From: Coriobacteriia bacterium
GTDB taxonomy: Bacteria > Actinomycetota > Coriobacteriia > WRKU01 > WQUG01
NCBI GenBank assembly: GCA_009779855.1
Contig: WRBC01000008.1
Location: 8,615 to 72,614, forward strand
Length of the DNA: 64,000 nucleotides
Reading direction: 5' to 3'
Each line of letters begins with the position of its first letter. The first letter of the stretch is position 1. Shown here piece after piece: positions 1 to 64,000 of the stretch. The position numbers and the translations under genes were made by a program. Under the pieces are notes generated by a model. That model had not been told where the DNA came from and did not search any database. It saw only the letters and a list, made by a program, of their open reading frames with translations.

Positions 1-1
1 G

Positions 2-658
2 CGCAAGAGTCGCCTGATTTCAGAGGGCGAAAAGTTAACCATTGCTTATCACGAGGCGGGTCACGCGATTGTGGGGCACTATACTCCGCATAGTGATCCA
101 GTGCATAAGGTCACAATTATTCCTCGCGGGGGTTCGTTGGGGTCAACCTGGCAGCTGCCTACCGAAGACAGATTCTTGAAGTCAAAGAAGGAAATGCTCG
201 ATGATATTGCGGTTCTGTTGTCAGGTCGTGCTGCAGAAGAGATTATTTCTGGGGACGTCACTACGGGTGCATCAAACGATATCGAGCGCGCGACAAAGAT
301 TGCAAAGGGCATGGTTATGCGCTTTGGCATGAGTGACGTACTGGGGCCACAGAACTTTGGCGAAGAGCCTGAAAATGTCTTCTTGGGTCGTGATTTTTCT
401 AAGGGTAATGACCACGGAGAAGAGACAGCAGCAACAATTGATCGTGAAGTTGCACGCATTATTAAAGAGGGGCATGACCGTGCCTATGAAATCTTGAAGC
501 GTGAACATGAAATGCTGTTGTTGATGGGTGAAGAACTCATGAAGCAGGAGACACTAGAAGGCGAAGAGCTTGATAAAGTATTTGCCACAGGCAAGGTCAA
601 AGTTGAAGAAAGAGTTTCCTTGCCTGTAGAAAATGTCACAGACGATACTGCTAGCTAG
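2..658 (+). CDS. ftsH: ATP-dependent zinc metalloprotease FtsH, C-terminal fragment (5' end lies outside the window)
   Basis: Translation from position 2 gives ...[13 protein letters not shown]..., the M41 HEXXH zinc motif followed by the FtsH protease domain. The acidic C-terminal tail and the position upstream of folE-folP match the usual actinobacterial ftsH-folE-folP arrangement. Confidence 0.85.
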
Positions 659-669
659 CGAGAAGCCTC

Positions 670-1230
670 TTGGACCGAGCTAAGATTGAACAGGGTGTGC
701 GTCTGATACTGGAAGGTATTGGGGAAGACGTTGACCGTGAGGGTCTTGTTGACACTCCAAGGCGCGTTGCATCAATGTATGAGGAGATCTGTTCTGGCCT
801 ACATGAGGATCCTGCAGAACACTTTAAGGTAACTTTTGGCGAGCACCATCAAGAGATGGTGCTCGTACGTGATATTCCCCTCTATTCAATGTGTGAACAC
901 CACCTGGCTCCTTTTATTGGGAAGGCGCATGTTGCTTACATTCCGGGCGATAGTGGTCAAATTTGTGGGTTGTCGAAGCTTGCCCGTGTTATTGAAGTTT
1001 TTGCCCGCAGACTGCAGGTGCAAGAACGTCTAACCTCACAGATTGCAGAGAGTATAGTTGACCACTTGAATCCGCTGGGTGTGATTGTTGTGATAGAGGC
1101 AGAGCATCTTTGTATGTCAATGCGCGGCGTACGTAAGCCCGGAGCAGAAACTATCACTTCTGCTGTCCGTGGAATTTTCCGTGATGATTCTAAGACTCGT
1201 GCAGAAGCACTGGCACTCATCCATCGCTAA
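670..1230 (+). CDS. folE: GTP cyclohydrolase I
   Basis: 186 aa; contains MCEHHLAPF and the [14 protein letters not shown] signature of the FolE/T-fold family. Confidence 0.9.
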
Positions 1231-1249
1231 AGCAAGATACCCTGTTTAG

Positions 1250-2683
1250 GTGAGTAATATGCAGCTTGTAAATAATGCACAAATAATGGGAGTTCTTAAT
1301 GTTACTCCTGACTCGTTCTCTGATGGGGGAGCTTACCTCTGTCCAGATAAAGCAGTAGAGTTTGCTCTAGCTATGATTGATGCAGGTGCGCACGTTATTG
1401 ACGTGGGAGGAGAGTCCTCCCGTCCAGGAGCAGAGCCTGTTTCTGCTAAGAAAGAGCTCTCGCGTATCCTGCCAGCTATTGAAAAGTTACGCATTCGTGC
1501 GCCAGAGGAAGTGCGTATTTCAGTAGATACCTATCATCCTGAAGTGGCTGCTGCAGCCTGCAAGGCAGGTGCGAGCATAATCAATGATATTACCGGTTTT
1601 CGTAATCCGGAAATGATTAAGGTTGCTGTTGAGGCAGGTGCAGATTGCGTAGTCATGCATATGGCAGGAGAGCCGCGCACCATGCAAGACGACCCTTTTT
1701 ATGTTGATGTTGCGCAAGAGGTTTGCGATTACCTGCTAGAAAGTGCACAGCGCTTAGAGGCGGCAGGTATTCCTGCAGAACGCATACTACTGGATCCAGG
1801 TTTCGGGTTTGGAAAGACTCAGAACCACAACCTTGAATTGCTGCTGCAAGCAAATACGATTGCGGGACGCATACATGATGCGGGGTATAGGCTACTTGTG
1901 GGTATATCGCGTAAATCCTTTATTGGTGCTATCTTTGGGACTAATAATGCACTAGACCGCGACGAGGCTTCTGCTGAACTTGTGGCAGCACTTGCGGCGA
2001 GTGGTGCCGACATACTTCGAGTTCATAATCCAGGTTTAACAAGGAACGTCTTAGCAAATATGACCGCTGGTGCAGGTAGAGAAGACACGTCAAATGTCGC
2101 CTACATAGCTTTAGGCTCAAATCTTGGTGGGCCTGTAGCTAATATCGCAGAAGCTCTGTGTTATCTGGATATGCTTCCTTTGACGCAGGTAAAGGAAATT
2201 GCCCCCCCTGTAATGAGTGAGCCAGCATATGACACAGATCAAACGCCTTTCACCAATACGGTTTGCTGCATTGAGACACAGATGGGCGCTTTGGCACTTT
2301 TTTCCTACCTGCAGGCAATCGAGGTTGATATGGGACGAGAAAAAACACGGGAGAACGGGCCACGTGTTATTGACCTAGATTTGCTGAGTTATAACGATGA
2401 AGTTATTGACCTGCCTGGTCTAACAGTGCCGCATCCGCGCATGAACGAGCGTGCTTTTGTGCTGGATCCCTTGCGGGAGATTGCGCCAGGATTTACTCTG
2501 CCTGACGGTTCTCGTCTTGAGCCTGCCTCAGAGGTATACGGGGCCATTACAGCCCAAATTCCACTAGAGTTATTGCAGTCAGAAATTAATCAAAGAAAAC
2601 AGCAAAAGCTAAGAGCAGCAAGGCGCGGAAACAAAGACAGTCAAAACCCTTATGATTGGAACAGCTGGAGAGGATCTTCATGA
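1250..2683 (+). CDS. folP: Bifunctional dihydropteroate synthase / 2-amino-4-hydroxy-6-hydroxymethyldihydropteridine pyrophosphokinase (FolP-FolK fusion)
   Basis: The N-terminal ~280 aa carry the pterin-binding DHPS motifs (GVLNVTPDSFSDGG, DVGGESSRPGA). The C-terminal ~170 aa are HPPK-like (YIALGSNLG...RVIDLDLL...HPRMNERAFVLDPL). No separate folB is visible between them. Confidence 0.8.
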   Translation: MSNMQLVNNAQIMGVLNVTPDSFSDGGAYLCPDKAVEFALAMIDAGAHVIDVGGESSRPGAEPVSAKKELSRILPAIEKLRIRAPEEVRISVDTYHPEVAAAACKAGASIINDITGFRNPEMIKVAVEAGADCVVMHMAGEPRTMQDDPFYVDVAQEVCDYLLESAQRLEAAGIPAERILLDPGFGFGKTQNHNLELLLQANTIAGRIHDAGYRLLVGISRKSFIGAIFGTNNALDRDEASAELVAALAASGADILRVHNPGLTRNVLANMTAGAGREDTSNVAYIALGSNLGGPVANIAEALCYLDMLPLTQVKEIAPPVMSEPAYDTDQTPFTNTVCCIETQMGALALFSYLQAIEVDMGREKTRENGPRVIDLDLLSYNDEVIDLPGLTVPHPRMNERAFVLDPLREIAPGFTLPDGSRLEPASEVYGAITAQIPLELLQSEINQRKQQKLRAARRGNKDSQNPYDWNSWRGSS

Positions 2684-3690
2684 GTACATACATTCCAGGA
2701 AAAAAGAATTTTACTACCCCTGACTTTTTCGCCTATAAGGAGGCAGAAAAACGTATCGTAATGTGCACTGCCTATGATTACACACAGGCATGCATGGTTG
2801 AGGCAGCGGGAGTCGATGTTATCTTAGTGGGTGATTCGCTGGGAATGGTAACCCTAGGACATGAAAGCACTCTTTCTGTGACGATGGATGACATGTTGCG
2901 TGCAACTACTGCAGTTACTAAAGGTGCCCCAAGTAGTTACGTAGTTGCAGACATGCCTTTTATGAGTTACCAGCCGTCCCAGCAGGAGGGTATGCGCAAT
3001 GCTGCAATACTTATCGCACAGGGAGGAGCGTCGGCAGTGAAGGTTGAGGGTGCTTCTCTTGAGGCGCTGGCTTTCATTGAGGCACTTGTTGCTGCAGGCA
3101 TTCCTGTCGTGGGTCATCTGGGACTTACGCCACAATCAATTAATTCGTTGGGTAGCTATGGCACACAAGCGAAAGAAATTGATAGCGTCATCAGGTTAAT
3201 GATGGATGCACATAGCGTCATGACTGCAGGAGCCTGTGCTATTGTGCTGGAGTGTGTGCCGGCACAGGTTGGTCAAGAATTGAGCGATATGCACATGTTA
3301 CCGATTATTGGCATTGGTTCTGGGGGACACTGCGATGGGGAAGTGCAGGTATTTCATGACTTGTTAGGACTCAGTGACTTTAAGCCGCGTCATTCGAAGC
3401 AGTTCGTAAATGGTGCAGATATTCTAGGTAACGCCCTGAAAGAATATGTTCAGGCTACACGACAAGGAACATTTCCCAGTGAAGACCAATCAGTCAATAT
3501 TGACCAAAAAATTATTGACGATGCTACCCCTGTCTTTGTTGAGCATTTAATGGAAAAGGTAGAGGCCTTGGGTGGCAGTACGGAACTTATCCAGAAGGAT
3601 AATATGATTAGCATAGAGGCAGACTTCGATGGCGAGCCAGAGGATTCCGGCAGGTTCTTTCCTAGAGGGTCGCGTGCTCATCTCAACTAA
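2680..3690 (+). CDS. panB: 3-methyl-2-oxobutanoate hydroxymethyltransferase with a ~70-aa C-terminal extension
   Basis: The MSTYIPGKK... start sits in an ATGA overlap with the folPK stop. It has the PanB motifs (VMCTAYDY, LVGDSLGMV, KVEGA). It is 337 aa against ~265 typical; the extra part is a C-terminal acidic tail. Confidence 0.8.
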   Translation: MSTYIPGKKNFTTPDFFAYKEAEKRIVMCTAYDYTQACMVEAAGVDVILVGDSLGMVTLGHESTLSVTMDDMLRATTAVTKGAPSSYVVADMPFMSYQPSQQEGMRNAAILIAQGGASAVKVEGASLEALAFIEALVAAGIPVVGHLGLTPQSINSLGSYGTQAKEIDSVIRLMMDAHSVMTAGACAIVLECVPAQVGQELSDMHMLPIIGIGSGGHCDGEVQVFHDLLGLSDFKPRHSKQFVNGADILGNALKEYVQATRQGTFPSEDQSVNIDQKIIDDATPVFVEHLMEKVEALGGSTELIQKDNMISIEADFDGEPEDSGRFFPRGSRAHLN

Positions 3691-4519
3691 GGAGCTAAGC
3701 AACCTTAATTCAGGTACTCTGGGCTTTGTTCCAACAATGGGAGCCCTGCATGAAGGACATGTCTCGCTGATTGAGGAATCTGTTCGCCAGTGTGACACGA
3801 CAGTAGTTTCCATATTTGTAAACCCCACTCAATTTGGGGTAGGCGAGGACTTTGATCGTTATCCGCGCACTCTAGAGGCAGATATCATAACAGCAAGGGC
3901 GGCAGGCGCAAATTATATATATGCACCCACAATTAAAGAGGTATACCCTGATTATCCGGAACCTACTTTAGAGAAGAACTCTGATCCAGGGTTACTTGCT
4001 CAAAACTGGGAAGGAAAGTCGCGTCCTGGTCACTTTGAAGGGGTAGTATCTGTTGTGAAAAGATTGTTTGATCTGATCCAGCCAGAAAGGGCTTATTTTG
4101 GAGAAAAGGATTTTCAGCAGTTACGCATAATCGAAGATATGACAGTGAAAATGCAGCTACCCGTGAGAATCGTACGTTGTCCCAGCGTGCGTGATAGCGA
4201 TGGCCTGGCTTTATCAAGCAGAAATCGTTACTTAAGCGCGAAAGACCGAGAGAGTGCTCTAAGCATTTATTCTGCCCTAAGAGTAATGCAGGAGACTATC
4301 TTGCAGAAAAAAAAGACGGATGTGGAAGTATTGCTCGATTTGGCACAGAGCAGGCTAAGTAGAAATATAGACCTAGACTATTTGGCATTAGTAGAAGAGC
4401 AAACCTTGGAGCCTGTTCAGTGGCTAGACTGTGACAATGAGCTGCAGCTACGAGCGATTTTTGCGGGAAAAGTTGGTTCAATTCGACTAATTGACAACAT
4501 AATGCTAGTTACCTCTTAA
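3674..4519 (+). CDS. panC: Pantoate--beta-alanine ligase
   Basis: Contains the VPTMGALHEGHVSL HIGH-like motif of PanC. The start is uncertain: a GTG at 3674 overlaps panB by 17 nt, while the ATG at 3629 would overlap by 62 nt. Confidence 0.8.
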   Translation: MLISTKELSNLNSGTLGFVPTMGALHEGHVSLIEESVRQCDTTVVSIFVNPTQFGVGEDFDRYPRTLEADIITARAAGANYIYAPTIKEVYPDYPEPTLEKNSDPGLLAQNWEGKSRPGHFEGVVSVVKRLFDLIQPERAYFGEKDFQQLRIIEDMTVKMQLPVRIVRCPSVRDSDGLALSSRNRYLSAKDRESALSIYSALRVMQETILQKKKTDVEVLLDLAQSRLSRNIDLDYLALVEEQTLEPVQWLDCDNELQLRAIFAGKVGSIRLIDNIMLVTS

Positions 4520-4527
4520 CAAATTGG

Positions 4528-4620
4528 TTAGTTTAGACTAACATAGATTTTGGTGGTTATTGCCACCATTGTTTTTGTCCCAAAGTTAGTTTAGACTAAC
4601 ATTTAAGTTAGTCTAACAAG
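4528..4620. promoter_or_regulatory. Three tandem DtxR/IdeR-type iron-box-like operators upstream of feoAB
   Basis: TTAGTTTAGACTAACATAG (4528-4546) and TTAGTTTAGACTAACATTT (4586-4604) each match the 19-bp IdeR/DtxR consensus TTAGGTTAGGCTAACCTAA at ~15/19 positions. A third inverted copy, GTTAGTCTAAC, lies at 4606-4616. All sit within ~140 bp of the feoA start. Confidence 0.5.
4551..4577 (+). terminator. Putative rho-independent terminator after panC
   Basis: Hairpin tggtgg-ttattg-ccacca followed by a T-rich tract (ttgtttttg). Confidence 0.4.
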
Positions 4621-4669
4621 TTTCGTCTGATAACGTGCGCGTTCTCAGACCTTCTAGAAGAGGTAAGGT

Positions 4670-4906
4670 ATGACGAGTAAGGTACAGGATTTATATAAGG
4701 TACCAGTTCGCAGAGAGTACACGGTAGTCTCTGTACCGGAAATCGGTCTTTTGCAGGGGCTAGGCATTCGCAGCGGAACAAGAGTTGCCCTGCAAGATCG
4801 GTATGCTTTCGGCGGGCCAGCTCTTCTTAGCATTGAAGATACTTACACGGTTGCGCTAGGTAAAGATGTAGCTTCACAAATAGCTGTTCAGGAGGCTGCC
4901 TCCTGA
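4670..4906 (+). CDS. feoA: Ferrous iron transport protein A
   Basis: 78 aa, SH3-like FeoA, immediately upstream of and translationally coupled to feoB. Confidence 0.75.
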   Translation: MTSKVQDLYKVPVRREYTVVSVPEIGLLQGLGIRSGTRVALQDRYAFGGPALLSIEDTYTVALGKDVASQIAVQEAAS

Positions 4907-4907
4907 T

Positions 4908-6701
4908 ATGAGTAAGTCAAATAAGATAAATCCCCGTGATAAAGTGCTCTTAATGGGCAATCCCAACGTGGGGAAGAGTGTTCTTTTTACCGAGTTCACA
5001 GGTATTCATGCCATTAGCTCGAACTTCGTCGGAACAACAGTGACCTATACTGAAGGACATCTGCCCATCGGCAATAAGGAATACACTCTTATTGATGTGC
5101 CAGGTACGTATTCGCTGCAGTCTACATCGGAAGCCGAGGCTGTTGCAGTGAGTTTTATGCAAAGCGGTGCCCAGGCTATCATTTGCGTTTTAGATGCTAC
5201 TAATCTAGAGCGAAACCTAGTTCTTGCCTTAGAGCTTCAAAGATATAACATCCCTACGGTATATGCTCTAAACCTTACTGATGTAGCAGAGCGTCGCGGC
5301 ATTAAAATCAATGAAAAGCTGCTTGCTCAAGAGTTGGGTGCTCCTGTCATTCCGACAGTTGCTGTTAAGCGAAAAGGTCTTGATGGAATCATTGGTGAAC
5401 TTGACAGTTTACTGTCTGTCACAGAAACCACTGGCAGTGAAGAGGATGAATGTATTGCCTGTAGTAAGTGTTCTCTTTGCCCTGGAGATACAAGTAAATC
5501 AACTACAGGTAAGCCGGAAGACTATCCGCTGAAAGCGAAAGAGATCAGTCGTCGGGTTAGTAAAAAAATAAACTCTAAACCCAGTTTTCTTGATAAATTG
5601 GGTGACGCTAGTGTCAAGCCTTGGCCAGGGATACCCATTGCGTTTTTGGCCATTGCGCTACTTGTTGCTGTGGTTGTCTTTGGTGGACGCATTCTTCGGG
5701 CAGTACTTTTGCTCCCTCTGGTAAATAATATCATCGTTCCCTTTTTTAGAGACTTTTTTGCATCCTTTATCCCGGAAGGTATGCTTCTTAATATCCTAAC
5801 GGGAGAATTTGGAATTTTCGTTATCAGCTTTGAGTGGATATTTGCTCTAATCTTTCCTTATGTGTTGTTCTTCTATATTGCCTTTTCCTTCTTGGAAGAT
5901 TCGGGATACCTACCTAGGATTAGCGTGCTTTTTGACAATGTAATGCGCAGGCTGGGCGTTCAGGGTGGCAGCTTGATTTATGCCATCATGGCCTTCGGCT
6001 GCGCCGTACCCGCAATCATCGGCAGTCGTGCTGCAACATCGCGCAAGGAACGTCTCATCATTACTCTTGCAATTTGCTTTGCTATTCCCTGTATTTCTCA
6101 GTCAGCTGCGGTTATGGCACTTATGGCTGCATATGACTGGTATATGATGCCTTTAATGATTGCTTTTGGATTCTTCCTTTTTGTTGTAGTATCACTAATT
6201 GCTGGCAGGTTTATTAAGGGCAGGGTTGACTCTTTAATTATAGAGGTCCCCAACCTGCTGATTCCCGATGCAAGATCATATGGCAGGAAGCTCCTCATTC
6301 GGATGAGACACTTTCTTAAGGATGCTGAAATCCCTATGATGGCAGCGATTGTATTGGCAGCACTGTTGGCTGAAACGGGCGCGCTCGCCGTTATTGCACG
6401 TGCTGCAGAGCCTTTGGTAAGTCAGTGGCTAGGGATGCCCCGCGAGGCTGTAGTTGCGCTCATATTGGGTATTGTGCGCCGTGAAATGTCAGTGGCACCT
6501 TTACTTGCCCTTAACCTTACCCCATTGCAGGCCTTTGTTGGCGGTGCGGTGTCACTTATGTATATTCCCTGCCTGTCTGTTTTTGCTATTCTCGCCAAAG
6601 AATTTAAGATCAGAATTGCAGTAGCAGTAACTCTGGGCACGATTTTTGTCGCACTCTTTTTAGGAGGAGTCATAAACCACGTTGGGCAACTATTTTTCTA
6701 G
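4908..6701 (+). CDS. feoB: Ferrous iron transport protein B
   Basis: N-terminal G-domain (LMGNPNVGKS, DVPGTYS) followed by the polytopic Gate/nucleoside-recognition membrane domain. A Cys-rich linker (CIACSKCSLCPGD) separates the two. Confidence 0.9.
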   Translation: MSKSNKINPRDKVLLMGNPNVGKSVLFTEFTGIHAISSNFVGTTVTYTEGHLPIGNKEYTLIDVPGTYSLQSTSEAEAVAVSFMQSGAQAIICVLDATNLERNLVLALELQRYNIPTVYALNLTDVAERRGIKINEKLLAQELGAPVIPTVAVKRKGLDGIIGELDSLLSVTETTGSEEDECIACSKCSLCPGDTSKSTTGKPEDYPLKAKEISRRVSKKINSKPSFLDKLGDASVKPWPGIPIAFLAIALLVAVVVFGGRILRAVLLLPLVNNIIVPFFRDFFASFIPEGMLLNILTGEFGIFVISFEWIFALIFPYVLFFYIAFSFLEDSGYLPRISVLFDNVMRRLGVQGGSLIYAIMAFGCAVPAIIGSRAATSRKERLIITLAICFAIPCISQSAAVMALMAAYDWYMMPLMIAFGFFLFVVVSLIAGRFIKGRVDSLIIEVPNLLIPDARSYGRKLLIRMRHFLKDAEIPMMAAIVLAALLAETGALAVIARAAEPLVSQWLGMPREAVVALILGIVRREMSVAPLLALNLTPLQAFVGGAVSLMYIPCLSVFAILAKEFKIRIAVAVTLGTIFVALFLGGVINHVGQLFF

Positions 6702-6711
6702 GAGATAAACA

Positions 6712-7305
6712 ATGCTGAGGTTGATAACAAAGGCTACGCAAAAAATAGAGTACTGGGCACCTAGTACAAAGTTGCTCTACCATATAACTTCCAGGTACTA
6801 CCGCGAAGTGATTGGTAACGAAGTAGATCTTGCGAGTATTACCGCAAATGACGAGGTACTCTTTATCGGTGGAGGTTTTTGTCCCTTTAGCGCAATATTG
6901 CTGCACCAGACAACGGGTGCAAAAATCACAGTTACAGACAACGATTCCGACTGCATTCCTAGGGCGGTCAAAGCAATTAGTCAGCTGGAATTGGGTGACT
7001 GCATTCATATTCAATGCCGCGACGGAGCATGTCCAAACTTTGACCTATCGCAGTTTAGCGTTGTGCACTTCGCACTACAAATCACCCCGTTAAACCAGGT
7101 CTTTGCCGAGGTAGAAAGAAGGGTGAATCCAGGAACAAGACTTCTTGTTCGTAGGCCTAAAAACCATCTAGATAAGATGTACTGTAAGTTTTCAAATGCC
7201 GTGGTGGGCTGTTGTCGTTATGTTCGACATGGGAGTATGAGCAATATTGGGGTGACTCAACTTTACATAAAGCAGAAACCTAGTGTGGCAAGGATTGCTG
7301 CATGA
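6712..7305 (+). CDS. Nicotianamine-synthase-like SAM-dependent (aminocarboxypropyl)transferase-fold protein
   Basis: VLFIGGGFCPFSAILL...KITVTDNDSDCIPRAVKA...CIHIQCRDGAC...FDLSQFSVVHFA follows the NAS/CntL pattern (GSGPLPLTSI, D-x-D, downstream acidic/aromatic). The stop overlaps the next gene in ATGA. Confidence 0.5.
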   Translation: MLRLITKATQKIEYWAPSTKLLYHITSRYYREVIGNEVDLASITANDEVLFIGGGFCPFSAILLHQTTGAKITVTDNDSDCIPRAVKAISQLELGDCIHIQCRDGACPNFDLSQFSVVHFALQITPLNQVFAEVERRVNPGTRLLVRRPKNHLDKMYCKFSNAVVGCCRYVRHGSMSNIGVTQLYIKQKPSVARIAA

Positions 7306-8372
7306 GACAGATGAGTTTACAAAAGAAGCTTTGGTACGGACTTCTTGCGGTTCTTGTCCTATTCGCTTTATCACAGTTTCAGTTAGGTGATTTGTGGCAA
7401 AGCATTACGCGGGTATCGCTCTGGTCTATCGTTTTGCTTGTTGTGCTGCAGGTTGCTACGCAGCTTATGCTGAACGTTCAGTGGTATCAGATAGCAAAGT
7501 TTGCACAGTTAGACATTAGCTTTAGGGATATGCTTCGAATCAATTGTCAGGGGTCAATTATTGACTCCGTCACACCAGGGGTAAAAATTGGCGGGGAAGT
7601 TGTTCGCGCAGTACAGATTAGCCGTGCGGGAAAGTGCAGTGGGGAAGAGGGGGCTGCAATAGTTGCCGTGCAAAAGATAGTTAGTCTGAGCACTTTTATC
7701 TTTGTCAATCTTTTTGTGGTTGGTTATCTTGTGGGAATAGCTCCTTTTCTGCAGGTGCGATATCTGCAGGTTGGGATTTATGGGGTACTGGGGGGATTGC
7801 TACTGCTGTTTGTGGGAGTATTCTTGTTTGCGGACAGACTACTTTTCTTTACCCGGGGAAGAGGGGCTCAGCTTTCCTGCTCATCCCCATCAAAGTGGGC
7901 ACAAATGCGGATAAAAGCTCAAGGTTTCATGATAGTTACACTGTCACAGATTTTACTTTTGCGCGGTAACGTTAAATTGTGTGTATCTTTGCTGGTGCTC
8001 TCATTTTTAGTGTGGCTTATGTATCCGTTGAAGATGTATATACTTATTGCACAGCTTTATCCCGATACTTCAATTGCAGTTATTGCCGCGATTACCTTTA
8101 CGGCTTATCTGGCTGCGCTGATTCCACTATTTCCTGGTGGTTTAGGCGGATTTGAGGGCACAATGGTGACACTTCTTGTAGCAACAGGACTTGCACAAAG
8201 CGGGGCACTAGTGGCTACGATACTTTTTAGGTTCATTACCTTCTGGCTTGTTATGGTATTTAGCTTAGCTTACCTTGCCTTAGATAAGATTGATTTCTCG
8301 AAAATGCGAAGAAGTGAAAGAGCGACTATCGCAAAGGAAGGCAAGATTAAAAGAGGTTATCACTATGCCTGA
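7302..8372 (+). CDS. Flippase-like / lysyl-phosphatidylglycerol-synthase TM-domain family (UPF0104) membrane protein
   Basis: ~8 TM segments. The conserved LRINCQGSIIDSVTPGVKIGGEVVRAVQISRAG block matches the MprF flippase-domain signature (..tPg..GGe..R..). Overlaps both neighbouring genes. Confidence 0.6.
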   Translation: MRQMSLQKKLWYGLLAVLVLFALSQFQLGDLWQSITRVSLWSIVLLVVLQVATQLMLNVQWYQIAKFAQLDISFRDMLRINCQGSIIDSVTPGVKIGGEVVRAVQISRAGKCSGEEGAAIVAVQKIVSLSTFIFVNLFVVGYLVGIAPFLQVRYLQVGIYGVLGGLLLLFVGVFLFADRLLFFTRGRGAQLSCSSPSKWAQMRIKAQGFMIVTLSQILLLRGNVKLCVSLLVLSFLVWLMYPLKMYILIAQLYPDTSIAVIAAITFTAYLAALIPLFPGGLGGFEGTMVTLLVATGLAQSGALVATILFRFITFWLVMVFSLAYLALDKIDFSKMRRSERATIAKEGKIKRGYHYA

Positions 8373-8934
8373 TTATTGGTTCATAAAGCGCATACCAAAC
8401 CTATTGACAGTCTTAAACATGCTACTAGGTCTTTCAGCAATTATTCTAATGATTCGAGGGGGAATCCCTTATATGGAGATCACTATTGCAAGCCTTATCG
8501 CAGTAGGAGGAATTGTAGACTTCTTTGATGGTTATCTTGCACGTAAATGGAATGCAGTCACTGACATGGGTAAGCAACTTGATTCCTTCGCTGACCTGAT
8601 TACTTTTGGTGTTGCCCCTGTATGCTTGCTTTACTTTTTGGCAGCCTATGAACAGTCCCTGTTAATTGTGCTTGTTGCCATTACTTATCCGCTGGCGGGT
8701 ATCTATCGTCTAGCACGATATAACCTCAATGATTTCAAGGATCACTTTATGGGACTTCCGATCACTATAGCGGGCATCTTACTTGCGGCTTATTGTGTCG
8801 GCCACACCTTCTGGTCGCCGCATATTCCACATGCTTTGTGTATTTTCATCACAGTTGTATTTGTACTGTCTTTGTCGGCAGCAATGGTGAGCAGGTTCAG
8901 AGTGAAAAGAGTTCCTGCTTCTTTTGCGGATTAG
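8365..8934 (+). CDS. pssA: CDP-alcohol phosphatidyltransferase (phosphatidylserine-synthase-like)
   Basis: DFFDGYLARKWNAVTDMGKQLDSFADLITFG is the D-G-x2-A-R...G-x3-D-x3-D CDP-OH-P transferase motif. Size and topology are PssA-like. The ATG at 8365 (MPDYWF) overlaps the upstream gene end by 8 nt. Confidence 0.7.
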   Translation: MPDYWFIKRIPNLLTVLNMLLGLSAIILMIRGGIPYMEITIASLIAVGGIVDFFDGYLARKWNAVTDMGKQLDSFADLITFGVAPVCLLYFLAAYEQSLLIVLVAITYPLAGIYRLARYNLNDFKDHFMGLPITIAGILLAAYCVGHTFWSPHIPHALCIFITVVFVLSLSAAMVSRFRVKRVPASFAD

Positions 8935-8945
8935 GATAAAAGGTC

Positions 8946-8980
8946 GACAGCTCGTTTCCCTGGATGAGAAACAAGCTGTC
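8946..8980 (-). terminator. Rho-independent terminator, mainly for catalase on the minus strand
   Basis: 13-bp near-perfect inverted repeat gacagctcgtttc / gaaacaagctgtc. On the minus strand it is followed by a T-rich tract. Confidence 0.5.
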
Positions 8981-9054
8981 AGAATTAGCATAAGTCTAAT
9001 GTTTAGGCTTTATAACTAGACCATAAAGGTAGCTGCAGTAATTCTTGCACATAT

Positions 9055-10572
9055 CTACGTTAAGCAGCTGGTCTCTTTCATGCGATCTGCATGACTCAAG
9101 TGGGAAAGTTCAACAACGCGGCTAAGGTCGAGTTTCAGCGCTTCCGCAAGCTTTGTTCCGTATTCAACGTCTGCCAGGTAGCAATGTGCGGCATGGCGCA
9201 GTTTCACGTTGTCGCTTACGGGACCAATATTAGCTGCAGTATTAGCGATTAGGACTTCTTTTTTATCCTCGGAAATCAGACGGTATAAATCTCCTGCTTG
9301 GTAGAAGGTATTATCAGTCTGATCCTCTTTTGGTTCATAACTGTCCATTGCCCCAGCTAGTTCTAGTGGAGGTTCTTTGTATTCTGGCTGCTCAGCCCAC
9401 TCATTGAAGCTATTCGGTTGGTAATGGGCAGTTGCACCATAATTACCGTCTACCCTCATTTGTCCATCACGGTGATAAGAGTGCACAGGGCATTTTGGTG
9501 CGTTGACAGGAATAAGATTATGGTTAACGCCTAAACGATAACGTTGAGCATCCCCATAAGAAAACAGACGCGCTTGCAATAATTTATCAGGAGACAACCC
9601 TACACCAGGAACAATGTTTGCAGGGTTAAAGGCAGCCTGCTCTACATCTGCAAAGTAATTGTCTGGATTACGGTTCAGTTCGAATGTTCCCACAGGAATC
9701 AGGGGAAAGTCACCTTTGTGCCACACTTTTGTAATATCGAAAGGGTTTTCCCCGTGTTCCTTGGCCTGATCTTCGGTCATTACCTGAATGTAGAAGTCCC
9801 ATTTTGGAAAGTCGCCAGACTCAACACTGTCAAGTAAGTCGCGCTGATGACTTTCGCGGTCATGCCCAACAAGTTCTACTGCTTCCTTGTCAGTTAGGTT
9901 TTTAATTCCTTGACGGGTACGCCAATGATATTTAACCCACACACGCTGATTGTCGGCGTTTATCATGCTGAAAGTATGGCTTCCAAAGCCGTGCATGTGC
10001 CTGTACGTTGCAGGAAGACCCCTGTCTGACATAACGATAGTGACCTGATGTAAGGCTTCAGGTAACATGCTCCAGAAGTCCCAGTTATTTTGAGGGGACC
10101 TCATGTTGGTTTTGGGGTCACGCTTTACCGCATGATTTAGGTCAGGAAAACGTAAGCCATCACGCAGGAAAAATACAGGAGTATTGTTTCCTACCAAATC
10201 CCAGTTGCCTTCCTCTGTGTAGAACTTCAAGGCAAAGCCACGAATATCACGCTCGGCATCTGCTGCACCGCGTTCACCGGCGACAGTAGAGAAGCGTACA
10301 AACATCTCAGTCTCTTTACCAATTTCTTCAAACATTCTTGCTTTTGTGTACTTCGTAATATCGTGTGTGACGGTAAACGTGCCAAAAGCACCAGAGCCTT
10401 TTGCGTGCATTCTTCGCTCAGGAATAACCTCACGATCAAAGTGGGCCAATTTTTCAATAAACCAGGGATTTTGCAGCGTCATGGGACCGCGGTCTCCTGC
10501 GGTCATGGAATTGGTATTATCTGCTACGGGTGCTCCAGCTGCGGTAGTCAGCTTCTTGTCATGATGTTCCAT
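9055..10572 (-). CDS. katA: Monofunctional heme catalase
   Basis: Typical clade-3 catalase core (RERIPERVVHAKG-like [20 protein letters not shown], heme-distal H, proximal Y region [14 protein letters not shown]). ~505 aa from the MEHHDKK start. Confidence 0.9.
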
Positions 10573-10668
10573 GTGTTCCCCCTTCATTTGTGTACAGAAT
10601 AATCTATACATACTAAAAATAATAATGATTCCTATTTATTGTATCACTTGCAAATACTGAGCAAATAA

Positions 10669-10702
10669 AACACCCGTCCTAGCCTAGGCCTGAACGGGTG
10701 TT
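10669..10702 (-). terminator. Rho-independent terminator after the acidic-protein gene (minus strand)
   Basis: 9-bp stem aacacccgt / acgggtgtt with an internal palindromic loop. The poly-A on the + strand corresponds to a poly-U after the hairpin on the minus strand. Confidence 0.45.
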
Positions 10703-10728
10703 GAAGTTGGTCGTGTTGCTTTGAAGGC

Positions 10729-11184
10729 CTAAGCTTTCTTTTTTCTTGTGGCGACAAAGAAAGCTACTCCGCCTGCTACAAAGAGACCTGCTACTGTTAT
10801 TGCTACGGGAATCCAACCAATCCCTGCTGGATCATCTTCCGCTTCGTCAACAGCAGTTTCAGCCTCTTCCTCAGTGTCTGTGAGGGTATCGTCTAGAGGT
10901 GCGTCAAGGTCCGCATCGAAATCTGGCATGTCTCCAGCAATGGGTTCAATGTCAATAGGGTCGCCGTCAAGAGCAATGTCTTCTCCTAGACCCTCGTCAG
11001 GAAAGATATCTTCAGCTTCTTCACCCTCTGCAAATTCTCTTTCTTCTGCTTCGGCTGCGGCTGCAATATTTGCCGTGAAGGGTGCTGTAAAGTTAGGAGT
11101 AGCGGCGGCCTGCAAAGAAAATAGTCCAGCTGTCATACATAGTGCCAGAGCAAGCACAAATAAGCTACCTTTTTGAACCTTCAT
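10729..11184 (-). CDS. Small secreted acidic protein with a C-terminal membrane anchor
   Basis: Signal peptide (MKVQKGSLFVLALALCMTAGLFSLQA), a very D/E-rich middle, a C-terminal TM helix and a KKKA tail. It lies downstream of the histidine kinase on the same strand. Confidence 0.5.
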   Translation of the reverse strand: MKVQKGSLFVLALALCMTAGLFSLQAAATPNFTAPFTANIAAAAEAEEREFAEGEEAEDIFPDEGLGEDIALDGDPIDIEPIAGDMPDFDADLDAPLDDTLTDTEEEAETAVDEAEDDPAGIGWIPVAITVAGLFVAGGVAFFVATRKKKA

Positions 11185-11261
11185 AAAACATGCCTCATTT
11201 CTTGATAATTTGTCTTAAAGCTATCTGCAATTCTATCATGCGATGATAGGCTAGGTAAGGT

Positions 11262-12500
11262 CTAGCGACTACCTCTGATTCGCTTGCGGATCCTTGAAGG
11301 ACGTGGTTGTTTGCCGGTTTCTGTACCCAGCTTTGACATGCGCTCAAAATCGGGAGTAGGGGGGATAGGTAGATATACTGTGAAGCAGCTACCATACTCT
11401 GGAGGGGGGGCATCAGAATGGGCGTCAGGCAACCTGACTTCATCTGCACCAAAGCTTGCATCAATAGTGCCGCCATGTGACTTAACGATTGCCTTAACGA
11501 TGGAAAGCCCAAGTCCACTGCCGCCTGATTTGCGATCACGGCTGTACTGCTGTCTGTTGAAGCGGTCAAAGATACGTGCACGCTTGCTAGCAGGAATGCC
11601 TGGACCATCATCGAACACCGAAAGATAGGCAAATTCTTCAACGTCGGCAAGATGTTCTTCGTGTACTAAGGGGCCAAGGTCATTCTTGTCGACAATGCCG
11701 TACTCTATCCACACGTGTCCATCTTCGCCTACAGCACGGGATGCATTATCAACCAGATTCACAACAACCTGCTGAATACGGTCGATATCGCCTAGCACCT
11801 CTTCGGGCTCACCATAGGTTTCAAAGTAAACGTTACGTACTTCAATTATATGGTCAAGGGTAGCTTTTGCGCGCTCGACAGCAGTGCCCAGACTAAAGCG
11901 TGATAGTTTGATTTCACCGGTACCACCTTCAATGCGCTGAAGAGTGAGTAAGTCATTTGCTAGGCGCGTTAAGCGAGCAGACTCAGAGATAATCATATTA
12001 AGAAAGCGAACACGGTCTTCTTCCTCCATGTCTCCTTCAAGCAAGGTCTCTGCTGCGCCTCGAATTGAAGTTAGAGGGGTACGAAGTTCGTGAGAAACGT
12101 CACTGATAAAGCCAGATTCTCTTTGGTCTTCTGCATGGACATTACTAAGAGCTGATTCGCCTTCTTCTGCCATGCGATTAATCTGTTCGGATAGGCTGCG
12201 TAATTCTGTGATGTTCGATCCCCAAGTACGTGCAGATTTGTTTCCGCGGTTGTATTCACGCACCTTTTCGGTCATAGAGGTAACGTCGCGTTCGATTGCG
12301 GTTGTTGATTTGCTAATCATGAGCCATGTAATAGCAGCTATAACGATGCTGACAAAAAAGATATAGATGACATTTTCATAGTTCCCCGTGAAAAAGGCTA
12401 GGAGTGCCGCACATAAAGCCGTTGCAGACGTTGCAAACAGGCCAATATTGCGCGCATGACGCTCTATGCGTGATTTTATTGAATTGCGCGCATTAGACAT
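11262..12500 (-). CDS. Sensor histidine kinase (intramembrane-sensing type)
   Basis: Two N-terminal TM helices with a minimal extracytoplasmic loop. HisKA H-box (SHELRTPLTSIRG) and HATPase_c (DDGPGIP, GGSGLGLSIV). Confidence 0.85.
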   Translation of the reverse strand: MSNARNSIKSRIERHARNIGLFATSATALCAALLAFFTGNYENVIYIFFVSIVIAAITWLMISKSTTAIERDVTSMTEKVREYNRGNKSARTWGSNITELRSLSEQINRMAEEGESALSNVHAEDQRESGFISDVSHELRTPLTSIRGAAETLLEGDMEEEDRVRFLNMIISESARLTRLANDLLTLQRIEGGTGEIKLSRFSLGTAVERAKATLDHIIEVRNVYFETYGEPEEVLGDIDRIQQVVVNLVDNASRAVGEDGHVWIEYGIVDKNDLGPLVHEEHLADVEEFAYLSVFDDGPGIPASKRARIFDRFNRQQYSRDRKSGGSGLGLSIVKAIVKSHGGTIDASFGADEVRLPDAHSDAPPPEYGSCFTVYLPIPPTPDFERMSKLGTETGKQPRPSRIRKRIRGSR

Positions 12501-12512
12501 TGAAGAGGGCGC

Positions 12513-13214
12513 TTAAGAGTCTGCCTTAAAGCGGTAGCCGTACCCTCGTACAGTCTCAATTACGTGCGAATCTATTCCCGCAGCCTCTAGCTTATCGCGC
12601 AAGCGCTTTACGTGGGTATCCACCGTTTTTGTCTCCACTAGGTATTCCCAGCCCCAGGCATCACGCAGCAATTGTTCGCGTGACAGAACTTTGCCAGCGC
12701 GCTGCATGAGGCAACTCAGCAGCTCAAATTCGCGAGGAGTCAAGTCAATAGATCCACTTTCGCAGGATGCATGATGGGCTGATTGATCCAGCGTTATTCC
12801 AGCAACAGTGATAGTGTTCGAGTCTTCGGTACCACCCTCAAATGAGCTGCGGCGCAAGAGTGCTTTGACACGAGCAGTTAGTTCACGCACGCCAAAGGGT
12901 TTAGTTAGGTAGTCGTCCCCGCCAATTTCTAGGCCAACAACCTTATCAATCTCGGTGTCGCGTGCTGATAGGAAGAGTACGGGAACATTGGACGTGCTCC
13001 GCAATTTTTTGCACACTTCGTAGCCGTTGATGTCGGGCATCATTATGTCCAAGATAACTAACGAGAAATCACCATCTGCAAATAATTCCAGTGCTGTGGC
13101 ACCATCATGTGCGACCGTGACATCGTAGCCCTCTTTTTTCAGATTGTATTGCACAAATTCTGTAATCGAAGCTTCGTCATCTACGATAAGAATCTTGTAT
13201 TGCGCATCAGACAT
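12513..13214 (-). CDS. OmpR/PhoB-family response regulator
   Basis: Receiver domain (ILIVDDE...D at LVILDIMMPD) plus a winged-helix trans_reg_C domain (GYGYRF). SenX3-RegX3/PhoPR-like pairing with the downstream kinase. Confidence 0.85.
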   Translation of the reverse strand: MSDAQYKILIVDDEASITEFVQYNLKKEGYDVTVAHDGATALELFADGDFSLVILDIMMPDINGYEVCKKLRSTSNVPVLFLSARDTEIDKVVGLEIGGDDYLTKPFGVRELTARVKALLRRSSFEGGTEDSNTITVAGITLDQSAHHASCESGSIDLTPREFELLSCLMQRAGKVLSREQLLRDAWGWEYLVETKTVDTHVKRLRDKLEAAGIDSHVIETVRGYGYRFKADS

Positions 13215-13309
13215 TATTGAAATCCTTTCCCTATTGTAGAAGATGATACCATTAATGGCTGTATGTTTTGACTTCAGGGTTATCCGTTATATAACCTTTA
13301 TATAACCTG

Positions 13310-14407
13310 TTGTTTTACTTGAGAGGACAAATTGAAGTGCGCGAGAAACTCATTCACATATTAGACTCATATAAGACTCTGGGAGAGAAGATGGGAGACC
13401 CAGACGTTCTGTCAGATCAAACAGAATATACGCGCCTAGCAAAGGAGCATCGCCAGCAGACTCCTTTGGCAGATCTTGCGCAGGAATATTTAAAAGTAGT
13501 GGATGAACGTGATGCGACAAAACAGATGCTTAATGAAGAAAGCGATGCAGATTTGAAGGAGATGGCTGCTGAAGAATTGCGTGAGCTTAACGCGCGTGAA
13601 GAAGAGCTATCCGAGGAAATCAAATTTATGCTAATTCCGCAAGACCCTAATGACGAAAAGGACATTATTGTTGAGATACGTGGTGGTGCTGGTGGGGATG
13701 AAGCCAATATCTTTGCAGGCGACCTGTATCGCATGTATACACGCTTTTGTGAGGCCCAGCGCTGGAAGGTAAGCGAGATTGACTCGAGCACTTCAGACTC
13801 TGGAGGCTTCAAAGAAGTTTCCTTTCGTGTTAAGGGTGACCGTGTTTATTCGGTTATGAAGTTTGAATCTGGCGTTCATCGTGTTCAACGTGTTCCGAAA
13901 ACAGAATCACAGGGACGCATCCACACTTCAACGGCTACTGTTGCAGTACTACCAGAAGTTGAGGATGTCGAGGTAGAGATTAATCCTGCTGACCTGCGTA
14001 TTGACGTGTATCGCTCTAGTGGACCTGGGGGACAGAGTGTTAATACAACAGATTCAGCAGTGCGCATTACTCATGAACCAACAGGCCTTGTAGTGCAATC
14101 GCAGAACCAAAAATCACAATTACAAAATAGGGAAGCTGCAATGCGCGTACTGCGTGCACGCCTCTATGAGCAAGAATTGGCACGTCAGCACGCGGAATTA
14201 GGCGAGGAGCGTCGTGCCCAAATTGGCTCAGGAGATCGCAGCGAGAAGATCCGCACTTACAATGGCCCGCAAGACCGCGTGACAGATCATCGCATTGGAT
14301 GGAGTGGGTCATATAATGCAATCTTAAATGGCGGAGAGCTGAAAGAAATTACCGATGCATTAATAGCGGCAGATAGGGCGGAACGCCTAGCAGCGTCCAC
14401 AGGCTAG
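13310..14407 (+). CDS. prfA: Peptide chain release factor 1
   Basis: GGQ motif ([10 protein letters not shown]) and an RF1-type tripeptide region ([21 protein letters not shown]). The N-terminal start is uncertain. Confidence 0.85.
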
Positions 14408-14457
14408 GATAGAGTAAAGACCTATAAAGGGTTTGCGTGATTTTTTCGATAATTTGG

Positions 14458-14466
14458 TGATATACT
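14458..14466 (+). promoter_or_regulatory. Putative extended -10 promoter element for mihF
   Basis: TGATATACT (TGnTATACT) lies ~65 bp upstream of the mIHF start. Confidence 0.3.
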
Positions 14467-14532
14467 AAAGAGTCCTGGGGGAACGTAAATTGAATGAATT
14501 TAGGTTCCGTGCAAACAGAAGGGGGAGGCCAA

Positions 14533-14841
14533 ATGGCATTGCCAAAGCTTACCGATGAACAACGTAAAGAGTATCTAGAGCGCGCCGCCGCCGCTAGGCG
14601 TGACCGTGCAAAGCTTCGCAAGGAACTTAAGGCAGGCAAAGTAAGCTTTCTTGAGGTTATGAATAGGGCAGATGATCCTGTTGTGGCGCGCATGAAAGTT
14701 TTTACTCTGCTTGAATCTTTGCCTGGATACGGAAAAGCACGTGCACAGGCAGTCCTTGAAGAGGTTGGCATTGCAGAAACGCGCAAAGTTCAAGGTCTTG
14801 GTACGCGTCAACGTACAGAACTAATCGATCTCTTTTCTTAG
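14533..14841 (+). CDS. mihF: Actinobacterial integration host factor (mIHF/sIHF)
   Basis: MALPKLTDEQRKEYLERAAAARRDRAKLRKELKAGKVSF...LLESLPGYGKARAQAVLEEVGIAETRKVQGLG matches the mIHF family. It is followed by gmk and rpoZ, as in actinobacteria. Confidence 0.8.
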   Translation: MALPKLTDEQRKEYLERAAAARRDRAKLRKELKAGKVSFLEVMNRADDPVVARMKVFTLLESLPGYGKARAQAVLEEVGIAETRKVQGLGTRQRTELIDLFS

Positions 14842-14884
14842 ATCTTAGATATTCGAACTTAAATATAGGGCTGGGCTAGATAGC

Positions 14885-15451
14885 ATTTCTGCAAAATTAT
14901 TCATAATTTCTGGTCCATCAGGGGTAGGTAAAGGTACCTTACTCGAAAGGGTTCTTGAGCGCAGGACAGATGCGTGGTTTTCTGTGTCTGCTACTACCCG
15001 AAAGCCGCGCCCAAAAGAGGCGGATGGTGTCCACTATCGCTTTGTTACCCGTGAGCAGTTTGAAAATTGGATTGCTGCGGGTGGATTATTGGAGTGGGCA
15101 CAAGTGCATGGGGGCGAATACTACGGAACTCCTCGCGAACCTGTTCAGGATCAGCTCAATCAGGGCAATAGTGTTTTTCTAGATATTGACACACAAGGCG
15201 CACTTCAGGTAATGGATGCTATGCCAGAAGCCGTTTCGATCTTCGTCGAACCACCTACAATTGGTGAACTAGAAAAACGTCTGAAAGGACGAGGAACAGA
15301 GAGTCCAGAGCAGATTGAGGGACGCATTGCTATCGCGGAGCATGAAATCAAACAAAAGATGCGCTATAATTATCAGCTTGTGAACGATGATCTTGACGTG
15401 GCCACTGAAGAGCTTTGTCGCATCATTACAGCAGAAGAGGCACAAGAATAG
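14885..15451 (+). CDS. gmk: Guanylate kinase
   Basis: P-loop IISGPSGVGKGT followed by GMP-binding motifs. No ATG/GTG/TTG is present in frame before the P-loop, so the start is probably a rare ATT/ATA or the position is uncertain. Confidence 0.75.
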   Translation: MSAKLFIISGPSGVGKGTLLERVLERRTDAWFSVSATTRKPRPKEADGVHYRFVTREQFENWIAAGGLLEWAQVHGGEYYGTPREPVQDQLNQGNSVFLDIDTQGALQVMDAMPEAVSIFVEPPTIGELEKRLKGRGTESPEQIEGRIAIAEHEIKQKMRYNYQLVNDDLDVATEELCRIITAEEAQE

Positions 15452-15471
15452 AAGGAGCGTGGAGACATTTC

Positions 15472-15759
15472 ATGTCTATTGTTAATCCTGAAGTAGATAA
15501 ATTGCTTGATAAGGTTGATTCTAAGTTTACCCTTTGTACTTTGGCGTCAAAACGCGCCTGTCAGATTAATGACATGGTGCATGGTGTTCGTGAGCAGGCG
15601 CTTAGTGCTATGGCAACAAGTGAGATTGCCAAACTTACCAGTGCAAAACCTTTAGCACTGGCCATGGACGAAATCGCTCGCGGAGATGTGTCTCCGGAAG
15701 CCCCGTTGGGTGCTCAGGTCGACGATGCAGGCACTGACGCTGACGAGATGCTTGGCTAA
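15472..15759 (+). CDS. rpoZ: DNA-directed RNA polymerase subunit omega
   Basis: MSIVNPEVDKLLDKVDSKFTLCTLASKRACQIN matches the RpoZ N-terminus. Conserved position after gmk. Confidence 0.8.
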   Translation: MSIVNPEVDKLLDKVDSKFTLCTLASKRACQINDMVHGVREQALSAMATSEIAKLTSAKPLALAMDEIARGDVSPEAPLGAQVDDAGTDADEMLG

Positions 15760-15783
15760 GAAGAAATAGCCTCGCATAACCTT

Positions 15784-17022
15784 GTGCCAAGTACTGTCTG
15801 TTTTATATCCTTCCATGAACTTGCCTTAAAAGGAAGGAATCGCAGTGTTTTTGAGCGTCGTCTTAAAGATAATCTGAATGCCTGTCTTCGGGACACATCT
15901 TTTGATGTATCCCGCGTAAAACGTATAGCAGGGTCACTTACGGTAGCTATTCATGACTCCAGCCAGGCAGAGGAATGTGCACATATATTGGCACGAGTTC
16001 CTGGGGTAACTGCAGTTGCCATTGCCTATAAAACGAATAGAGACTGGAACACTATTTGTGAAACTGCACTACAGGCTTTGCGGGAGGCTGCCCCAGAGCA
16101 GGGAAGTTATACCTTCAAGGTAGACTCACGCAGGTCCAGCACTGACTTTCCTAAGAGTAGTATGGATATCAATCGTGAGGTTGGCGCGCACTTGTTGGCT
16201 GCGGTCATTGACGACGGTGCGGGTGTCCGCATGAAAAATCCTGATGTTCTGGTTAGCATTAAAATAGTTGAGGGTTCGACCTATATTTCCACAAGAAAGA
16301 TAAAAGGCATTGGAGGCCTGCCGTCAGGATCTTCAGGGCGTACCGTCTCACTTCTTTCATCGGGGATAGATTCGCCCGTAGCAAGTTACAGAATGATTAA
16401 ACGCGGGTCAGTAGTGCTAGGACTTCACTTTTCTGGTCGTCCTCAGACTAATGATTCAAGTGAACGTTTGGTGCTAGAAATTGGGGAAGTATTAGCACGT
16501 ACTGGTGGTCTGGCGCGTATCTATGTTATTCCTTTTGGGGATATTCAGCGCGAGGTAGCAGCTACAGTAGAGCCGTCCTTGCGTGTGATTATGTATCGTC
16601 GTTTGATGTTGGTAATAGCTGAAAAGCTTGCGTGCAGTCAGGGAGCAAAGGCCCTTATCACAGGGGAATCTTTAGGGCAGGTTGCTTCTCAGACACTTGA
16701 TAATATTGTTGCGACCAATGAGGCAGTAGAGATGCCCGTATTGCGTCCTCTAATCGGTAGTGACAAAGATGAAATCATTAACGAAGCTCGCCATATTGGC
16801 AGCTTTGATCTCTCAATACAGGACGCTGAGGACTGCTGTACGCTTTTTATGCCGCGTAGTCCAGAAACACACGCGCGTCCAAAGCAGGTAGCAGCTTCAT
16901 GGAATTTGCTTGATGTGGATGATTTGGTTTTACGTGCACTAGAAAGTATTGAAGTGCACGAATTTAATCCTCGCTTTGGGGTTCATAAACCTTTGAGAGT
17001 AATTGAAGACGGAAGCGTTTAA
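15784..17022 (+). CDS. thiI: tRNA 4-thiouridine(8) synthase / thiamine biosynthesis protein ThiI
   Basis: THUMP-like N-terminus and PP-loop LLSSGIDSPVASY. Confidence 0.8.
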   Translation: MPSTVCFISFHELALKGRNRSVFERRLKDNLNACLRDTSFDVSRVKRIAGSLTVAIHDSSQAEECAHILARVPGVTAVAIAYKTNRDWNTICETALQALREAAPEQGSYTFKVDSRRSSTDFPKSSMDINREVGAHLLAAVIDDGAGVRMKNPDVLVSIKIVEGSTYISTRKIKGIGGLPSGSSGRTVSLLSSGIDSPVASYRMIKRGSVVLGLHFSGRPQTNDSSERLVLEIGEVLARTGGLARIYVIPFGDIQREVAATVEPSLRVIMYRRLMLVIAEKLACSQGAKALITGESLGQVASQTLDNIVATNEAVEMPVLRPLIGSDKDEIINEARHIGSFDLSIQDAEDCCTLFMPRSPETHARPKQVAASWNLLDVDDLVLRALESIEVHEFNPRFGVHKPLRVIEDGSV

Positions 17023-17042
17023 TAGGAAAGGAATATTAAAGA

Positions 17043-17413
17043 TGACTTATTGTTCAGGATGCGGCACAAAATTGGAGCAAGGTATGCAAGCGTGCCCTGC
17101 TTGTGGAAAGATGGACGGCACCAGCGCAACTGACGCAGCGCAAGGACAAGCTTTTGCTGCTGCACAAGCAGAGGGGGCAACTGCATTTCCTCAGACTGCG
17201 CCAAAAAATGATACACCTGATATCTGGATTCCTATTCTTGCCTTCTTTATTCCTGTTGTAGGGCTTATTCTTTATTTAGTTTGGAAGGACGATAAGCCGC
17301 AGTCTTCAAGCGCTGCAGGAAAATTTGCCCTAATCGGTTTTATTGTTGAGGTCGTGATTGGTATACTGATCTTCTGCTCGATAATCTTTTTGATTTCCAT
17401 GAGCACCATATAG
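17043..17413 (+). CDS. Zinc-ribbon domain membrane protein (DUF4870-like)
   Basis: N-terminal CSGCG...CPACG zinc ribbon and two C-terminal TM helices. Confidence 0.5.
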
Positions 17414-17465
17414 ACGCGGGCTTAAAAGAGGACTGTTTTAAGTAAGGCAGATTAAGGCTTTTAGA

Positions 17466-17915
17466 TTAGCTGCCACTTTGAACTTCATAAGGACTTGTTG
17501 CAGCATGGGCATTAGAATACTGCATCCAAAACATCCCTGCGACCGTTAGAGCAATAAGTAGAGTCGCAAGTCCAAGGGCAATACCCTGAGATAGGCGCCG
17601 GTCTTGTTGGTGCCTGCGTTCGTTGGCTGTCTTCAGGCGCATCTCTCCATAAAGGGGGAAGTGTGAAGAATTGCTTCTATGGGAAGAGCTGTCGTAATTC
17701 AGCCCACTATAAGGGCAAAAACTGTTCATGGCTGCAGCCGCCTTAGGCGAGTAATCTTTGCCGGGAGTATTTAGTGGATTCGAACTAATAATGCGAGGCT
17801 GAACACTATCATGAACCCGTCTGGGAAAAGAGTCTGAGTAAAGAGAAATTCTATTATTTCGTCTGCGTGTGACACGGACACGTGGGCTAATTTGTTGTTT
17901 ATGGTCGGATTGCAT
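17466..17915 (-). CDS. Hypothetical membrane-anchored protein
   Basis: 149 aa with a basic N-terminus, a Ser/Pro-rich middle and one TM helix near the C-terminus. No recognisable domain. Confidence 0.35.
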   Translation of the reverse strand: MQSDHKQQISPRVRVTRRRNNRISLYSDSFPRRVHDSVQPRIISSNPLNTPGKDYSPKAAAAMNSFCPYSGLNYDSSSHRSNSSHFPLYGEMRLKTANERRHQQDRRLSQGIALGLATLLIALTVAGMFWMQYSNAHAATSPYEVQSGS

Positions 17916-17993
17916 CAGGGTATTATAGCGTGATTCGTTTCAAAATAGCTACAATAGTGTTCTGAAAATACGTAGATATTTAGGGAGAGCAGA

Positions 17994-18902
17994 TTGCAGG
18001 CGCACGAAGAGCATAAAAATGAAAAGGTAAGTTTTGGACGCTTTCTGTATAGAGTCCTAGGTGGCTTTCTTATCGGCCTAAGCGTATTGGCACCAGGCAT
18101 TAGCGGTAGCATCATTGCCATTATGATGGGTATTTATAAGGATATCCTCGGCATTTTTTCTGCCCCAACAAAAAACATTAAGCGCAATGCCCTATACATT
18201 CTGCCCTTAGCGATAGGAACTGTCGCAAGTATGGTGGCGTTTGTACTGGTCTTCGGTTGGCTTTTTGAGAGTTTTGAAAAGGCTACATACCTCTTTTTTG
18301 TTGGTCTTATTCTGGGAACAATCCCCATTGCTTACAATGAAGTTAGAAAGTACGGTTTTAGTGTTATAGGTGTCATAGGGATGGTGCTTAGTGCGGCAGT
18401 TACTTTCTTTCTTAGTATTGCTGTAGGCGTGGAAACAGATGCGTACACTGCAACACAGGCCACCTTGCAATTTCATGAAATGATATATGGTGGCGTTGCC
18501 ATGGGATCATCCCTTCTTATTCCTGGCATGAGTGCATCAATTATCTTAATGCTATTGGGACTTTATACAGACTTGCTTTTTGCTGCTGAAGCTATCTTGC
18601 GGGGCGAGCTTCATTTACTGGTCTATGTTGGCGTATTTGTTGTCTGTATGTTTGCTGCGGTGATAGTGACCTCACGCTTTATCAAGACAGCCTTTGAGAG
18701 GGTTCCAAAAATTGCCTATGCAGTTGTCCTGGGATTCATTGCTGGATCCTTTCTGGGTATTGGCTTTAACAGTGTGCAAATTGATGATGCGGGCTTCAAT
18801 TGGCTTATTGGGGCGGTTGTCTTTACAGCAGGTACAGCACTTTCGTTGTTCTTTGCCTATCTAAACTTCAAAAAGGAAAAAGCTGATGACGAAAGAAAGT
18901 AA
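17994..18902 (+). CDS. DUF368-family membrane protein (candidate undecaprenyl-phosphate translocase, PopT-like)
   Basis: Polytopic protein with the GISGSIIAIMMG and LIPGMSASIILMLLG paired motifs characteristic of DUF368. Confidence 0.6.
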   Translation: MQAHEEHKNEKVSFGRFLYRVLGGFLIGLSVLAPGISGSIIAIMMGIYKDILGIFSAPTKNIKRNALYILPLAIGTVASMVAFVLVFGWLFESFEKATYLFFVGLILGTIPIAYNEVRKYGFSVIGVIGMVLSAAVTFFLSIAVGVETDAYTATQATLQFHEMIYGGVAMGSSLLIPGMSASIILMLLGLYTDLLFAAEAILRGELHLLVYVGVFVVCMFAAVIVTSRFIKTAFERVPKIAYAVVLGFIAGSFLGIGFNSVQIDDAGFNWLIGAVVFTAGTALSLFFAYLNFKKEKADDERK

Positions 18903-19548
18903 GAAGGTCACCTGTTCTGAAAACAGGGAGACTCAAGGCCCTATCGAACAAGATGTCCAAGAAAAGATGCAGGCTCTACGTAGCGATATTGTACGGTTTG
19001 AATCGGCGGCTCTTGCCTTTTCTGGTGGGGTAGATTCTGCGCTGCTCGCTTATGTAGCTGCGCAGGAGCTGGGTGATAAATTTATTGCAGTGACCCTGCA
19101 ATCGGCACTTATGAAAGAGGCTGACGTGTCGGAGGCCACCCGATTTTGCGACACCTATGGCATAAGGCATGTTTTAATTGATATGGACATTTTGGCAGAT
19201 GAATGCTTTGTGGCCAACGACCAAGATCGTTGCTATCACTGCAAGGTTGCTATTTTCTCAGCAGTGAGGGAATGTGCGGACCAGCATAACTTGAGCCATG
19301 TTATGGATGGGACAAACATTGAAGACTGTCCCAATAGGCGCCCAGGGATGCGCGTTTTGCGCGAACAAGGGATACGTAGCCCTTTGCGTGAAAACCTATT
19401 TACTAAAGAGGATATCCGAACTGTTTCAAAGCAAATGAAATTGTTTACTTGGGACAAGGTTTCAGACTCTTGTCTTGCGACACGTGTTCCGCAGGGACAG
19501 CACATAACTGCCGATGAATTGGATAGACTTCGTCGCTTTGAGGATTAA
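18886..19548 (+). CDS. PP-loop ATP-pyrophosphatase, LarE-like sulfur transferase family
   Basis: SGGVDSALLAY PP-loop and a conserved Cys region (CYHCK). Resembles LarE/TIGR00268. Confidence 0.6.
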   Translation: MTKESKKVTCSENRETQGPIEQDVQEKMQALRSDIVRFESAALAFSGGVDSALLAYVAAQELGDKFIAVTLQSALMKEADVSEATRFCDTYGIRHVLIDMDILADECFVANDQDRCYHCKVAIFSAVRECADQHNLSHVMDGTNIEDCPNRRPGMRVLREQGIRSPLRENLFTKEDIRTVSKQMKLFTWDKVSDSCLATRVPQGQHITADELDRLRRFED

Positions 19549-19625
19549 TTATTGATTGCCAATTGATTAAAGTCTTGTCTAAATGGGTTTGACTTTAGTG
19601 GCCCTAGTGTTTTATTTTAAATTTC

Positions 19626-22043
19626 ATGAAAAATTTATTGATTGTAGAAAGTCCAGCGAAGGCACAGACTATCGAGCGCTACCTAGGCTCAGACTTTAAG
19701 GTGAAATCTTCGATAGGACACATTCGTCAGATTCCTCCTAAAGATGACAAAGCTATTGATGTTGAAAATGGCTTTGCAACACGCTATGAAGTTGACCCTT
19801 CAAAAAAGAAAGTTGTTACAGAGCTAAAGCGTGCAGTTAAGGATGCTGATCAGGTGTGGCTGGCAACAGATGAAGATCGCGAGGGAGAGGCCATCGCTTG
19901 GCATCTTGCTGAAGTTCTTGATTTGGATGTAGACACAACAAAACGTATTGCTTTCAATGAAATAACTAAAGCTGCTTTAGAGCAGGCCGTTGAAAGTCCG
20001 CGTACTATTGACATGAACTTAGTTTATGCACAACAGACACGCCAGATACTGGATCGTCTGGTTGGCTATGAGCTGAGTCCTGTCGTTTGGAAAAAGGTTC
20101 CAGGAGGAAAGAGTGCAGGACGCGTTCAATCACCTGCAGTACGTTTGGTAGTAGAGCGCGAACGCGAGATTGCTAACTTTAAACCTGAAGAAAGCTTTAA
20201 GGTAAGCGCCGAGCTTCACTGTGCAGACTGCAGTGACCCTAAGGCTGAAGAGGGCGATATATTTAAGGCAGAGCTTGATCATAGCTTTGACAGTGAGGCT
20301 GCTGCTGGTGATTTGCTGGCAAAGCTCATTGGTGCTCACTGGACAGTGTCTGATGTTGCTACTAAGCCTGGCACACGTAATCCCTCAGCACCCTTTACTA
20401 CTTCAACCTTGCAGCAGGAGGCCAATAGTAAGTTAGGTTTTTCTGCTCGCTCGACTATGAGTGCTGCCCAGGCTCTTTACCAGGCAGGCCATATTACGTA
20501 TATGCGTACAGATTCTACGACACTTTCAAAGAGCGCCCTTGCACAGGCTGCACAATACATAAATAAAACTTTTGGTGAGGAATACTCGCAAACACGCCAG
20601 TTCAAAACAAAAAAAGACAATGCACAAGAGGCACATGAAGCCATTCGCCCAACTAATATTGCCTTAGAGGTTGCGGGCGGTAATGATTTTGAAAAAAGAA
20701 TTTATCAGCTGATTCGCAATAGAACCCTTGCTTCTCAAATGGCTGCAGCACAACTAGAGAAAACCACAGTAGGCATTGATGTGTATGCCGGTGATGATAG
20801 AAGTGGCACTACAGATAAACCCGTTGCTCACTTTAAGGCAAAAGGTGAGGCTATTACCTTTGATGGCTTTCTTCGCGCTTATGGAAGAAAAGAGGGTAAG
20901 TATCTGCCCCGTATGGTCGCAGGCGATCAGTTGGCTGCTGTTTTGGTTCGTGCCAAGCAAACTTTTTCAAAGGCTCCTGGTCGTTATACTGAGGGTAGTC
21001 TTGTAAAAAAGCTAGAGGACCTAGGCATTGGACGACCCTCTACTTACGCAACTATTCTTGACACTATCAAGTCACGCGGTTATGTGAAAGTAGGCGAAGG
21101 CGAAGGTGTTGAGCGTCCTGCCGTAGAACTGACGCTGCTAGAGGATGCTACAGAGGTCATTCGTGAAATCCTAAAAGAGCGAACAGGGTCTGATAAAGGA
21201 CGCCTAGTTCCTAATGCTATCGGGGAAGTGTTGTCTGACTTCTTGTTAGATTATTTTACTGATATTGTCGATTATGACTTTACGGCTCACACTGAGGAAA
21301 GTCTTGACAGTATCGAGCATGGAAAACTGGATCCTCAAAAAATGCTACAGGACTTCTATGGTCCCTTCCACGAATTGATTGAATCTGCTGATACTATAGA
21401 CAGAAAAGCAGTTAGCAAGGCGCGCGAAATAGGCACAGATCCAAAAAGTGGGAAACCTATTAGTGCAAGAATTGGTCGCTTTGGACCCATGCTACAAATG
21501 GGAGATGCCGAAGATGAGGAAAAGCCTCGTTTTGCCAACCTTCCTGAAGGAACAACCATCGACACGGTAAGCCTCGAGGCCGCGTTAGAGATGTTTAAAT
21601 TGCCCCGCTTGATTGGACAAACTGAAGACGGACAAGATATTAAAGCAAATATTGGACGCTTTGGTCCCTATGTGCAGGTTGGCAAGCTCTACGCCAGTAT
21701 CAAAGCGCCCGATGATCCGTTTACAATTGGATTAGAGCGGGCACGAGAGCTTTATGCTGAAAAACTTAAGGCAGAAGCAGAGAAAAATATCGCTATTTTT
21801 GACAGCGGAATCAAGGTACTGAAAGGTCGCTATGGTCCTTATGTGACTGACGGAAAAAAGAATGTCACTATTTCTAAAGATATTGATCCGACTACGGTAA
21901 CTGAAAAGCAGGCAAAAGAGATGATTGAGAATGCGCCTGTTAAAAAGCGTCGTGGCGCAAAAAGTACTACAAAGAAACCAGCTGCCAAGAAAGCTGCCGC
22001 AAAGAAGTCGACGACTAAAAAGACAACAAAGAAGAAGACCTAG
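19626..22043 (+). CDS. topA: DNA topoisomerase I with lysine-rich C-terminal tail
   Basis: TOPRIM (LIVESPAKAQTI), catalytic Tyr region (ITYMRTDS) and a C-terminal AKK/TKK repeat tail typical of actinobacterial TopA. Confidence 0.9.
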   Translation: MKNLLIVESPAKAQTIERYLGSDFKVKSSIGHIRQIPPKDDKAIDVENGFATRYEVDPSKKKVVTELKRAVKDADQVWLATDEDREGEAIAWHLAEVLDLDVDTTKRIAFNEITKAALEQAVESPRTIDMNLVYAQQTRQILDRLVGYELSPVVWKKVPGGKSAGRVQSPAVRLVVEREREIANFKPEESFKVSAELHCADCSDPKAEEGDIFKAELDHSFDSEAAAGDLLAKLIGAHWTVSDVATKPGTRNPSAPFTTSTLQQEANSKLGFSARSTMSAAQALYQAGHITYMRTDSTTLSKSALAQAAQYINKTFGEEYSQTRQFKTKKDNAQEAHEAIRPTNIALEVAGGNDFEKRIYQLIRNRTLASQMAAAQLEKTTVGIDVYAGDDRSGTTDKPVAHFKAKGEAITFDGFLRAYGRKEGKYLPRMVAGDQLAAVLVRAKQTFSKAPGRYTEGSLVKKLEDLGIGRPSTYATILDTIKSRGYVKVGEGEGVERPAVELTLLEDATEVIREILKERTGSDKGRLVPNAIGEVLSDFLLDYFTDIVDYDFTAHTEESLDSIEHGKLDPQKMLQDFYGPFHELIESADTIDRKAVSKAREIGTDPKSGKPISARIGRFGPMLQMGDAEDEEKPRFANLPEGTTIDTVSLEAALEMFKLPRLIGQTEDGQDIKANIGRFGPYVQVGKLYASIKAPDDPFTIGLERARELYAEKLKAEAEKNIAIFDSGIKVLKGRYGPYVTDGKKNVTISKDIDPTTVTEKQAKEMIENAPVKKRRGAKSTTKKPAAKKAAAKKSTTKKTTKKKT

Positions 22044-22072
22044 TTATAGTGACAATAGCAGCGGAGGCAATT

Positions 22073-23128
22073 ATGAAATCATTCGCTTCAGACAATTATT
22101 CAGGAGCTCATCCTGAGGTTCTTAGGGCAGTGGTGCAGGCAAGCGATAATCATGTTCCTTCCTACGGAGAAGATCCCTATACTGAAGAGGCGACTGACGC
22201 TTTTCGAAAACAGTTTGGGTCAGATGTTCATGTGCAAATGCTTTTTAATGGCACAGCGGCAAATATACTCTGCTTGTCAGCACTCATGAAGCCCTGGGAT
22301 GGAGTTATCGCAGCGAAGACGGCTCATATTAATACAGATGAGTGCGGTGCCCCAGAACGAGTAGCAGGCATCAAGGTAATTCCAGTCGATACTGAAAACG
22401 GCAAACTGACTATAGAGGCGATTGCCCCTATAGTCGAGCAGTTACAAGGTTTTGAGCATGCTCGTCAACCTAAGGTGATATCTATTAGCAATGTTGCAGA
22501 ATTGGGTACACTTTATTCGCCAGAAGAGACGCGCATCTTGGCAGAGTATGCCCATTCTAAAGGCATGTATTTGCATGTTGATGGGGCGCGTCTAGCAAAT
22601 GCTGCTGCTGCTCTTGATGTTTCACTTGCAGCATTAACAAGTGAGGCAGGGGTGGATGCACTTAGTTTAGGTGGTACAAAAAATGGCATGCTCTATGGTG
22701 ATGCCGCATTGTGGTTTGGTGGAGCAGCCAAAGAAGTCAAAGCTGGTAGCTTTATGTTGTGCAAGGCCTCAAGTATGCTCGGATCAAAAATGCGCTTTCA
22801 GGCTGTGCAATTTCACGCGATGTATGCTGGCACTTTATGGCGTGAGTGTGCTAATCAGGCAAACGCAATGGCAAAAAGACTGGCTGCTGGTCTACCAAAG
22901 GACTGTAAGTTAGCTTTTGTAGAAAAGGTTGGCTTTGCCAATGAAGTGTTTGCCCATTTGCCAAAAAACATTATTTCCCCCTTGCAAGAACGCTTCCACT
23001 TTTACACCTGGGAAGTGGGAGAGGATAATACAGATGTGGTGCGGTGGGTTACTTCATGGGACACAAAAGAAGAAGAGGTAGATGCCCTGCTTGATGCGAT
23101 TAGAACATCAATTGAAGCTGTAGCTTAA
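22073..23128 (+). CDS. ltaE: Low-specificity L-threonine aldolase
   Basis: MKSFASDNYSGAHPEVL... and a PLP-lysine region (GGTKNG). An alternative upstream start exists at 22049. Confidence 0.75.
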   Translation: MKSFASDNYSGAHPEVLRAVVQASDNHVPSYGEDPYTEEATDAFRKQFGSDVHVQMLFNGTAANILCLSALMKPWDGVIAAKTAHINTDECGAPERVAGIKVIPVDTENGKLTIEAIAPIVEQLQGFEHARQPKVISISNVAELGTLYSPEETRILAEYAHSKGMYLHVDGARLANAAAALDVSLAALTSEAGVDALSLGGTKNGMLYGDAALWFGGAAKEVKAGSFMLCKASSMLGSKMRFQAVQFHAMYAGTLWRECANQANAMAKRLAAGLPKDCKLAFVEKVGFANEVFAHLPKNIISPLQERFHFYTWEVGEDNTDVVRWVTSWDTKEEEVDALLDAIRTSIEAVA

Positions 23129-23138
23129 GGAGTAACTA

Positions 23139-23714
23139 GTGGCAAATCGAGAACAGGTGGAAGTCCAGACAAATTTTCGTGCAGAGGAAACAGCAGGCTT
23201 TTGTTCCGTTTGCAATAAGATTGTTCCGCGCAAGGCAGATGCTAGCTGCTCAGAAGGAGAGCATGAGGCAGAGCGCGTTACAGGGCTTGTGCCACTTAAT
23301 GCAGACGGACAACTTCCTTTTCAGCTACCAAAGTTCAATTGGGGTGCGGCTTTGATGCCGCCTGTATGGGGGCCTATTCACGGGGCACTATCAGGGGCGA
23401 TAGTTTTGCCCATTATCATTTTTGCCCGCAATGTTTTCCAGAATGCACTTGATCTACCTGACGATGCCAGCATGGTACTGCGCGGAATTGTTTGGCTGAT
23501 TACGATTAGTATTATGCTCAGTACAGTCTATTTTATGTATTTTTACGGCAGGCGTGGCTACGGACTTGCTTGGAATAAGTCTGCAATCTCTAAACAGCCA
23601 GAAGTAACTCAAGAGATGTTTGATAGCTTTTTAAAGCGTGAACGTTTATGGACGGCTTTGTCGGCGATACTCTTTGCGGGCTTTGTGTTCCTGGTAATAA
23701 ATTTCTGGCTTTAA
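23139..23714 (+). CDS. Hypothetical membrane protein with an N-terminal Cys4-like motif
   Basis: CSVCNKIVPRKADASC followed by 3-4 TM helices. No known domain. Confidence 0.4.
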   Translation: MANREQVEVQTNFRAEETAGFCSVCNKIVPRKADASCSEGEHEAERVTGLVPLNADGQLPFQLPKFNWGAALMPPVWGPIHGALSGAIVLPIIIFARNVFQNALDLPDDASMVLRGIVWLITISIMLSTVYFMYFYGRRGYGLAWNKSAISKQPEVTQEMFDSFLKRERLWTALSAILFAGFVFLVINFWL

Positions 23715-23792
23715 GGCTATTTCGAAAGCTTGAACTTCTGAGCCATGGATATCAGGTGCACTTTGTTTAGAGCGGGAGTGTATACTTAGTGC

Positions 23793-24941
23793 ATGAAATT
23801 TTTTAGACCATTAGTCTTAACGCTTCTTTTTGTCACTTTTGTGGCAGGGGTGACCTATGTCACGATGCATCGCCTGGATGACTGGGGTCTTTTTGCTGAC
23901 TCATCTGCAGAGGAAGTAATTTCTGAATATGAGCCTGAGGAGGCAAGCACCTATCCCTTTATTATTCCCATGGAGGGCCCTGAGGTTACAGGATTTCCTT
24001 TCGAGTTCAGTTTCCTAGATGATTACTTTTCTGTGCAGGCACAGATTGATCACCGTGTTTATCATGGTGCCATGACAGCACAGCGTGGCTTTTTGTTGAC
24101 TGAAGATGCGGGCGACGAAGAGCGCTTTGCAGCAATAGCCACTTATTACAATAAGCTAACCTTTGATCCCGAAATGGATGACGCTATTGATAGCGTCATC
24201 GAGCAGATGCGCAGTATTAGAGACGACCTTGAGCTTAATAGTGACCAATACATAGAACTCATGACGAAATTTGTTCAAACAATTCCTTACGATGAGGATC
24301 GTGGTTTTGTCAGTGATCTCTACGGAAACGAAGTAAAGGCTTTGGGTGATCCCCGTATGCCGATTCAAGTGTTGGTGGACGGCAAGGCAGACTGTGATGA
24401 AAAGGTTATGCTGCTTGCAGCCCTGTTGACCCGCGAAGGATTCGGTACATCAGTCTTATTCTTTGAGGCTGAACAACACATGGCCTTAGGTGTACGTTCT
24501 GCAGAGGGTGGGTTTGCAGGAACAGGTTATGAATTTGTGGAGACAACAGGACTGAGTTATGTGTCAGAGATTCCTGAAGAATTCATAGGTGGGATAGTTC
24601 TTGAATCAGACCCTGTTGTGCTGTTGCTTGACCCTGGTGAAGCTACAGGTGGTAACCATGTGATAGATGGTCATTTTTCTGCTGAAGCTATAACGCAAGT
24701 TGCGCGCATTATCGAAGTAAGAAATACTGCGGAGACAGCGGCAGAAGAAAAGCGAGCGTTTATAGAATCTACGCCCATGACAGAAGCAGAATTTGAGCGT
24801 GAGAACGCTCTTTTTCAGGCCTGCATTACCGCGATGAATAGCTTGCGAGCAACAGTAGATAATCTGGGTTATGATACAGGTGATTTTATGGATCGCAGCG
24901 ATGCTATAGAGTGGATTAATCAGTACGCTTGGTGGGAGTGA
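23793..24941 (+). CDS. Membrane-anchored extracytoplasmic protein with transglutaminase-like Cys/His core
   Basis: N-terminal TM/signal anchor. KADCDEKVMLLAALLTREGFGTSVLFFEAEQHMALG resembles the Cys...His spacing of the transglutaminase-like papain-fold core. Confidence 0.4.
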   Translation: MKFFRPLVLTLLFVTFVAGVTYVTMHRLDDWGLFADSSAEEVISEYEPEEASTYPFIIPMEGPEVTGFPFEFSFLDDYFSVQAQIDHRVYHGAMTAQRGFLLTEDAGDEERFAAIATYYNKLTFDPEMDDAIDSVIEQMRSIRDDLELNSDQYIELMTKFVQTIPYDEDRGFVSDLYGNEVKALGDPRMPIQVLVDGKADCDEKVMLLAALLTREGFGTSVLFFEAEQHMALGVRSAEGGFAGTGYEFVETTGLSYVSEIPEEFIGGIVLESDPVVLLLDPGEATGGNHVIDGHFSAEAITQVARIIEVRNTAETAAEEKRAFIESTPMTEAEFERENALFQACITAMNSLRATVDNLGYDTGDFMDRSDAIEWINQYAWWE

Positions 24942-25080
24942 GTGCTTTAAATGTCCAATTTCTGCACTATGACATTTCTTTCAGTGTGCTTGCGCAGGTG
25001 GTCGTTTTTGGGTAGTATAGTTCGGTTCACTTTCACATTGCCCCGTGGAACTGACAGTAATCTCAATTAGGAGGATGTTC

Positions 25081-25515
25081 GTGAAAACTTATTACGCCAA
25101 ACCTGGCGAAGTACAGCGCGATTGGGTGTTAGTTGATGCAACCGATATGGTACTGGGTCGTCTGGCTACCAGAGTTGCTGAAATCTTAAAGGGGAAAACT
25201 AAGCCCCAATATACACCACATATCGATGTTGGTGATTTTGTTGTTGTCATTAATGCAGAAAAGATTCGCCTTACAGGCAATAAGGCTGCAGACAAGAGCT
25301 ATTTTTCTCATAGTGGATACCCAGGTGGCTTAAAAGAGGTATCTTTTGAGCGCATGCTGGAAAAGCATCCAGAACGCATTATTGAAAAGGCTGTAAAGGG
25401 AATGCTGCCAAAGAACTCTTTAGGGCGTTCCATGGGTAAAAAACTTAAAGTATATGCTGGACCTGAGCACCCGCACGTTGCTCAGAATCCCCAAGCAATT
25501 GAATTGAAGGGATAG
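25081..25515 (+). CDS. rplM: 50S ribosomal protein L13
   Basis: [30 protein letters not shown]... is a canonical L13. GTG start. Confidence 0.9.
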
Positions 25516-25518
25516 TCA

Positions 25519-26160
25519 ATGGCAGACGAGAAAAAAACAACTGCTGCAGCTGAAAAGGCTACCGAAGAAAAGAAGCCTGCTGCAAAGAAGACCGCAGCTA
25601 AGAAGGCTCCTGCTAAAAAGACAGCAGCAGAAGAAAAGAAGCCAGCAGCGAAAAAGACTCCTGTTAAGAAGGCTGCCCCTAAAAAGGTGGCTGCAAAACC
25701 AGCAGCTAAGAAGGCTCCTGCTAAACCTGCAGCGAAAAAAGTCACTAAGCCAAAGTTGGATTTACCAAAGCCTAGCGTTAGCTACAGTGGTACTGGGCGT
25801 CGTAAAAACGCGGTTGCTCGTGTTCGCATTTTCCCAGGTACGGGCAAAATATATGCCAACGGCAAAGAAGGTATGGAATATTTTGGTCGTCAAGCACTGA
25901 TTAATTACATTAATGTACCTTTCAAGGCAGTTGACGTAAATGGCCAATTTGATGTGATTGCTTTACTTCATGGTGGCGGAATCAGTGGGCAAGCTGGCGC
26001 ACTGCGTTTGGGTATTGCACGCGCACTACTAGAGGTAAGCGAAGAGCACCGTGCAGAACTGAAGAAGGCAGGACTCTTGCGTCGTGACCCACGTATGGTC
26101 GAACGTAAGAAGTACGGTCTAAAGAAAGCACGTAAGCGCCCACAGTTTAGTAAGCGCTAG
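25519..26160 (+). CDS. rpsI: 30S ribosomal protein S9 with ~85-aa N-terminal AKKA-repeat (histone H1-like) extension
   Basis: C-terminal 130 aa are a canonical S9 ([14 protein letters not shown]...[16 protein letters not shown]). The N-terminus is K/A/P-rich repeats ([14 protein letters not shown]...). Confidence 0.85.
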
Positions 26161-26189
26161 TGCTCATTTACTTATTGATGTGTTAATTC

Positions 26190-26220
26190 AGAGAGTCCGC
26201 CATGCGGACTCTCTTTGGTT
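26190..26220 (+). terminator. Rho-independent terminator after rpsI
   Basis: Perfect 11-bp stem agagagtccgc / gcggactctct followed by TTTGGTT. Confidence 0.6.
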
Positions 26221-26252
26221 AAGGTATATACGCACTACCTAAGGAGTCTTCG

Positions 26253-27698
26253 ATGTCGAAAAAACTTTTTGGAACAGACGGTATTCGGGGTATTGCAAAT
26301 ACAGAACTTACCCCAGAACTCGCCTTTAAATTGGGCCGAGCCATTGTGGCAACTTTGCCATCGGATGCTTTCGCTTTTACGGAAGAGTCTGGCAAGAAGG
26401 TGACAGATGTAACGGCGGCAGTAAAGTTTAGACGTCCTCGCGTGCTAATTGGTCGTGATACGCGCCGTAGCGGCAAGATGCTAGAAGGAGCCCTTTCGGC
26501 AGGAATCACCAGTGCGGGAGCTGACGCTGTACTTGCCGGTATTGTTCCCACCCCTGCAGTGTCACTACTTTTGCAGGATGACTGTTTTGATGCGGGAGTA
26601 GTTATTTCTGCAAGTCATAATCCGCCAGAGTATAACGGACTAAAGGTATTCATGGGTGGAGGCAAGAAGCTCAGCGACAAGCAAGAAGAGCAAGTCGAAG
26701 AATTGTTGCACACAGATGATGTGCCTTTGCCAAAGTTTTGCAACGATGGTGACACTTGTAAGTGTAGACCAAGTAGACCTACAGGCTCTTCAGTGGGAAG
26801 AGTCGAGGTTCTAGCAACCGCTACGGAAGAATATGTGCAAAAGCTTGTTGCACTTTTTCCTATAGGTGCACTCAAGGGTATGAAAATTGCCCTAGATTGC
26901 GGTCATGGTGCCTCGTATTCAGCAAGCCCTGCTGCACTTGAAGCTCTAGGGGCAGAAGTTGTCGTACTTAATGATGATTTCTCAGGTGATGATATTAATG
27001 TTGGCTGCGGATCTACGCACCTCGAGGTAGTTGCACGATGTGTTCGTTCAGGAGACTTTGATCTAGGTATTGCCCATGACGGTGATGCTGATCGCATGCT
27101 CGCTGTGGATGAGACAGGCGCAGAGGTTGATGGAGACCACATCATGGCAGTATGTGCCAAGTACTTAAAGGACACAGGACAAATGGATGAGCTTCCTGTG
27201 GTGGGAACTGTTATGGCGAACCTGGGGTTTGTTCGTGCGCTTGAAGGCATGGGAATTCCTGTAGAGACGACCGCCGTAGGGGATCGCTACGTGCTAGAGA
27301 GAATGTATGAAACAGGCGCGGTTCTTGGGGGAGAGCAGTCAGGGCACATTATCTTTTTGCAGCATAACAGTACAGGGGATGGATTACTCTCTGCACTGAT
27401 GCTTAGTTACATCGTTGCAAGTAGTGATAAGCCACTGTCCAAGTTGACAAAGGTCATGAAAGATTTTCCTCAAGTACTAATAAATGTATACGTTAGCAGT
27501 AAAGGTGTTGAAGGATGTGCTCCTCTTCAGACTGCTATGCGCTCTGCAGAGGCTGAACTAGGAGACACGGGTCGTATATTGGTACGTGCATCTGGCACAG
27601 AAAAGATGGTGCGAGTTATGGTGGAGGCTTCTGATGAAGAGCTTGCCCAAAACCTTGCCCAAAACCTTGCCGCAGTGGTTGAAAAGGAACTGGGGTAA
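26253..27698 (+). CDS. glmM: Phosphoglucosamine mutase
   Basis: GTDGIRG, active-site SASHNPPEYNGLK, and a metal-binding DGDADR motif. An N-terminal ~30-aa insertion is present relative to typical GlmM. Confidence 0.85.
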   Translation: MSKKLFGTDGIRGIANTELTPELAFKLGRAIVATLPSDAFAFTEESGKKVTDVTAAVKFRRPRVLIGRDTRRSGKMLEGALSAGITSAGADAVLAGIVPTPAVSLLLQDDCFDAGVVISASHNPPEYNGLKVFMGGGKKLSDKQEEQVEELLHTDDVPLPKFCNDGDTCKCRPSRPTGSSVGRVEVLATATEEYVQKLVALFPIGALKGMKIALDCGHGASYSASPAALEALGAEVVVLNDDFSGDDINVGCGSTHLEVVARCVRSGDFDLGIAHDGDADRMLAVDETGAEVDGDHIMAVCAKYLKDTGQMDELPVVGTVMANLGFVRALEGMGIPVETTAVGDRYVLERMYETGAVLGGEQSGHIIFLQHNSTGDGLLSALMLSYIVASSDKPLSKLTKVMKDFPQVLINVYVSSKGVEGCAPLQTAMRSAEAELGDTGRILVRASGTEKMVRVMVEASDEELAQNLAQNLAAVVEKELG

Positions 27699-27775
27699 TC
27701 ATTAAGATAGTTCCGTGTATTGTATAAGTCAAAATAGCAGCGATACGCGCCTGAAATGATGAGGAGAGATAGTCC

Positions 27776-29041
27776 ATGTCAGTAGTTCGTCTAAGTGAAT
27801 ATTACATGCCAACCTTGAAGGAGACTCCAGGGGACGCAGAGATTGCAAGTCATCAATTGCTGTTACGTGCTGGCTTTATGCGCAAGACGGCATCAGGGAT
27901 TTACTCTCTACTGCCCCTAGGGTGGCGTGTAGTGCAAAAAATTGAGCAGATTGTACGTGAAGAAATGGATGCCTTAAAGGCGCAAGAGATGCGTCTTCCT
28001 ATTATTCAGCCAGAAGAAATGTGGCGCGAATCAGGTCGATGGGATGCTTACGGCCCGGAATTAATGCGACTTAAAGACCGCCACGAACGTGGCTGGTGTC
28101 TTGGTCCGACTCATGAAGAGATAATCTCTGCACTGATTTCGACAGATGTTAAATCTTATAAGCAGCTGCCCTTTGCACTTTATCAGATGAATACAAAATT
28201 TCGTGATGAAATTCGTCCACGTTTTGGTTTGTTGCGAGGTCGCGAGTTCTTAATGAAGGATTGCTACTCCTTCCATGCGGATGAGGCTGACTTAGATCAT
28301 TACTATGAGCTGCAGGCACAGGCTTATGGGCGTATTGCTGATCGAATGGGGCTAAATTGGCGCCGAGTTGAAGCTGATAGTGGTCAAATCGGAGGCAAGG
28401 TCACCGCAGAATTTCACGCGATTGCAGATGCAGGAGAAAGTGATATCGTTTACTGCGCATGTGGATATGCTGCAGATATTGATACTTTGTCAGAGGGTGA
28501 GGCCCGTGAGATTTGCCCAAGGTGTGGCATTGCCCTTAAGCGTGCTCGCGGCATAGAGATTGGTCAAGTCTTTCAGGTAGGGGTTCAATATTCAGAGGCA
28601 ATGGGTGTACGGTTTGCAGATATTGATGGTACAGAGCATTTGCCCCTTATGGGCTGCTATGGATGGGGTATCACGCGCAGCCTTGCGGCAGCTATCGAGC
28701 AAAACCATGACGAACACGGAATGAAGTGGCCAACAGCCATTGCGCCTTATCAAGTTTGTTTAATTGGTATTGGAAAAGACGAGGAAGTAGCTAGCGCGCT
28801 AGAGGAGTTTGCTTCAGAGCTCAATCAGGCTGGCTTTGAGGTGGTTATCGATGATCGCAACGAACGTCCCGGAACAAAGTTTGCAGATGCGGATCTTATT
28901 GGGTGGCCCTATCAGGTCATTGTGGGTTCGCGCGGATTAAAAAACGGTGTTATTGAGGTCAAGGAGCGCATGAGTGGAGAAAAGAAAGAGCTTCCACCTG
29001 CAGCCCTTGCAGCTTACTTAGAGGAGAGGCTAAACAGCTAG
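27776..29041 (+). CDS. proS: Proline--tRNA ligase, prokaryotic-type lacking the INS editing domain
   Basis: Class II motifs (FRDEIRPRFGLLRGREFLMKD, GCYGWGITR) and a C-terminal anticodon-binding domain. Only 421 aa; a CxC...CPRC knuckle sits where INS normally is. Confidence 0.8.
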   Translation: MSVVRLSEYYMPTLKETPGDAEIASHQLLLRAGFMRKTASGIYSLLPLGWRVVQKIEQIVREEMDALKAQEMRLPIIQPEEMWRESGRWDAYGPELMRLKDRHERGWCLGPTHEEIISALISTDVKSYKQLPFALYQMNTKFRDEIRPRFGLLRGREFLMKDCYSFHADEADLDHYYELQAQAYGRIADRMGLNWRRVEADSGQIGGKVTAEFHAIADAGESDIVYCACGYAADIDTLSEGEAREICPRCGIALKRARGIEIGQVFQVGVQYSEAMGVRFADIDGTEHLPLMGCYGWGITRSLAAAIEQNHDEHGMKWPTAIAPYQVCLIGIGKDEEVASALEEFASELNQAGFEVVIDDRNERPGTKFADADLIGWPYQVIVGSRGLKNGVIEVKERMSGEKKELPPAALAAYLEERLNS

Positions 29042-29042
29042 C

Positions 29043-29459
29043 ATGTCTGAATCACATGCAGTTAGAGCAGCTTGTGCGATTATTGTGCACAAGGGAAAGA
29101 TTCTCGCTGCTCGTCGCTTTACGGGTAAACGCTATGATGGGTGGTGGGAATTCCCTGGTGGCAAAATAGAGCCAGAGGAAACACCAGAACAGTGCTGCGT
29201 GCGTGAGATTAAAGAAGAATTGCAGCTTGATGTTGCTATCGATCGTCATTATTACAGTGTGGATTTTGTCTATCCAAGTTTCCATCTGTGCATGGAATGT
29301 TATCTGTGTTCGCCGTTATCATCTGTTGAAGACATAGTATTAAGTGAGCATGATGACTATCGCTGGTTGGGACTAAACGATCTTTACGAGGTGAAGTGGC
29401 TACCAGCTGCTTTTGAAGTACTGAAGAGGCTGGAAGATGAACGCATATGGGACAAGTAA
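29043..29459 (+). CDS. NUDIX hydrolase (MutT-like)
   Basis: Nudix box GGKIEPEETPEQCCVREIKEELQL. Confidence 0.75.
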   Translation: MSESHAVRAACAIIVHKGKILAARRFTGKRYDGWWEFPGGKIEPEETPEQCCVREIKEELQLDVAIDRHYYSVDFVYPSFHLCMECYLCSPLSSVEDIVLSEHDDYRWLGLNDLYEVKWLPAAFEVLKRLEDERIWDK

Positions 29460-29601
29460 GTATTGCCTAGAAACTTTCCAAGTTTCTGCAAAATTTATCC
29501 CTTTGGGTGTTTACTTAAGGGTATGGGCTTTGATAGTATTGTTCCTTGCGCGACCAGACGCGCGTCTTTTGATGTATTAATAATGAATAGGATTTATAAC
29601 G

Positions 29602-29910
29602 ATGTATGCAGTAGTAAAAACAGGAGGCAAGCAGTACAAGGTCGCTGAAGGCGATGTACTGAGCGTCGAAAAGCTTGACGTAGAGCCTGGTGAAAATGTT
29701 GACTTGGATGTTTTGCTGCTATCAGGTGACGACAAAGTCGTAACCGATTCAGGTGAGCTGGCAAAGGCTAAGGTTACCGCAAAGGTTGTAGAGCACTTCA
29801 AGGACAAGAAGGTTATTATCTTCAAATTTAAAAGACGTAAAGGTTATAGACGTAAGCGTGGTCATCGCCAAAATCTGACACGTCTAGAGATTGTAAAGGT
29901 GAGTGGTTAA
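29602..29910 (+). CDS. rplU: 50S ribosomal protein L21
   Basis: [20 protein letters not shown]... Confidence 0.9.
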
Positions 29911-29912
29911 CA

Positions 29913-30176
29913 ATGGCTCATAAAAAAGGAATGGGTTCGACCCGTAATGGTCGCGATTCACGTTCGAAGCGTTTAGGCGTAAAGCGTTTCTCTGGTCAAT
30001 TTGTAAACTGTGGTGAGATTCTTGTGCGTCAACGCGGGACACGCTTTCATCCAGGTGACCTCGTAGGTCGCGGTAATGATGATACTCTGTTTGCAAAAAG
30101 TGCAGGCGTTGTAGAATTTACTCAAGGGAAGAAGCGTCGCGTACACATTCGACCGGTAGAAGAAGTAGTAGCATAG
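29913..30176 (+). CDS. rpmA: 50S ribosomal protein L27
   Basis: [29 protein letters not shown]... Confidence 0.9.
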
Positions 30177-30207
30177 GCGCACTGACGGTATCTACGTAGT
30201 ATTAACG

Positions 30208-30242
30208 AGAGTCCTTTGCGGAGAGCGCAGAGGACTTTTTTT
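30208..30242 (+). terminator. Rho-independent terminator after rpmA
   Basis: Stem gagtcctttgcg / cgcagaggact followed by TTTTTTT. Confidence 0.55.
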
Positions 30243-30246
30243 ATAA

Positions 30247-32425
<2,179 letters not shown>

Positions 32426-32444
32426 AAGGGCATAGAGAAGAGGT

Positions 32445-33746
32445 ATGACTATAATGAGTATCACACCGAATACCGCGGAATCACGAGTAAGGCAGCAGGC
32501 TCGGGCTGCGAAACAAGCAGCACAGTTTTTAGCAACTACATCAATTGAGTTACGCAATAGTGCTTTAGAGGCAATATCTGAAGAGTTGATTGCAAGTGAG
32601 CAAGCAATTCTTGCCGCAAACGCACTAGATATTGAGGCTGCACGCCTAGAAGGCGTTCATGAAAGCCTTATTGATCGTCTCATGCTTAATCCAGAACGCC
32701 TGGCAGGTTGTAGACAGGCACTTGCAGAATTGATAGCGTCTTCTGACGTTCTGGGTGAAGTCGTGGAGGGCAGAACTATTACTCAGGGAATTCACATGAA
32801 GCAAGTTAGGGTGCCCCTAGGTGTTGTTGGCATGATTTACGAGGCTCGTCCTAATGTAACGATTGACGCGGCAAGCATTGCTATTAAAACAGGAAATTCT
32901 ATTCTTTTGCGTGGTGGGAAAATTGCTCAGCAAACTAACGATGTCCTCGTGGAAGTATTGCGCAGAGCTCTATTGAAGACGGGGTTACCAGAGGAAGCTT
33001 TGCAAAACCTTGACGCAAGAAGCAGGGACTCGGCAGATGAACTTATGAAGCTTCATGGCCTTGTGGATGTGCTGATTCCCCGTGGGGGAGCAGGGCTTAT
33101 TAAGAGCGTTGTTGAAAATTCAAAAGTGCCTGTTATAGAAACGGGTACAGGCAATTGTCATGCGTATCTACATAAGGCTGCTGAACCTGAAATGGCACTT
33201 TCTATTGTAATGAATGCTAAGACTCAACGTCCTAGCGTATGTAATGCGATTGAATCGCTTTTGGTTGATCGAAGCGTAGCGGACATACTTCTGCCTGCTA
33301 TTTTGGCTGCTCTTGCAGATGCAGGTGTGACCTTGGTGTGCGATGAAGAGGCTAAGACTATTGCTTCTGCGCAGAACATTCCTGAAGGTATGCTTTTGGA
33401 TGCAAGTGAAGAAGACTGGGGAACAGAATATCTTGATATGACCATCAGCGTGAAAGTTGTTAGTGGCATCGATGAGGCCATTGCACATATTAACGCATAT
33501 GGATCTTCGCATTCAGAAGCAATCATCACTGACGATTATGCCGCTGCACAGAAGTTTACTACAGGTGTTGATGCCGCGGCAGTATACGTAAATGCTTCTA
33601 CGCGCTTTTGTGATGGAGGTCTTTTTGGGCTAGGGGCAGAGATTGGTATCTCAACTCAAAAGCTGCACGCAAGAGGACCAATGGGCGCAAAGGCGCTTAC
33701 CTCAACAAAATATATCCTTGAAGGAAACGGACAAGTCCGCGCATGA
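32445..33746 (+). CDS. proA: Gamma-glutamyl phosphate reductase
   Basis: Aldehyde dehydrogenase fold with a catalytic Cys region (TGNCHAY...VCNAIESLLV). Confidence 0.85.
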   Translation: MTIMSITPNTAESRVRQQARAAKQAAQFLATTSIELRNSALEAISEELIASEQAILAANALDIEAARLEGVHESLIDRLMLNPERLAGCRQALAELIASSDVLGEVVEGRTITQGIHMKQVRVPLGVVGMIYEARPNVTIDAASIAIKTGNSILLRGGKIAQQTNDVLVEVLRRALLKTGLPEEALQNLDARSRDSADELMKLHGLVDVLIPRGGAGLIKSVVENSKVPVIETGTGNCHAYLHKAAEPEMALSIVMNAKTQRPSVCNAIESLLVDRSVADILLPAILAALADAGVTLVCDEEAKTIASAQNIPEGMLLDASEEDWGTEYLDMTISVKVVSGIDEAIAHINAYGSSHSEAIITDDYAAAQKFTTGVDAAAVYVNASTRFCDGGLFGLGAEIGISTQKLHARGPMGAKALTSTKYILEGNGQVRA

Positions 33747-34339
33747 GAATTGGTATCTTCGGGGGGACCTTTGACCCTATTCATATTGGACACCTTGCAT
33801 GTGCAGAAGAGGCACTACAGCAATTTGATCTCGACAAGGTCATTTTTATGGTTGCGGGGAAACCTGCACTAAAAAATACAGAGAGTGTTGCAGGTGCACA
33901 GGACCGTTATTGGATGTGTTGCTTAGCCACGGCAGATAATCCAAATTTTGAGGTTTCTACTGCAGAAATTGACCGTGTAGGGACAACCTACACTATTGAT
34001 ACCTTGCGTGATTTGCATTCTCAATTGGACGACGGTGATGAACTTTTCTTCATTTTGGGTGCAGATGCTTTGCGCGATGTCCCCTTGTGGAAAGATGCTC
34101 GACTGATTAGTGAGTATGCCCATTTTATTGTTACGACAAGGCCTGGTTATGACTTAGCTGAGGTTAGGACGCTGCTCGCAAAACGTCTACCTGAACTTGA
34201 CTATACTTTCATGGATATGCCTGCACTAGACCTGTCTTCCTCTTTGATTCGTGAGCGGTTTATTCATGACCAGGGTAACCGCTACCTTATTACAGAGGAG
34301 GTAGAGCACTATGTCACAGAACGAGAACTCTACTCCTAA
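33743..34339 (+). CDS. nadD: Nicotinate-nucleotide adenylyltransferase
   Basis: IGIFGGTFDPIHIGHL (H/T-x-G-H motif). Overlaps proA in ATGA. Confidence 0.85.
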   Translation: MRIGIFGGTFDPIHIGHLACAEEALQQFDLDKVIFMVAGKPALKNTESVAGAQDRYWMCCLATADNPNFEVSTAEIDRVGTTYTIDTLRDLHSQLDDGDELFFILGADALRDVPLWKDARLISEYAHFIVTTRPGYDLAEVRTLLAKRLPELDYTFMDMPALDLSSSLIRERFIHDQGNRYLITEEVEHYVTERELYS

Positions 34340-34964
34340 CGCTGTTGATGCTGCTAGTATTGCGCGTGCAGGTAGGTATGGCTCTATTGTGCAGCAGGCT
34401 CTTCCCCTGCTTAAGGAGCGCTTAGATGATTATGGCTATTTGCACAGCTGCAAAGCTGCAGAGACGGCATATGATCTAGCGTTCATCTATCAGGCAGATA
34501 GAGAAGAAGCTTACATTGCGACATTGCTTCATGACTGGGATCGCGGTCAGCCAAAAGGTGATTTGGTGGACGCAGCTCAAAAGGTCGGTATTGAGATTAC
34601 TCCTGAAGTTTTGGCAGCCCCTCAAATGCTGCACGCTCATACAGGAGCAGCACAAATTGAACAACTCTTCCCAGAGTTGCCTGACACAGTCATTACTGCC
34701 ATTAAACATCACACAGTAGGGGATGAGGATATGAGCGATTTAGATAAAGTGCTCTATATTGCAGACATGATAGAGCCTACGCGCTCAAGTCCGCGTGTGA
34801 CGACTTTGCGTGAAATGGTAGGCACTATTGGGTTAGACGCACTTTTTCAACAGGCGTATCAAGCAACAATGCTGCATTTGATTCATAATAGAAAGGTCAT
34901 GCATCCACGTACTACGGAAGTCTGGAATGCGCTTACCATGAAAGGAATACCTGCCAGTGACTAA
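34311..34964 (+). CDS. yqeK: HD-domain bis(5'-nucleosyl)-tetraphosphatase YqeK-like
   Basis: HD motif (LLHDWDR), typical position after nadD. Confidence 0.7.
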   Translation: MSQNENSTPNAVDAASIARAGRYGSIVQQALPLLKERLDDYGYLHSCKAAETAYDLAFIYQADREEAYIATLLHDWDRGQPKGDLVDAAQKVGIEITPEVLAAPQMLHAHTGAAQIEQLFPELPDTVITAIKHHTVGDEDMSDLDKVLYIADMIEPTRSSPRVTTLREMVGTIGLDALFQQAYQATMLHLIHNRKVMHPRTTEVWNALTMKGIPASD

Positions 34965-35427
34965 CGGAACGACTGATAGCCTGAAAACCACTCAAGATAG
35001 CACAGAGTTCAACAGTAAGAACCTAGTAAAGGTTGCTTTTGAGGCTGCCCTTGAGAAAAAGGCTACTGACATTATGGCTCTTGATATGAAGGAGCTTCTT
35101 GTCGTTACCGACTACTTTGTACTTGCGACGGGAAGCAGTGATATTCAAGTGAGCGCCATTGCTACAGAAATTGAAAAACAACTTCAGGAGCAATGCGGAA
35201 TAAAGCCAGCTCACAAAGAAGGCGCAGACGAAGGCAAGTGGGTACTTTTAGACTATCTAGATATTGTTGTGCACTTATTCCAGCCCGATTTTCGCGAGGA
35301 GTATCGAATAGAAGATCTATGGTCGCAGGCAAAGAAGCTTCGTGCAGCAGCACCGGATACAGTGGGGGAGGAAAAGGCTCCAATTGGCAAGGGTTCAACT
35401 GGTGCAGATACGAAGGTAGCTAGTTAA
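34957..35427 (+). CDS. rsfS: Ribosomal silencing factor RsfS (Iojap) with C-terminal extension
   Basis: LDMKELLVVTDYFVLATGSSDIQVSAIA...WVLLDYLDIVVHLFQPDFREEYRIEDLW. Confidence 0.8.
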   Translation: MTNGTTDSLKTTQDSTEFNSKNLVKVAFEAALEKKATDIMALDMKELLVVTDYFVLATGSSDIQVSAIATEIEKQLQEQCGIKPAHKEGADEGKWVLLDYLDIVVHLFQPDFREEYRIEDLWSQAKKLRAAAPDTVGEEKAPIGKGSTGADTKVAS

Positions 35428-36527
35428 TGGCTCGACACATTCTGCAAGTGCGTGCACGGTATATGCGTTACGCAGCTCACCGTACAAAGAGTCATCCACG
35501 ATTCAGTACGCTTGCTCCCACTTTAGCGCTCATTTTTGTAGCTCTGGTATGGGGGGCCACCTTTGTTTTACAGGCTGATGCACTTAGGGAATATCCACTT
35601 TATGCGTTTCTTGCAGTTCGCTTTGGTATAGCGGCACTAATCCTTGCGATTCTTCAGCCGCGTATCTTTGCAAAGTTATCTGTCGCTAATGTAAAAATGG
35701 GATTGGCAGCCGGTGCTCTTTTGGCTTTAGGATATGTCTTGCAAACGGCAAGTCTTCTGCCTGCAGATATGGGCGGAACTACTCCTGCGAGAAGTGCGTT
35801 TCTTACAGGGGTATATGTAATCCTTGTCCCCATTTTCTTCTCAATCATAAAGAAAAAGCTTCCTGATTGGGGTGTGCGAGTGGGTGTTGTACTTGCAGTT
35901 GCAGGTCTTTGGGTATTGTCGGGCCTTAGCCTAAGTGGCGGTGGTCTATATGATTGGGTGCTAGGCGACACACTGGTGCTCTTAGCGGCCCTTGCCTATA
36001 CCGCACATATGATTTTGCTTAGTTTTGCTACAGAAAAGCATTCGACATCGACTCTTGCCGTAATACAGCTGGCAGTAATCGCTGTTGTGACAGCTTTTGC
36101 TTCAATACTTACGGGGGAAGTTGCAGGTATGCCCACTGGGCAGACCGTATGGATGGCACTTCTGATTACGGGGATTTTGGGCTCTTCTCTTGCCTTTGTT
36201 GTGCAGACGTGGGCACAAAAAACCTTGGCGCCGTCACGTGTAGCACTTATATTTGTCCTTGAACCTGTTTTTGGCGGGATTTTTGGTTGGTCCGTAGCAG
36301 GGATTGTGGATGTGCGTGAGCTTATTGGGGCGACTCTTCTTATAGGTGGTATATTGTCTGCAGAGATCATAGCGGCAAGAAAAATGGATAAAACTGGAGA
36401 ATCCTACCAGCCTGCTTTAGAGGGGATCCCTGTGATTTCCAAATCGACAAAGGAGCAAGCTAAGCGTCGTCGCAAGCTGCGTAAACGCATGCGTCGCAAA
36501 GGCGCAGGTGACGACTTCCAAATATAG
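35427..36527 (+). CDS. DMT-superfamily (EamA) transporter
   Basis: 10 TM helices, two EamA repeats and a basic C-terminal tail. Confidence 0.7.
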   Translation: MARHILQVRARYMRYAAHRTKSHPRFSTLAPTLALIFVALVWGATFVLQADALREYPLYAFLAVRFGIAALILAILQPRIFAKLSVANVKMGLAAGALLALGYVLQTASLLPADMGGTTPARSAFLTGVYVILVPIFFSIIKKKLPDWGVRVGVVLAVAGLWVLSGLSLSGGGLYDWVLGDTLVLLAALAYTAHMILLSFATEKHSTSTLAVIQLAVIAVVTAFASILTGEVAGMPTGQTVWMALLITGILGSSLAFVVQTWAQKTLAPSRVALIFVLEPVFGGIFGWSVAGIVDVRELIGATLLIGGILSAEIIAARKMDKTGESYQPALEGIPVISKSTKEQAKRRRKLRKRMRRKGAGDDFQI

Positions 36528-36758
36528 GCTCTTTACTCCAGTCGGCTAAAGTGGTTAACTAGAATGCACCATAAGTTAGTTAAGGCAACATCAGAGTGAG
36601 TCTGCTCAGTATCATGAGCTTTCTTAAAGGGATTCATTCAAAACTCGCACATAAATAGGCTATGTCCTCATCATGCGTGAATTTGTGTATTTTTGCTATA
36701 CTTACAGGTTAATACTAAAAATTAGGCATATTAGACATTGACAAGGAAAGGGTGATTT

Positions 36759-38648
36759 ATGAGACCTATCCAAATAACGGACACTACACTCCGGGATGGC
36801 CACCAATCATTATGGGCCACGCGCATGGAAACCAGCGACATGGTCCCCATTCTTCCAAAAATGGATAAGGTGGGCTACTGGGCAATGGAAGCCTGGGGCG
36901 GCGCAACATTCGATACCTGTCTGCGCTTTCTTGATGAAAACCCTTGGGAACGTCTTCGCACTATCAAAAAGCATGCTCCTAATACGCCTTTAAAGATGCT
37001 TACGCGCGGACAAAATCTTGTTGGGTATAAGCATTATTCAGATGAGATAGTTCATCGCTTTACTGCAGCATCCTATCGCAACGGTCTTGAAGTTTTCCGC
37101 GTATTTGATGCACTTAACGATATTCGTAACGTCAAATCTTCAGCTGAGGCGATTCTAGAGGCTGGTGGACACTTTCAGGGCACAATCAGCTACACTATCA
37201 GTCCCGTTCACACCATTGATTCTTTTGTTGAGTATGCCCAACAGCTTAAAGAGCTGGGAGCTCATAGTATTTGCTGTAAAGACATGGCAGGTATGATGAC
37301 CCCTTATGTTACTGAAGAATTGGTAACTAAACTTAAAAAAGAAGTTGGTCTACCTGTTCAGCTGCACTGCCATTACATCGGCGGTATGGCCCCGATGAAC
37401 TATCTCAAGGGTATCGAGGCTGGTGCAGATACTATTGATACTGCGGTTGTGGCGCTTGCCTTTGGCAATAGCCAGCCAGCAGGTGAGACTTTAGTAGCTG
37501 CATTGCGAGACACACAGTATGACACAGGTCTTGACTTCGATAAACTGATTGAAATTGCAGAATATTGGGAGGGTGTCCGTACGGCAAAGGGCTATAAACG
37601 CGGAACAACTTCACTGCTATCTTTAGAGGTTTATTCGCATCAAGTGCCAGGCGGCATGATGTCAAACCTTGTCAGCCAGCTTGAAATTCAAAATGCAAGC
37701 GAGCGCCTACCAGAAGTACTGAAAGAAATTCCAAAGGTGCGTGCAGAAGTGGGTTATCCTCCGTTGGTTACTCCTATGAGTCAGATTGTGGGAACACAAT
37801 CGGTGCTTAACGTTTTAACGGGTAAACGTTGGAGTATTGTCCCGCAAGAAATGCGCGATTATGTCCTGGGCTACTATGGTCTGCCACCAGCCCCTATTAA
37901 CGAAGATGTGCTGGCGAAAGTCATCAAAGACAGTGGCAAAGAACCGCTTGACCCAAGCATTGCCCCTGGTTCATTAGTTACAACGACTTATGCAGAAGTC
38001 GAAGAAGAGATTGGCGATTTGGCAAAGAGTGAAGAGGATGTGCTGATGTATGCACTCTTTCCTAATGAGGCCCGTGCCTATCTTGAAAGACACCACGGAG
38101 ACGTTGAAGACAAGATATTTATGACCGGCGATGAAGCAAACGTAGATAGAGAGGACGAAGAAACCATGGATGTACGTCACATTGAGACCCTAATTAAGGC
38201 TCTTGATTCTTCTGGAGTAGCAGAAGTAGTCATCAGTGAGGGAGATAGTCAAGTAGCGTTGCGTAAGGCAAATGCTCCTGGTACGGCTCCTGCCGTCCCT
38301 GCTGCTGCCCCTGTAGCAGTCCCAGCTCCTACTGTTGCACCTGCTCCTGTGGTCGAGGCTGCCCCTGCACCCGTAACTGAGGTTGCTGCCGACGAGCGCC
38401 CGGCAAACTGGATTGCAGTTACTGCGCCTATGGTAGGAACATTCTATGATAAGCCTTCTCCTGAATCGGCACCCTTTGTAGCTGTAGGCGATACCGTAAA
38501 AGCGGGCGATGCAGTATGCATTCTTGAAGCGATGAAGCTTATGAGCGAGATCACTGTCGAGGAAGACAGTGTGGTTCGTGAGATCCTATGCGAGAGTGGT
38601 GACGCTTTAGGGTTTGGCGACGTCATCATGTACGTAGAACCAGCATAA
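36759..38648 (+). CDS. pycB: Pyruvate carboxylase subunit B (carboxyltransferase + biotin carboxyl carrier domain)
   Basis: TIM-barrel carboxyltransferase (ITDTTLRDGHQS), an Ala/Pro linker and a C-terminal biotinyl domain with EAMKLM. Confidence 0.8.
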   Translation: MRPIQITDTTLRDGHQSLWATRMETSDMVPILPKMDKVGYWAMEAWGGATFDTCLRFLDENPWERLRTIKKHAPNTPLKMLTRGQNLVGYKHYSDEIVHRFTAASYRNGLEVFRVFDALNDIRNVKSSAEAILEAGGHFQGTISYTISPVHTIDSFVEYAQQLKELGAHSICCKDMAGMMTPYVTEELVTKLKKEVGLPVQLHCHYIGGMAPMNYLKGIEAGADTIDTAVVALAFGNSQPAGETLVAALRDTQYDTGLDFDKLIEIAEYWEGVRTAKGYKRGTTSLLSLEVYSHQVPGGMMSNLVSQLEIQNASERLPEVLKEIPKVRAEVGYPPLVTPMSQIVGTQSVLNVLTGKRWSIVPQEMRDYVLGYYGLPPAPINEDVLAKVIKDSGKEPLDPSIAPGSLVTTTYAEVEEEIGDLAKSEEDVLMYALFPNEARAYLERHHGDVEDKIFMTGDEANVDREDEETMDVRHIETLIKALDSSGVAEVVISEGDSQVALRKANAPGTAPAVPAAAPVAVPAPTVAPAPVVEAAPAPVTEVAADERPANWIAVTAPMVGTFYDKPSPESAPFVAVGDTVKAGDAVCILEAMKLMSEITVEEDSVVREILCESGDALGFGDVIMYVEPA

Positions 38649-38671
38649 AGGCAGTAAGAGAGGGTAATCTA

Positions 38672-40027
38672 ATGTTTAAGAAGATTCTTGTAGCTAACAG
38701 AGGTGAGGTAGCGCTACGTGTTATGCGTTCTGCACGTGAGATGGGCATCAAGACAGTTGCAGTGTACTCTCAGGCCGACGTTAATTCTCGCCATGTAGAG
38801 GAAGCCGATGAGGCAATTTGTATTGGGCCTGCTCCGTCAAATCAGTCTTACCTTGTGATTCCCAATATCATCCAGGCGGCACTACAAACAGGTGCGGAAG
38901 CTATTCATCCGGGTTATGGTTTTCTTGCAGAAAATGCGGAATTCGCGCGGGCATGCACTGATAATGGTCTGAAGTTTATTGGACCATCCCCTGAAGCCAT
39001 TAACAAAATGGGTAATAAGTCTATTGCGCGTGAAACGGCAACCGCTGCTGGTGTACCTGTAGTACCTGGTTCACCTGGGGCTATCGAAACGGTAGACGAG
39101 GCTCGCGCTTTCGCAGATAGAGTTGGCTATCCCGTACTGGTTAAGGCCAGTGCAGGTGGTGGCGGTAAGGGCATGCGAGTTGCTGTAGACGCTGATGACC
39201 TGCAGAAGCAATGGGATGCGGCGCGCACTGAGGCTTTGGCGGCCTTTGGGGATGACACTGTTTACCTTGAGAAGTACCTACTGCGTCCACGTCATATAGA
39301 GATTCAGATCTTGGTTGATCAGAATGGTAAGGGTGCCTATCTTTACGAACGCGACTGTAGTGTTCAGCGTCGTCACCAGAAGCTAATTGAAGAGGCTCCT
39401 TCAGTAGCCTTGACTCCGGAACGTCGTAAGGAAATGGGTGAAGCGGCTCTACAGCTTGCAGCATCTGTAGATTATGAGGGCGCCGGTACGGTAGAGTGTT
39501 TATTTGATCAAGACGGCAGCTTTTACTTTATGGAAATGAATACACGTATCCAAGTAGAGCACTGTGTGACTGAAATGATTGTTGATCGCGATATTGTTGC
39601 AGAGCAAATCAGTATTGCCTATGGTAATCCGCTGTCGTTCTCTCAGGAAGACTTGAGCATTCGTGGACATGCCATTGAGTTCCGCATTAATGCAGAAGAT
39701 CCTCGCAAGAACTTCCAGCCTAGTCCAGGTCGCGTAACCCGCTTTGCTGTTCCTGGTGGTTATGGTGTACGCGTTGATACTTACCTAGAGGCAGGCAAGG
39801 ACATTCCTCCTTTTTATGATTCGCTTGTGGCAAAGTTGCTTGTATGGGGTGCAACCCGCGAAGAGGCTATTGCTCGCGGCAAGCGCGCTTTGAAGGAATT
39901 CCATGTTGAGGGAATTGCAACAACAATCGACTTCCATTATGCTGCACTTGATAGACCTGTGTTTGAAACGGGTGAAGTCTATACAGACTTCTTAGAGAAA
40001 GAAATGGGAGATTGGGATGTCGAATAG
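38672..40027 (+). CDS. pycA: Biotin carboxylase subunit (pyruvate carboxylase subunit A)
   Basis: ATP-grasp biotin carboxylase (KILVANRGEVALRV, GGGGKGMRV, EMNTRIQVEH). Confidence 0.85.
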   Translation: MFKKILVANRGEVALRVMRSAREMGIKTVAVYSQADVNSRHVEEADEAICIGPAPSNQSYLVIPNIIQAALQTGAEAIHPGYGFLAENAEFARACTDNGLKFIGPSPEAINKMGNKSIARETATAAGVPVVPGSPGAIETVDEARAFADRVGYPVLVKASAGGGGKGMRVAVDADDLQKQWDAARTEALAAFGDDTVYLEKYLLRPRHIEIQILVDQNGKGAYLYERDCSVQRRHQKLIEEAPSVALTPERRKEMGEAALQLAASVDYEGAGTVECLFDQDGSFYFMEMNTRIQVEHCVTEMIVDRDIVAEQISIAYGNPLSFSQEDLSIRGHAIEFRINAEDPRKNFQPSPGRVTRFAVPGGYGVRVDTYLEAGKDIPPFYDSLVAKLLVWGATREEAIARGKRALKEFHVEGIATTIDFHYAALDRPVFETGEVYTDFLEKEMGDWDVE

Positions 40028-40364
40028 AGTAGAGTTCGATGGCTTGTCAGTGGCTCCGAACGTGCTAGAGACAATCGTTCGTATTGCAAGTGAGCAAGTT
40101 GATGGTGTTGTGGCCGTAGGGGGAACCCCCATTACAGGGGCTGCCTCTATCTTTAAGTCAAGAGGACCTTCCGTAGAGGTAAGCGCTGCTGACGAAGGTG
40201 AAGCTTTAGATGTTGCCGTGTATATTACTGCACGTTATGGCATGAAGCTGACTGATTTAGGTGAAGAGGTTCAAAAGGCTGTGCTTGATGCACTTGGCTC
40301 ACAGTTAGGTGTTGAAGCTGCTAACATCGATGTGTATATCGAGGGATTGCAGTTTGAAGGCTAA
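40017..40364 (+). CDS. Asp23/Gls24-family alkaline shock protein
   Basis: 115 aa, typical Asp23 profile. Confidence 0.7.
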   Translation: MSNRVEFDGLSVAPNVLETIVRIASEQVDGVVAVGGTPITGAASIFKSRGPSVEVSAADEGEALDVAVYITARYGMKLTDLGEEVQKAVLDALGSQLGVEAANIDVYIEGLQFEG

Positions 40365-40366
40365 GC

Positions 40367-40897
40367 GTGACTAAACTTCCCAAATCGCATAGTAGAACTT
40401 TTGCAAGGTATTACGCTCTGCGTCTGCTCTATCAACTAGAGCTCGCAGAGCGCTTGCTTGATGACGTATTAGAAGAAGGTCCCCAGGCGATTCCGCAGGA
40501 TCAGCTAGAGGATTGTTTGCATCTGTGCGAAAGCAAGGAAGATTGCGAACAGTTCAAATTTTTTGAGCTTTTTGCAGGGGAGCCTAAGGGTTATGCACTC
40601 GAGATTGTTCGTGGCCTTGAGACGCGCCGTGTAGAGGTTGATATGCTGCTAGACAGCGTGCTACAGCACTGGTCGTTGTATCGTATGCCGCCAGCAGATC
40701 GCAGCATTGCACGTATTGGCGTGTGGGAAATTATGTACAACGATTCGGTGCCAGATTCGGTTGCAATCAATGAAGCTGTTACCCTAGCTAAAGAGTTTGG
40801 CGGGGAGGATACCTCCAAATTCATCAATGGTGTTCTGGGTAAAATTGTAAAGCTGAAAGAAGCAGAGGACAGCAGTGATACAGCAGCCAGTACATAA
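40367..40897 (+). CDS. nusB: Transcription antitermination factor NusB
   Basis: ARYYALRLLYQLE..., FINGVLGKI. Confidence 0.8.
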   Translation: MTKLPKSHSRTFARYYALRLLYQLELAERLLDDVLEEGPQAIPQDQLEDCLHLCESKEDCEQFKFFELFAGEPKGYALEIVRGLETRRVEVDMLLDSVLQHWSLYRMPPADRSIARIGVWEIMYNDSVPDSVAINEAVTLAKEFGGEDTSKFINGVLGKIVKLKEAEDSSDTAAST

Positions 40898-40922
40898 GTA
40901 GAAGAATGGCAGGAACTAGATA

Positions 40923-41225
40923 ATGACAGATACCTATGCTGCCGCTAAAGAGCAGCTAGATGACATAGTTACACAGGTGCGCAAAAAGGATGTCTCGCTG
41001 GAGCGAAGCCTTGACTTGCTAGAAGAGGGCGTAGCGCTTGCGAACCGCTGTACTGAACTTATAGATCAAGCTGCCTGGGAAGTCGATGAGCAGACTACTG
41101 ATGGTAGTCAAGAGTCAGGTGAGCTAGACGAATCAGATCAGAACGAGAACGAGGTTGCTCGGACTGCGCATGCAGAGAAAGCAGTAGATGGCGATGAGCC
41201 TGCTACAGACCATAACGACGCCTAA
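40923..41225 (+). CDS. xseB: Exodeoxyribonuclease VII small subunit
   Basis: MTDTYAAAKEQLDDIVTQV...LERSLDLLEEGVALANRC. No adjacent xseA. Confidence 0.7.
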   Translation: MTDTYAAAKEQLDDIVTQVRKKDVSLERSLDLLEEGVALANRCTELIDQAAWEVDEQTTDGSQESGELDESDQNENEVARTAHAEKAVDGDEPATDHNDA

Positions 41226-43101
41226 TGATCTAAAAGATCTTGATTCGGCACAACTTAATCAACTTTGTGCGGAACTTCGAACTGAATTAATTCAGACCGT
41301 TTCAAAAACAGGGGGTCACCTTGCCCCAAATCTGGGAGTTGTGGAACTTACCGTTGGTGCTTATCGTGCCTTAAATACTCCACCAGATCGTATGGTTTTT
41401 GATGTCGGGCACCAAAGCTATGTGCATAAATTACTTACGGGAAGAAGAGATGACTTTCACACCTTAAGAACTTTCGGTGGCGTTTCAGGCTTCCCTAAAA
41501 GAACAGAGTCTGAATTTGATCTTTATGGTACGGGTCATGCCTCAGATTCACTTTCTGTTGCACTGGGCTATGTATTAGCACATGGCGGATACAAAGGTAT
41601 GAAGCCAGCCAAAGATTTCCCCCAGGTTGTTGCCATGATAGGGGATGGATCGATGACGGGCGGTATGGCGTGGGAAGCACTCAATCATATCGGACACACA
41701 GGCGCCAATATGACAATCATCCTTAACGATAATGAAATGTCGATTTCTCAAAACGTTGGTGCATTGACAAGCTATCTAGGACGCATTCGCCTTGATCGTC
41801 GTTACTGGGGTAAACGTGAGTTTGTGCAGCGACACCTAGAGCGTCACGGTGAAGCAGGTAAACATTTACTTGATGTCGGAATTAGAGTACGCGATTCATT
41901 TAAGCATCTAGTTGTTCCTGGAATGATTTTTGAAGAGCTAGGAATCTCTTATGTGGGTCCCATAAACGGCCATGATATTGAACAAGTTGAGACTGCTGTT
42001 CGTATGGCAAAAGCAGTACCTGAACCCATCATAATCCACGCAGTGACGCAAAAAGGACGGGGTTATGCCCCAGCGGAAAACAACCAGACCCTGTTCCATG
42101 GTGTAGGTGCTTTTGATATTGCGACAGGTGAAGTACATTCAAGTCCAGATGCGACACCAGCATATACGCAGATTTTCGGGGAATCACTAGTAAAAGAGGC
42201 TGAGAAGAATCCCAGCATTGTAGCCATTACCGCTGCAATGCCCAATGGTACAGGACTTGACATCTTCTGCGATCACTTTGCTGATCAGCCAGAACGTTTT
42301 ATCGATGTTGGCATTGCAGAAGAACATGCCGTGGGATTAGCTTCAGGACTTGCCCTAGGGGGCAAACTGCCTGTTGTCGCAATCTACTCTTCGTTCCTGC
42401 AGCGATCCTATGATCAAATTATTGGAAACGTAGCCTTGCAGGATGCACATGTAGTTTTTGCAATAGATCGTGGTGGTCTTGTGGGTGAAGACGGGCCGAC
42501 TCATCACGGTGTTCATGATTTAAGTTATTTGCGCACCGTGCCTGGTATGCAGATTCTAGTGCCTGCTAATGAAGTTGAACTTCAGGATGCCTTGCACACA
42601 GCACTAAGGCTAGAGGGCCCTGTTGCTTTACGCTATCCGCGTGGCAGCGGAGAGGGACTCATCTTGCCTGATGAGCCTAGTATGTGGGAATACGGCAAGG
42701 CAGTAGAATTAAAGCGCGCAGCTGATCAGGATGTCGTTATCCTGGCTGTTGGACGTATGGTTGAATCTGCTGTTAAGGCAAGTGAAATCTTGGCGCAAAA
42801 AGGAATCAATGCAAGTGTAGCCAATATGCGCTGGGTTAAACCACTGGATGAAAGTTATTTGCAAGAAGTGGCTGGCAGACATAAATTGGTGGTGACTCTG
42901 GAAGAGAACACTATTCGTGGCGGATTTGGGTCAGGTGTTATGGAATTTCTTGAATCGGCTGAAATCACCACACCTGTGCTGCAGATGGGTACTCCTGATG
43001 CTTTTGTTGCGCAGGGATCTGTTAAGCAATTGCTTGAGGTTGTGGGGCTTGACGCGCAGAGCGTCGCAGATAAAATTGTTGCTCGCCTAAAAAAGAAGTA
43101 A
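41188..43101 (+). CDS. dxs: 1-deoxy-D-xylulose-5-phosphate synthase
   Basis: TPP-binding motif (GDGSMTGGMAWEALNH), a transketolase-like pyrimidine-binding domain and a C-terminal domain. Confidence 0.9.
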   Translation: MAMSLLQTITTPNDLKDLDSAQLNQLCAELRTELIQTVSKTGGHLAPNLGVVELTVGAYRALNTPPDRMVFDVGHQSYVHKLLTGRRDDFHTLRTFGGVSGFPKRTESEFDLYGTGHASDSLSVALGYVLAHGGYKGMKPAKDFPQVVAMIGDGSMTGGMAWEALNHIGHTGANMTIILNDNEMSISQNVGALTSYLGRIRLDRRYWGKREFVQRHLERHGEAGKHLLDVGIRVRDSFKHLVVPGMIFEELGISYVGPINGHDIEQVETAVRMAKAVPEPIIIHAVTQKGRGYAPAENNQTLFHGVGAFDIATGEVHSSPDATPAYTQIFGESLVKEAEKNPSIVAITAAMPNGTGLDIFCDHFADQPERFIDVGIAEEHAVGLASGLALGGKLPVVAIYSSFLQRSYDQIIGNVALQDAHVVFAIDRGGLVGEDGPTHHGVHDLSYLRTVPGMQILVPANEVELQDALHTALRLEGPVALRYPRGSGEGLILPDEPSMWEYGKAVELKRAADQDVVILAVGRMVESAVKASEILAQKGINASVANMRWVKPLDESYLQEVAGRHKLVVTLEENTIRGGFGSGVMEFLESAEITTPVLQMGTPDAFVAQGSVKQLLEVVGLDAQSVADKIVARLKKK

Positions 43102-43793
43102 TGGCAAAAAAGCGCTATACGGGTCCTTATGTTTCGCGTGGCGGAGAGAAGTTGCGTGGCGCGCTAGAAGACTTTGCTTATTGCGCCCAGGGAAAGCGTG
43201 CTCTTGATGTGGGGGCATCTACGGGTGGCTTTACTGACTGCTTATTGCAGGCAGGTGCGAGTCATGTTGTTGCTCTAGATGTTGCTTACGGGCAGTTCGC
43301 TTGGAAATTGCGCCAAGATCCTCGAGTGCAGGTAGTTGAGCGCACGAATTTCAAGAACGTAGCTCTAACCGATTTGCCAGAATTGGCCGATTCTGTGTTT
43401 GCACCCCCTTATGACATAGTGGTTGCTGATCTTTCTTTTATCTCTCTAGCTAAATTAACAAGTCAATTTAGGGCTGCTATTGTTGACCAGGGTGATTTAC
43501 TCTTATTGGTGAAGCCTCAATTTGAAGCTGCGCGCGATGAGGTCCCAAGGGGTGGGGTCATCACCGACCCCTTACTACACATTGAAGTGTTGCAGCGACT
43601 TGAGGTGAGTTTTTTAGAAGCGGGGCTTGCGCCTATAACATGGTCCTATTCACCCATTAAAGGGCCGCGGGGAAATATTGAATTTTGGTTACATGCGCGC
43701 AGAAACGATATCAATTCAAAAGTATCGGAATCTGAGGCAAATTGCGCTACCATTGAAAAAGTCGTAAGTGCCGCACACGTAGACTTGTCTTAA
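43101..43793 (+). CDS. tlyA: TlyA-family rRNA (cytidine-2'-O)-methyltransferase, short form
   Basis: VSRGGEKLRGAL...LDVGASTGGFTDCLL FtsJ-like motif. Conserved tlyA-nadK-recN order. Confidence 0.8.
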   Translation: MAKKRYTGPYVSRGGEKLRGALEDFAYCAQGKRALDVGASTGGFTDCLLQAGASHVVALDVAYGQFAWKLRQDPRVQVVERTNFKNVALTDLPELADSVFAPPYDIVVADLSFISLAKLTSQFRAAIVDQGDLLLLVKPQFEAARDEVPRGGVITDPLLHIEVLQRLEVSFLEAGLAPITWSYSPIKGPRGNIEFWLHARRNDINSKVSESEANCATIEKVVSAAHVDLS

Positions 43794-43820
43794 ATTTCTT
43801 CATGCACTTCAGGAGGGCCT

Positions 43821-44696
43821 ATGAGTCTCACACATAAAAAAATCACATTAGTCGTAAACGACTACGATGAGCGTGCGCTTGTGGCTGCTGATTACTTACG
43901 TAAATGGTGCACTGGTAAAGGCATTGTTTTTCATCAGGACGATGAAAAGGCGCAGGCGAACCTAGCCACAGATTTAGTCGTTGCCCTAGGTGGGGACGGT
44001 ACCATTATTCGTGCTGTGCATAAATTTCTTCATAGTGAGACTCCTATTCTAGGGGTGAAATTTGGCAGGCTGGGTTTTCTTTCAGGTGCTCACTCTGATG
44101 AACTGATTGAAGCAGTTGATGCTACCTTGCAGGGACGGACAGAGATTGAAAAGCGTGCTTTGCTACAGGTAACGGCCTGGTCAAAGGATGCTCAGCTGGG
44201 AACTTACTACGCATTAAATGAGGCAGTCTTAAACAGGCATACGGATTCCCCTGTTGTGTCAACGCGCCTTAGCATTAATGGACACACGGTTTATCAGTTG
44301 CGTGGTGACGGCATTATTGTGTCAACAGCCACAGGGTCCACTGCCTATGCGCTCTCAGCAGGAGGACCAATTCTGAGTCCAGAGTCAGACGCGATGGCTC
44401 TAGTTCCTTTAGCTTCGCATACCCTAATCAATCGTTCTATTGTGACTGCTCCAAAGGACCTGGTGCGTGTAGACTTATCTAATTCTGATTACGCGGGGGC
44501 AACCTTGTCCATTGATGGCAAGGTTGCCATAGATAATGTGTACTTAGAGCGGTCAAGCCCCTCTGTAGGGCAGGCATTAACTCATATTGAGCTGCGCATT
44601 GCAGAGGATTATTGGGTGCCCCTAGTTAAGACATCGACACGCCTGTTCTTTGATACCTTAGCAACTGAATTCTATAGACATGAGGACTTAGATTAA
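43821..44696 (+). CDS. nadK: NAD kinase
   Basis: GGDGTIIRAV and the NE/D short motif. Confidence 0.85.
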   Translation: MSLTHKKITLVVNDYDERALVAADYLRKWCTGKGIVFHQDDEKAQANLATDLVVALGGDGTIIRAVHKFLHSETPILGVKFGRLGFLSGAHSDELIEAVDATLQGRTEIEKRALLQVTAWSKDAQLGTYYALNEAVLNRHTDSPVVSTRLSINGHTVYQLRGDGIIVSTATGSTAYALSAGGPILSPESDAMALVPLASHTLINRSIVTAPKDLVRVDLSNSDYAGATLSIDGKVAIDNVYLERSSPSVGQALTHIELRIAEDYWVPLVKTSTRLFFDTLATEFYRHEDLD

Positions 44697-44697
44697 A

Positions 44698-46356
44698 ATG
44701 TTGCGCGATCTTCACATACAAAACCTTGCCCTGATTGATGACGTCTGGTTAGAGTTCGGTCCAGGGCTTACCGTTCTAACGGGGGAGACAGGTGCAGGAA
44801 AGACGGTACTTCTTTCTGCGCTTGAGCTCATAATGGGCAGCCGTGGTGACAGTGGGCAAATTGCTGCTGGTGCTGACAAAGCAAAGGTTGAAGCGATTTT
44901 TGAGATAAGGATGAAATCATCTTTATCGCCGGAAGAATTAACCATATCAAGAACGATGGGTGCAAATGGCAGAACGCGCGTCTTGTTACAGGGAGACCTT
45001 TCTAGTGTAAGTGCTTTGCAAAAGCAGATTGGTATTCTTATTGACCTGCATGGACAACATGACCATCAGGCACTTCTTTCTTCGTCTCGCCATGTTGAAT
45101 ACCTTGACCGGTGGGCGAATACTGATATTGCTCCATTAATGAAGGCGTATACTGTTGCCCGCAGGGAATGGCAACAGGCACAGCGCGAATTGAAGGAGCT
45201 CGAGGATATGCTTGCGCGCAGCCTTGAGGAGCGTGACGCAGGACGTATCGCACTGGCAGAGATTGAGAGCGTCAATCCGCAACAGGGTGAAGATGATGAA
45301 CTGCGGGAAAGACTACCGGCACTGCAAAATTCGGAACGCATTACAGAGTTAATGAATCAGGCACAGGACTTGTTGCGCGGAGAGAAGGCTGTTCTTGAGC
45401 AACTTTATGATCTTGATACTATCCTGGAGCAAGTGGGTGCGTTTGATCAAGCTACGCATGAATTGCGTCAGGCGGCAAATGAGGCTAGGCAAATGCTGGA
45501 TGGTATTGCTGATGCAGTTAGCGAGTATGCAGCAGGAATACAGCATGATTCGCGGGTACTTGAGCAGGCCTTTGATCGCTTAAGTATACTTGAGAGTCTG
45601 GCAAAGCGTTACGGGCCGACACTGGGGGCAGTGATAGAGCGCAGGGAACGCCTAACCTCCCTAATTGATGTTGCCGAAAATAGCGATGAACGACTCTTTA
45701 ACGCGAGGGATGCAGAAAAGACTACACGCGTGACACTGATGGATGCTGCGCGAAATCTGGCAGAAAAAAGAAAAGTAGCCGCAAAGGTTTTTATTGAGCG
45801 TCTTTCTGACGCGGCGAAAGACTTAGAGCTGGGTAAAGTGCGATTCGACATAGATTTTGCAGAGCTTCCTTTCGAGCAGTGGACAGCAAACGGTAGTGAA
45901 AAAGTGGAGATACTTTACGCGCCAGCCCCCACTGTACCTGCACGACCTCTTGTTAAAATTGCCTCAGGAGGAGAAATTTCACGGGTAATGCTAGCACTTA
46001 AGTCTGTGCTAGGCGGAGCAGATAATACAAATATCCTTATCTTTGATGAGGTTGATGCTGGTATAGGTGGGGCTACAGGCCTGGCTATAGGTGCAAAGCT
46101 AAAAAGTCTTGCAGAAACCCATCAAGTCATAGTGGTGACTCATCTGGCCCAGGTAGCAGCTTACGCAGATGCTCATTTCAAGGTAAGTAAGAACTTTGCG
46201 GGCGATAAGGTCAACACAGTGGTTTCCCCTCTAGGGGAAGATGACCGAGTTATTGAGTTAGCACGCATGCTATCGGGATCGGATAGTGAGACCGCAATCA
46301 GTCATGCAGAGGAACTTATTCAAATAGCTCAAAGTGCTACGGCACCCATGAAGTAA
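44698..46356 (+). CDS. recN: DNA repair protein RecN
   Basis: Walker A GETGAGKT, a long coiled-coil and a C-terminal ABC signature (ASGGEISRVMLALK) plus Walker B (LIFDEVD). Confidence 0.9.
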   Translation: MLRDLHIQNLALIDDVWLEFGPGLTVLTGETGAGKTVLLSALELIMGSRGDSGQIAAGADKAKVEAIFEIRMKSSLSPEELTISRTMGANGRTRVLLQGDLSSVSALQKQIGILIDLHGQHDHQALLSSSRHVEYLDRWANTDIAPLMKAYTVARREWQQAQRELKELEDMLARSLEERDAGRIALAEIESVNPQQGEDDELRERLPALQNSERITELMNQAQDLLRGEKAVLEQLYDLDTILEQVGAFDQATHELRQAANEARQMLDGIADAVSEYAAGIQHDSRVLEQAFDRLSILESLAKRYGPTLGAVIERRERLTSLIDVAENSDERLFNARDAEKTTRVTLMDAARNLAEKRKVAAKVFIERLSDAAKDLELGKVRFDIDFAELPFEQWTANGSEKVEILYAPAPTVPARPLVKIASGGEISRVMLALKSVLGGADNTNILIFDEVDAGIGGATGLAIGAKLKSLAETHQVIVVTHLAQVAAYADAHFKVSKNFAGDKVNTVVSPLGEDDRVIELARMLSGSDSETAISHAEELIQIAQSATAPMK

Positions 46357-46491
46357 ATACGAGTAGGATTCGCGCTTTTATCCTACAAGCCTTTTATCGA
46401 TAAGGTGTGACATAGGTCTACATACACATTTGGCATATATTCAATTCACAATTAGTCTATAATAGATTGACATCGAGACATGTACTAATTT

Positions 46492-48804
46492 GTGAGGAGA
46501 CAAGTTATGTTCTTGCGTCTGAAGAAATTCATTTACCTAATTGCACTAGCCCTTCTTATTAGCGTACTTGTTCCTGCGGCGGCTTTTGCAGATACCTATG
46601 GTCCTTTTACGGTAACAAGCTCCACAGGAGCGACTCCTGCCGGGGTAACGTGGAATTTCCCTGTAGCTGGCATGCTTACTATCACTAATACAACTGATAC
46701 GTTGACTATATCGACCACTGCTCCTGCATCCGATCAGTGGATTACTGTGGCCCCTGCTGGCGGAGGAACTACAAGCCTGGTGTTAGACGGTCTTGACATT
46801 ACGACTACTACCTCTGGTTATAATGCGCTTACCGTTATTGGGGGAACGCTTGATCTTACCCTTGCGGCAGGCTCAACCAATACTCTTGATGCTGGTTTTA
46901 CCAGCACAACCGAAGGGTTTCATGGGGGACTTACGCTCTACAATCAGGCTAACCTGGTCATTGGGGGCGAGGGAAGTTTATATACAAAGTCTTATTTTAG
47001 TGCTGCTATTGGTGCTGGTTATGCTAGCTCCACCTTTCCGCTTGCGGCAGTCTATCCTGGTACTACTGCTGGTCAAGCCCTAGGTGGGAATATTACTATC
47101 AATGAGGGAACAATAACTGCGACGGCTGTACTATCAGGTGCGGGTATTGGCGGTGGATATGCACTTGCGAGTGGGTATTCACGCGTCTCTAGAATAGGTG
47201 ATATCACCATCAATGGGGGAACTATAGCCGCCAGAGGTTATGGAGGCGCAGGGATCGGTGCGGGATATTCTTCTTCGGCGGGAAACATCCTTATTGCTGG
47301 CGGCTCTATCGATTCGCGCGATGTGGGAGGGACACCTGGTGCAGGTATTGGTGCAGGTACTGCCGGTCTGGCTCCTTATGAAAATGCAAACGCTGAAAGC
47401 CTTACTATTACTGGTGGGACCCTTTATGCGGCAGGAGGGCCCAATGGCGGCGCAGGCATTGGTTCTGGTTACACTTTTGTAGGTAGTGGCACTGCCACAC
47501 TAGGCTCTGTCCTTATCACGGGTGGCACAGTCATAGCCTCAGCGGGCAATTCTGGTGCTGATGATATTGGAGTAAGTACTTCAAGCACTAATAGTCCTGC
47601 ACCATCCAGCATAACTATCACGGGTGGTTCAGTACATCCCCTGAATAATCGCGTTGCCCCGCAACCTACTAATGGTACAGAAGATGTTTTTCTTAATAGT
47701 CTAACGCTAGGGGATCCACCCTCTGCTTCAGATACGCTCATATCAGCAGGAAGCATCAACGGAGTCGCCTGCACAACTAGCGTAAGTCCTACGCCTCCGG
47801 TCTACGGAATTAATTCAGTGTATACAGACGATATATCAGTAATCTACCCCTGGCTTCCTGCAGTAACAGGGGAGGAAACAGTTATCATGAGGATAGCAGG
47901 TCAGCCCCTTGCCTATGTCAACACGTTTGAACGAGTGGACGCACACATTATTGAGACGCTTTATTTGACAAGCCTCAACGTTCCCAATGCTTTTATAGAT
48001 CCCGACCCAGTAAATGGGGTACGCATCACCAATAATCCCAGAGTTACTATTACAGGGCTTGATGAGGCAGTTGGCTCAGAAAGCTTAACACTGCATTATT
48101 ATTTGGATGGAAGCTCTGCGCAGGAGGTCTCGCAGTTAGGTTCGCCTTTTTCTGTGACCCTTCCCGAAGGCATGCGTGCGGTAACTTTTTGGGCAACAAA
48201 TCCCTCAGGTGGATCTTCGGAAAGAATTACAAGAAGATACCTTGTAGATTTGACGGCGCCTGTTACTGTGGCAAGTCAAAGAGGAGGTACCTACACTGAG
48301 GTGATTAGTCTCACCTTGAATGCTTCTGACCCCAGTGCGCCTGATGGCAGTGCTGGTTCAGGCGTGGATAGAATCTATTACTCTTTGGTTCGTAATGGTG
48401 GCTTAGCAGAAGTAAGTAGTATGGCGACGCAGTCTCTTCCTGCGAATCTCTACACTGCGGGACAGTGGATTGTGCTTGACGCAAGTGGGACTTACACCTT
48501 GTCCTTTTTTGCCGTGGACCGGGCGGGAAATAGGGAACAAGTAGTCACAGAAACCTATGTAGTGGACTTAGCAGAAGATAATTCTAATGTCACACCTTCA
48601 CCTGGTGCTGATGCTGGTGGCGACACAACATCTACTGTCGCAACTTCTTCACCAAAGACGGGAGACAGCGCAACAATTCTTCCCCTTGCGGTGGCTATGG
48701 TAGCGGGAAGTATTGCGATAACTATAGCGGTGACTTTGTACCGAACACGGGAAAAATCCGTATATAATAATACTTATGAAAATCGTGGGCAATTATACGT
48801 ATAG
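46492..48804 (+). CDS. Secreted Gly-rich beta-helical repeat cell-surface protein with C-terminal SPKTGD sorting-like signal
   Basis: Signal peptide. ~8 degenerate repeats of GxAGIGAGY...ITIxGGTI, then a domain with VDRAGN-type motifs. C-terminus is SPKTGDSAT + TM helix + YRTREKS. Confidence 0.6.
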   Translation: MRRQVMFLRLKKFIYLIALALLISVLVPAAAFADTYGPFTVTSSTGATPAGVTWNFPVAGMLTITNTTDTLTISTTAPASDQWITVAPAGGGTTSLVLDGLDITTTTSGYNALTVIGGTLDLTLAAGSTNTLDAGFTSTTEGFHGGLTLYNQANLVIGGEGSLYTKSYFSAAIGAGYASSTFPLAAVYPGTTAGQALGGNITINEGTITATAVLSGAGIGGGYALASGYSRVSRIGDITINGGTIAARGYGGAGIGAGYSSSAGNILIAGGSIDSRDVGGTPGAGIGAGTAGLAPYENANAESLTITGGTLYAAGGPNGGAGIGSGYTFVGSGTATLGSVLITGGTVIASAGNSGADDIGVSTSSTNSPAPSSITITGGSVHPLNNRVAPQPTNGTEDVFLNSLTLGDPPSASDTLISAGSINGVACTTSVSPTPPVYGINSVYTDDISVIYPWLPAVTGEETVIMRIAGQPLAYVNTFERVDAHIIETLYLTSLNVPNAFIDPDPVNGVRITNNPRVTITGLDEAVGSESLTLHYYLDGSSAQEVSQLGSPFSVTLPEGMRAVTFWATNPSGGSSERITRRYLVDLTAPVTVASQRGGTYTEVISLTLNASDPSAPDGSAGSGVDRIYYSLVRNGGLAEVSSMATQSLPANLYTAGQWIVLDASGTYTLSFFAVDRAGNREQVVTETYVVDLAEDNSNVTPSPGADAGGDTTSTVATSSPKTGDSATILPLAVAMVAGSIAITIAVTLYRTREKSVYNNTYENRGQLYV

Positions 48805-48835
48805 AGGACGGGGTTATCAGGGCATACTATGCTTA

Positions 48836-50014
48836 ATGCTTGTTTTGGCGTTGGTGTTTACAAGTGCGCCTATGCTCTACGCTACTCCAGAAAACACTAC
48901 TGCAACTGAGAATGCTCAGACAGAACAGGCTTCGCCAGGTGCGGGCTCTATTACTACTGACCTTGCTCCTGAAATTCAGCGCCCAGTAGAACTGGACGTT
49001 TCAGCCGCTGATACGGAAGAAGCTCGTGAGCTTCTGGCTCGCGCAACTCCAGCGCAGCGTGCAGAACTTGAAGAATTTTATGCCCAGCTAGATGAAATTG
49101 ACCGCGAGACAGAGATCGCCGTTGAAGAATACAATGCAGCAAGAATGCGCTTAGATAACGTTACTGGCTCTATTGAGGCTTCAGAGCAAGATATCGCTGT
49201 CCTAGAGCAAGCTTATCTGGCGCAGGCAAATCGCCTGGGCAATCGTGCCGTTGAAATTTATCGTGGCAGCAGAGCAGACATGTTGTTGATTATGATTTTT
49301 GAAGCAGAATCTTTTCAGGACCTACTTTCGCGTATAGAAATTATTAACCAATTGGTGTCTTCAGATTCTGATCTTATGTCTAGGATTCGAGACCAAAGGT
49401 CCCGCTTGGAAGCAATTACCCAACAGTTAAGCCTGGATGAAAGTGAGGCTGCGAGCCTAGAGTTTGAAATGCGTGCTCGCATGATAGAGGTAACTGCTCG
49501 CAATGAGGATCGCAAGCAGGAATTGCGTGACCAGAACATTACTCTGCTGGAATTGTTTGAAGCAGAGCAACTTCGGCGCGCAATTGCAGAACAAGAGCTC
49601 GCTCGCTCTGTAGATGGAGGGGACCACAGTGAGATTGTCGCTGTTCCAGGTTCACCGGTAGAAACTGCAATGGCATTGCGTGGCATTCCTTATGTCTGGG
49701 GCGGGGCCTCCAGAGATGGTTTTGATTGCTCTGGACTGATGCGGTTTGTGTTTTCACAGCATGGGGTCGACCTTCCCCATCATTCAGGAACTCAAGTATT
49801 GCATGGTCAACGGGTTATGGGTGATTTGCAACCAGGAGACCTTATCTTTTTTGGTACGCCTATTCATCATGTGGGTATGTACGTAGGGGGAGGGTATTTC
49901 ATCCATTCGCCCCGCACAGGCGAGGTAGTAAGTTTAAGATCCTTAGCAAGCAGAAGTGACATGGTGGCCGCCAGAAGAATTGATTGGCAACCCAGAGTAG
50001 GAGCCCCCAGATAA
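48836..50014 (+). CDS. RipA-like secreted NlpC/P60 peptidoglycan endopeptidase with N-terminal coiled-coil
   Basis: Signal peptide, a long coiled-coil and a C-terminal NlpC/P60 domain (GIPYVWGGASRDGFDCSGLMRFVF...H...HVGMYVG). The start is chosen at the first Met that gives a signal peptide. Confidence 0.75.
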   Translation: MLVLALVFTSAPMLYATPENTTATENAQTEQASPGAGSITTDLAPEIQRPVELDVSAADTEEARELLARATPAQRAELEEFYAQLDEIDRETEIAVEEYNAARMRLDNVTGSIEASEQDIAVLEQAYLAQANRLGNRAVEIYRGSRADMLLIMIFEAESFQDLLSRIEIINQLVSSDSDLMSRIRDQRSRLEAITQQLSLDESEAASLEFEMRARMIEVTARNEDRKQELRDQNITLLELFEAEQLRRAIAEQELARSVDGGDHSEIVAVPGSPVETAMALRGIPYVWGGASRDGFDCSGLMRFVFSQHGVDLPHHSGTQVLHGQRVMGDLQPGDLIFFGTPIHHVGMYVGGGYFIHSPRTGEVVSLRSLASRSDMVAARRIDWQPRVGAPR

Positions 50015-50736
50015 TGAAGAATACTGCGCCTGAAGCAAAGCTTAAGCAGCAAGACAGTTTACCGCAGATACAATCGGCACAGTCTGTGACACGGCAAAGT
50101 TGGATGTTGCCAGGATTAGTGGCTCTACTGGGTTTTATAGCAAGTATTGCTCTTGTGATGAGGTTTCCACCTGTAGTTGAACTGGAGGAACTTGTTCGAC
50201 TTCCTGTTTTCCACGGAGCTTTGACCTGGGCTAGTTTCGTTCTTTTTCTCCTGCTGGGAATCCTGGGTCTTTGGGCGTACTTTGGAAAAAGTGCAAAGAC
50301 ATACAGTTGGTCTCAGGCTATTCGTTATAGTGTTATAGGTCTGTGGATACTAAATTTTGCTATGGGACTTACCATTGCAGCCTTATTTTGGGATTTTAGC
50401 GCATCTTCACAGTCTCCAATTTTATATTTAGCTATGGAGCCCCGCATTCGGCTGCAGTTTGCTGTTTCAATATTAGGTATCGCAGTCCTAATTCTTCCAA
50501 CAATTTTTGAGCGCTGGCGTACTTTGGCGCTTTTTGATGGAGTTTATGGTTTTGGAACGCTTGTTTTGACCTATGTTGCTCTAAGTTTTGGTCAAAGCCT
50601 GCACCCGTCTAATCCTGTTATGTCCTCTGAAGAAGGGATTCTTCGCTACACTTTTTTATTGGTGTGCTTTGCGTTGGTTGTCATGTGCGCAGGTATTGTT
50701 ATGCTGGTACGCGCACTAATTGCACAACAAACATAA
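50014..50736 (+). CDS. Hypothetical polytopic membrane protein
   Basis: ~7 TM helices and no known motif. Its start overlaps the ripA-like stop by 1 nt (taATG). Confidence 0.4.
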   Translation: MKNTAPEAKLKQQDSLPQIQSAQSVTRQSWMLPGLVALLGFIASIALVMRFPPVVELEELVRLPVFHGALTWASFVLFLLLGILGLWAYFGKSAKTYSWSQAIRYSVIGLWILNFAMGLTIAALFWDFSASSQSPILYLAMEPRIRLQFAVSILGIAVLILPTIFERWRTLALFDGVYGFGTLVLTYVALSFGQSLHPSNPVMSSEEGILRYTFLLVCFALVVMCAGIVMLVRALIAQQT

Positions 50737-50773
50737 AATTATAGATTTTTAAGAACCCTAAGGTCAGGAGAGC

Positions 50774-52480
50774 TTGTCTATGAAAGCCCTAGTTACACAA
50801 ATTGTGGAAGATGCCCTGTCGGCAGCTATTGCATCAGGAGAATTGCCCTTACAAGAAGTGCCTTCTGCAGATATTGAACGCCCGCGTGATGCTACGCATG
50901 GCGACTGGGCTACAGCTGTTGCCTTGCGTAGCGCAAAGCTGGCAGGAATGTCGCCGCGGGCAATTGCAGACATTGTTGTCTCGCATTTGTCTGACCATCC
51001 AGACATTGATGCAGTAGAGATAGCAGGTCCCGGTTTTATTAATTTGCGCCTATCCGTGAAGGCATTGACACGCATTATCACTGAGGTGCGTGAGCTGCGA
51101 GCGAGCTTTGGTAAGGCAGAACCTAAGGCAGAATACATCCAGGTAGAATTTGTTTCTGCAAACCCTGTTGGCCCCATGCACGTAGGGCATGGTCGCTGGG
51201 CAGCCCTGGGAGACGCCCTCTGTTTAGTGTTAGAACATGCAGGATACCGTGTTCAGCGCGAATTTTACTTAAATGACGAAGGAAATCAGATGAACGTTTT
51301 TGCGGACTCTGTCGCAGAGCGATATCTGGAATTGTGCGGTGAATCTTTTGATGAGGATCTTATTGGCTATAAGGGTACCTATATTAAAGATATTGCAGCG
51401 CAGATTTTTGAAGCGGAAGAGCGTCAGTGGGTAGAAGTGTCTGCCAGCGAACGTCGCTCTTACTTTAGGCAACGTTCCTACGATCAAGTGCTGTCACACG
51501 TCAAGTCTGTTCTTGAGCGTTTTGGGGTAGCTTTTGATCAGTGGTTTTCTGAGCACAGCATGCATGTACCAGACGATGAAGGCAAGACAGAGATTCAAAA
51601 GAGCATTGATGGACTAGCTGCGAAAGGCCATATCTATGAAGAAGAGGGTGCGCTGTGGTTTAAATCAGAAGAGTTAGGTGATGACAAAAACCGTGTGCTG
51701 CTAAAGGGCGATGGATCCGCTACGTATTTCGCGGCAGATATTGCTTATCATGAGAACAAATTTATGCGCGGCTTTGGTAAAGTCATCAATCTGTGGGGCG
51801 CAGACCATCATGGATACATCAAACGCATGGAAGCAGCAGTAGCTGCCTTGGGACATGCAGGACAGTTGGAGATCTTATTAGGACAATTGGTGACGCTGTA
51901 CCGCGATGGTCAACTGGTACGTATGTCAAAGCGAACAGGTGAAATGGTCACCTTTGAAGAGCTTATTGACGAGGTTGGTGTAGATGCCGCTCGTTATCAC
52001 CTAGTACGTATTTCCAGCGATCAACCTTTAGCTTTTGACATTGATCAGGCAAAAGATCAGTCGTCAAATAATCCTGTTTTTTATGTACAGTACGCTCATG
52101 CACGTATCTGCAGTATTTTGCGCAAAGCCGGTAATAAGAGTGGGGAAGACGTAGCGGATATTGATGCTTTGGCTGCAGCAGTGATTGGTGAAAGTATTGA
52201 CCTATCGCTACTAAGTCACGAGGCGGAGCTTGCGCTTATGCGTAAGATTTCGGAGTTTAGCGAGGTAGTAGAGCGTGCAGCACGTGATAGAGCCCCCTTC
52301 AGATTGACCCATTATGCTGAAGAGCTTGCATCTCTCTATCATCAGTTTTATCAACAATGCCAGGTACTAGGTGATGATGAGGCCTTAAGTAATGCACGAT
52401 TATCTTTGGTGGATGCTGTTCGGCACACCTTGGCAAATACGCTTATGCTTATTGGGATAAGTGCCCCTAATAAAATGTAG
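50774..52480 (+). CDS. argS: Arginine--tRNA ligase
   Basis: HIGH-like PMHVGHGRWAALGD and a KMSK-like MSKRTGE. Confidence 0.9.
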   Translation: MSMKALVTQIVEDALSAAIASGELPLQEVPSADIERPRDATHGDWATAVALRSAKLAGMSPRAIADIVVSHLSDHPDIDAVEIAGPGFINLRLSVKALTRIITEVRELRASFGKAEPKAEYIQVEFVSANPVGPMHVGHGRWAALGDALCLVLEHAGYRVQREFYLNDEGNQMNVFADSVAERYLELCGESFDEDLIGYKGTYIKDIAAQIFEAEERQWVEVSASERRSYFRQRSYDQVLSHVKSVLERFGVAFDQWFSEHSMHVPDDEGKTEIQKSIDGLAAKGHIYEEEGALWFKSEELGDDKNRVLLKGDGSATYFAADIAYHENKFMRGFGKVINLWGADHHGYIKRMEAAVAALGHAGQLEILLGQLVTLYRDGQLVRMSKRTGEMVTFEELIDEVGVDAARYHLVRISSDQPLAFDIDQAKDQSSNNPVFYVQYAHARICSILRKAGNKSGEDVADIDALAAAVIGESIDLSLLSHEAELALMRKISEFSEVVERAARDRAPFRLTHYAEELASLYHQFYQQCQVLGDDEALSNARLSLVDAVRHTLANTLMLIGISAPNKM

Positions 52481-52525
52481 CTAACCCTTGGGAAAATTGC
52501 ATAATTTGATATATAACTGTATCAC

Positions 52526-52620
52526 TTAGGCTGAAATTGCTGTAATATGGATTTATTATGAAGTCTGGAAAAGATTGGAACCTTAGATGACTAATTGTCC
52601 GTAGACCACTTCAGCCTAAG
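52526..52620 (+). promoter_or_regulatory. Long-range inverted repeat able to sequester the Shine-Dalgarno of the adhesin gene
   Basis: cttaggctgaa (52526-52536) is the perfect reverse complement of ttcagcctaag (52610-52620). The latter overlaps the SD aaggag, 9 nt upstream of the ATG at 52629. Confidence 0.4.
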
Positions 52621-52628
52621 GAGTCACC

Positions 52629-55600
52629 ATGGGTACTTCACGTAGAGCGCTTTTGTCGCTATGTATTGTTCTGGCTATGCTTTTTATTAGTGCACCTTTC
52701 TTGCTAGGTGCTGCTTTTAACGAAGAGGCTGACAACCCTCCAGAAGAAGCCCCCGTGATTACCAGTCTGCTCGAGTTATTTCAGAGCGCAGAGACTACGC
52801 AAAGTGTAGAGGCGACAGAGGATGCCTCTACGATTAGTGCTTCTGGGGACGGGAAGAGCGATGTCCTACAACCAGGCTTTAGACCTCCAATGAGCCCAGA
52901 TGCCTTTTCTGCGTCAGGTGTTTTCGGAGACGAGATGACCCTTGGCCCACTGGGTGGGGGTCCCCTTGCTGGCATTCTTAGTGCGGGTACCGCAATTCAG
53001 CCTTATGCTGCAGCAACAAGCTCTAATCTAACTGATTTTGTTGAAGTCGTTCAGATGTATGATATGAGCACAGATCCTCCTACATTGGTTCCAAGTGGAG
53101 GGGCCACGATACTTGGAGGAAACTACAGATTTGCGATTACCTTTGCAGAGACCTCTCAACTGCAGATGGCGTACGACACCAACGGGTTCCTGACGTACCA
53201 ACTTCCTGCTGACCTGACTATTTTAAACCCAGTCGAGCAGACTCCTTTCTACAGTCCTGTTAATGGTGACAGGATTATTGGATGGTACACAATCAGTACC
53301 AGTGGTCTTGTAGAAATGTGGTTCGATAATGTCGACATGAGCGGGAATCCAACTCCTGGCGGAATTAACCTTATTGATTATTATGCAAACGTAAGTATTA
53401 CCCTTAATGTGTTTGCACAATTGACGGGTGGCTCTGATGGAAACATTGATTTTGGCGGCGGGGTCATAGTAGAAATTGCCCCTCCAGTGAAGCCAGATCC
53501 TTCACTTACTATGCACAAAGCTTCCCGTTATGTACCAACTCCAGGGCCGGGAACTTTGCCAGAGCGAATCGAATACATGCTCACCATTACTGCTCTAGGC
53601 GGTCCGATAGATAATGTCTTTGTACTGGATACCCCAACCATTGATGCGGGATCAGGACCTGTTAGTTTTGCAGATTCATCCGTTTTTAATAGTTTCAGGT
53701 ACTATTTTGATGGTGATCCGCACTTTACGCCTTTTACCCCCAGTTGGCTGCCAGGCTCTGATCTTATATGGACACATTCCTTTGGTGACTTTGTTCTGGA
53801 AGAGGGGCACAGTATTACCATTAGATATTACGTGGATATTCCTGCGCTGGTAAGTTTAAATATTGGCACTGATCAGCCACTTGATGGCATGAGTGAAATT
53901 ATCTACAACTTCTTCGTGCTTAATACGGCGTATGTTGCAGGTCAAGACTACGGAACTGGGCTTGCAGTTCCCCCTGTATTTGACTCGACAACGGACAATG
54001 TAAGAAAAGATTTTGTATTAAATAAAACAGGGGAATACATTAGCAATACCAACCAGATACAGTGGTCAGTTACTGTTGGGGACGGACAATCAACCGTGCT
54101 TAACGGAGGAACGATTACAGACATCATTGATAGTCGTCTGACCTTGGTTGATGATAGCGAAATCACCATTCAATTCATTGATCAAAGCGGCACTATACAG
54201 TCCTTCACGGCTACCGAACTTGCAGCTATGACACCTCCGCTCTATGAGCGAGACCCCATACCTGCTGGGCAGACAGATCCTATTAATGGGTTTACCGTTA
54301 CCGTACCACCCAATGCGATTCCATGGGCAGCGTTTTATCAAGTGATTATCACCTATACTACAGAAATTGATCCAGGCGATATTCCGCAGCAAGGTGAGCC
54401 CCCAATCGTTTTTGGAAATGATATTTACTTTCAGTTTCCTGACGGAGGGCCAGGGATTGAGGGTGGTACACAGGTTCCTATAATTGCTGACAGAGTGGAT
54501 ATGAACAAGACAACTTCAGGCATTTGTGGTCGCCCAGATCTAAGCCCTGCTGAGGCAGGACCTAATGGGGAACTTTATTACGTGGACTATGTTATTACCG
54601 TTGACGTTCCTGCTGGTTTACAAGGGCAACCCCTCTACCTGTATGACAATCTGGGTCTTTCCCCAGGGGGACTAGGAGTAGCCAATGTTCCTGTCCTTAC
54701 TGATGTTAGTGTAGAGGGTTCAGAGGTTGCTAGCATACCTTTGCAGAATACGTCTGCAATTCCTTATAGTACCCAGCCGACTGTTAATGCTTGGAAGATG
54801 TTCTTTGGTGCGACAGGAGACACCGAACCTATTGTCTGGGGATGGCAATACAATGACGAAATAACGCTTACTGTCGAATACAGAATATGGTTAGATCAGG
54901 CAGCTGTTAATGGACTGAGATCTGGGAGGCAGCTACAAAATACTGCCTATTTAATCAATGGACTAGGTTCTCCGAATGTTGGCGCGCTGGGTAATGCAGT
55001 GGGGAGTATCTACGTAACTGATCTTTGGCCTATTATAAAAGGTGTTCAAAAGACGGCAAATCCAGCACTGTTTAACTATACTGTTGACATTAAAGGCAAT
55101 TACTCTACTAGGGCAAGCTCTCTTCTTGAAGGGAAGGCTCCGCTATTTACTGATACTTTTGACTCAAGGCTTGAATATGTGCCTAATTCGTTTTATATCG
55201 TAAACACAAATACCCCTGGCTATTATTATGTACCCAACAGCGATGTTACTGCTTTAAGTGGCACTTTTACTGTGGCACTTGCGGATGGAAATTGGACCCA
55301 GTACCAGGGACAATTTCCTAGCGGCAGCAATCCACAACCAGCCACGGGTGAATGGTTCGGGGCAAACTATACGTATGAAGCTCATTACCAGCTTATTGTG
55401 AGTGAAGCTTACCGTGAGACCGCAGAAACAATCAGCCTTGCCAACACAGCAGCGATTGAAGTCAATCCAGGAGAGTGCAAATTTGAGGCATCTCAAGCGG
55501 TTCCTTATGTTCAAACGCGCATGGACAAGTCTATGAACCCGACAGCACCTGGTTCTGACCTTGTTGATGTCGAAATTGTTATCAATCCAGATGGATCAAT

Positions 55601-55694
55601 AGAATTTTCCGATCCAAGCTCTACCGCTTCACCACCGACCACGATTACAGCAAGCGACTTTTTAAGAAACCTAGCCTTTTTGTGGATACCGTAA
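52629..55694 (+). CDS. Large secreted adhesin, N-terminal 1021-aa segment (interrupted by frameshift)
   Basis: Signal peptide. The long beta-rich sequence has no enzymatic motifs. The reading frame continues in +2 after a T5 homopolymer at 55677-55681. Confidence 0.6.
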   Translation: MGTSRRALLSLCIVLAMLFISAPFLLGAAFNEEADNPPEEAPVITSLLELFQSAETTQSVEATEDASTISASGDGKSDVLQPGFRPPMSPDAFSASGVFGDEMTLGPLGGGPLAGILSAGTAIQPYAAATSSNLTDFVEVVQMYDMSTDPPTLVPSGGATILGGNYRFAITFAETSQLQMAYDTNGFLTYQLPADLTILNPVEQTPFYSPVNGDRIIGWYTISTSGLVEMWFDNVDMSGNPTPGGINLIDYYANVSITLNVFAQLTGGSDGNIDFGGGVIVEIAPPVKPDPSLTMHKASRYVPTPGPGTLPERIEYMLTITALGGPIDNVFVLDTPTIDAGSGPVSFADSSVFNSFRYYFDGDPHFTPFTPSWLPGSDLIWTHSFGDFVLEEGHSITIRYYVDIPALVSLNIGTDQPLDGMSEIIYNFFVLNTAYVAGQDYGTGLAVPPVFDSTTDNVRKDFVLNKTGEYISNTNQIQWSVTVGDGQSTVLNGGTITDIIDSRLTLVDDSEITIQFIDQSGTIQSFTATELAAMTPPLYERDPIPAGQTDPINGFTVTVPPNAIPWAAFYQVIITYTTEIDPGDIPQQGEPPIVFGNDIYFQFPDGGPGIEGGTQVPIIADRVDMNKTTSGICGRPDLSPAEAGPNGELYYVDYVITVDVPAGLQGQPLYLYDNLGLSPGGLGVANVPVLTDVSVEGSEVASIPLQNTSAIPYSTQPTVNAWKMFFGATGDTEPIVWGWQYNDEITLTVEYRIWLDQAAVNGLRSGRQLQNTAYLINGLGSPNVGALGNAVGSIYVTDLWPIIKGVQKTANPALFNYTVDIKGNYSTRASSLLEGKAPLFTDTFDSRLEYVPNSFYIVNTNTPGYYYVPNSDVTALSGTFTVALADGNWTQYQGQFPSGSNPQPATGEWFGANYTYEAHYQLIVSEAYRETAETISLANTAAIEVNPGECKFEASQAVPYVQTRMDKSMNPTAPGSDLVDVEIVINPDGSIEFSDPSSTASPPTTITASDFLRNLAFLWIP

Positions 55695-57376
55695 CTTTTT
55701 ACACGCAAACACAGGATCCTGTTACCGGCATTTGGGACGGAGTATGGGTTGCGGTTGGTACCCCGCCAACCAGCATGAACGACCGAACCGAATGGAGTAT
55801 TAATCCTGTTGTGCCGCCTGCGCCCCCTGCAGGGGTTATAGCTGACAGTCAAGTTGATTTTGTTATTCCCAATGGGAAGCCTGTAATGATTACCTATCAG
55901 GTTCGTGTAACGTTGCCGCCAGGTGAGGCAGGCACTATTAGTAATGAGGTTCGCATCTTTGGAGAAACTGCAGAAGACGGCAATAACAATTTTGTAGTTG
56001 ATGGCGGTGGTATCGGGGTTGGTGGTGATAAGGTAAACCTGCGTGTATTTAAAGCAGATCAAGCGGGAAACAATTTGCCAGGTGCGACCTTCAGTCTTTA
56101 TGTGACAGATATTGGGGGTGGACTGTTTGTTCCCCCAGGTGGACTACCCGTAGCAAAGACTGTTATGGGTGCTGGTGGCGAAACTATTGAATTCGCCTTG
56201 GTTGAAGTGGCTGGACCTAGCCCTCCTGCTTTGGTGGACTCAGTAACAACAGATTCGACTGGTATTGCCCTGTTTAGCGACAGTGAATGGCTTACCTCTG
56301 ACGCTAGTTTTGACTTGCTCTATTTGCTTGTAGAAACTGGTGTGCCTGCAGGGTACACTGTGGCCAATGAAAATACCTTCTTTGTGCTTAACCCAGTAAT
56401 TGATAGTGTGACACTTGATGGCCTCAAGGCTCTTTTAGATAGTGAAATTGGCGATAGTCAGGTTGACCGGGCAACAGATTTTGTTCGAGTAGAAAATACT
56501 GCACTGGGCGCTATGACTGTACAGAAGGTATTTGAGCTTCCAGAGGACATTACGGATCTTTTGCTTCGTGAGAACCTAGGAGACTTTGAGCTAGTCATTA
56601 CTGGTCCAGAAAGCCTTGAGACAACCCTTGGGATACAGGCAATCCTTGATAATCCTGGCGGTATTCTAATTGAAGACCTTGTTCCGGGTACTTATACCAT
56701 TGCTGAGCGCAGTGCAGAGATTGCGAGTCTTGTGCTTACTACTGATCCGCCCTTGCCTTATACCTATGAAGTGGAACCTGCTTCTACTGGGGCAGTGGCA
56801 ATTGTAATTACCAATACTTATACGCTGGAACCGCCACCACCTGTTCCTGTGGACTTGCGTTTGACTAAGAGCATAGAGGGCCTTTCTGATGCGCAAATCA
56901 GGGAGCACTTACAAGATATCCAGATTGTAGTTGATGGTCCAGGAAGAAGCTCTGACAGAATCTTTACGCTGCAAGATATTCTTGCAGGTCCCCTGGTGAT
57001 TGAAAACGCAGATCCTGGTCGTTATGAGATTAGTGAACGAAACGCTGAGGTTGATGGGTTTAGCCTAGTTACAAGTCCAACCTTACCTCATGCGTTTGAG
57101 CTTTTGCCTAATGATGCTGGATATGTAGAAATTGCTCTTTATAACATATATACGCCTAGGCCACCTGGGGACAACAATCCTGGGGATGATAACCTACCAG
57201 GTGACTCTCCAGGGTCATCTGATTCATCTAGAAATCCTGGAAGAGGGCCAATCACAGGTGATTGGTTACAGGGGATTAATTTGATAATCTTACTGCTAGC
57301 TGCATTGACAGTAGCAATAAGTGCTAGAGAATTGCATAAGGATAAAGCAAAGGGTGCACAGGATGAAGGTGACTAA
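55682..57376 (+). CDS. Large adhesin, C-terminal 564-aa segment with SpaA/CnaB-type domains and GPITGD sorting-like signal
   Basis: VNLRVFKADQAGNNLPGATFSLYVTD is the canonical CnaB/SpaA-isopeptide (prealbumin-like) domain start. Repeated TxxERxAEIxGxxLxT modules follow. C-terminus is PITGD + TM helix + RELHKDKAK. Confidence 0.6.
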   Translation: MDTVTFYTQTQDPVTGIWDGVWVAVGTPPTSMNDRTEWSINPVVPPAPPAGVIADSQVDFVIPNGKPVMITYQVRVTLPPGEAGTISNEVRIFGETAEDGNNNFVVDGGGIGVGGDKVNLRVFKADQAGNNLPGATFSLYVTDIGGGLFVPPGGLPVAKTVMGAGGETIEFALVEVAGPSPPALVDSVTTDSTGIALFSDSEWLTSDASFDLLYLLVETGVPAGYTVANENTFFVLNPVIDSVTLDGLKALLDSEIGDSQVDRATDFVRVENTALGAMTVQKVFELPEDITDLLLRENLGDFELVITGPESLETTLGIQAILDNPGGILIEDLVPGTYTIAERSAEIASLVLTTDPPLPYTYEVEPASTGAVAIVITNTYTLEPPPPVPVDLRLTKSIEGLSDAQIREHLQDIQIVVDGPGRSSDRIFTLQDILAGPLVIENADPGRYEISERNAEVDGFSLVTSPTLPHAFELLPNDAGYVEIALYNIYTPRPPGDNNPGDDNLPGDSPGSSDSSRNPGRGPITGDWLQGINLIILLLAALTVAISARELHKDKAKGAQDEGD

Positions 57377-57412
57377 TGGAGGAAGTGTTTGGCAAGGGTG
57401 GGCACAGGTAGC

Positions 57413-57976
57413 CTATTCCTCATCAAGTATTTCTTGTAGCGCATGTTCTATAGTGTCGAAGTTGATTGCTCCCATAAAGCGTGAACTGATAATTCCGTCA
57501 GAGTCGATAAAAAAGGTTTCTGGAACACCTGTCACACCATAGGCGAGCGCGCCTTCACTTGCCTCGTCAAAGTATATGGGAAAGGTGAAGCCTTCTTCAT
57601 CCATGTAGGCACGTGCGACCTCAATAGGTTCGTCGACGTTTAACACGATAAATTTTACATCATTTCCGTACTGCTCAAAGGCTTGTTGAAAATGAGGTTT
57701 TTCCATACGACAGGGAGGGCACCAGCTGGCCCAGAAGTTAAGAACTACAGGGGTTCCTTCAAAGTCGCTTAAGAACTGTCGGTGTCCTTGTTCACTTAAA
57801 AATTCAAAATCAGGAGCAGCGCCGTTCACCATTTCTGCCTGAGCATCATCGGGCAAGAGGTCTGCAATATCATAATTTGGCAATACCCAAAATTGCAGTG
57901 CAAGGGCACCTGCTATTACGACGGCCAATGCACCACCTAAAATACCTGCAATAGTAAGGTTTTTTCTTTTGTCCAT
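57413..57976 (-). CDS. Membrane-anchored thioredoxin-like thiol-disulfide oxidoreductase (TlpA/ResA family)
   Basis: N-terminal TM anchor and a WCPPC active site (VVLNFWASWCPPCRME). Confidence 0.8.
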   Translation of the reverse strand: MDKRKNLTIAGILGGALAVVIAGALALQFWVLPNYDIADLLPDDAQAEMVNGAAPDFEFLSEQGHRQFLSDFEGTPVVLNFWASWCPPCRMEKPHFQQAFEQYGNDVKFIVLNVDEPIEVARAYMDEEGFTFPIYFDEASEGALAYGVTGVPETFFIDSDGIISSRFMGAINFDTIEHALQEILDEE

Positions 57977-58007
57977 ATGCCTATTTGCCCCTTACTGTGG
58001 TAGTCGC

Positions 58008-58718
58008 TTAGAGATTTGTTAAAAAGCCTGTTAGTACGAAGGCATATCCGCTCATTATGAGTATGCCCATCAGTATCAAGAGTCCACCAGATACTATTCT
58101 GATAGTGCGATAATTGCGCTTGATGAAGTCAAAGGCACCCTTGAGTGAATTAATGAGAAGTGCACTTATTACAAAAGGAATACCTAAGCCTAGCGAGTAG
58201 AATAGTAACAGAAGGGCTCCTATGTACCAAGTTCCACTTGCTGCTGCTAGAAGCAGCGCTGATCCCAAAAAGGCGCTGATACAGGGGGTATGACTAACGG
58301 AAAATATTACCCCTAAAAAGAAGGATTTAATACCGTCTTTTCTTCCCGAAGATTCTCCTGTGGACCTATTAGCTAGTCGAGAAAAGACTCTGATATCGGG
58401 AAGCTTGAAAAGACCCATATAGCCCAGACCAAAAAGAATGACGATACTTCCGGCAACAATATTTACTATGGTTTGGTACTGCGTGATAAAGGCACCCAAG
58501 GTTCCTGCAAATACTCCTAAGAGTACAAATACTGAGGTGAAACCTGCCATAAAGAACAGTGCACTTGCTAGTACTCGCAGGCGATGTTTCCGTGGATTAG
58601 AGCCATCATCATCTGTTGCCACGCCTGCAAAGTAGCTTGCAAATATTGGCAGAAGAGGAAGTAAGCAGGGCGAAATAAAGGTGAGTATGCCTTCAAGGAA
58701 GGTGAGTGCGTACAGCAT
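58008..58718 (-). CDS. ccdA: Cytochrome c-type biogenesis / thiol-disulfide transporter CcdA (DsbD core)
   Basis: 6 TM helices with conserved Cys in TM1 (FISPCLLPLLP) and TM4 (HTPCISA). Confidence 0.8.
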   Translation of the reverse strand: MLYALTFLEGILTFISPCLLPLLPIFASYFAGVATDDDGSNPRKHRLRVLASALFFMAGFTSVFVLLGVFAGTLGAFITQYQTIVNIVAGSIVILFGLGYMGLFKLPDIRVFSRLANRSTGESSGRKDGIKSFFLGVIFSVSHTPCISAFLGSALLLAAASGTWYIGALLLLFYSLGLGIPFVISALLINSLKGAFDFIKRNYRTIRIVSGGLLILMGILIMSGYAFVLTGFLTNL

Positions 58719-58893
58719 GCTAGCTATCTTACCTTATATGGAGACGCTTTACTATAGGAATGGTTCGCAAGTTTAAAAGATAGTTGGATTTGCATTTGTG
58801 GTAAAACATTGTTACACTGATATTGCAAATGAAACATTGTTCTACCGTTTTGCAGGTTGTCAGCACACGATGAACGAGGACTAGGAGTGAATC

Positions 58894-59592
58894 GTGATAG
58901 AAATATCTAAAAAAGATCTACTAGAAAAAACAGGCATATCGTATGGACAGCTTTATCGCTGGAAGCGTGAAAGGCTTATCCCAGAAGAGTGGTTTGTAAA
59001 AAGATCTGCAGTTACTGGGCAGGAAACGTACTTTCCTCGTGAGCAGATGCTTGATCGTATTGAGGCAATCCTTGATTTAAAAGAAGACCACAGCTTAGAA
59101 GAAATCCGTAACATTCTTGCATCAGAACATAGCATGCTTTTAGGACGAAAAAGGATAGAGAGTCTGGGGATACTTCCTAATGGTCTATTCGACCGTGTCG
59201 CTTACTTAAAGGACAAGAAAGAGTTTAGGCGGGGAGAGCTTGCTTTCATAGTGATGATTAACGAGGTTGCTGCAGAAAAAAAATTGCCGGACTCAGAGCA
59301 TGACGATTTGCTCGAAAGAAGCCTGCCCTTACTAGAAAAAGAAAGAGCGGCAAGCAGTGTCGTATTTTTGATTAGCGCAGAAGGCAGACTTTACGTTGTC
59401 TTGGCTAGCGAAGGAAAGCAGCCCCTGTTTGACAGCGGTATAGAAATTATACGAACAGCATCCCTAGTTGACCTAGTTGCAAAGCTAAAGATTGGACGCT
59501 TTGACGGAAATGATGAAGAGGCCACAGGAAGTGATGGCGATGGCAAAGAAGATGCAAACACACCAAAAATTGTAAATATCACCGCAAGATAA
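58894..59592 (+). CDS. MerR-like HTH (DUF4004-like) domain protein
   Basis: The N-terminus [27 protein letters not shown] resembles a MerR-type HTH. The C-terminal ~150 aa are uncharacterised with an acidic tail. Confidence 0.4.
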
Positions 59593-59681
59593 GTTTTTTT
59601 TGGGAAGATATTTCAGAAAATAACAAGTTAAGACTATAGAGCACCTTTGATTACATTTAAGCGAGAGGAAGAGGACGTATC

Positions 59682-60308
59682 ATGCAGAGAACAGACTTTG
59701 ATGGCATATTAAGCATTGCAGGGGGCACTTACGAGCACTTGTCCATTAGTGGTGTTTGCAATTGCAGTGGTAATTTGGCTGCGCAAATCGTTGACATTGA
59801 TGGCATCTTGAATTGTGACAAAAATCTAGAAACAGGCAAGTTTGACTGTGATGGTATAGCAAACATCAAGGGTAATGTGCGTGCTGATCTTATTGATGTA
59901 GACGGCTACATGAATATTGGCAGAAAATCTAGAAGCGCCAAATTGGAAGCAAGTGAGATTCGCTGCCGCGGAATCATCACGTGTTTAGGAACTGGCGAGA
60001 TCAATGCTGACCTAATTGATGCAGAAGGGTACATTAACGCCACAGAAATTGTGGGGGAAAAGGTTATCATTAAGTCCCAAACAAGCATTCTTATGAAATG
60101 GCTGGCGAATAAATGGTCGAAGGTAGACACCATTGAGGCAACTACCATCGAACTTTCTGAAGTAACTGCAAAGGTGGTCAACGGTCACGATATTACTGTT
60201 GGTGAGAATTGTGTGATTGATAAATTGGACTGCAGTGGAAGATTGATAATCCATCCGACTGCAACTATCAAAGAAATCACAGGAGACCACATAAGAATCA
60301 CTACTTAG
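59682..60308 (+). CDS. Beta-helical repeat protein (bactofilin/DUF4097-like polymer-forming fold)
   Basis: Four degenerate ~33-aa repeats (GNLAAQIVDIDGILNC / GNVRADLIDVDGYMNI / GEINADLIDAEGYINA / GENCVIDKLDCSGRLII). Confidence 0.4.
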   Translation: MQRTDFDGILSIAGGTYEHLSISGVCNCSGNLAAQIVDIDGILNCDKNLETGKFDCDGIANIKGNVRADLIDVDGYMNIGRKSRSAKLEASEIRCRGIITCLGTGEINADLIDAEGYINATEIVGEKVIIKSQTSILMKWLANKWSKVDTIEATTIELSEVTAKVVNGHDITVGENCVIDKLDCSGRLIIHPTATIKEITGDHIRITT

Positions 60309-60346
60309 TGTTACACTTTCTTTGTTGAAAAGGAAAGGGGCCTTAG

Positions 60347-60793
60347 GTGAATTGTCCTAAATGTGGGCATGTTGACAGTAAAGTAATTGATTCACGAGCG
60401 AGCGAATCGCAGGATGCAATTCGTCGTCGTCGTGAGTGCTTAGAATGTGGTACGCGCTTTACAACGTATGAACGCCGCGAAGAGCAACCGCTGGTTGTGA
60501 TAAAGCGTGATGGATCCCGTGAGCCTTTTGACTTTCAAAAATTGCGTCGAGGGCTTATGGTGGCTGCTGCAAAACGTCCTATATCTGGTGATGATATTGA
60601 CATTCTTATTAATGACATCAGAGACAGCCTGCAGAGCTCTTTCCGCTTTGAGGTTGAGTCTGCGACTTTAGGTGACATGGTTTTACTGCGCCTGAAGAAT
60701 TTAGACTTTGTCGCATACGTACGCTTTGCCAGTGTCTATAAGGATTTTCGCACTGTTGAAGAGTTTACTGGTGAACTTGCGGAGTTGTCTTAA
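60347..60793 (+). CDS. nrdR: Transcriptional repressor NrdR
   Basis: VNCPKCGHVDSKVIDSR...CLECGTRFTTYER zinc ribbon plus an ATP-cone. GTG start. Confidence 0.85.
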   Translation: MNCPKCGHVDSKVIDSRASESQDAIRRRRECLECGTRFTTYERREEQPLVVIKRDGSREPFDFQKLRRGLMVAAAKRPISGDDIDILINDIRDSLQSSFRFEVESATLGDMVLLRLKNLDFVAYVRFASVYKDFRTVEEFTGELAELS

Positions 60794-61303
60794 ATGGGTA
60801 ACTCTGAAGTGAGCAGTTCTGATATTTTAAAGGATTTGGCCTTCTCATCTGTGGCCAGCTCTAAAGTTAAGATGCAGGTTGCCCGTGTACATCCTGAAGC
60901 AGTTTTGCCAAAGTATGGACGTGACGGGGACGCCGGACTTGATTTATGCAGTGTCGAGTCGGTAATTATTGCCCCTTTGCACAGGCAGTTAATAGCAACA
61001 GGTCTTCGTTTTGCTATTCCTCAGGGGTACGCAGGATTTATCCTTCCGCGCAGCGGGCATGCCTTGAAGAAGGGCCTTAGCCTAGTAAACGCTCCAGGAC
61101 TTATTGACAGCAATTACCGAGGAGAGATCTGCATCATCGCCTACAATAGTGACGCGCAAATACCTTTAGAAATTGCGAGCGGAGAGCGCATTGCGCAGCT
61201 TGTGATTCAGGCAGTTCCGACGATTCAGGTCATCGCGTGTAGAGAATCAGACTTAGATGATACCGTGCGCGGGCAGGCAGGATTTGGCTCTAGTGGCGAC
61301 TAA
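60794..61303 (+). CDS. dut: dUTP diphosphatase
   Basis: dUTPase motifs (GDAGLDL, PRSG, GLIDSNYRGE, RGQAGFGSSG). Confidence 0.85.
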   Translation: MGNSEVSSSDILKDLAFSSVASSKVKMQVARVHPEAVLPKYGRDGDAGLDLCSVESVIIAPLHRQLIATGLRFAIPQGYAGFILPRSGHALKKGLSLVNAPGLIDSNYRGEICIIAYNSDAQIPLEIASGERIAQLVIQAVPTIQVIACRESDLDDTVRGQAGFGSSGD

Positions 61304-62720
61304 CACAATCCCTACTGTTGCCTTTACAACGCTTGGTTGCCCTAAGAACGAGGTTGATACCGACTTGATGCGTAGGGCGGTAGAGGCAGCTGGTTATTAT
61401 ACGCATGAGTGCACTGATTTGCCCGCACCTAATGCGCCTACAGACATGGCCAACGACTCTCTAAATGTGGCCAATTGCTCTGCAGGTGTGGATAATGGTC
61501 CTGATGCAATTGTCGTGAATACCTGCTCATTCATTCAGGAAGCAACCGAAGCCTCTATAGAAGCAATCTTTGACGCGCTTGGTCTTGATGAAGAACGCTC
61601 TAGGTTACCCGTTATCGTTGCGGGATGCATTGTGAACAGATATGCCGACGATTTAACTAGCGAAATGCCAGAAGTGACTGCCCTTATAAAGGTTGGGGAT
61701 ACTAAGGCCCTCGTAAAGGCGCTTACAGACTGCCTGCCAGCAGGAGCATCCACACCTATTGTGCGCACCGAGGGTACTGTTCGCAGCTACGAATATTTAC
61801 GCATAGCGGACGGCTGTGACAGAAGGTGTACTTTCTGTATCATCCCAAGTATCCGCGGAGCCTATACCTCTCGAAGACCGGAAGACATTTTGACCCAAGC
61901 ACGCGATCTTGTTGCTGCGGGTACTTACGAACTTATTGTTATTGCGCAAGATATTGGTCGTTATGGCACAGACTTAGATGCGGACACAAGCGCAAACCTT
62001 GTTCAGCTCCTTAGTCAGCTAGCAGCAATTCCAGAGCTTAAGCGCTTACGTCTTATGTATCTGCAGCCAGAGGGACTTACTGACGAATTGCTTCAGACAA
62101 TGGCGGGATATCCTAACATTGTGCCTTATTTAGAGGTTCCTTTACAGCATATTGAGCCACGTATACTTAAGACTATGGGCAGAAATCCTCGTGATGTCCA
62201 GAATTTCGAGACTCAGCTAGCAAAAGCCCGTAAACTTATGCCGGAACTGGTTATACGAACCACTCTTATTGCGGGTTTTCCTGGGGAAACTGATGAAGAG
62301 TTCGCCCAACTCTGCAATTTTGTGGAACGCGCAAACTTGGACTACGTAGGTGTCTTTCCGTATTCACCTGAAGAAGGTACAATCGCAGCAAAGCTGCCAA
62401 ACCAGCTAGATGATATTGTACGGCTTGAGCGTGCTCAGCAGGTGCGTGACCTAGCAGACCAAATTGGCTGGCAGCGCATGGCTGATCGCATTGGACAACA
62501 AGCTGAAGTCCTTGTGGAGGGATATGATTCGGTAGAAAATGTTTTGATGGCACGTGCAGCATTTCAAGCACCTGATATTGACGGCATTGTACGGGTTACA
62601 CCACCAGAAGATAGGACCACAGAAGATTTCTTTACTGCTTATAAGCCTAATACCTATCTAATGGTTGAATTCACTGATGTTATACTTTATGACTTAGATG
62701 CTGTCATAGTGTCATCGTAA
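61257..62720 (+). CDS. rimO: Ribosomal protein S12 methylthiotransferase RimO (radical SAM MTTase)
   Basis: MTTase N-domain (TLGCPKNEVD), radical-SAM CxxxCxxC (CDRRCTFC) and a TRAM domain. It is RimO-like rather than MiaB (FPYSPEEGT). Alternative starts at TTG 61284 and GTG 61293 reduce the overlap with dut. Confidence 0.7.
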   Translation: MIPCAGRQDLALVATNTIPTVAFTTLGCPKNEVDTDLMRRAVEAAGYYTHECTDLPAPNAPTDMANDSLNVANCSAGVDNGPDAIVVNTCSFIQEATEASIEAIFDALGLDEERSRLPVIVAGCIVNRYADDLTSEMPEVTALIKVGDTKALVKALTDCLPAGASTPIVRTEGTVRSYEYLRIADGCDRRCTFCIIPSIRGAYTSRRPEDILTQARDLVAAGTYELIVIAQDIGRYGTDLDADTSANLVQLLSQLAAIPELKRLRLMYLQPEGLTDELLQTMAGYPNIVPYLEVPLQHIEPRILKTMGRNPRDVQNFETQLAKARKLMPELVIRTTLIAGFPGETDEEFAQLCNFVERANLDYVGVFPYSPEEGTIAAKLPNQLDDIVRLERAQQVRDLADQIGWQRMADRIGQQAEVLVEGYDSVENVLMARAAFQAPDIDGIVRVTPPEDRTTEDFFTAYKPNTYLMVEFTDVILYDLDAVIVSS

Positions 62721-62815
62721 TCTGTTTTGCTGGCTCGTGCTATGGTGCGGGGCCACAATTGTGATTTATTCCTTACAATGAGACGTAATAACCCTCGCTA
62801 TGAAGGGTAGGAGAA

Positions 62816-63490
62816 ATGTCGGAACAACTACACCACAACAGAGAAGTGACTGAAAAGGTCTTTCTAAAACTGAGTCTTGCTAGCAAGATAACGTTGGCAC
62901 GTGTGTTATTTATTCCTTTATTTTTGGCGGTGCTTCTGACTAATTGGCCCTTGTTATTGTTTCCCTATTTTGAGCTCGCGTACTCTTTACAGCCGTGGTT
63001 AGCAGCCCTAGTGTTTATCTTGATAGCAGCAACTGATGCTATTGATGGACATGTTGCGAGAAAGCGCAAAGAAGTAACAACCTTTGGAAAGTTTATTGAT
63101 CCTCTTGCTGACAAATTGCTTGTGACGGCAGCCTTGCTTGCCTTAGTGCAAATGGCAGTTTTGCCAGCATGGATAGCTTTCATTATTGTTGCGCGTGAGT
63201 TCATTATTAGTGGATTGCGTATGGTGGCGACAGCAAACGGCGGTATCATAGAGGTTTCTGGTTTAGGAAAACTTAAAACGGTACTGCAAAGTACTGCGAT
63301 TGTTATGTTTATCGTAAAAGACCATACAGGGATTCTGGGCATCCCTTCTTTACCCTTGATAGAGCAAGGTGTATCTCTTTTGGCATGGGCAGTGATGCTG
63401 GCAGCTGTGGCAATAACAGTTGTATCTTTATGGGACTACTACAAAAAGGTAAGCGAGTTCTTAAATGGTCCCTGGACGAAGGCAGATTGA
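62816..63490 (+). CDS. pgsA: CDP-diacylglycerol--glycerol-3-phosphate 3-phosphatidyltransferase
   Basis: ATDAIDGHVARKRKEVTTFGKFIDPLADKLL CDP-OH-P motif. PgsA size, with an N-terminal extra TM helix. Confidence 0.75.
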   Translation: MSEQLHHNREVTEKVFLKLSLASKITLARVLFIPLFLAVLLTNWPLLLFPYFELAYSLQPWLAALVFILIAATDAIDGHVARKRKEVTTFGKFIDPLADKLLVTAALLALVQMAVLPAWIAFIIVAREFIISGLRMVATANGGIIEVSGLGKLKTVLQSTAIVMFIVKDHTGILGIPSLPLIEQGVSLLAWAVMLAAVAITVVSLWDYYKKVSEFLNGPWTKAD

Positions 63491-63651
63491 GTCTTAGCTT
63501 ACTTTCTGCTTATGGTGGGCTTGTCTAGGTTGTCGAAGCTTTGACTTGCAAGAAAAATACATACTTTTAAAGTATGTATTTTTTAGTGTCATTTATAGCT
63601 TGACTAGTGCTACAATGAAAAGCTGTTCTTTGAGAGAAGGGAATAGCTTAA

Positions 63652-64000
63652 GTGACTTATTTAGATTACGCTGCAACAACCCCTGTTGATAAGCGTGTAC
63701 TGGAGTCCATGCTGCCTTACTTTTCCGAGCATTTTGGCAATGCGAATAGTCTCTATCAGGTAGGCCGTGATGCTTACCATGCTCTTGAAGCTGCTCGCGA
63801 AACAATTGCCAGTGGAATTGGAGCAGCAAGACCCTCTGAAATCATATTTACTTCTGGTGGTACAGAGGCTGACAATGCTGCCTTTGTCAGTGTATTGAAA
63901 CGTATTGCCCCTGATGGAGGACATTTAATTACCTCTGCCTATGAGCATCCGGGAATTCTTAACTTAGTTATATCTTTAGGTAAGCAAGGTTATGACATCA
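63652..64000 (+). CDS. Cysteine desulfurase (IscS/NifS family), 5' fragment continuing beyond the window
   Basis: Manual translation from GTG 63652: VTYLDYAATTPVDKRVLESMLPYFSEHFGNANSLYQVGRDAYHALEAARETIASGIGAARPSEIIFTSGGTEADNAA...; open to the window end. Confidence 0.75.
   Translation, partial: MTYLDYAATTPVDKRVLESMLPYFSEHFGNANSLYQVGRDAYHALEAARETIASGIGAARPSEIIFTSGGTEADNAAFVSVLKRIAPDGGHLITSAYEHPGILNLVISLGKQGYDI

Follow-up and report, generated by a model that had tools for sequence, protein, structure and literature searches.

A feo operon that also encodes a nicotianamine-synthase-like protein, a stand-alone flippase domain and a predicted phosphatidylserine synthase

Feo is the most widespread ferrous-iron importer, and how Fe2+ is acquired and handed over is a long-standing open question; in guts and digesters sulfide often keeps Fe(II) locked away. 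To our knowledge, the only accessory proteins of Feo are FeoA and FeoC. A broad phylogenomic analysis of Feo mentions no methyltransferase, nicotianamine, flippase or phosphatidyl-transferase partner (PMC8749426). Enzymes of the nicotianamine synthase (NAS) type are described from other settings; the thermonicotianamine synthase MtNAS, acting on glutamate, and CntL, acting on histidine, carry out the same transfer of a 3-amino-3-carboxypropyl (ACP) group to an α-amine (PMC10491745). A general flippase role has been proposed for PplT proteins, which in E. coli show a link to clsB (10.1101/2022.03.11.483950). In the 64,000-nucleotide stretch of Coriobacteriia DNA analysed here (the window), relatives of these proteins are encoded together in one unit, feoA-feoB-nasL-pplT-pssA. 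This five-gene cassette appears to be undescribed: literature searches on feoB with nicotianamine synthase or phosphatidyltransferase, on aminocarboxypropyl lipids with a flippase, on nicotianamine-like metallophores and on Feo evolution turned up no account of it and, as the preliminary description had supposed, no characterised system of such composition.

Layout and predicted regulation of the operon

The preliminary description placed a three-gene operon at 6712-8934, and reading of the sequence showed its three plus-strand open reading frames where they had been claimed, ORF1 at 6712..7305, ORF2 at 7302..8372 and ORF3 at 8365..8934. ORF1 and ORF2 are translationally coupled through an ATGA stop-start overlap at 7302-7305, and ORF2 and ORF3 overlap by 8 nt at 8365-8372, both as described; an AAGAGG ribosome-binding site precedes the second overlap. 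The unit starts earlier, however, with feoA (4670..4906, plus strand; 78 aa; Pfam FeoA PF04023, 35 bits) and feoB (4908..6701, plus strand; 597 aa; TIGR00437), the latter encoding a Cys-rich CxxCxxCxxC linker at aa 182-191. Only 1 nt separates the feoA stop from the feoB start, and 10 nt separate feoB from ORF1. The real unit is feoA-feoB-ORF1-ORF2-ORF3, which is bigger than first claimed. With an SH3-like FeoA protein and FeoB in one operon it belongs among Feo systems. Its FeoB scored 314.1 bits against TIGR00437, just below the cut-off of 315.65, and is 69-71% identical to FeoB of termite-gut Bacillota cassettes; FeoB of related cassettes carries the FeoB_N and Gate domains.

Upstream of feoA, a repeat finder gave three copies of palindromic, GTTAGTTTAGACTAAC-like operators of DtxR/IdeR type at 4527-4544, 4585-4602 and 4602-4619 (span 4527..4619, no strand assigned), the best of which differs from the 19-mer TTAGGTTAGCCTAACCTAA at 4 positions. 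Similar boxes, with at most 6 mismatches, were found upstream of feoA in 33 of 60 related loci versus none of 60 coding controls. The regulator genes adjoining cassettes are of DtxR/MntR type or Fur, and genes of the DtxR/MntR family flank the cassette in about 25 loci. From these predicted operators the operon of the window may be metal-repressed, a tentative claim to which we give a little under an even chance, this being our joint grade for the whole best model. At the other end, a terminator scan marked a 16-bp hairpin at 8945..8981 (no strand assigned), between ORF3 and a convergent catalase gene; it was scored on the minus strand, the plus-strand stem lacking a T-tail, and probably marks the end of the operon. 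An Rfam scan of 4300-9200 for riboswitches and sRNAs gave sub-threshold noise only.

The three proteins encoded downstream of feoB

The family assignments previously made for all three ORFs hold, with matches to Pfam NAS, LPG_synthase_TM and CDP-OH_P_transf. ORF1 encodes a 197-aa protein, here called NASL, which resembles a truncated SAM-dependent enzyme of the nicotianamine-synthase/CntL type. The motifs reported for it, FIGGGFCPFSAILL (aa 51-64) and D76-N-D78, are present in the translation; the acidic C-terminal motif also reported is absent, the protein ending in KQKPSVARIAA. Against Pfam NAS (PF03059) ORF1 passed marginally, at 27.3 bits relative to a gathering score of 27.1, and most of its homologues carry a precomputed match to this family. 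A profile of the ORF1 family matched MtNAS at E=5e-13 and CntL at E=2e-8. Among solved structures, those of NAS-like enzymes come nearest in fold, and this holds for the helices ahead of the Rossmann domain too. ORF1 Y30, present in 100% of 220 relatives, aligns to the catalytic tyrosine, which is Tyr107 in MtNAS and Tyr106 in AtNAS1 (PMC10491745, PMC10248798). By these sequence and structure comparisons ORF1 was shown to belong to the NAS/CntL superfamily, and we consider it a putative 3-amino-3-carboxypropyl transferase. An ordinary SAM-dependent methyltransferase, one that N-methylates phosphatidylserine (PS) or PE head groups, for example, or methylates a Feo component, would imply membrane remodelling under metal limitation with no chelator. 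We regard this as improbable, as profiles favored MtNAS and CntL by 5-9 orders of magnitude, the N-terminal helices superposed only on MtNAS (183 aligned residues vs about 150), and the equivalents of the NAS-specific Tyr107, Glu114 and Arg221, together with the glycine-rich GxGxxP SAM motif, are invariant in the family. The earlier choice of NAS over an ordinary methyltransferase or spermidine synthase thus stands, the NAS/CntL match being far better in both profile and structure comparison.

ORF1 also departs from the characterised enzymes. It lacks the helical N-terminal domain by which the acceptor chamber is closed, alignment beginning at about MtNAS residue 78, and family members are 165-220 aa long throughout, forming a short, cap-less subfamily of more than 600 sequence clusters. 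The catalytic Glu81 of MtNAS (Glu84 in CntL, Glu77 in AtNAS1) has no clear counterpart in the alignments: HMMER paired MtNAS position 81 with the non-conserved L4 of ORF1, and the 98%-conserved E13 aligned in sequence to MtNAS E90 on the same helix. Residues E13, D47 and Q123 are family-specific invariants. The CntL equivalog NF033601 gave 23.7 bits, below its cut-off of 350. We also considered a Cys/His metal site in NASL (C57, C81, H119 and H173), and dropped it when none of these residues, C57 included, proved conserved across the 220 relatives.

ORF2 (plus strand, 356 aa) encodes a stand-alone MprF-type flippase domain of the PplT/YbhN family. It carries the motif TPGVKIGGEVVR (aa 91-102) that had been taken as a mark of such domains, and it matched PF03706 (LPG_synthase_TM) at 122.3 bits vs 33.4, over aa 13-320, and TIGR00374 at 98 bits vs 43.2. 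The protein stops after its transmembrane domain and so has no aminoacyl-PG synthase domain, as first noted; the full MprF model NF033480 gave 46.7 bits, relative to a cut-off of 600, with only model positions 190-300 covered. Two residues 25 apart, E285 (in GGFEG) and R310 (in FRFITFW), are each conserved in 97% of 71 cassette PplTs. Judged by motif and spacing, they match the membrane-embedded Glu-Arg gate of RtMprF, formed by Glu280 and Arg304 (PMC8131360), and its YRxxY-like motif. A phmmer search of ORF2 against PDB sequences returned no match.

ORF3 (plus strand, 189 aa from its ATG) matched Pfam CDP-OH_P_transf at 78 bits, and the intact CDP-alcohol motif DxxDGxxAR(x8)GxxxDxxxD is present in it (D52...D77) and in 52 of 55 cassette homologues. 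It scored 111.4 bits against TIGR00473 pssA, the cut-off of which is 107, and 52.9 against the pgsA model; when the cassette homologues were scored with pssA, pgsA, PIS and PCS models, pssA was best for all 56. A profile of ORF3 run against PDB sequences reached MjPSS at E=1e-26 and PgsA at 5e-8. Relative to the serine site of MjPSS (D62, S63, D66, R101, R104 and F105), the cassette homologues keep D73 (56/56), S74 (55/56), D77 (56/56), R115 (56/56), R118 (54/56) and Y/F119 (50/56). By these scores and residues ORF3 can be named a phosphatidylserine synthase (CDP-diacylglycerol--serine O-phosphatidyltransferase, PssA), a sharper name than CDP-alcohol phosphatidyltransferase. The separate pgsA placed at 62816-63490 was confirmed by TIGR00560 (144 bits, cut-off 109).

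Conservation and proposed function of the cassette

Several bacterial phyla and one archaeal genus contain the cassette, which is carried by about 80 species of anaerobic bacteria and archaea. Among 81 species-level loci, 55 have all five genes, those for FeoB, NASL, PplT and PssA among them, and 11 have FeoB, NASL and PplT, one of these (L064) carrying the PS synthase fused to PplT (PplT::CDP-OH_P_transf). In 66 of about 70 informative loci PplT comes next after NASL, its start codon overlapping the NASL stop, and all three ORF2 homologues sampled for a reciprocal test sit in the same cassette. The hosts are termite-gut and digester Bacillota, spirochaetes, Chitinivibrionia, the Coriobacteriia MAG and two cultured Methanimicrococcus archaea; the cultured ones are Proteiniborus sp. 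DW1, Methanimicrococcus hongohii and M. hacksteinii. The preliminary description had suggested a survey of actinobacterial genomes, but the family lies mostly in Bacillota, and termite-gut Bacillota are the probable donors from which the Coriobacteriia genome acquired the whole cassette horizontally. Archaeal and spirochaete cassettes lack pssA. The linkage to feoAB had been noted from the genes directly upstream of ORF1, where they are indeed found, but it is no side link. It is the strongest association of all: in 75 of the 79 informative loci FeoB comes immediately before the NAS-like gene, and one protein adjoining FeoB (P0102) is a NASL-NASL-FeoA fusion. Since the NAS-like gene is in some loci accompanied by FeoAB alone, the unit is a five-gene Feo cassette that can more readily do without its lipid genes. 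A further fusion, CDP-OH_P_transf::radical-SAM (L008), lies beside NASL-FeoAB. Long ORFs in L078 and L033 that resembled fusions were ORF-calling artefacts in other reading frames, and genes upstream of a Feo-less NASL copy (L034), at one point taken for a FecCD-type transporter, encode glycosyltransferases. Clustering of the unlabelled flanking ORFs of the 81 loci for a sixth conserved gene yielded only generic ABC ATPases (12 loci).

These data bear on whether the three downstream genes are simply housekeeping phospholipid genes, for plain PS/PE synthesis and general flipping, that just happen to lie next to feoAB. ORF3 does clear the pssA equivalog cut-off, and the general flippase role proposed for PplT, with its link to clsB, would fit such a reading. 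However, 55 species-representative genomes with unrelated flanks keep these genes in one and the same order, an arrangement far beyond chance, and the order returns across phyla and in archaea; the co-conservation of the three genes had been anticipated. From locus to locus the five proteins co-vary in sequence identity (rho 0.53-0.78) and appear to have been transferred together, the P0102 fusion ties NASL to FeoA, and psd was found neither in the cassette nor in its conserved flanks. We consider this housekeeping reading very improbable, and see in ORF3 a gene specialised for the cassette, not an obvious housekeeping pssA, which agrees with the earlier view that it need not be housekeeping.

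The cassette probably makes a metal-binding membrane lipid that aids iron uptake, by a chemistry that we infer. A lipid-linked metallophore or aminocarboxypropylated phospholipid, the idea put forward at the outset, stays the best model, and in it the transfer of ACP to a lipid head group is entirely what we infer. PssA would form PS on the inner leaflet, and NASL would move the 3-amino-3-carboxypropyl group of SAM onto the α-amine of the PS head group, releasing MTA. The product would have a nicotianamine-like aminocarboxylate head group with one or possibly two ACP units; PplT would flip it to the outer leaflet, where the anchored ligand could catch Fe2+ (possibly Mn2+) and pass it to FeoB. 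A host with (archaetidyl)serine lipids of its own could dispense with pssA, which fits the absence of this gene from archaeal and spirochaete cassettes. That the operon couples ferrous-iron import to the making and surface display of a chelating phospholipid is a reading we hold tentatively, at somewhat less than even confidence. The sharper proposal that this would be the first membrane-anchored ferrous-iron metallophore, in which the amine of PS or archaetidylserine is extended by ACP units, displayed by PplT and feeds FeoB directly, is possible but doubtful.

NASL might instead make a soluble nicotianamine-like or ACP-amino-acid ligand from SAM, either a cytoplasmic acceptor or buffer for the Fe2+ that FeoB delivers or a secreted compound, with PssA and PplT acting on their own to raise the content of anionic PS in the outer leaflet, whether to attract cations or to tune FeoB. 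All characterised relatives (NAS, MtNAS and CntL) use soluble amino acids (PMC10491745), P0102 places the enzyme with a cytoplasmic Feo partner, loci with only FeoAB and NASL exist, and among the 120 best ORF2 homologues, all stand-alone PF03706 proteins, there was no NASL::PplT or NASL::PssA fusion. Against these points stand the overlap of pplT with the nasL stop codon in nearly all informative loci, the loss from NASL of the N-terminal domain that encloses the small-molecule chamber of MtNAS, and the finding that the cassette has no conserved exporter, opine dehydrogenase or ligand importer. On this evidence we judge a soluble product unlikely.

The lipid model makes a concrete chemical prediction, aminocarboxypropylated PS, detectable as PS +101.048 Da. 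The cassette adds three conserved enzymatic or membrane partners to Feo in strict anaerobes of guts and digesters, suggests what the natural substrate of the stand-alone PplT flippases, which are poorly understood, may be, and extends the NAS/CntL family by a subfamily of short proteins that lack the cap. If the sharper proposal is true, FeoB would gain a ligand-assisted capture step, and a first physiological substrate would be known for a stand-alone PplT, as would a first lipid acceptor for enzymes of the NAS type.

Comparison with known systems

The Cnt opine-metallophore systems (CntL, CntM, exporter CntE and importer CntABCDF; staphylopine, pseudopaline and yersinopine) likewise combine, in a metal-repressed operon, a NAS-type SAM enzyme with a metal importer and an outward-moving membrane protein. 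The cassette differs from them in lacking CntK and the opine dehydrogenase CntM, no CntM-like gene being found in or around it at the 81 loci, and ORF1 is about 80 aa shorter than CntL and fails its equivalog. Its importer, FeoAB, takes free Fe2+, where an ABC or TonB system would take a metal-ligand complex. In the place of the exporter stands a lipid-flippase domain, which, together with the presence of a PS synthase, points to a lipid-bound product. MtNAS (PDB 3FPE/3FPF) and plant NAS are the best sequence and structure match of ORF1; they differ in having the N-terminal domain that ORF1 lacks, and the genomic context of ORF1 is one of Feo and lipid genes.

For the lipid half of the cassette, MprF offers the nearest likeness, an aminoacyl-PG synthase fused to a flippase. 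Both pair a head-group-modifying activity, in our case a putative one, with PF03706 and keep the Glu-Arg gate, and the PplT::PS-synthase fusion of L064 mirrors the synthase-flippase fusion of MprF. In contrast to MprF, the cassette has no tRNA-dependent GNAT synthase domain, its modification would use SAM on PS rather than aminoacyl-tRNA on PG, and its role would be metal uptake rather than resistance to cationic peptides. The E. coli ybhP-clsB-ybhN (PplT) operon also encodes a stand-alone PplT together with a phospholipid synthase (10.1101/2022.03.11.483950), but that synthase is a PLD-type cardiolipin synthase, and the operon has neither a SAM enzyme nor a link to a transporter. A precedent for transfer of a SAM-derived 3-amino-3-carboxypropyl group onto a membrane lipid is the BtaA/BtaB betaine-lipid pathway (PMC10491745); BtaA, however, is unrelated in sequence to NAS-type enzymes, O-alkylates diacylglycerol, and serves phosphate sparing rather than metal uptake. 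Relative to canonical Feo (FeoA/FeoB/FeoC), in which small cytoplasmic accessory proteins are a known theme, the FeoA and FeoB of the cassette are typical, whereas NASL, PplT and PssA would be new accessory components.

Organization and upstream region of the putative operon

ORF1 (6712–7305, 197 aa; locus tag FWE48_01305 in the Coriobacteriia MAG), ORF2 (7302–8372, 356 aa) and ORF3 (8365–8934, 189 aa) lay exactly where the preliminary description had placed them, with the ATGA overlap of ORF1 and ORF2 at 7302–7305 readable directly in the sequence and the 8-nt overlap of ORF2 and ORF3 at 8365–8372 preceded by AAGAGG. Reading of the sequence showed that feoA (4670–4906) stops 1 nt before the start of feoB (4908–6701), which is separated from ORF1 by 10 nt containing an AGGAG ribosome-binding site; a 16-bp hairpin (8945–8981) lies 3' of ORF3, before a convergent catalase gene. 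Because of the tight feoA-feoB-ORF1 spacing, the ORF overlaps and the hairpin after ORF3, the five genes look like a single transcription unit. The public annotation of ORF2 (P0199) has 301 aa and starts 55 codons (7302–7466) downstream of the ATGA-overlap start. Since the Pfam flippase model aligns to the long form from residue 13, and ORF2 homologues likewise overlap the stop codon of the ORF1-type gene, the long form is probably right and the deposited version cut short. A 151-aa ORF with no NCBIfam match lies on the minus strand (10729–11184), flanked by the catalase gene and a two-component system; its N-terminus resembles a signal peptide, its middle is extremely acidic (rich in Asp/Glu), and at its C-terminus is a membrane anchor that ends in RKKKA.

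The palindrome GTTAGTTTAGACTAAC, which resembles the DtxR/IdeR box, occurs three times upstream of feoA (4527–4619). The first copy sits upstream of a terminator-like hairpin (4551–4568), which probably belongs to panC. DtxR-box-like sites with ≤6 mismatches occurred upstream of feoA in 33 of 60 loci versus none of 60 coding controls, a gap that intergenic base composition may inflate somewhat. About 25 loci have DtxR/MntR-family genes beside the cassette, and none of these genes reaches an equivalog cut-off; our own HMM found no DtxR-family gene in the 64-kb window, and no riboswitch was detected at the cassette.

Assignment of the three products

ORF1 (NASL) passed the Pfam NAS model with a score only just at threshold (27.3, threshold 27.1), and its score of 23.7 against the CntL equivalog model was far from the cut-off of 350. 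When a profile of 35 ORF1 homologues (alignment A1) was searched against all PDB sequences, thermonicotianamine synthase (MtNAS, E=5e-13) and the staphylopine-type enzyme CntL (2e-8) were preferred over the best methyltransferase (~4e-3), making a plain methyltransferase much less likely; the AlphaFold model of ORF1 (pLDDT 84.9) gave MtNAS as Foldseek ranks 1–4 (TM 0.72–0.78). Judged by profile and predicted fold, ORF1 is a NAS/CntL-type enzyme, as first proposed, but a truncated one. Across 220 relatives (81 loci and 139 cluster representatives), Y30 (100%), E37 (99%) and R147 (100%), equivalents of the catalytic Tyr107 and of Glu114 and Arg221 in MtNAS, were conserved, as were P58 of the NAS-type GxGxxP motif (100%), the ribose-binding acid D76 (99%) and E13 (98%). 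E13 aligns to MtNAS Glu90, and the position opposite MtNAS Glu81 is variable; both Glu81 and Tyr107 have been described as catalytic in NAS enzymes (PMC10491745, PMC10248798). NASL proteins are only 165–220 aa long and start at about MtNAS residue 78, so that the N-terminal domain closing off the acceptor chamber is missing. The subfamily comprised 1306 50%-identity clusters at E≤1e-3 and 657 at E≤1e-10. About one-third of the NAS-like proteins in A1 carry a variable C-terminal tail of 15–30 aa with a conserved H/N-E-E/D-K motif; the tails end in small hydrophobic residues (...AA, ...VAA, ...IAV), window ORF1 having the short version (IAA). The C-termini of plant NAS enzymes are autoinhibitory.

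ORF2 (PplT) contains a full-length flippase domain (PF03706, 122 bits; TIGR00374, 98 bits) and no aminoacyl-PG synthase domain, in agreement with the preliminary description. Its E285 and R310, 25 residues apart and 97% conserved in 71 cassette copies, match the Glu280-Arg304 gate of RtMprF (PMC8131360) in motif and spacing. Stand-alone PplT/YbhN proteins are proposed general lipid translocators, linked to clsB in E. coli (10.1101/2022.03.11.483950). ORF3, previously assigned as a CDP-alcohol phosphatidyltransferase distinct from a separate pgsA (62816–63490, present as reported), can be specified further: it passed the pssA equivalog cut-off (111.4 vs 107), pssA was the best match for all 56 cassette homologues, and their profile matched the solved PS synthase MjPSS at 1e-26 versus PgsA at 5e-8. 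All MjPSS residues that make up the catalytic serine site (D62, S63, D66, R101, R104, F105) have conserved counterparts in ORF3 (D73, S74, D77, R115, R118, Y/F119). Based on cut-off, profile match and serine site, ORF3 is very probably a genuine PS synthase.

Distribution of the five-gene cassette

All metagenomic contigs with ORF1 homologues carried FeoA-FeoB-NASL-PplT-(PssA), and their flanks were unrelated. Scanning a single genome for each GTDB species, with annotation by HMMs built from the window proteins, gave 80 loci (81 with the window, included in the counts). FeoB, NASL, PplT and PssA occurred together in 55; PssA was absent despite room on the contig in 11, among them L064, a PplT::PS-synthase (CDP-OH_P_transf) fusion; four had FeoB and NASL only, three had NASL without FeoB, all second copies in Defluviitaleaceae MAGs, and eight were cut by contig ends. 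In 75 of 79 informative loci, NASL followed directly after FeoB. The expected co-occurrence was thus found, and the gene order downstream of feoAB stood; the conserved unit is five genes including feoA and feoB, not three. Its recurrence with unrelated flanks, in which no further conserved gene was found, makes housekeeping PS synthesis much less likely. The ORF2 homologues (121 among the matches listed) were all stand-alone, and three of three sampled in a reciprocal test lay in the same cassette (the cultured strain Proteiniborus sp. DW1, GCA_900198705.1 and a Chitinivibrionia MAG, the last with a Fur gene upstream).

Among the hosts were Oscillospiraceae, Defluviitaleaceae, Lachnospiraceae, Tissierellia, Christensenellales, Caldicoprobacterales and further Bacillota originating in termite guts and anaerobic digesters, Treponema and other spirochaetes, and the cultured archaea Methanimicrococcus hongohii and M. 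hacksteinii. Each of the window's five proteins is closest to termite-gut Bacillota versions (FeoB identity 69–71%), and the five identities co-vary across loci (rho 0.53–0.78), which suggests that they were inherited together and reached the Coriobacteriia genome by horizontal transfer. Two Feo-less second copies (L028 4578–9400; L025 8001–9162) differ in context: one comes after DUF4198 genes, a family annotated as periplasmic nickel/cobalt-uptake components, and has a flippase gene converging on it; the second has a DtxR-family gene next downstream. On the M. hongohii Hf6 chromosome (L068), a 230-aa transposase-like ORF (5275–5967), by eye presumably of IS1595 type, lies immediately upstream of feoB, and FeoA was detected only as a 50-aa remnant; feoA is intact in M. 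hacksteinii (L070).

A candidate pathway and its relation to known systems

The gene content suggests a pathway in which PssA would make PS, NASL would alkylate its alpha-amine with the aminocarboxypropyl (ACP) group of SAM, PplT would flip the modified lipid outward, and the aminocarboxylate head group would bind Fe2+ near FeoB. Relatives of NASL transfer this group to Glu or His (PMC10491745). The missing cap domain, which would leave the acceptor site open, fits this pathway, as does the strictly anaerobic life of all hosts. The absence of pssA where serine lipids are probably native fits as well; Methanosarcinales archaea are known to contain archaetidylserine. The main rival is a soluble nicotianamine-like ligand that would work in the cytoplasm together with FeoA and FeoB, favored by the loci with only FeoAB and NASL and by P0102, an NASL-NASL-FeoA fusion (592 aa as called; L094 6001–7779 and L095 2435–4213, high-GC assembly GCA_003554375.1) that immediately precedes FeoB and has no lipid genes in its vicinity. 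Under the lipid pathway, its tandem NASL domains could reflect ACP being added twice in succession. The P0102 open frame runs about 200 aa further upstream. Locus L008 has the order NASL, a 606-aa CDP-alcohol phosphatidyltransferase::radical-SAM/SPASM fusion (7545–9365), FeoA-FeoB and a FecCD-type ABC system; a flippase gene is absent. The linker between the G-domain and membrane domain of window FeoB contains CIACSKCSLC (aa 182–191; 5451–5480), and most cassette FeoBs have CxxCxxC(xxC) there (e.g. CSNCSSCPGC; missing in about 12); the motif may act in metal or Fe-S binding, somewhat like cysteine-containing FeoC proteins.

Full-text literature searches returned nothing on the feoA-feoB-NASL-PplT-PssA cassette, and a broad Feo phylogenomic analysis mentions no methyltransferase, nicotianamine, flippase or phosphatidyl-transferase partner (PMC8749426), in line with the earlier view that no characterized system of this composition is known. 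The nearest known systems, none of the same composition, are the Cnt opine-metallophore operons, MtNAS, MprF, the clsB-ybhN operon and the BtaA betaine-lipid pathway. The coupling of a metal importer to NAS-type biosynthesis of a metallophore is of a kind already known; the product, if it is an Fe(II) chelator anchored in a lipid, stands a substantial chance of being new in kind.

What the first reader, a model, noticed from the sequence alone, without database searches (positions are those of the whole stretch)
55660..55700. Single-base frameshift in a T5 homopolymer splits a ~1585-aa SpaA/CnaB-type adhesin into two ORFs
ORF 52629-55694 ends ...ASDFLRNLAFLWIP*. ORF 55682-57376 is in the +2 frame and remains open for ~38 codons upstream of its GTG. 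Inserting one T into the run ctttttg (55677-55681) would read ...NLAFFVDTVTFYTQTQDPVTG... and fuse both into one protein. That protein would have a signal peptide, a long beta-rich N-region, CnaB/SpaA isopeptide-type domains and a C-terminal sorting-like signal. This is either a homopolymer sequencing error, a recent pseudogenisation, or slipped-strand phase variation of a surface adhesin.
Basis: seen in the sequence. Interest (0 to 1): 0.55.

Follow-up and report, generated by a model that had tools for sequence, protein, structure and literature searches.

The report
One-base deletion splits a surface-protein gene
A large cell-surface adhesin gene of an uncultured gut Coriobacteriia bacterium is broken in two by the loss of a single C in this strain only, which is an ordinary recent gene inactivation and not a switchable (phase-variable) site.

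Summary
The two ORFs, their frames, the 38 open codons upstream of the GTG and the T5 run are all as described. All 24 distant homologues (34-47% identity) and a 75%-identical orthologue read straight through the junction, so the ancestral gene was a single gene of 1582 aa.

The lesion is not in the T5 run. An intact allele from a sister strain, 99.1% identical over 14.7 kb, reads GCC CTT TTT GTG (A-L-F-V). The window reads GCC-TT TTT GTG. One C of a CCC run is missing, and T5 is identical in both alleles.

The split allele is base-for-base identical in five assembled contigs from several sequencing runs, built by two assembly pipelines. The intact allele, with the same local sequence context, assembles as CCC in three contigs built by three pipelines. 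An assembly or sequencing artefact is therefore unlikely.

The two states lie on haplotypes that differ at 61 codons of the gene. The gene holds no homopolymer longer than 5, and T5 occurs 84 times in the window. There is no slippery heptamer, no downstream RNA structure and no ribosome-binding site for ORF2.

Best reading: a recent, strain-specific frameshift that truncates a sortase-type CnaA/CnaB (pilin-fold) surface protein and removes its wall anchor. Interest is low.

The parts
52629..57376 (+). Whole disrupted gene. It corresponds to a 1582-aa surface protein in the intact allele (P0031, and P0027 with a later called start).
   Evidence: The intact allele occupies the same position between argS and the redoxin gene in L003, L004 and L014.
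52629..55694 (+). ORF1, the 5' fragment. It is 1021 aa, the last 4 residues (LWIP) are out of frame, and it ends at TAA 55692-55694. NCBI annotates it as FWE26_05815 / MCL2871121.1.
   Evidence: The SD-like AAGGAG lies 5 nt upstream of the ATG.
52629..52718 (+). Signal-peptide-like N-terminus (MGTSRRALLSLCIVLAMLFISAPFLLGAAF): a basic n-region, a hydrophobic core and a small-residue site.
   Evidence: Read from the sequence. Homologues have comparable N-termini. No signal-peptide predictor was run.
54015..54392 (+). Collagen_bind-like (CnaA-type) region, ORF1 aa 463-588. The match is below threshold.
   Evidence: Pfam PF05737 scores 26.8 bits against a gathering score of 27.5.
54051..55751 (+). 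Divergent tract between the split and intact haplotypes. It holds 60 of the 61 differing codons of the gene and contains the frameshift.
   Evidence: Over the whole gene, 40 differing codons are synonymous and 21 non-synonymous.
55521..55963 (+). Single beta-sandwich domain that the frameshift cuts in the middle. The invariant Lys and Asp lie on the ORF1 side and the invariant Asn on the ORF2 side.
   Evidence: The alignment across 24 homologues has no gap at the junction. Invariant columns are K42, D85 and N181. The AlphaFold model has pLDDT of about 58-85 per 10-residue block over this domain, with strands on both sides of the junction.
55675..55676 (+). Site of the lesion: CC here and CCC in the intact allele. 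The lost C is the first base of the Leu codon CTT (GCC CTT TTT GTG became GCC TT TTT GTG).
   Evidence: DNA alignment A1. The 75%-identical orthologue has CTC TTT = L-F at the same codons.
55677..55681 (+). The T5 run named in the finding. Its length is the same in the split and intact alleles.
55682..57376 (+). ORF2, the 3' fragment (564 aa from the GTG). NCBI annotates it as FWE26_05820 / MCL2871122.1. It has no signal peptide and no SD upstream of the GTG.
   Evidence: The upstream sequence aagaaacctagccttttt lacks a GGAG-type motif.
56039..56389 (+). SpaA (prealbumin-like / CnaB-type) domain, ORF2 aa 120-236.
   Evidence: Pfam PF17802 scores 38.1 bits against a gathering score of 23.1 and 32.5 bits on the intact protein. 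The profile hits the SpaD and GBS80 pilins in the PDB.
57245..57373 (+). C-terminal sorting-like signal: GPITGD, a hydrophobic segment (WLQGINLIILLLAALTVAISA) and a basic tail (RELHKDKAK...).
   Evidence: Complete homologues carry xPxTG[DE]-type motifs plus a TM segment and a basic tail.

Best explanation
This is a real, recent, strain-specific one-base deletion. A C was lost from a CCC run, so the Leu codon CTT became TT, at window position 55675/55676. The gene it disrupts encodes a 1582-aa sortase-type surface protein built of CnaA/CnaB pilin-fold domains, in an uncultured Coriobacteriia bacterium.

Shown here: translation from the ATG at 52629 runs into the -1-base frame and stops after four wrong residues.

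Inferred: the product would be a secreted 1021-aa fragment. It ends inside a beta-sandwich domain and lacks the SpaA domain, the two C-terminal repeat domains and the GPITGD wall-sorting signal, so it cannot be anchored to the cell wall. The 3' part (ORF2) has no signal peptide and no ribosome-binding site of its own, and is probably an untranslated remnant. The gene is effectively a young pseudogene, or at best an unanchored truncation, in this lineage. A sister lineage keeps it intact.
For: (1) One ancestral gene. 24 homologues of 1092-2217 aa cover 58-90% of the fused query (at least 80% in 22 of them), and all 24 align across the junction without a gap.

(2) The same 90% cluster holds intact 1582-aa (P0031) and 1566-aa (P0027, NCBI FWC99_04980) versions.

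(3) The DNA alignment puts the indel in CCC versus CC, with T5 unchanged. The 75%-identical orthologue also encodes L-F there.

(4) The split allele is 100% identical to the window in five contigs: ENA ERZ27257297, Logan SRR10512952, Logan SRR5215140, ENA ERZ27257304, and the JGI contig of 86,704 bases that encodes P0029/P0030.

(5) The intact allele comes from ENA ERZ27257300, Logan SRR10512955 and JGI Ga0123355, and these three are identical to each other. The sequence of at least 35 bases on either side of the site is the same in both alleles, so a context-driven error would hit both.

(6) The states are linked to haplotypes: 61 differing codons, 40 synonymous and 21 non-synonymous, which points to purifying selection until recently. 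In the ORF2 part there are only 3 synonymous changes, no non-synonymous change and no second lesion, so the event is young.

(7) ORF1 has AAGGAG upstream. ORF2 has nothing comparable.

(8) None of the other adjacent ORF pairs checked in the window is a split gene.
Against: - No reads were available, so a minority intact variant within the same sample cannot be excluded.
- The read sets that carry the split allele may come from related samples of one host or colony, so they are technical rather than biological replicates.
- ORF2 shows no decay at all. That is also what a sequencing artefact or a functional arrangement would give.
- Loss of function is inferred from architecture and was not measured.
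Confidence: 0.8

Rival explanations
1. Sequencing or assembly artefact: the genome really has CCC (or T6) and the gene is intact.
For: The source is a metagenome-assembled genome (names). ORF2 carries no further damage. Indels next to homopolymers are a classic error type (general knowledge).
Against: The split allele is identical in five contigs from at least three read sets, built by two assembly pipelines. The contig names (k141_...) indicate a short-read de Bruijn assembly, where consensus indel errors at a C2/T5 site are very rare (general knowledge). The intact haplotype has the same sequence for at least 35 bases on either side and assembles as CCC in three contigs from three pipelines. 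No other split genes were found among the suspicious ORF pairs in the window.
Confidence: 0.06
2. Slipped-strand (replication-slippage) phase variation: the C/T tract switches the adhesin ON and OFF in the population, as in the bifidobacterial pilus G-tract switch.
For: Both states exist in closely related bacteria from what look like sister samples. The target is a surface adhesin, a typical class of phase-variable gene. A precedent exists in another Actinomycetota gut commensal (PMC9187656).
Against: - The variable run is C3/C2 and T5 does not vary.
- Described switches use long tracts, for example G-tracts of 8-10 nt in the Bifidobacterium bifidum rows of the table in PMC9187656 and an 8C to 7C change in mga (PMC11868660).
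- No run longer than 5 exists in the gene, and T5 occurs 84 times in the window.
- ON and OFF differ by 61 linked codon changes, so they are different strains and not one clone switching.
- Every assembly of the split haplotype is OFF and every assembly of the other haplotype is ON.
- The tract is absent from the 75%-identical orthologue, which has GTT CTC TTT GTT.
Confidence: 0.05
3. Programmed recoding: a -1 ribosomal frameshift or transcriptional slippage on C CUU UUU G / U5 makes some full-length anchored protein alongside a secreted truncated form.
For: The required shift is -1 and the site contains U5. Low-level slippage on U-rich tetramers is conceivable (general knowledge). The ORF2 frame is intact.
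Against: - The 0-frame heptamer is C UUU UUG, not X XXY YYZ.
- There is no stimulatory structure downstream (z = 0.44; 128 of 200 shuffles fold as well).
- There is no SD-like element upstream.
- Transcriptional slippage is typically exploited at runs of about 9 A or T (PMC1088944).
- The frameshift is not conserved. All 24 homologues, the 75% orthologue and the sister allele are in frame.
Confidence: 0.03
4. A functional two-gene arrangement: ORF1 acts as a secreted adhesin or binding protein, and ORF2 is translated separately by coupling at the 13-nt overlap.
For: The ORFs overlap by 13 nt (55682-55694), a geometry compatible with translational coupling. NCBI annotates both as proteins.
Against: The break falls inside one folded domain and separates conserved K/D from N. 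ORF2 has no signal peptide, yet it carries a wall-sorting signal that is useless without export. It has no SD. No homologue is organised this way.
Confidence: 0.03

Closest known systems
[quoted passage not shown] 2022, PMC9187656)
   Same: A gut-associated member of the Actinomycetota. A sortase-type, pilin-fold surface protein gene appears as two ORFs because of a one-base frame change. Restoring one base gives the full-length anchored protein.
   Different: In that system the frame change lies in a long G homopolymer. The paper's table lists tracts of 8-10 nt in B. bifidum strains, and length heterogeneity was measured within a clone. Here the change is CCC to CC next to an invariant T5, the gene has no long tract, and the two states belong to different haplotypes.
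Gram-positive pilins and MSCRAMM-like adhesins built of CnaA/CnaB isopeptide domains (L. rhamnosus SpaD 5yu5/5z0z, S. agalactiae GBS80 3pf2/3pg2 and SAK_1440 4uzg, S. pneumoniae RrgB 2x9x)
   Same: A Pfam SpaA domain scores above threshold. The profile hits SpaD (E = 1.3e-5) and GBS80 (E = 8.6e-4). The predicted fold matches pilins (Foldseek E = 2.3e-8 to 2.6e-4, probability 0.93-1.0). Lys, Asp/Glu and Asn positions are conserved. The protein has a signal peptide and a C-terminal sorting-type signal.
   Different: - The protein is much larger (1582 aa), and most of the N-terminal 900 aa has no family assignment.
- The sorting motif is GPITGD (family-wide xPxTG[DE]), not LPXTG.
- No pilin motif or E-box was looked for.
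- No sortase or pilus operon lies nearby; the neighbours are argS and a redoxin/DsbD pair.
- Sequence identity to solved structures is only 9-14% and global TM-scores are about 0.2.
Transcriptional slippage at 9A/9T runs (T. thermophilus dnaX, IS elements; Baranov et al. 2005, PMC1088944) and -1 programmed ribosomal frameshifting (E. coli dnaX type, A AAA AAG)
   Same: A -1 shift at a U-rich site would join the two frames.
   Different: The run is only 5 nt, against about 9 in the known cases. The heptamer is non-canonical. There is no stimulatory structure and no conservation.

Membership tests
Frameshift pseudogene (recent, lineage-specific) | The reading frame is interrupted relative to intact orthologues, and the halves are collinear with one protein. 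| tested here: met
   All 24 homologues, the 75% orthologue and the 99% sister allele read through.
Frameshift pseudogene (recent, lineage-specific) | The lesion is reproducible in independent data and is not an assembly artefact. | tested here: met
   Five contigs from at least three read sets and two assembly pipelines are 100% identical to the window. Reads themselves were not available.
Frameshift pseudogene (recent, lineage-specific) | The downstream fragment lacks its own expression and export signals. | tested here: met
   There is no SD before the GTG at 55682, whereas ORF1 has AAGGAG. ORF2 has no signal peptide. Promoter-like sites are at chance level, 11 found against 7.7 +/- 2.5 expected.
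Frameshift pseudogene (recent, lineage-specific) | Signs of relaxed selection or further decay. | tested here: not met
   ORF2 differs from the intact allele by 3 synonymous changes only, and there is no second lesion. This means the event is very young, and it keeps the rival explanations alive.
Simple-sequence-repeat phase-variable (contingency) locus | A hypermutable repeat tract longer than composition predicts (homopolymers of about 7-8 or more). | tested here: not met
   The site is C2/C3 plus T5. The longest run in the gene is 5. There are 84 T5 runs in the window. Known switches use 8-10 G or 8C.
Simple-sequence-repeat phase-variable (contingency) locus | Length variation of that tract among close relatives. 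| tested here: not met
   T5 is invariant. Only a single C differs. The 75% orthologue lacks the tract.
Simple-sequence-repeat phase-variable (contingency) locus | Reversible ON/OFF states within one clone or population. | not testable with these tools
   This needs read-level data. At assembly level each haplotype shows only one state.
Programmed -1 ribosomal frameshift / transcriptional slippage | A canonical slippery heptamer X XXY YYZ, or a long A/T run. | tested here: not met
   The 0-frame sequence is C UUU UUG, and the run has 5 U.
Programmed -1 ribosomal frameshift / transcriptional slippage | A stimulatory downstream structure or an upstream SD-like element. | tested here: not met
   The fold of 55670-55790 gives z = 0.44. 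There is no GGAG upstream.
Programmed -1 ribosomal frameshift / transcriptional slippage | Conservation of the two-frame arrangement in homologues. | tested here: not met
   All homologues are in one frame.
Gram-positive CnaA/CnaB (SpaA-type) isopeptide-domain surface protein | A family domain recognised above the curated threshold. | tested here: met
   PF17802 SpaA scores 38.1 and 32.5 bits against a gathering score of 23.1. Collagen_bind is just below threshold (26.8 against 27.5). NCBIfam RrgB_K2N_iso_D2 is below threshold (16.4 against 30).
Gram-positive CnaA/CnaB (SpaA-type) isopeptide-domain surface protein | A pilin-type Ig-like fold. | tested here: met
   Foldseek top hits are all Gram-positive pilins (E = 2.3e-8 to 2.6e-4). 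The profile hits SpaD and GBS80. Caveat: the model has mean pLDDT 68.9 and global TM-scores are about 0.2.
Gram-positive CnaA/CnaB (SpaA-type) isopeptide-domain surface protein | A Lys-Asn isopeptide triad (Lys, catalytic Asp/Glu, Asn). | tested here: inconclusive
   K42, D85 and N181 in the junction domain, and K217 and E311 in the SpaA domain, are invariant in 16 sequences. Bond geometry was not examined.
Sortase-anchored (LPXTG-type) wall protein | A tripartite C-terminal signal: pentapeptide motif, hydrophobic segment and basic tail. | tested here: inconclusive
   The architecture is present, but the motif is GPITGD and not LPXTG. The complete homologues show xPxTG[DE]-type motifs (NPQTGD, SPQTGD, PPKTGD and others). 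No anchor HMM hit was found in Pfam or NCBIfam.
Sortase-anchored (LPXTG-type) wall protein | A cognate sortase encoded nearby. | tested here: not met
   No ORF with a T[LIV]xTC signature exists in the 64-kb window. The rest of the genome was not available.

The most novel reading that the evidence does not exclude
The C2/C3-T5 site could be a short, non-canonical switch or leaky recoding site. In that case the population, or each cell, would make both a released 1021-aa fragment and a wall-anchored full-length adhesin, and the co-occurrence of both alleles in sister gut samples would reflect selection on adhesin ON/OFF state and not just strain drift.
Probability: 0.04. Interest if true: 0.4.

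Novelty: already known. Interest (0 to 1): 0.1.

Why it matters
It matters little beyond annotation. FWE26_05815 and FWE26_05820 should be merged and flagged as one frameshifted gene, with the lesion placed at the CCC run. The case is a useful caution: the nearest homopolymer is not necessarily where a frameshift happened, and a nearly identical intact allele resolves that directly. It also marks an uncharacterised family of very large pilin-fold surface proteins with xPxTG[DE] sorting signals. Named members come from Coriobacteriia and Oscillospiraceae MAGs. One strain has just lost the gene, a small hint that this adhesin is dispensable or counter-selected in some niches.

Tried and rejected
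- Variant B, a repair in the other T5 run (55659-63), also gives a 1582-aa ORF, but it scores 0.8-9 bits lower against all 24 homologues. The intact allele contradicts it.
- Scans of the JGI metagenome and GTDB genome collections with the junction peptide returned only one 75%-identical orthologue, found in both collections as the same record, plus two 32% relatives.
- A literature search for the run accessions and the MAG name found nothing.
- A single-sequence search of the PDB gave no meaningful hit. NCBIfam gave only sub-threshold hits.
- The RNA fold downstream of the site is not better than shuffled sequence.
- The promoter and terminator scan is at chance level.
- A search for a sortase in the window by its TLxTC signature found none.
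- Suspicious adjacent ORF pairs elsewhere in the window were checked as possible further frameshifts. All are separate, complete genes. The guanylate kinase only has an unusual start.
Full report
**Observation**

The sequence is as described:
- ORF1 is 52629-55694 (+, 1021 aa, ending ...NLAFLWIP*).
- ORF2 is 55682-57376 (+, GTG, 564 aa) in the +2 frame. That frame stays open for 38 codons upstream, back to a stop at 55565-55567.
- A T5 run sits at 55677-55681.
- Inserting a T there yields one ORF of 1582 aa.

The stretch in which one extra base would join the frames (55568-55691) also contains a second T5 run (55659-55663) and a T4 run. The sequence alone therefore does not say where the lesion is.

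**One ancestral gene**

A search with the fused protein found ORF1 itself, named 'MAG: hypothetical protein FWE26_05815 [Coriobacteriia bacterium]'. It also found 24 single proteins of 1092-2217 aa at 34-47% identity. They cover 58-90% of the fused query, at least 80% in 22 of them. All 24 align across the junction without a gap. The consensus is ITAxDxLxNL[MA][LMF][FY]xD[TS]V..YTQT.

**Where the lesion is**

The 90%-identity cluster that holds ORF1 and ORF2 also holds two intact versions:
- P0031, 1582 aa, from Logan SRR10512955 and ENA ERZ27257300.
- P0027, 1566 aa, NCBI FWC99_04980, from JGI Ga0123355.

Both read ...DFLRNLALFVDTVTFY.... The DNA alignment shows TAG CCC TTTTT GTG in the intact allele and TAG CC TTTTT GTG in the window. 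The T5 run is unchanged. One C of a CCC run, the first base of the Leu codon CTT, is missing.

A 75%-identical orthologue (Coriobacteriia MAG Emb289P1bin4, WQVS01000092.1) has CTC TTT = L-F at the same two codons.

**Artefact or real**

Contigs carrying the split allele are all 100% identical to the window over their full overlap:
- ENA ERZ27257297 (k141 contig, 86,740 bases).
- Logan SRR10512952.
- Logan SRR5215140.
- ENA ERZ27257304.
- A JGI contig of 86,704 bases, which encodes the same split pair, P0029/P0030.

The intact allele was assembled by ENA, Logan and JGI from another sample, and those three contigs are identical to each other. The sequence of at least 35 bases on either side of the site is identical in both alleles. 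A context-dependent error would therefore affect both. I could not inspect reads, and the samples may be related, so these replicates are technical rather than biological. Other adjacent ORF pairs in the window that looked like possible splits are separate, complete genes.

**Phase variation or strain difference**

Window and intact haplotype are 99.13% identical over 14.7 kb. The differences cluster in two tracts: 54051-55751, inside the gene and containing the frameshift, and about 57500-59500.

Within the gene, 61 codons differ, 40 synonymous and 21 mostly conservative non-synonymous. That implies purifying selection until recently. The ORF2 part shows only 3 synonymous changes and no second lesion. 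So ON and OFF belong to different strains, and the lesion is young.

The gene has no homopolymer longer than 5. T5 occurs 84 times in the window and runs of 5 or more occur about 4 times per kb. Described slippage switches use much longer tracts:
- G-tracts of 8-10 nt in the Bifidobacterium bifidum pilus genes tabulated in PMC9187656.
- 8C to 7C in mga (PMC11868660).
- About 9 A or T for transcriptional slippage (PMC1088944).

**Recoding**

A -1 shift would be needed. The 0-frame sequence is C UUU UUG, which is not X XXY YYZ. The downstream RNA folds no better than shuffled sequence (z = 0.44). There is no SD-like element upstream, and the arrangement is not conserved in any homologue.

ORF1 has AAGGAG 5 nt before its ATG. 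ORF2 has no such signal, and promoter-like matches are at chance level.

**What the protein is**

- Pfam finds a SpaA (prealbumin-like, CnaB-type) domain above threshold. It scores 38.1 bits in ORF2 and 32.5 bits in the intact protein. A Collagen_bind match sits just below threshold.
- A 350-aa segment spanning the junction domain and the SpaA domain was modelled with 16 aligned sequences, giving mean pLDDT 68.9.
- Its best structural matches are all Gram-positive pilins: SAK_1440, LrpA, GBS80, RrgB, SpaD and RrgA. E-values run from 2.3e-8 to 2.6e-4, although global TM-scores are only about 0.2.
- The alignment profile hits SpaD and GBS80 by sequence.
- The frameshift falls between beta-strands of one domain. 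It separates the invariant K42 and D85 (ORF1 side) from N181 (ORF2 side). This is consistent with a CnaA-type Lys/Asp/Asn isopeptide triad, but the bond was not tested.
- The C-terminus is GPITGD, then a hydrophobic segment, then a basic tail. The complete homologues carry xPxTG[DE]-type motifs in the same arrangement.
- Another surface protein 4 kb upstream ends in SPKTGD.
- No sortase is encoded in the window.

**Mechanistic reading**

Shown: translation from 52629 terminates at 55692 after four out-of-frame residues.

Inferred: the product is exported but ends inside a domain and lacks the wall-sorting signal, so it cannot be anchored. ORF2 is a silent remnant.

**Verdict**

This is an ordinary, recent, lineage-specific frameshift in a sortase-type adhesin gene of a MAG. 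The phase-variation and homopolymer-error readings are not supported. Residual uncertainty rests on read-level data that I could not access.

Noticed in passing
window 46492-48804 (+): A 770-aa protein with Beta_helix_3 repeats (33.9 bits) and a C-terminal SPKTGD + TM + basic tail. It is a second sortase-substrate-like surface protein, with the same xPxTGD motif type, 4 kb upstream of the split adhesin.
   Followed up: partly
window 14873-15451 (+): The Pfam match of the guanylate kinase starts at profile position 35 when the ORF is taken from its first ATG/GTG/TTG (14984). The P-loop (ISGPSGVGKGT) lies upstream in the same frame with no canonical start codon before it. This suggests a non-canonical start (ATT, ATA or CTN) and not a frameshift.
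   Followed up: partly
window 54051-55751 and about 57500-59500: Differences between the split and intact haplotypes are confined to two tracts: the adhesin's distal half and the redoxin/DsbD/DUF4004 region. The flanks differ at only a few scattered sites. This looks like recombination imports or local hypervariability.
   Followed up: partly
window 25519-26160 (+): Ribosomal protein S9 carries an N-terminal extension of about 90 aa with a sub-threshold histone H1-like (HC2) match. The S9 domain itself occupies only residues 93-213.
   Followed up: no
L010/L013 (WQVS01000092.1) and L014 (Ga0123355_10000146): The intact allele and a 75%-identical orthologue from a different Coriobacteriia MAG (Emb289P1bin4) come from the same JGI metagenome (Ga0123355). 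Two related species with this adhesin therefore coexist in one sample. The sample name hints at a termite-gut origin, which I could not verify.
   Followed up: no
window 49984-50736 (+): A 250-aa ORF between the NlpC/P60 hydrolase and argS has no Pfam family. It is conserved in position in both haplotypes.
   Followed up: no
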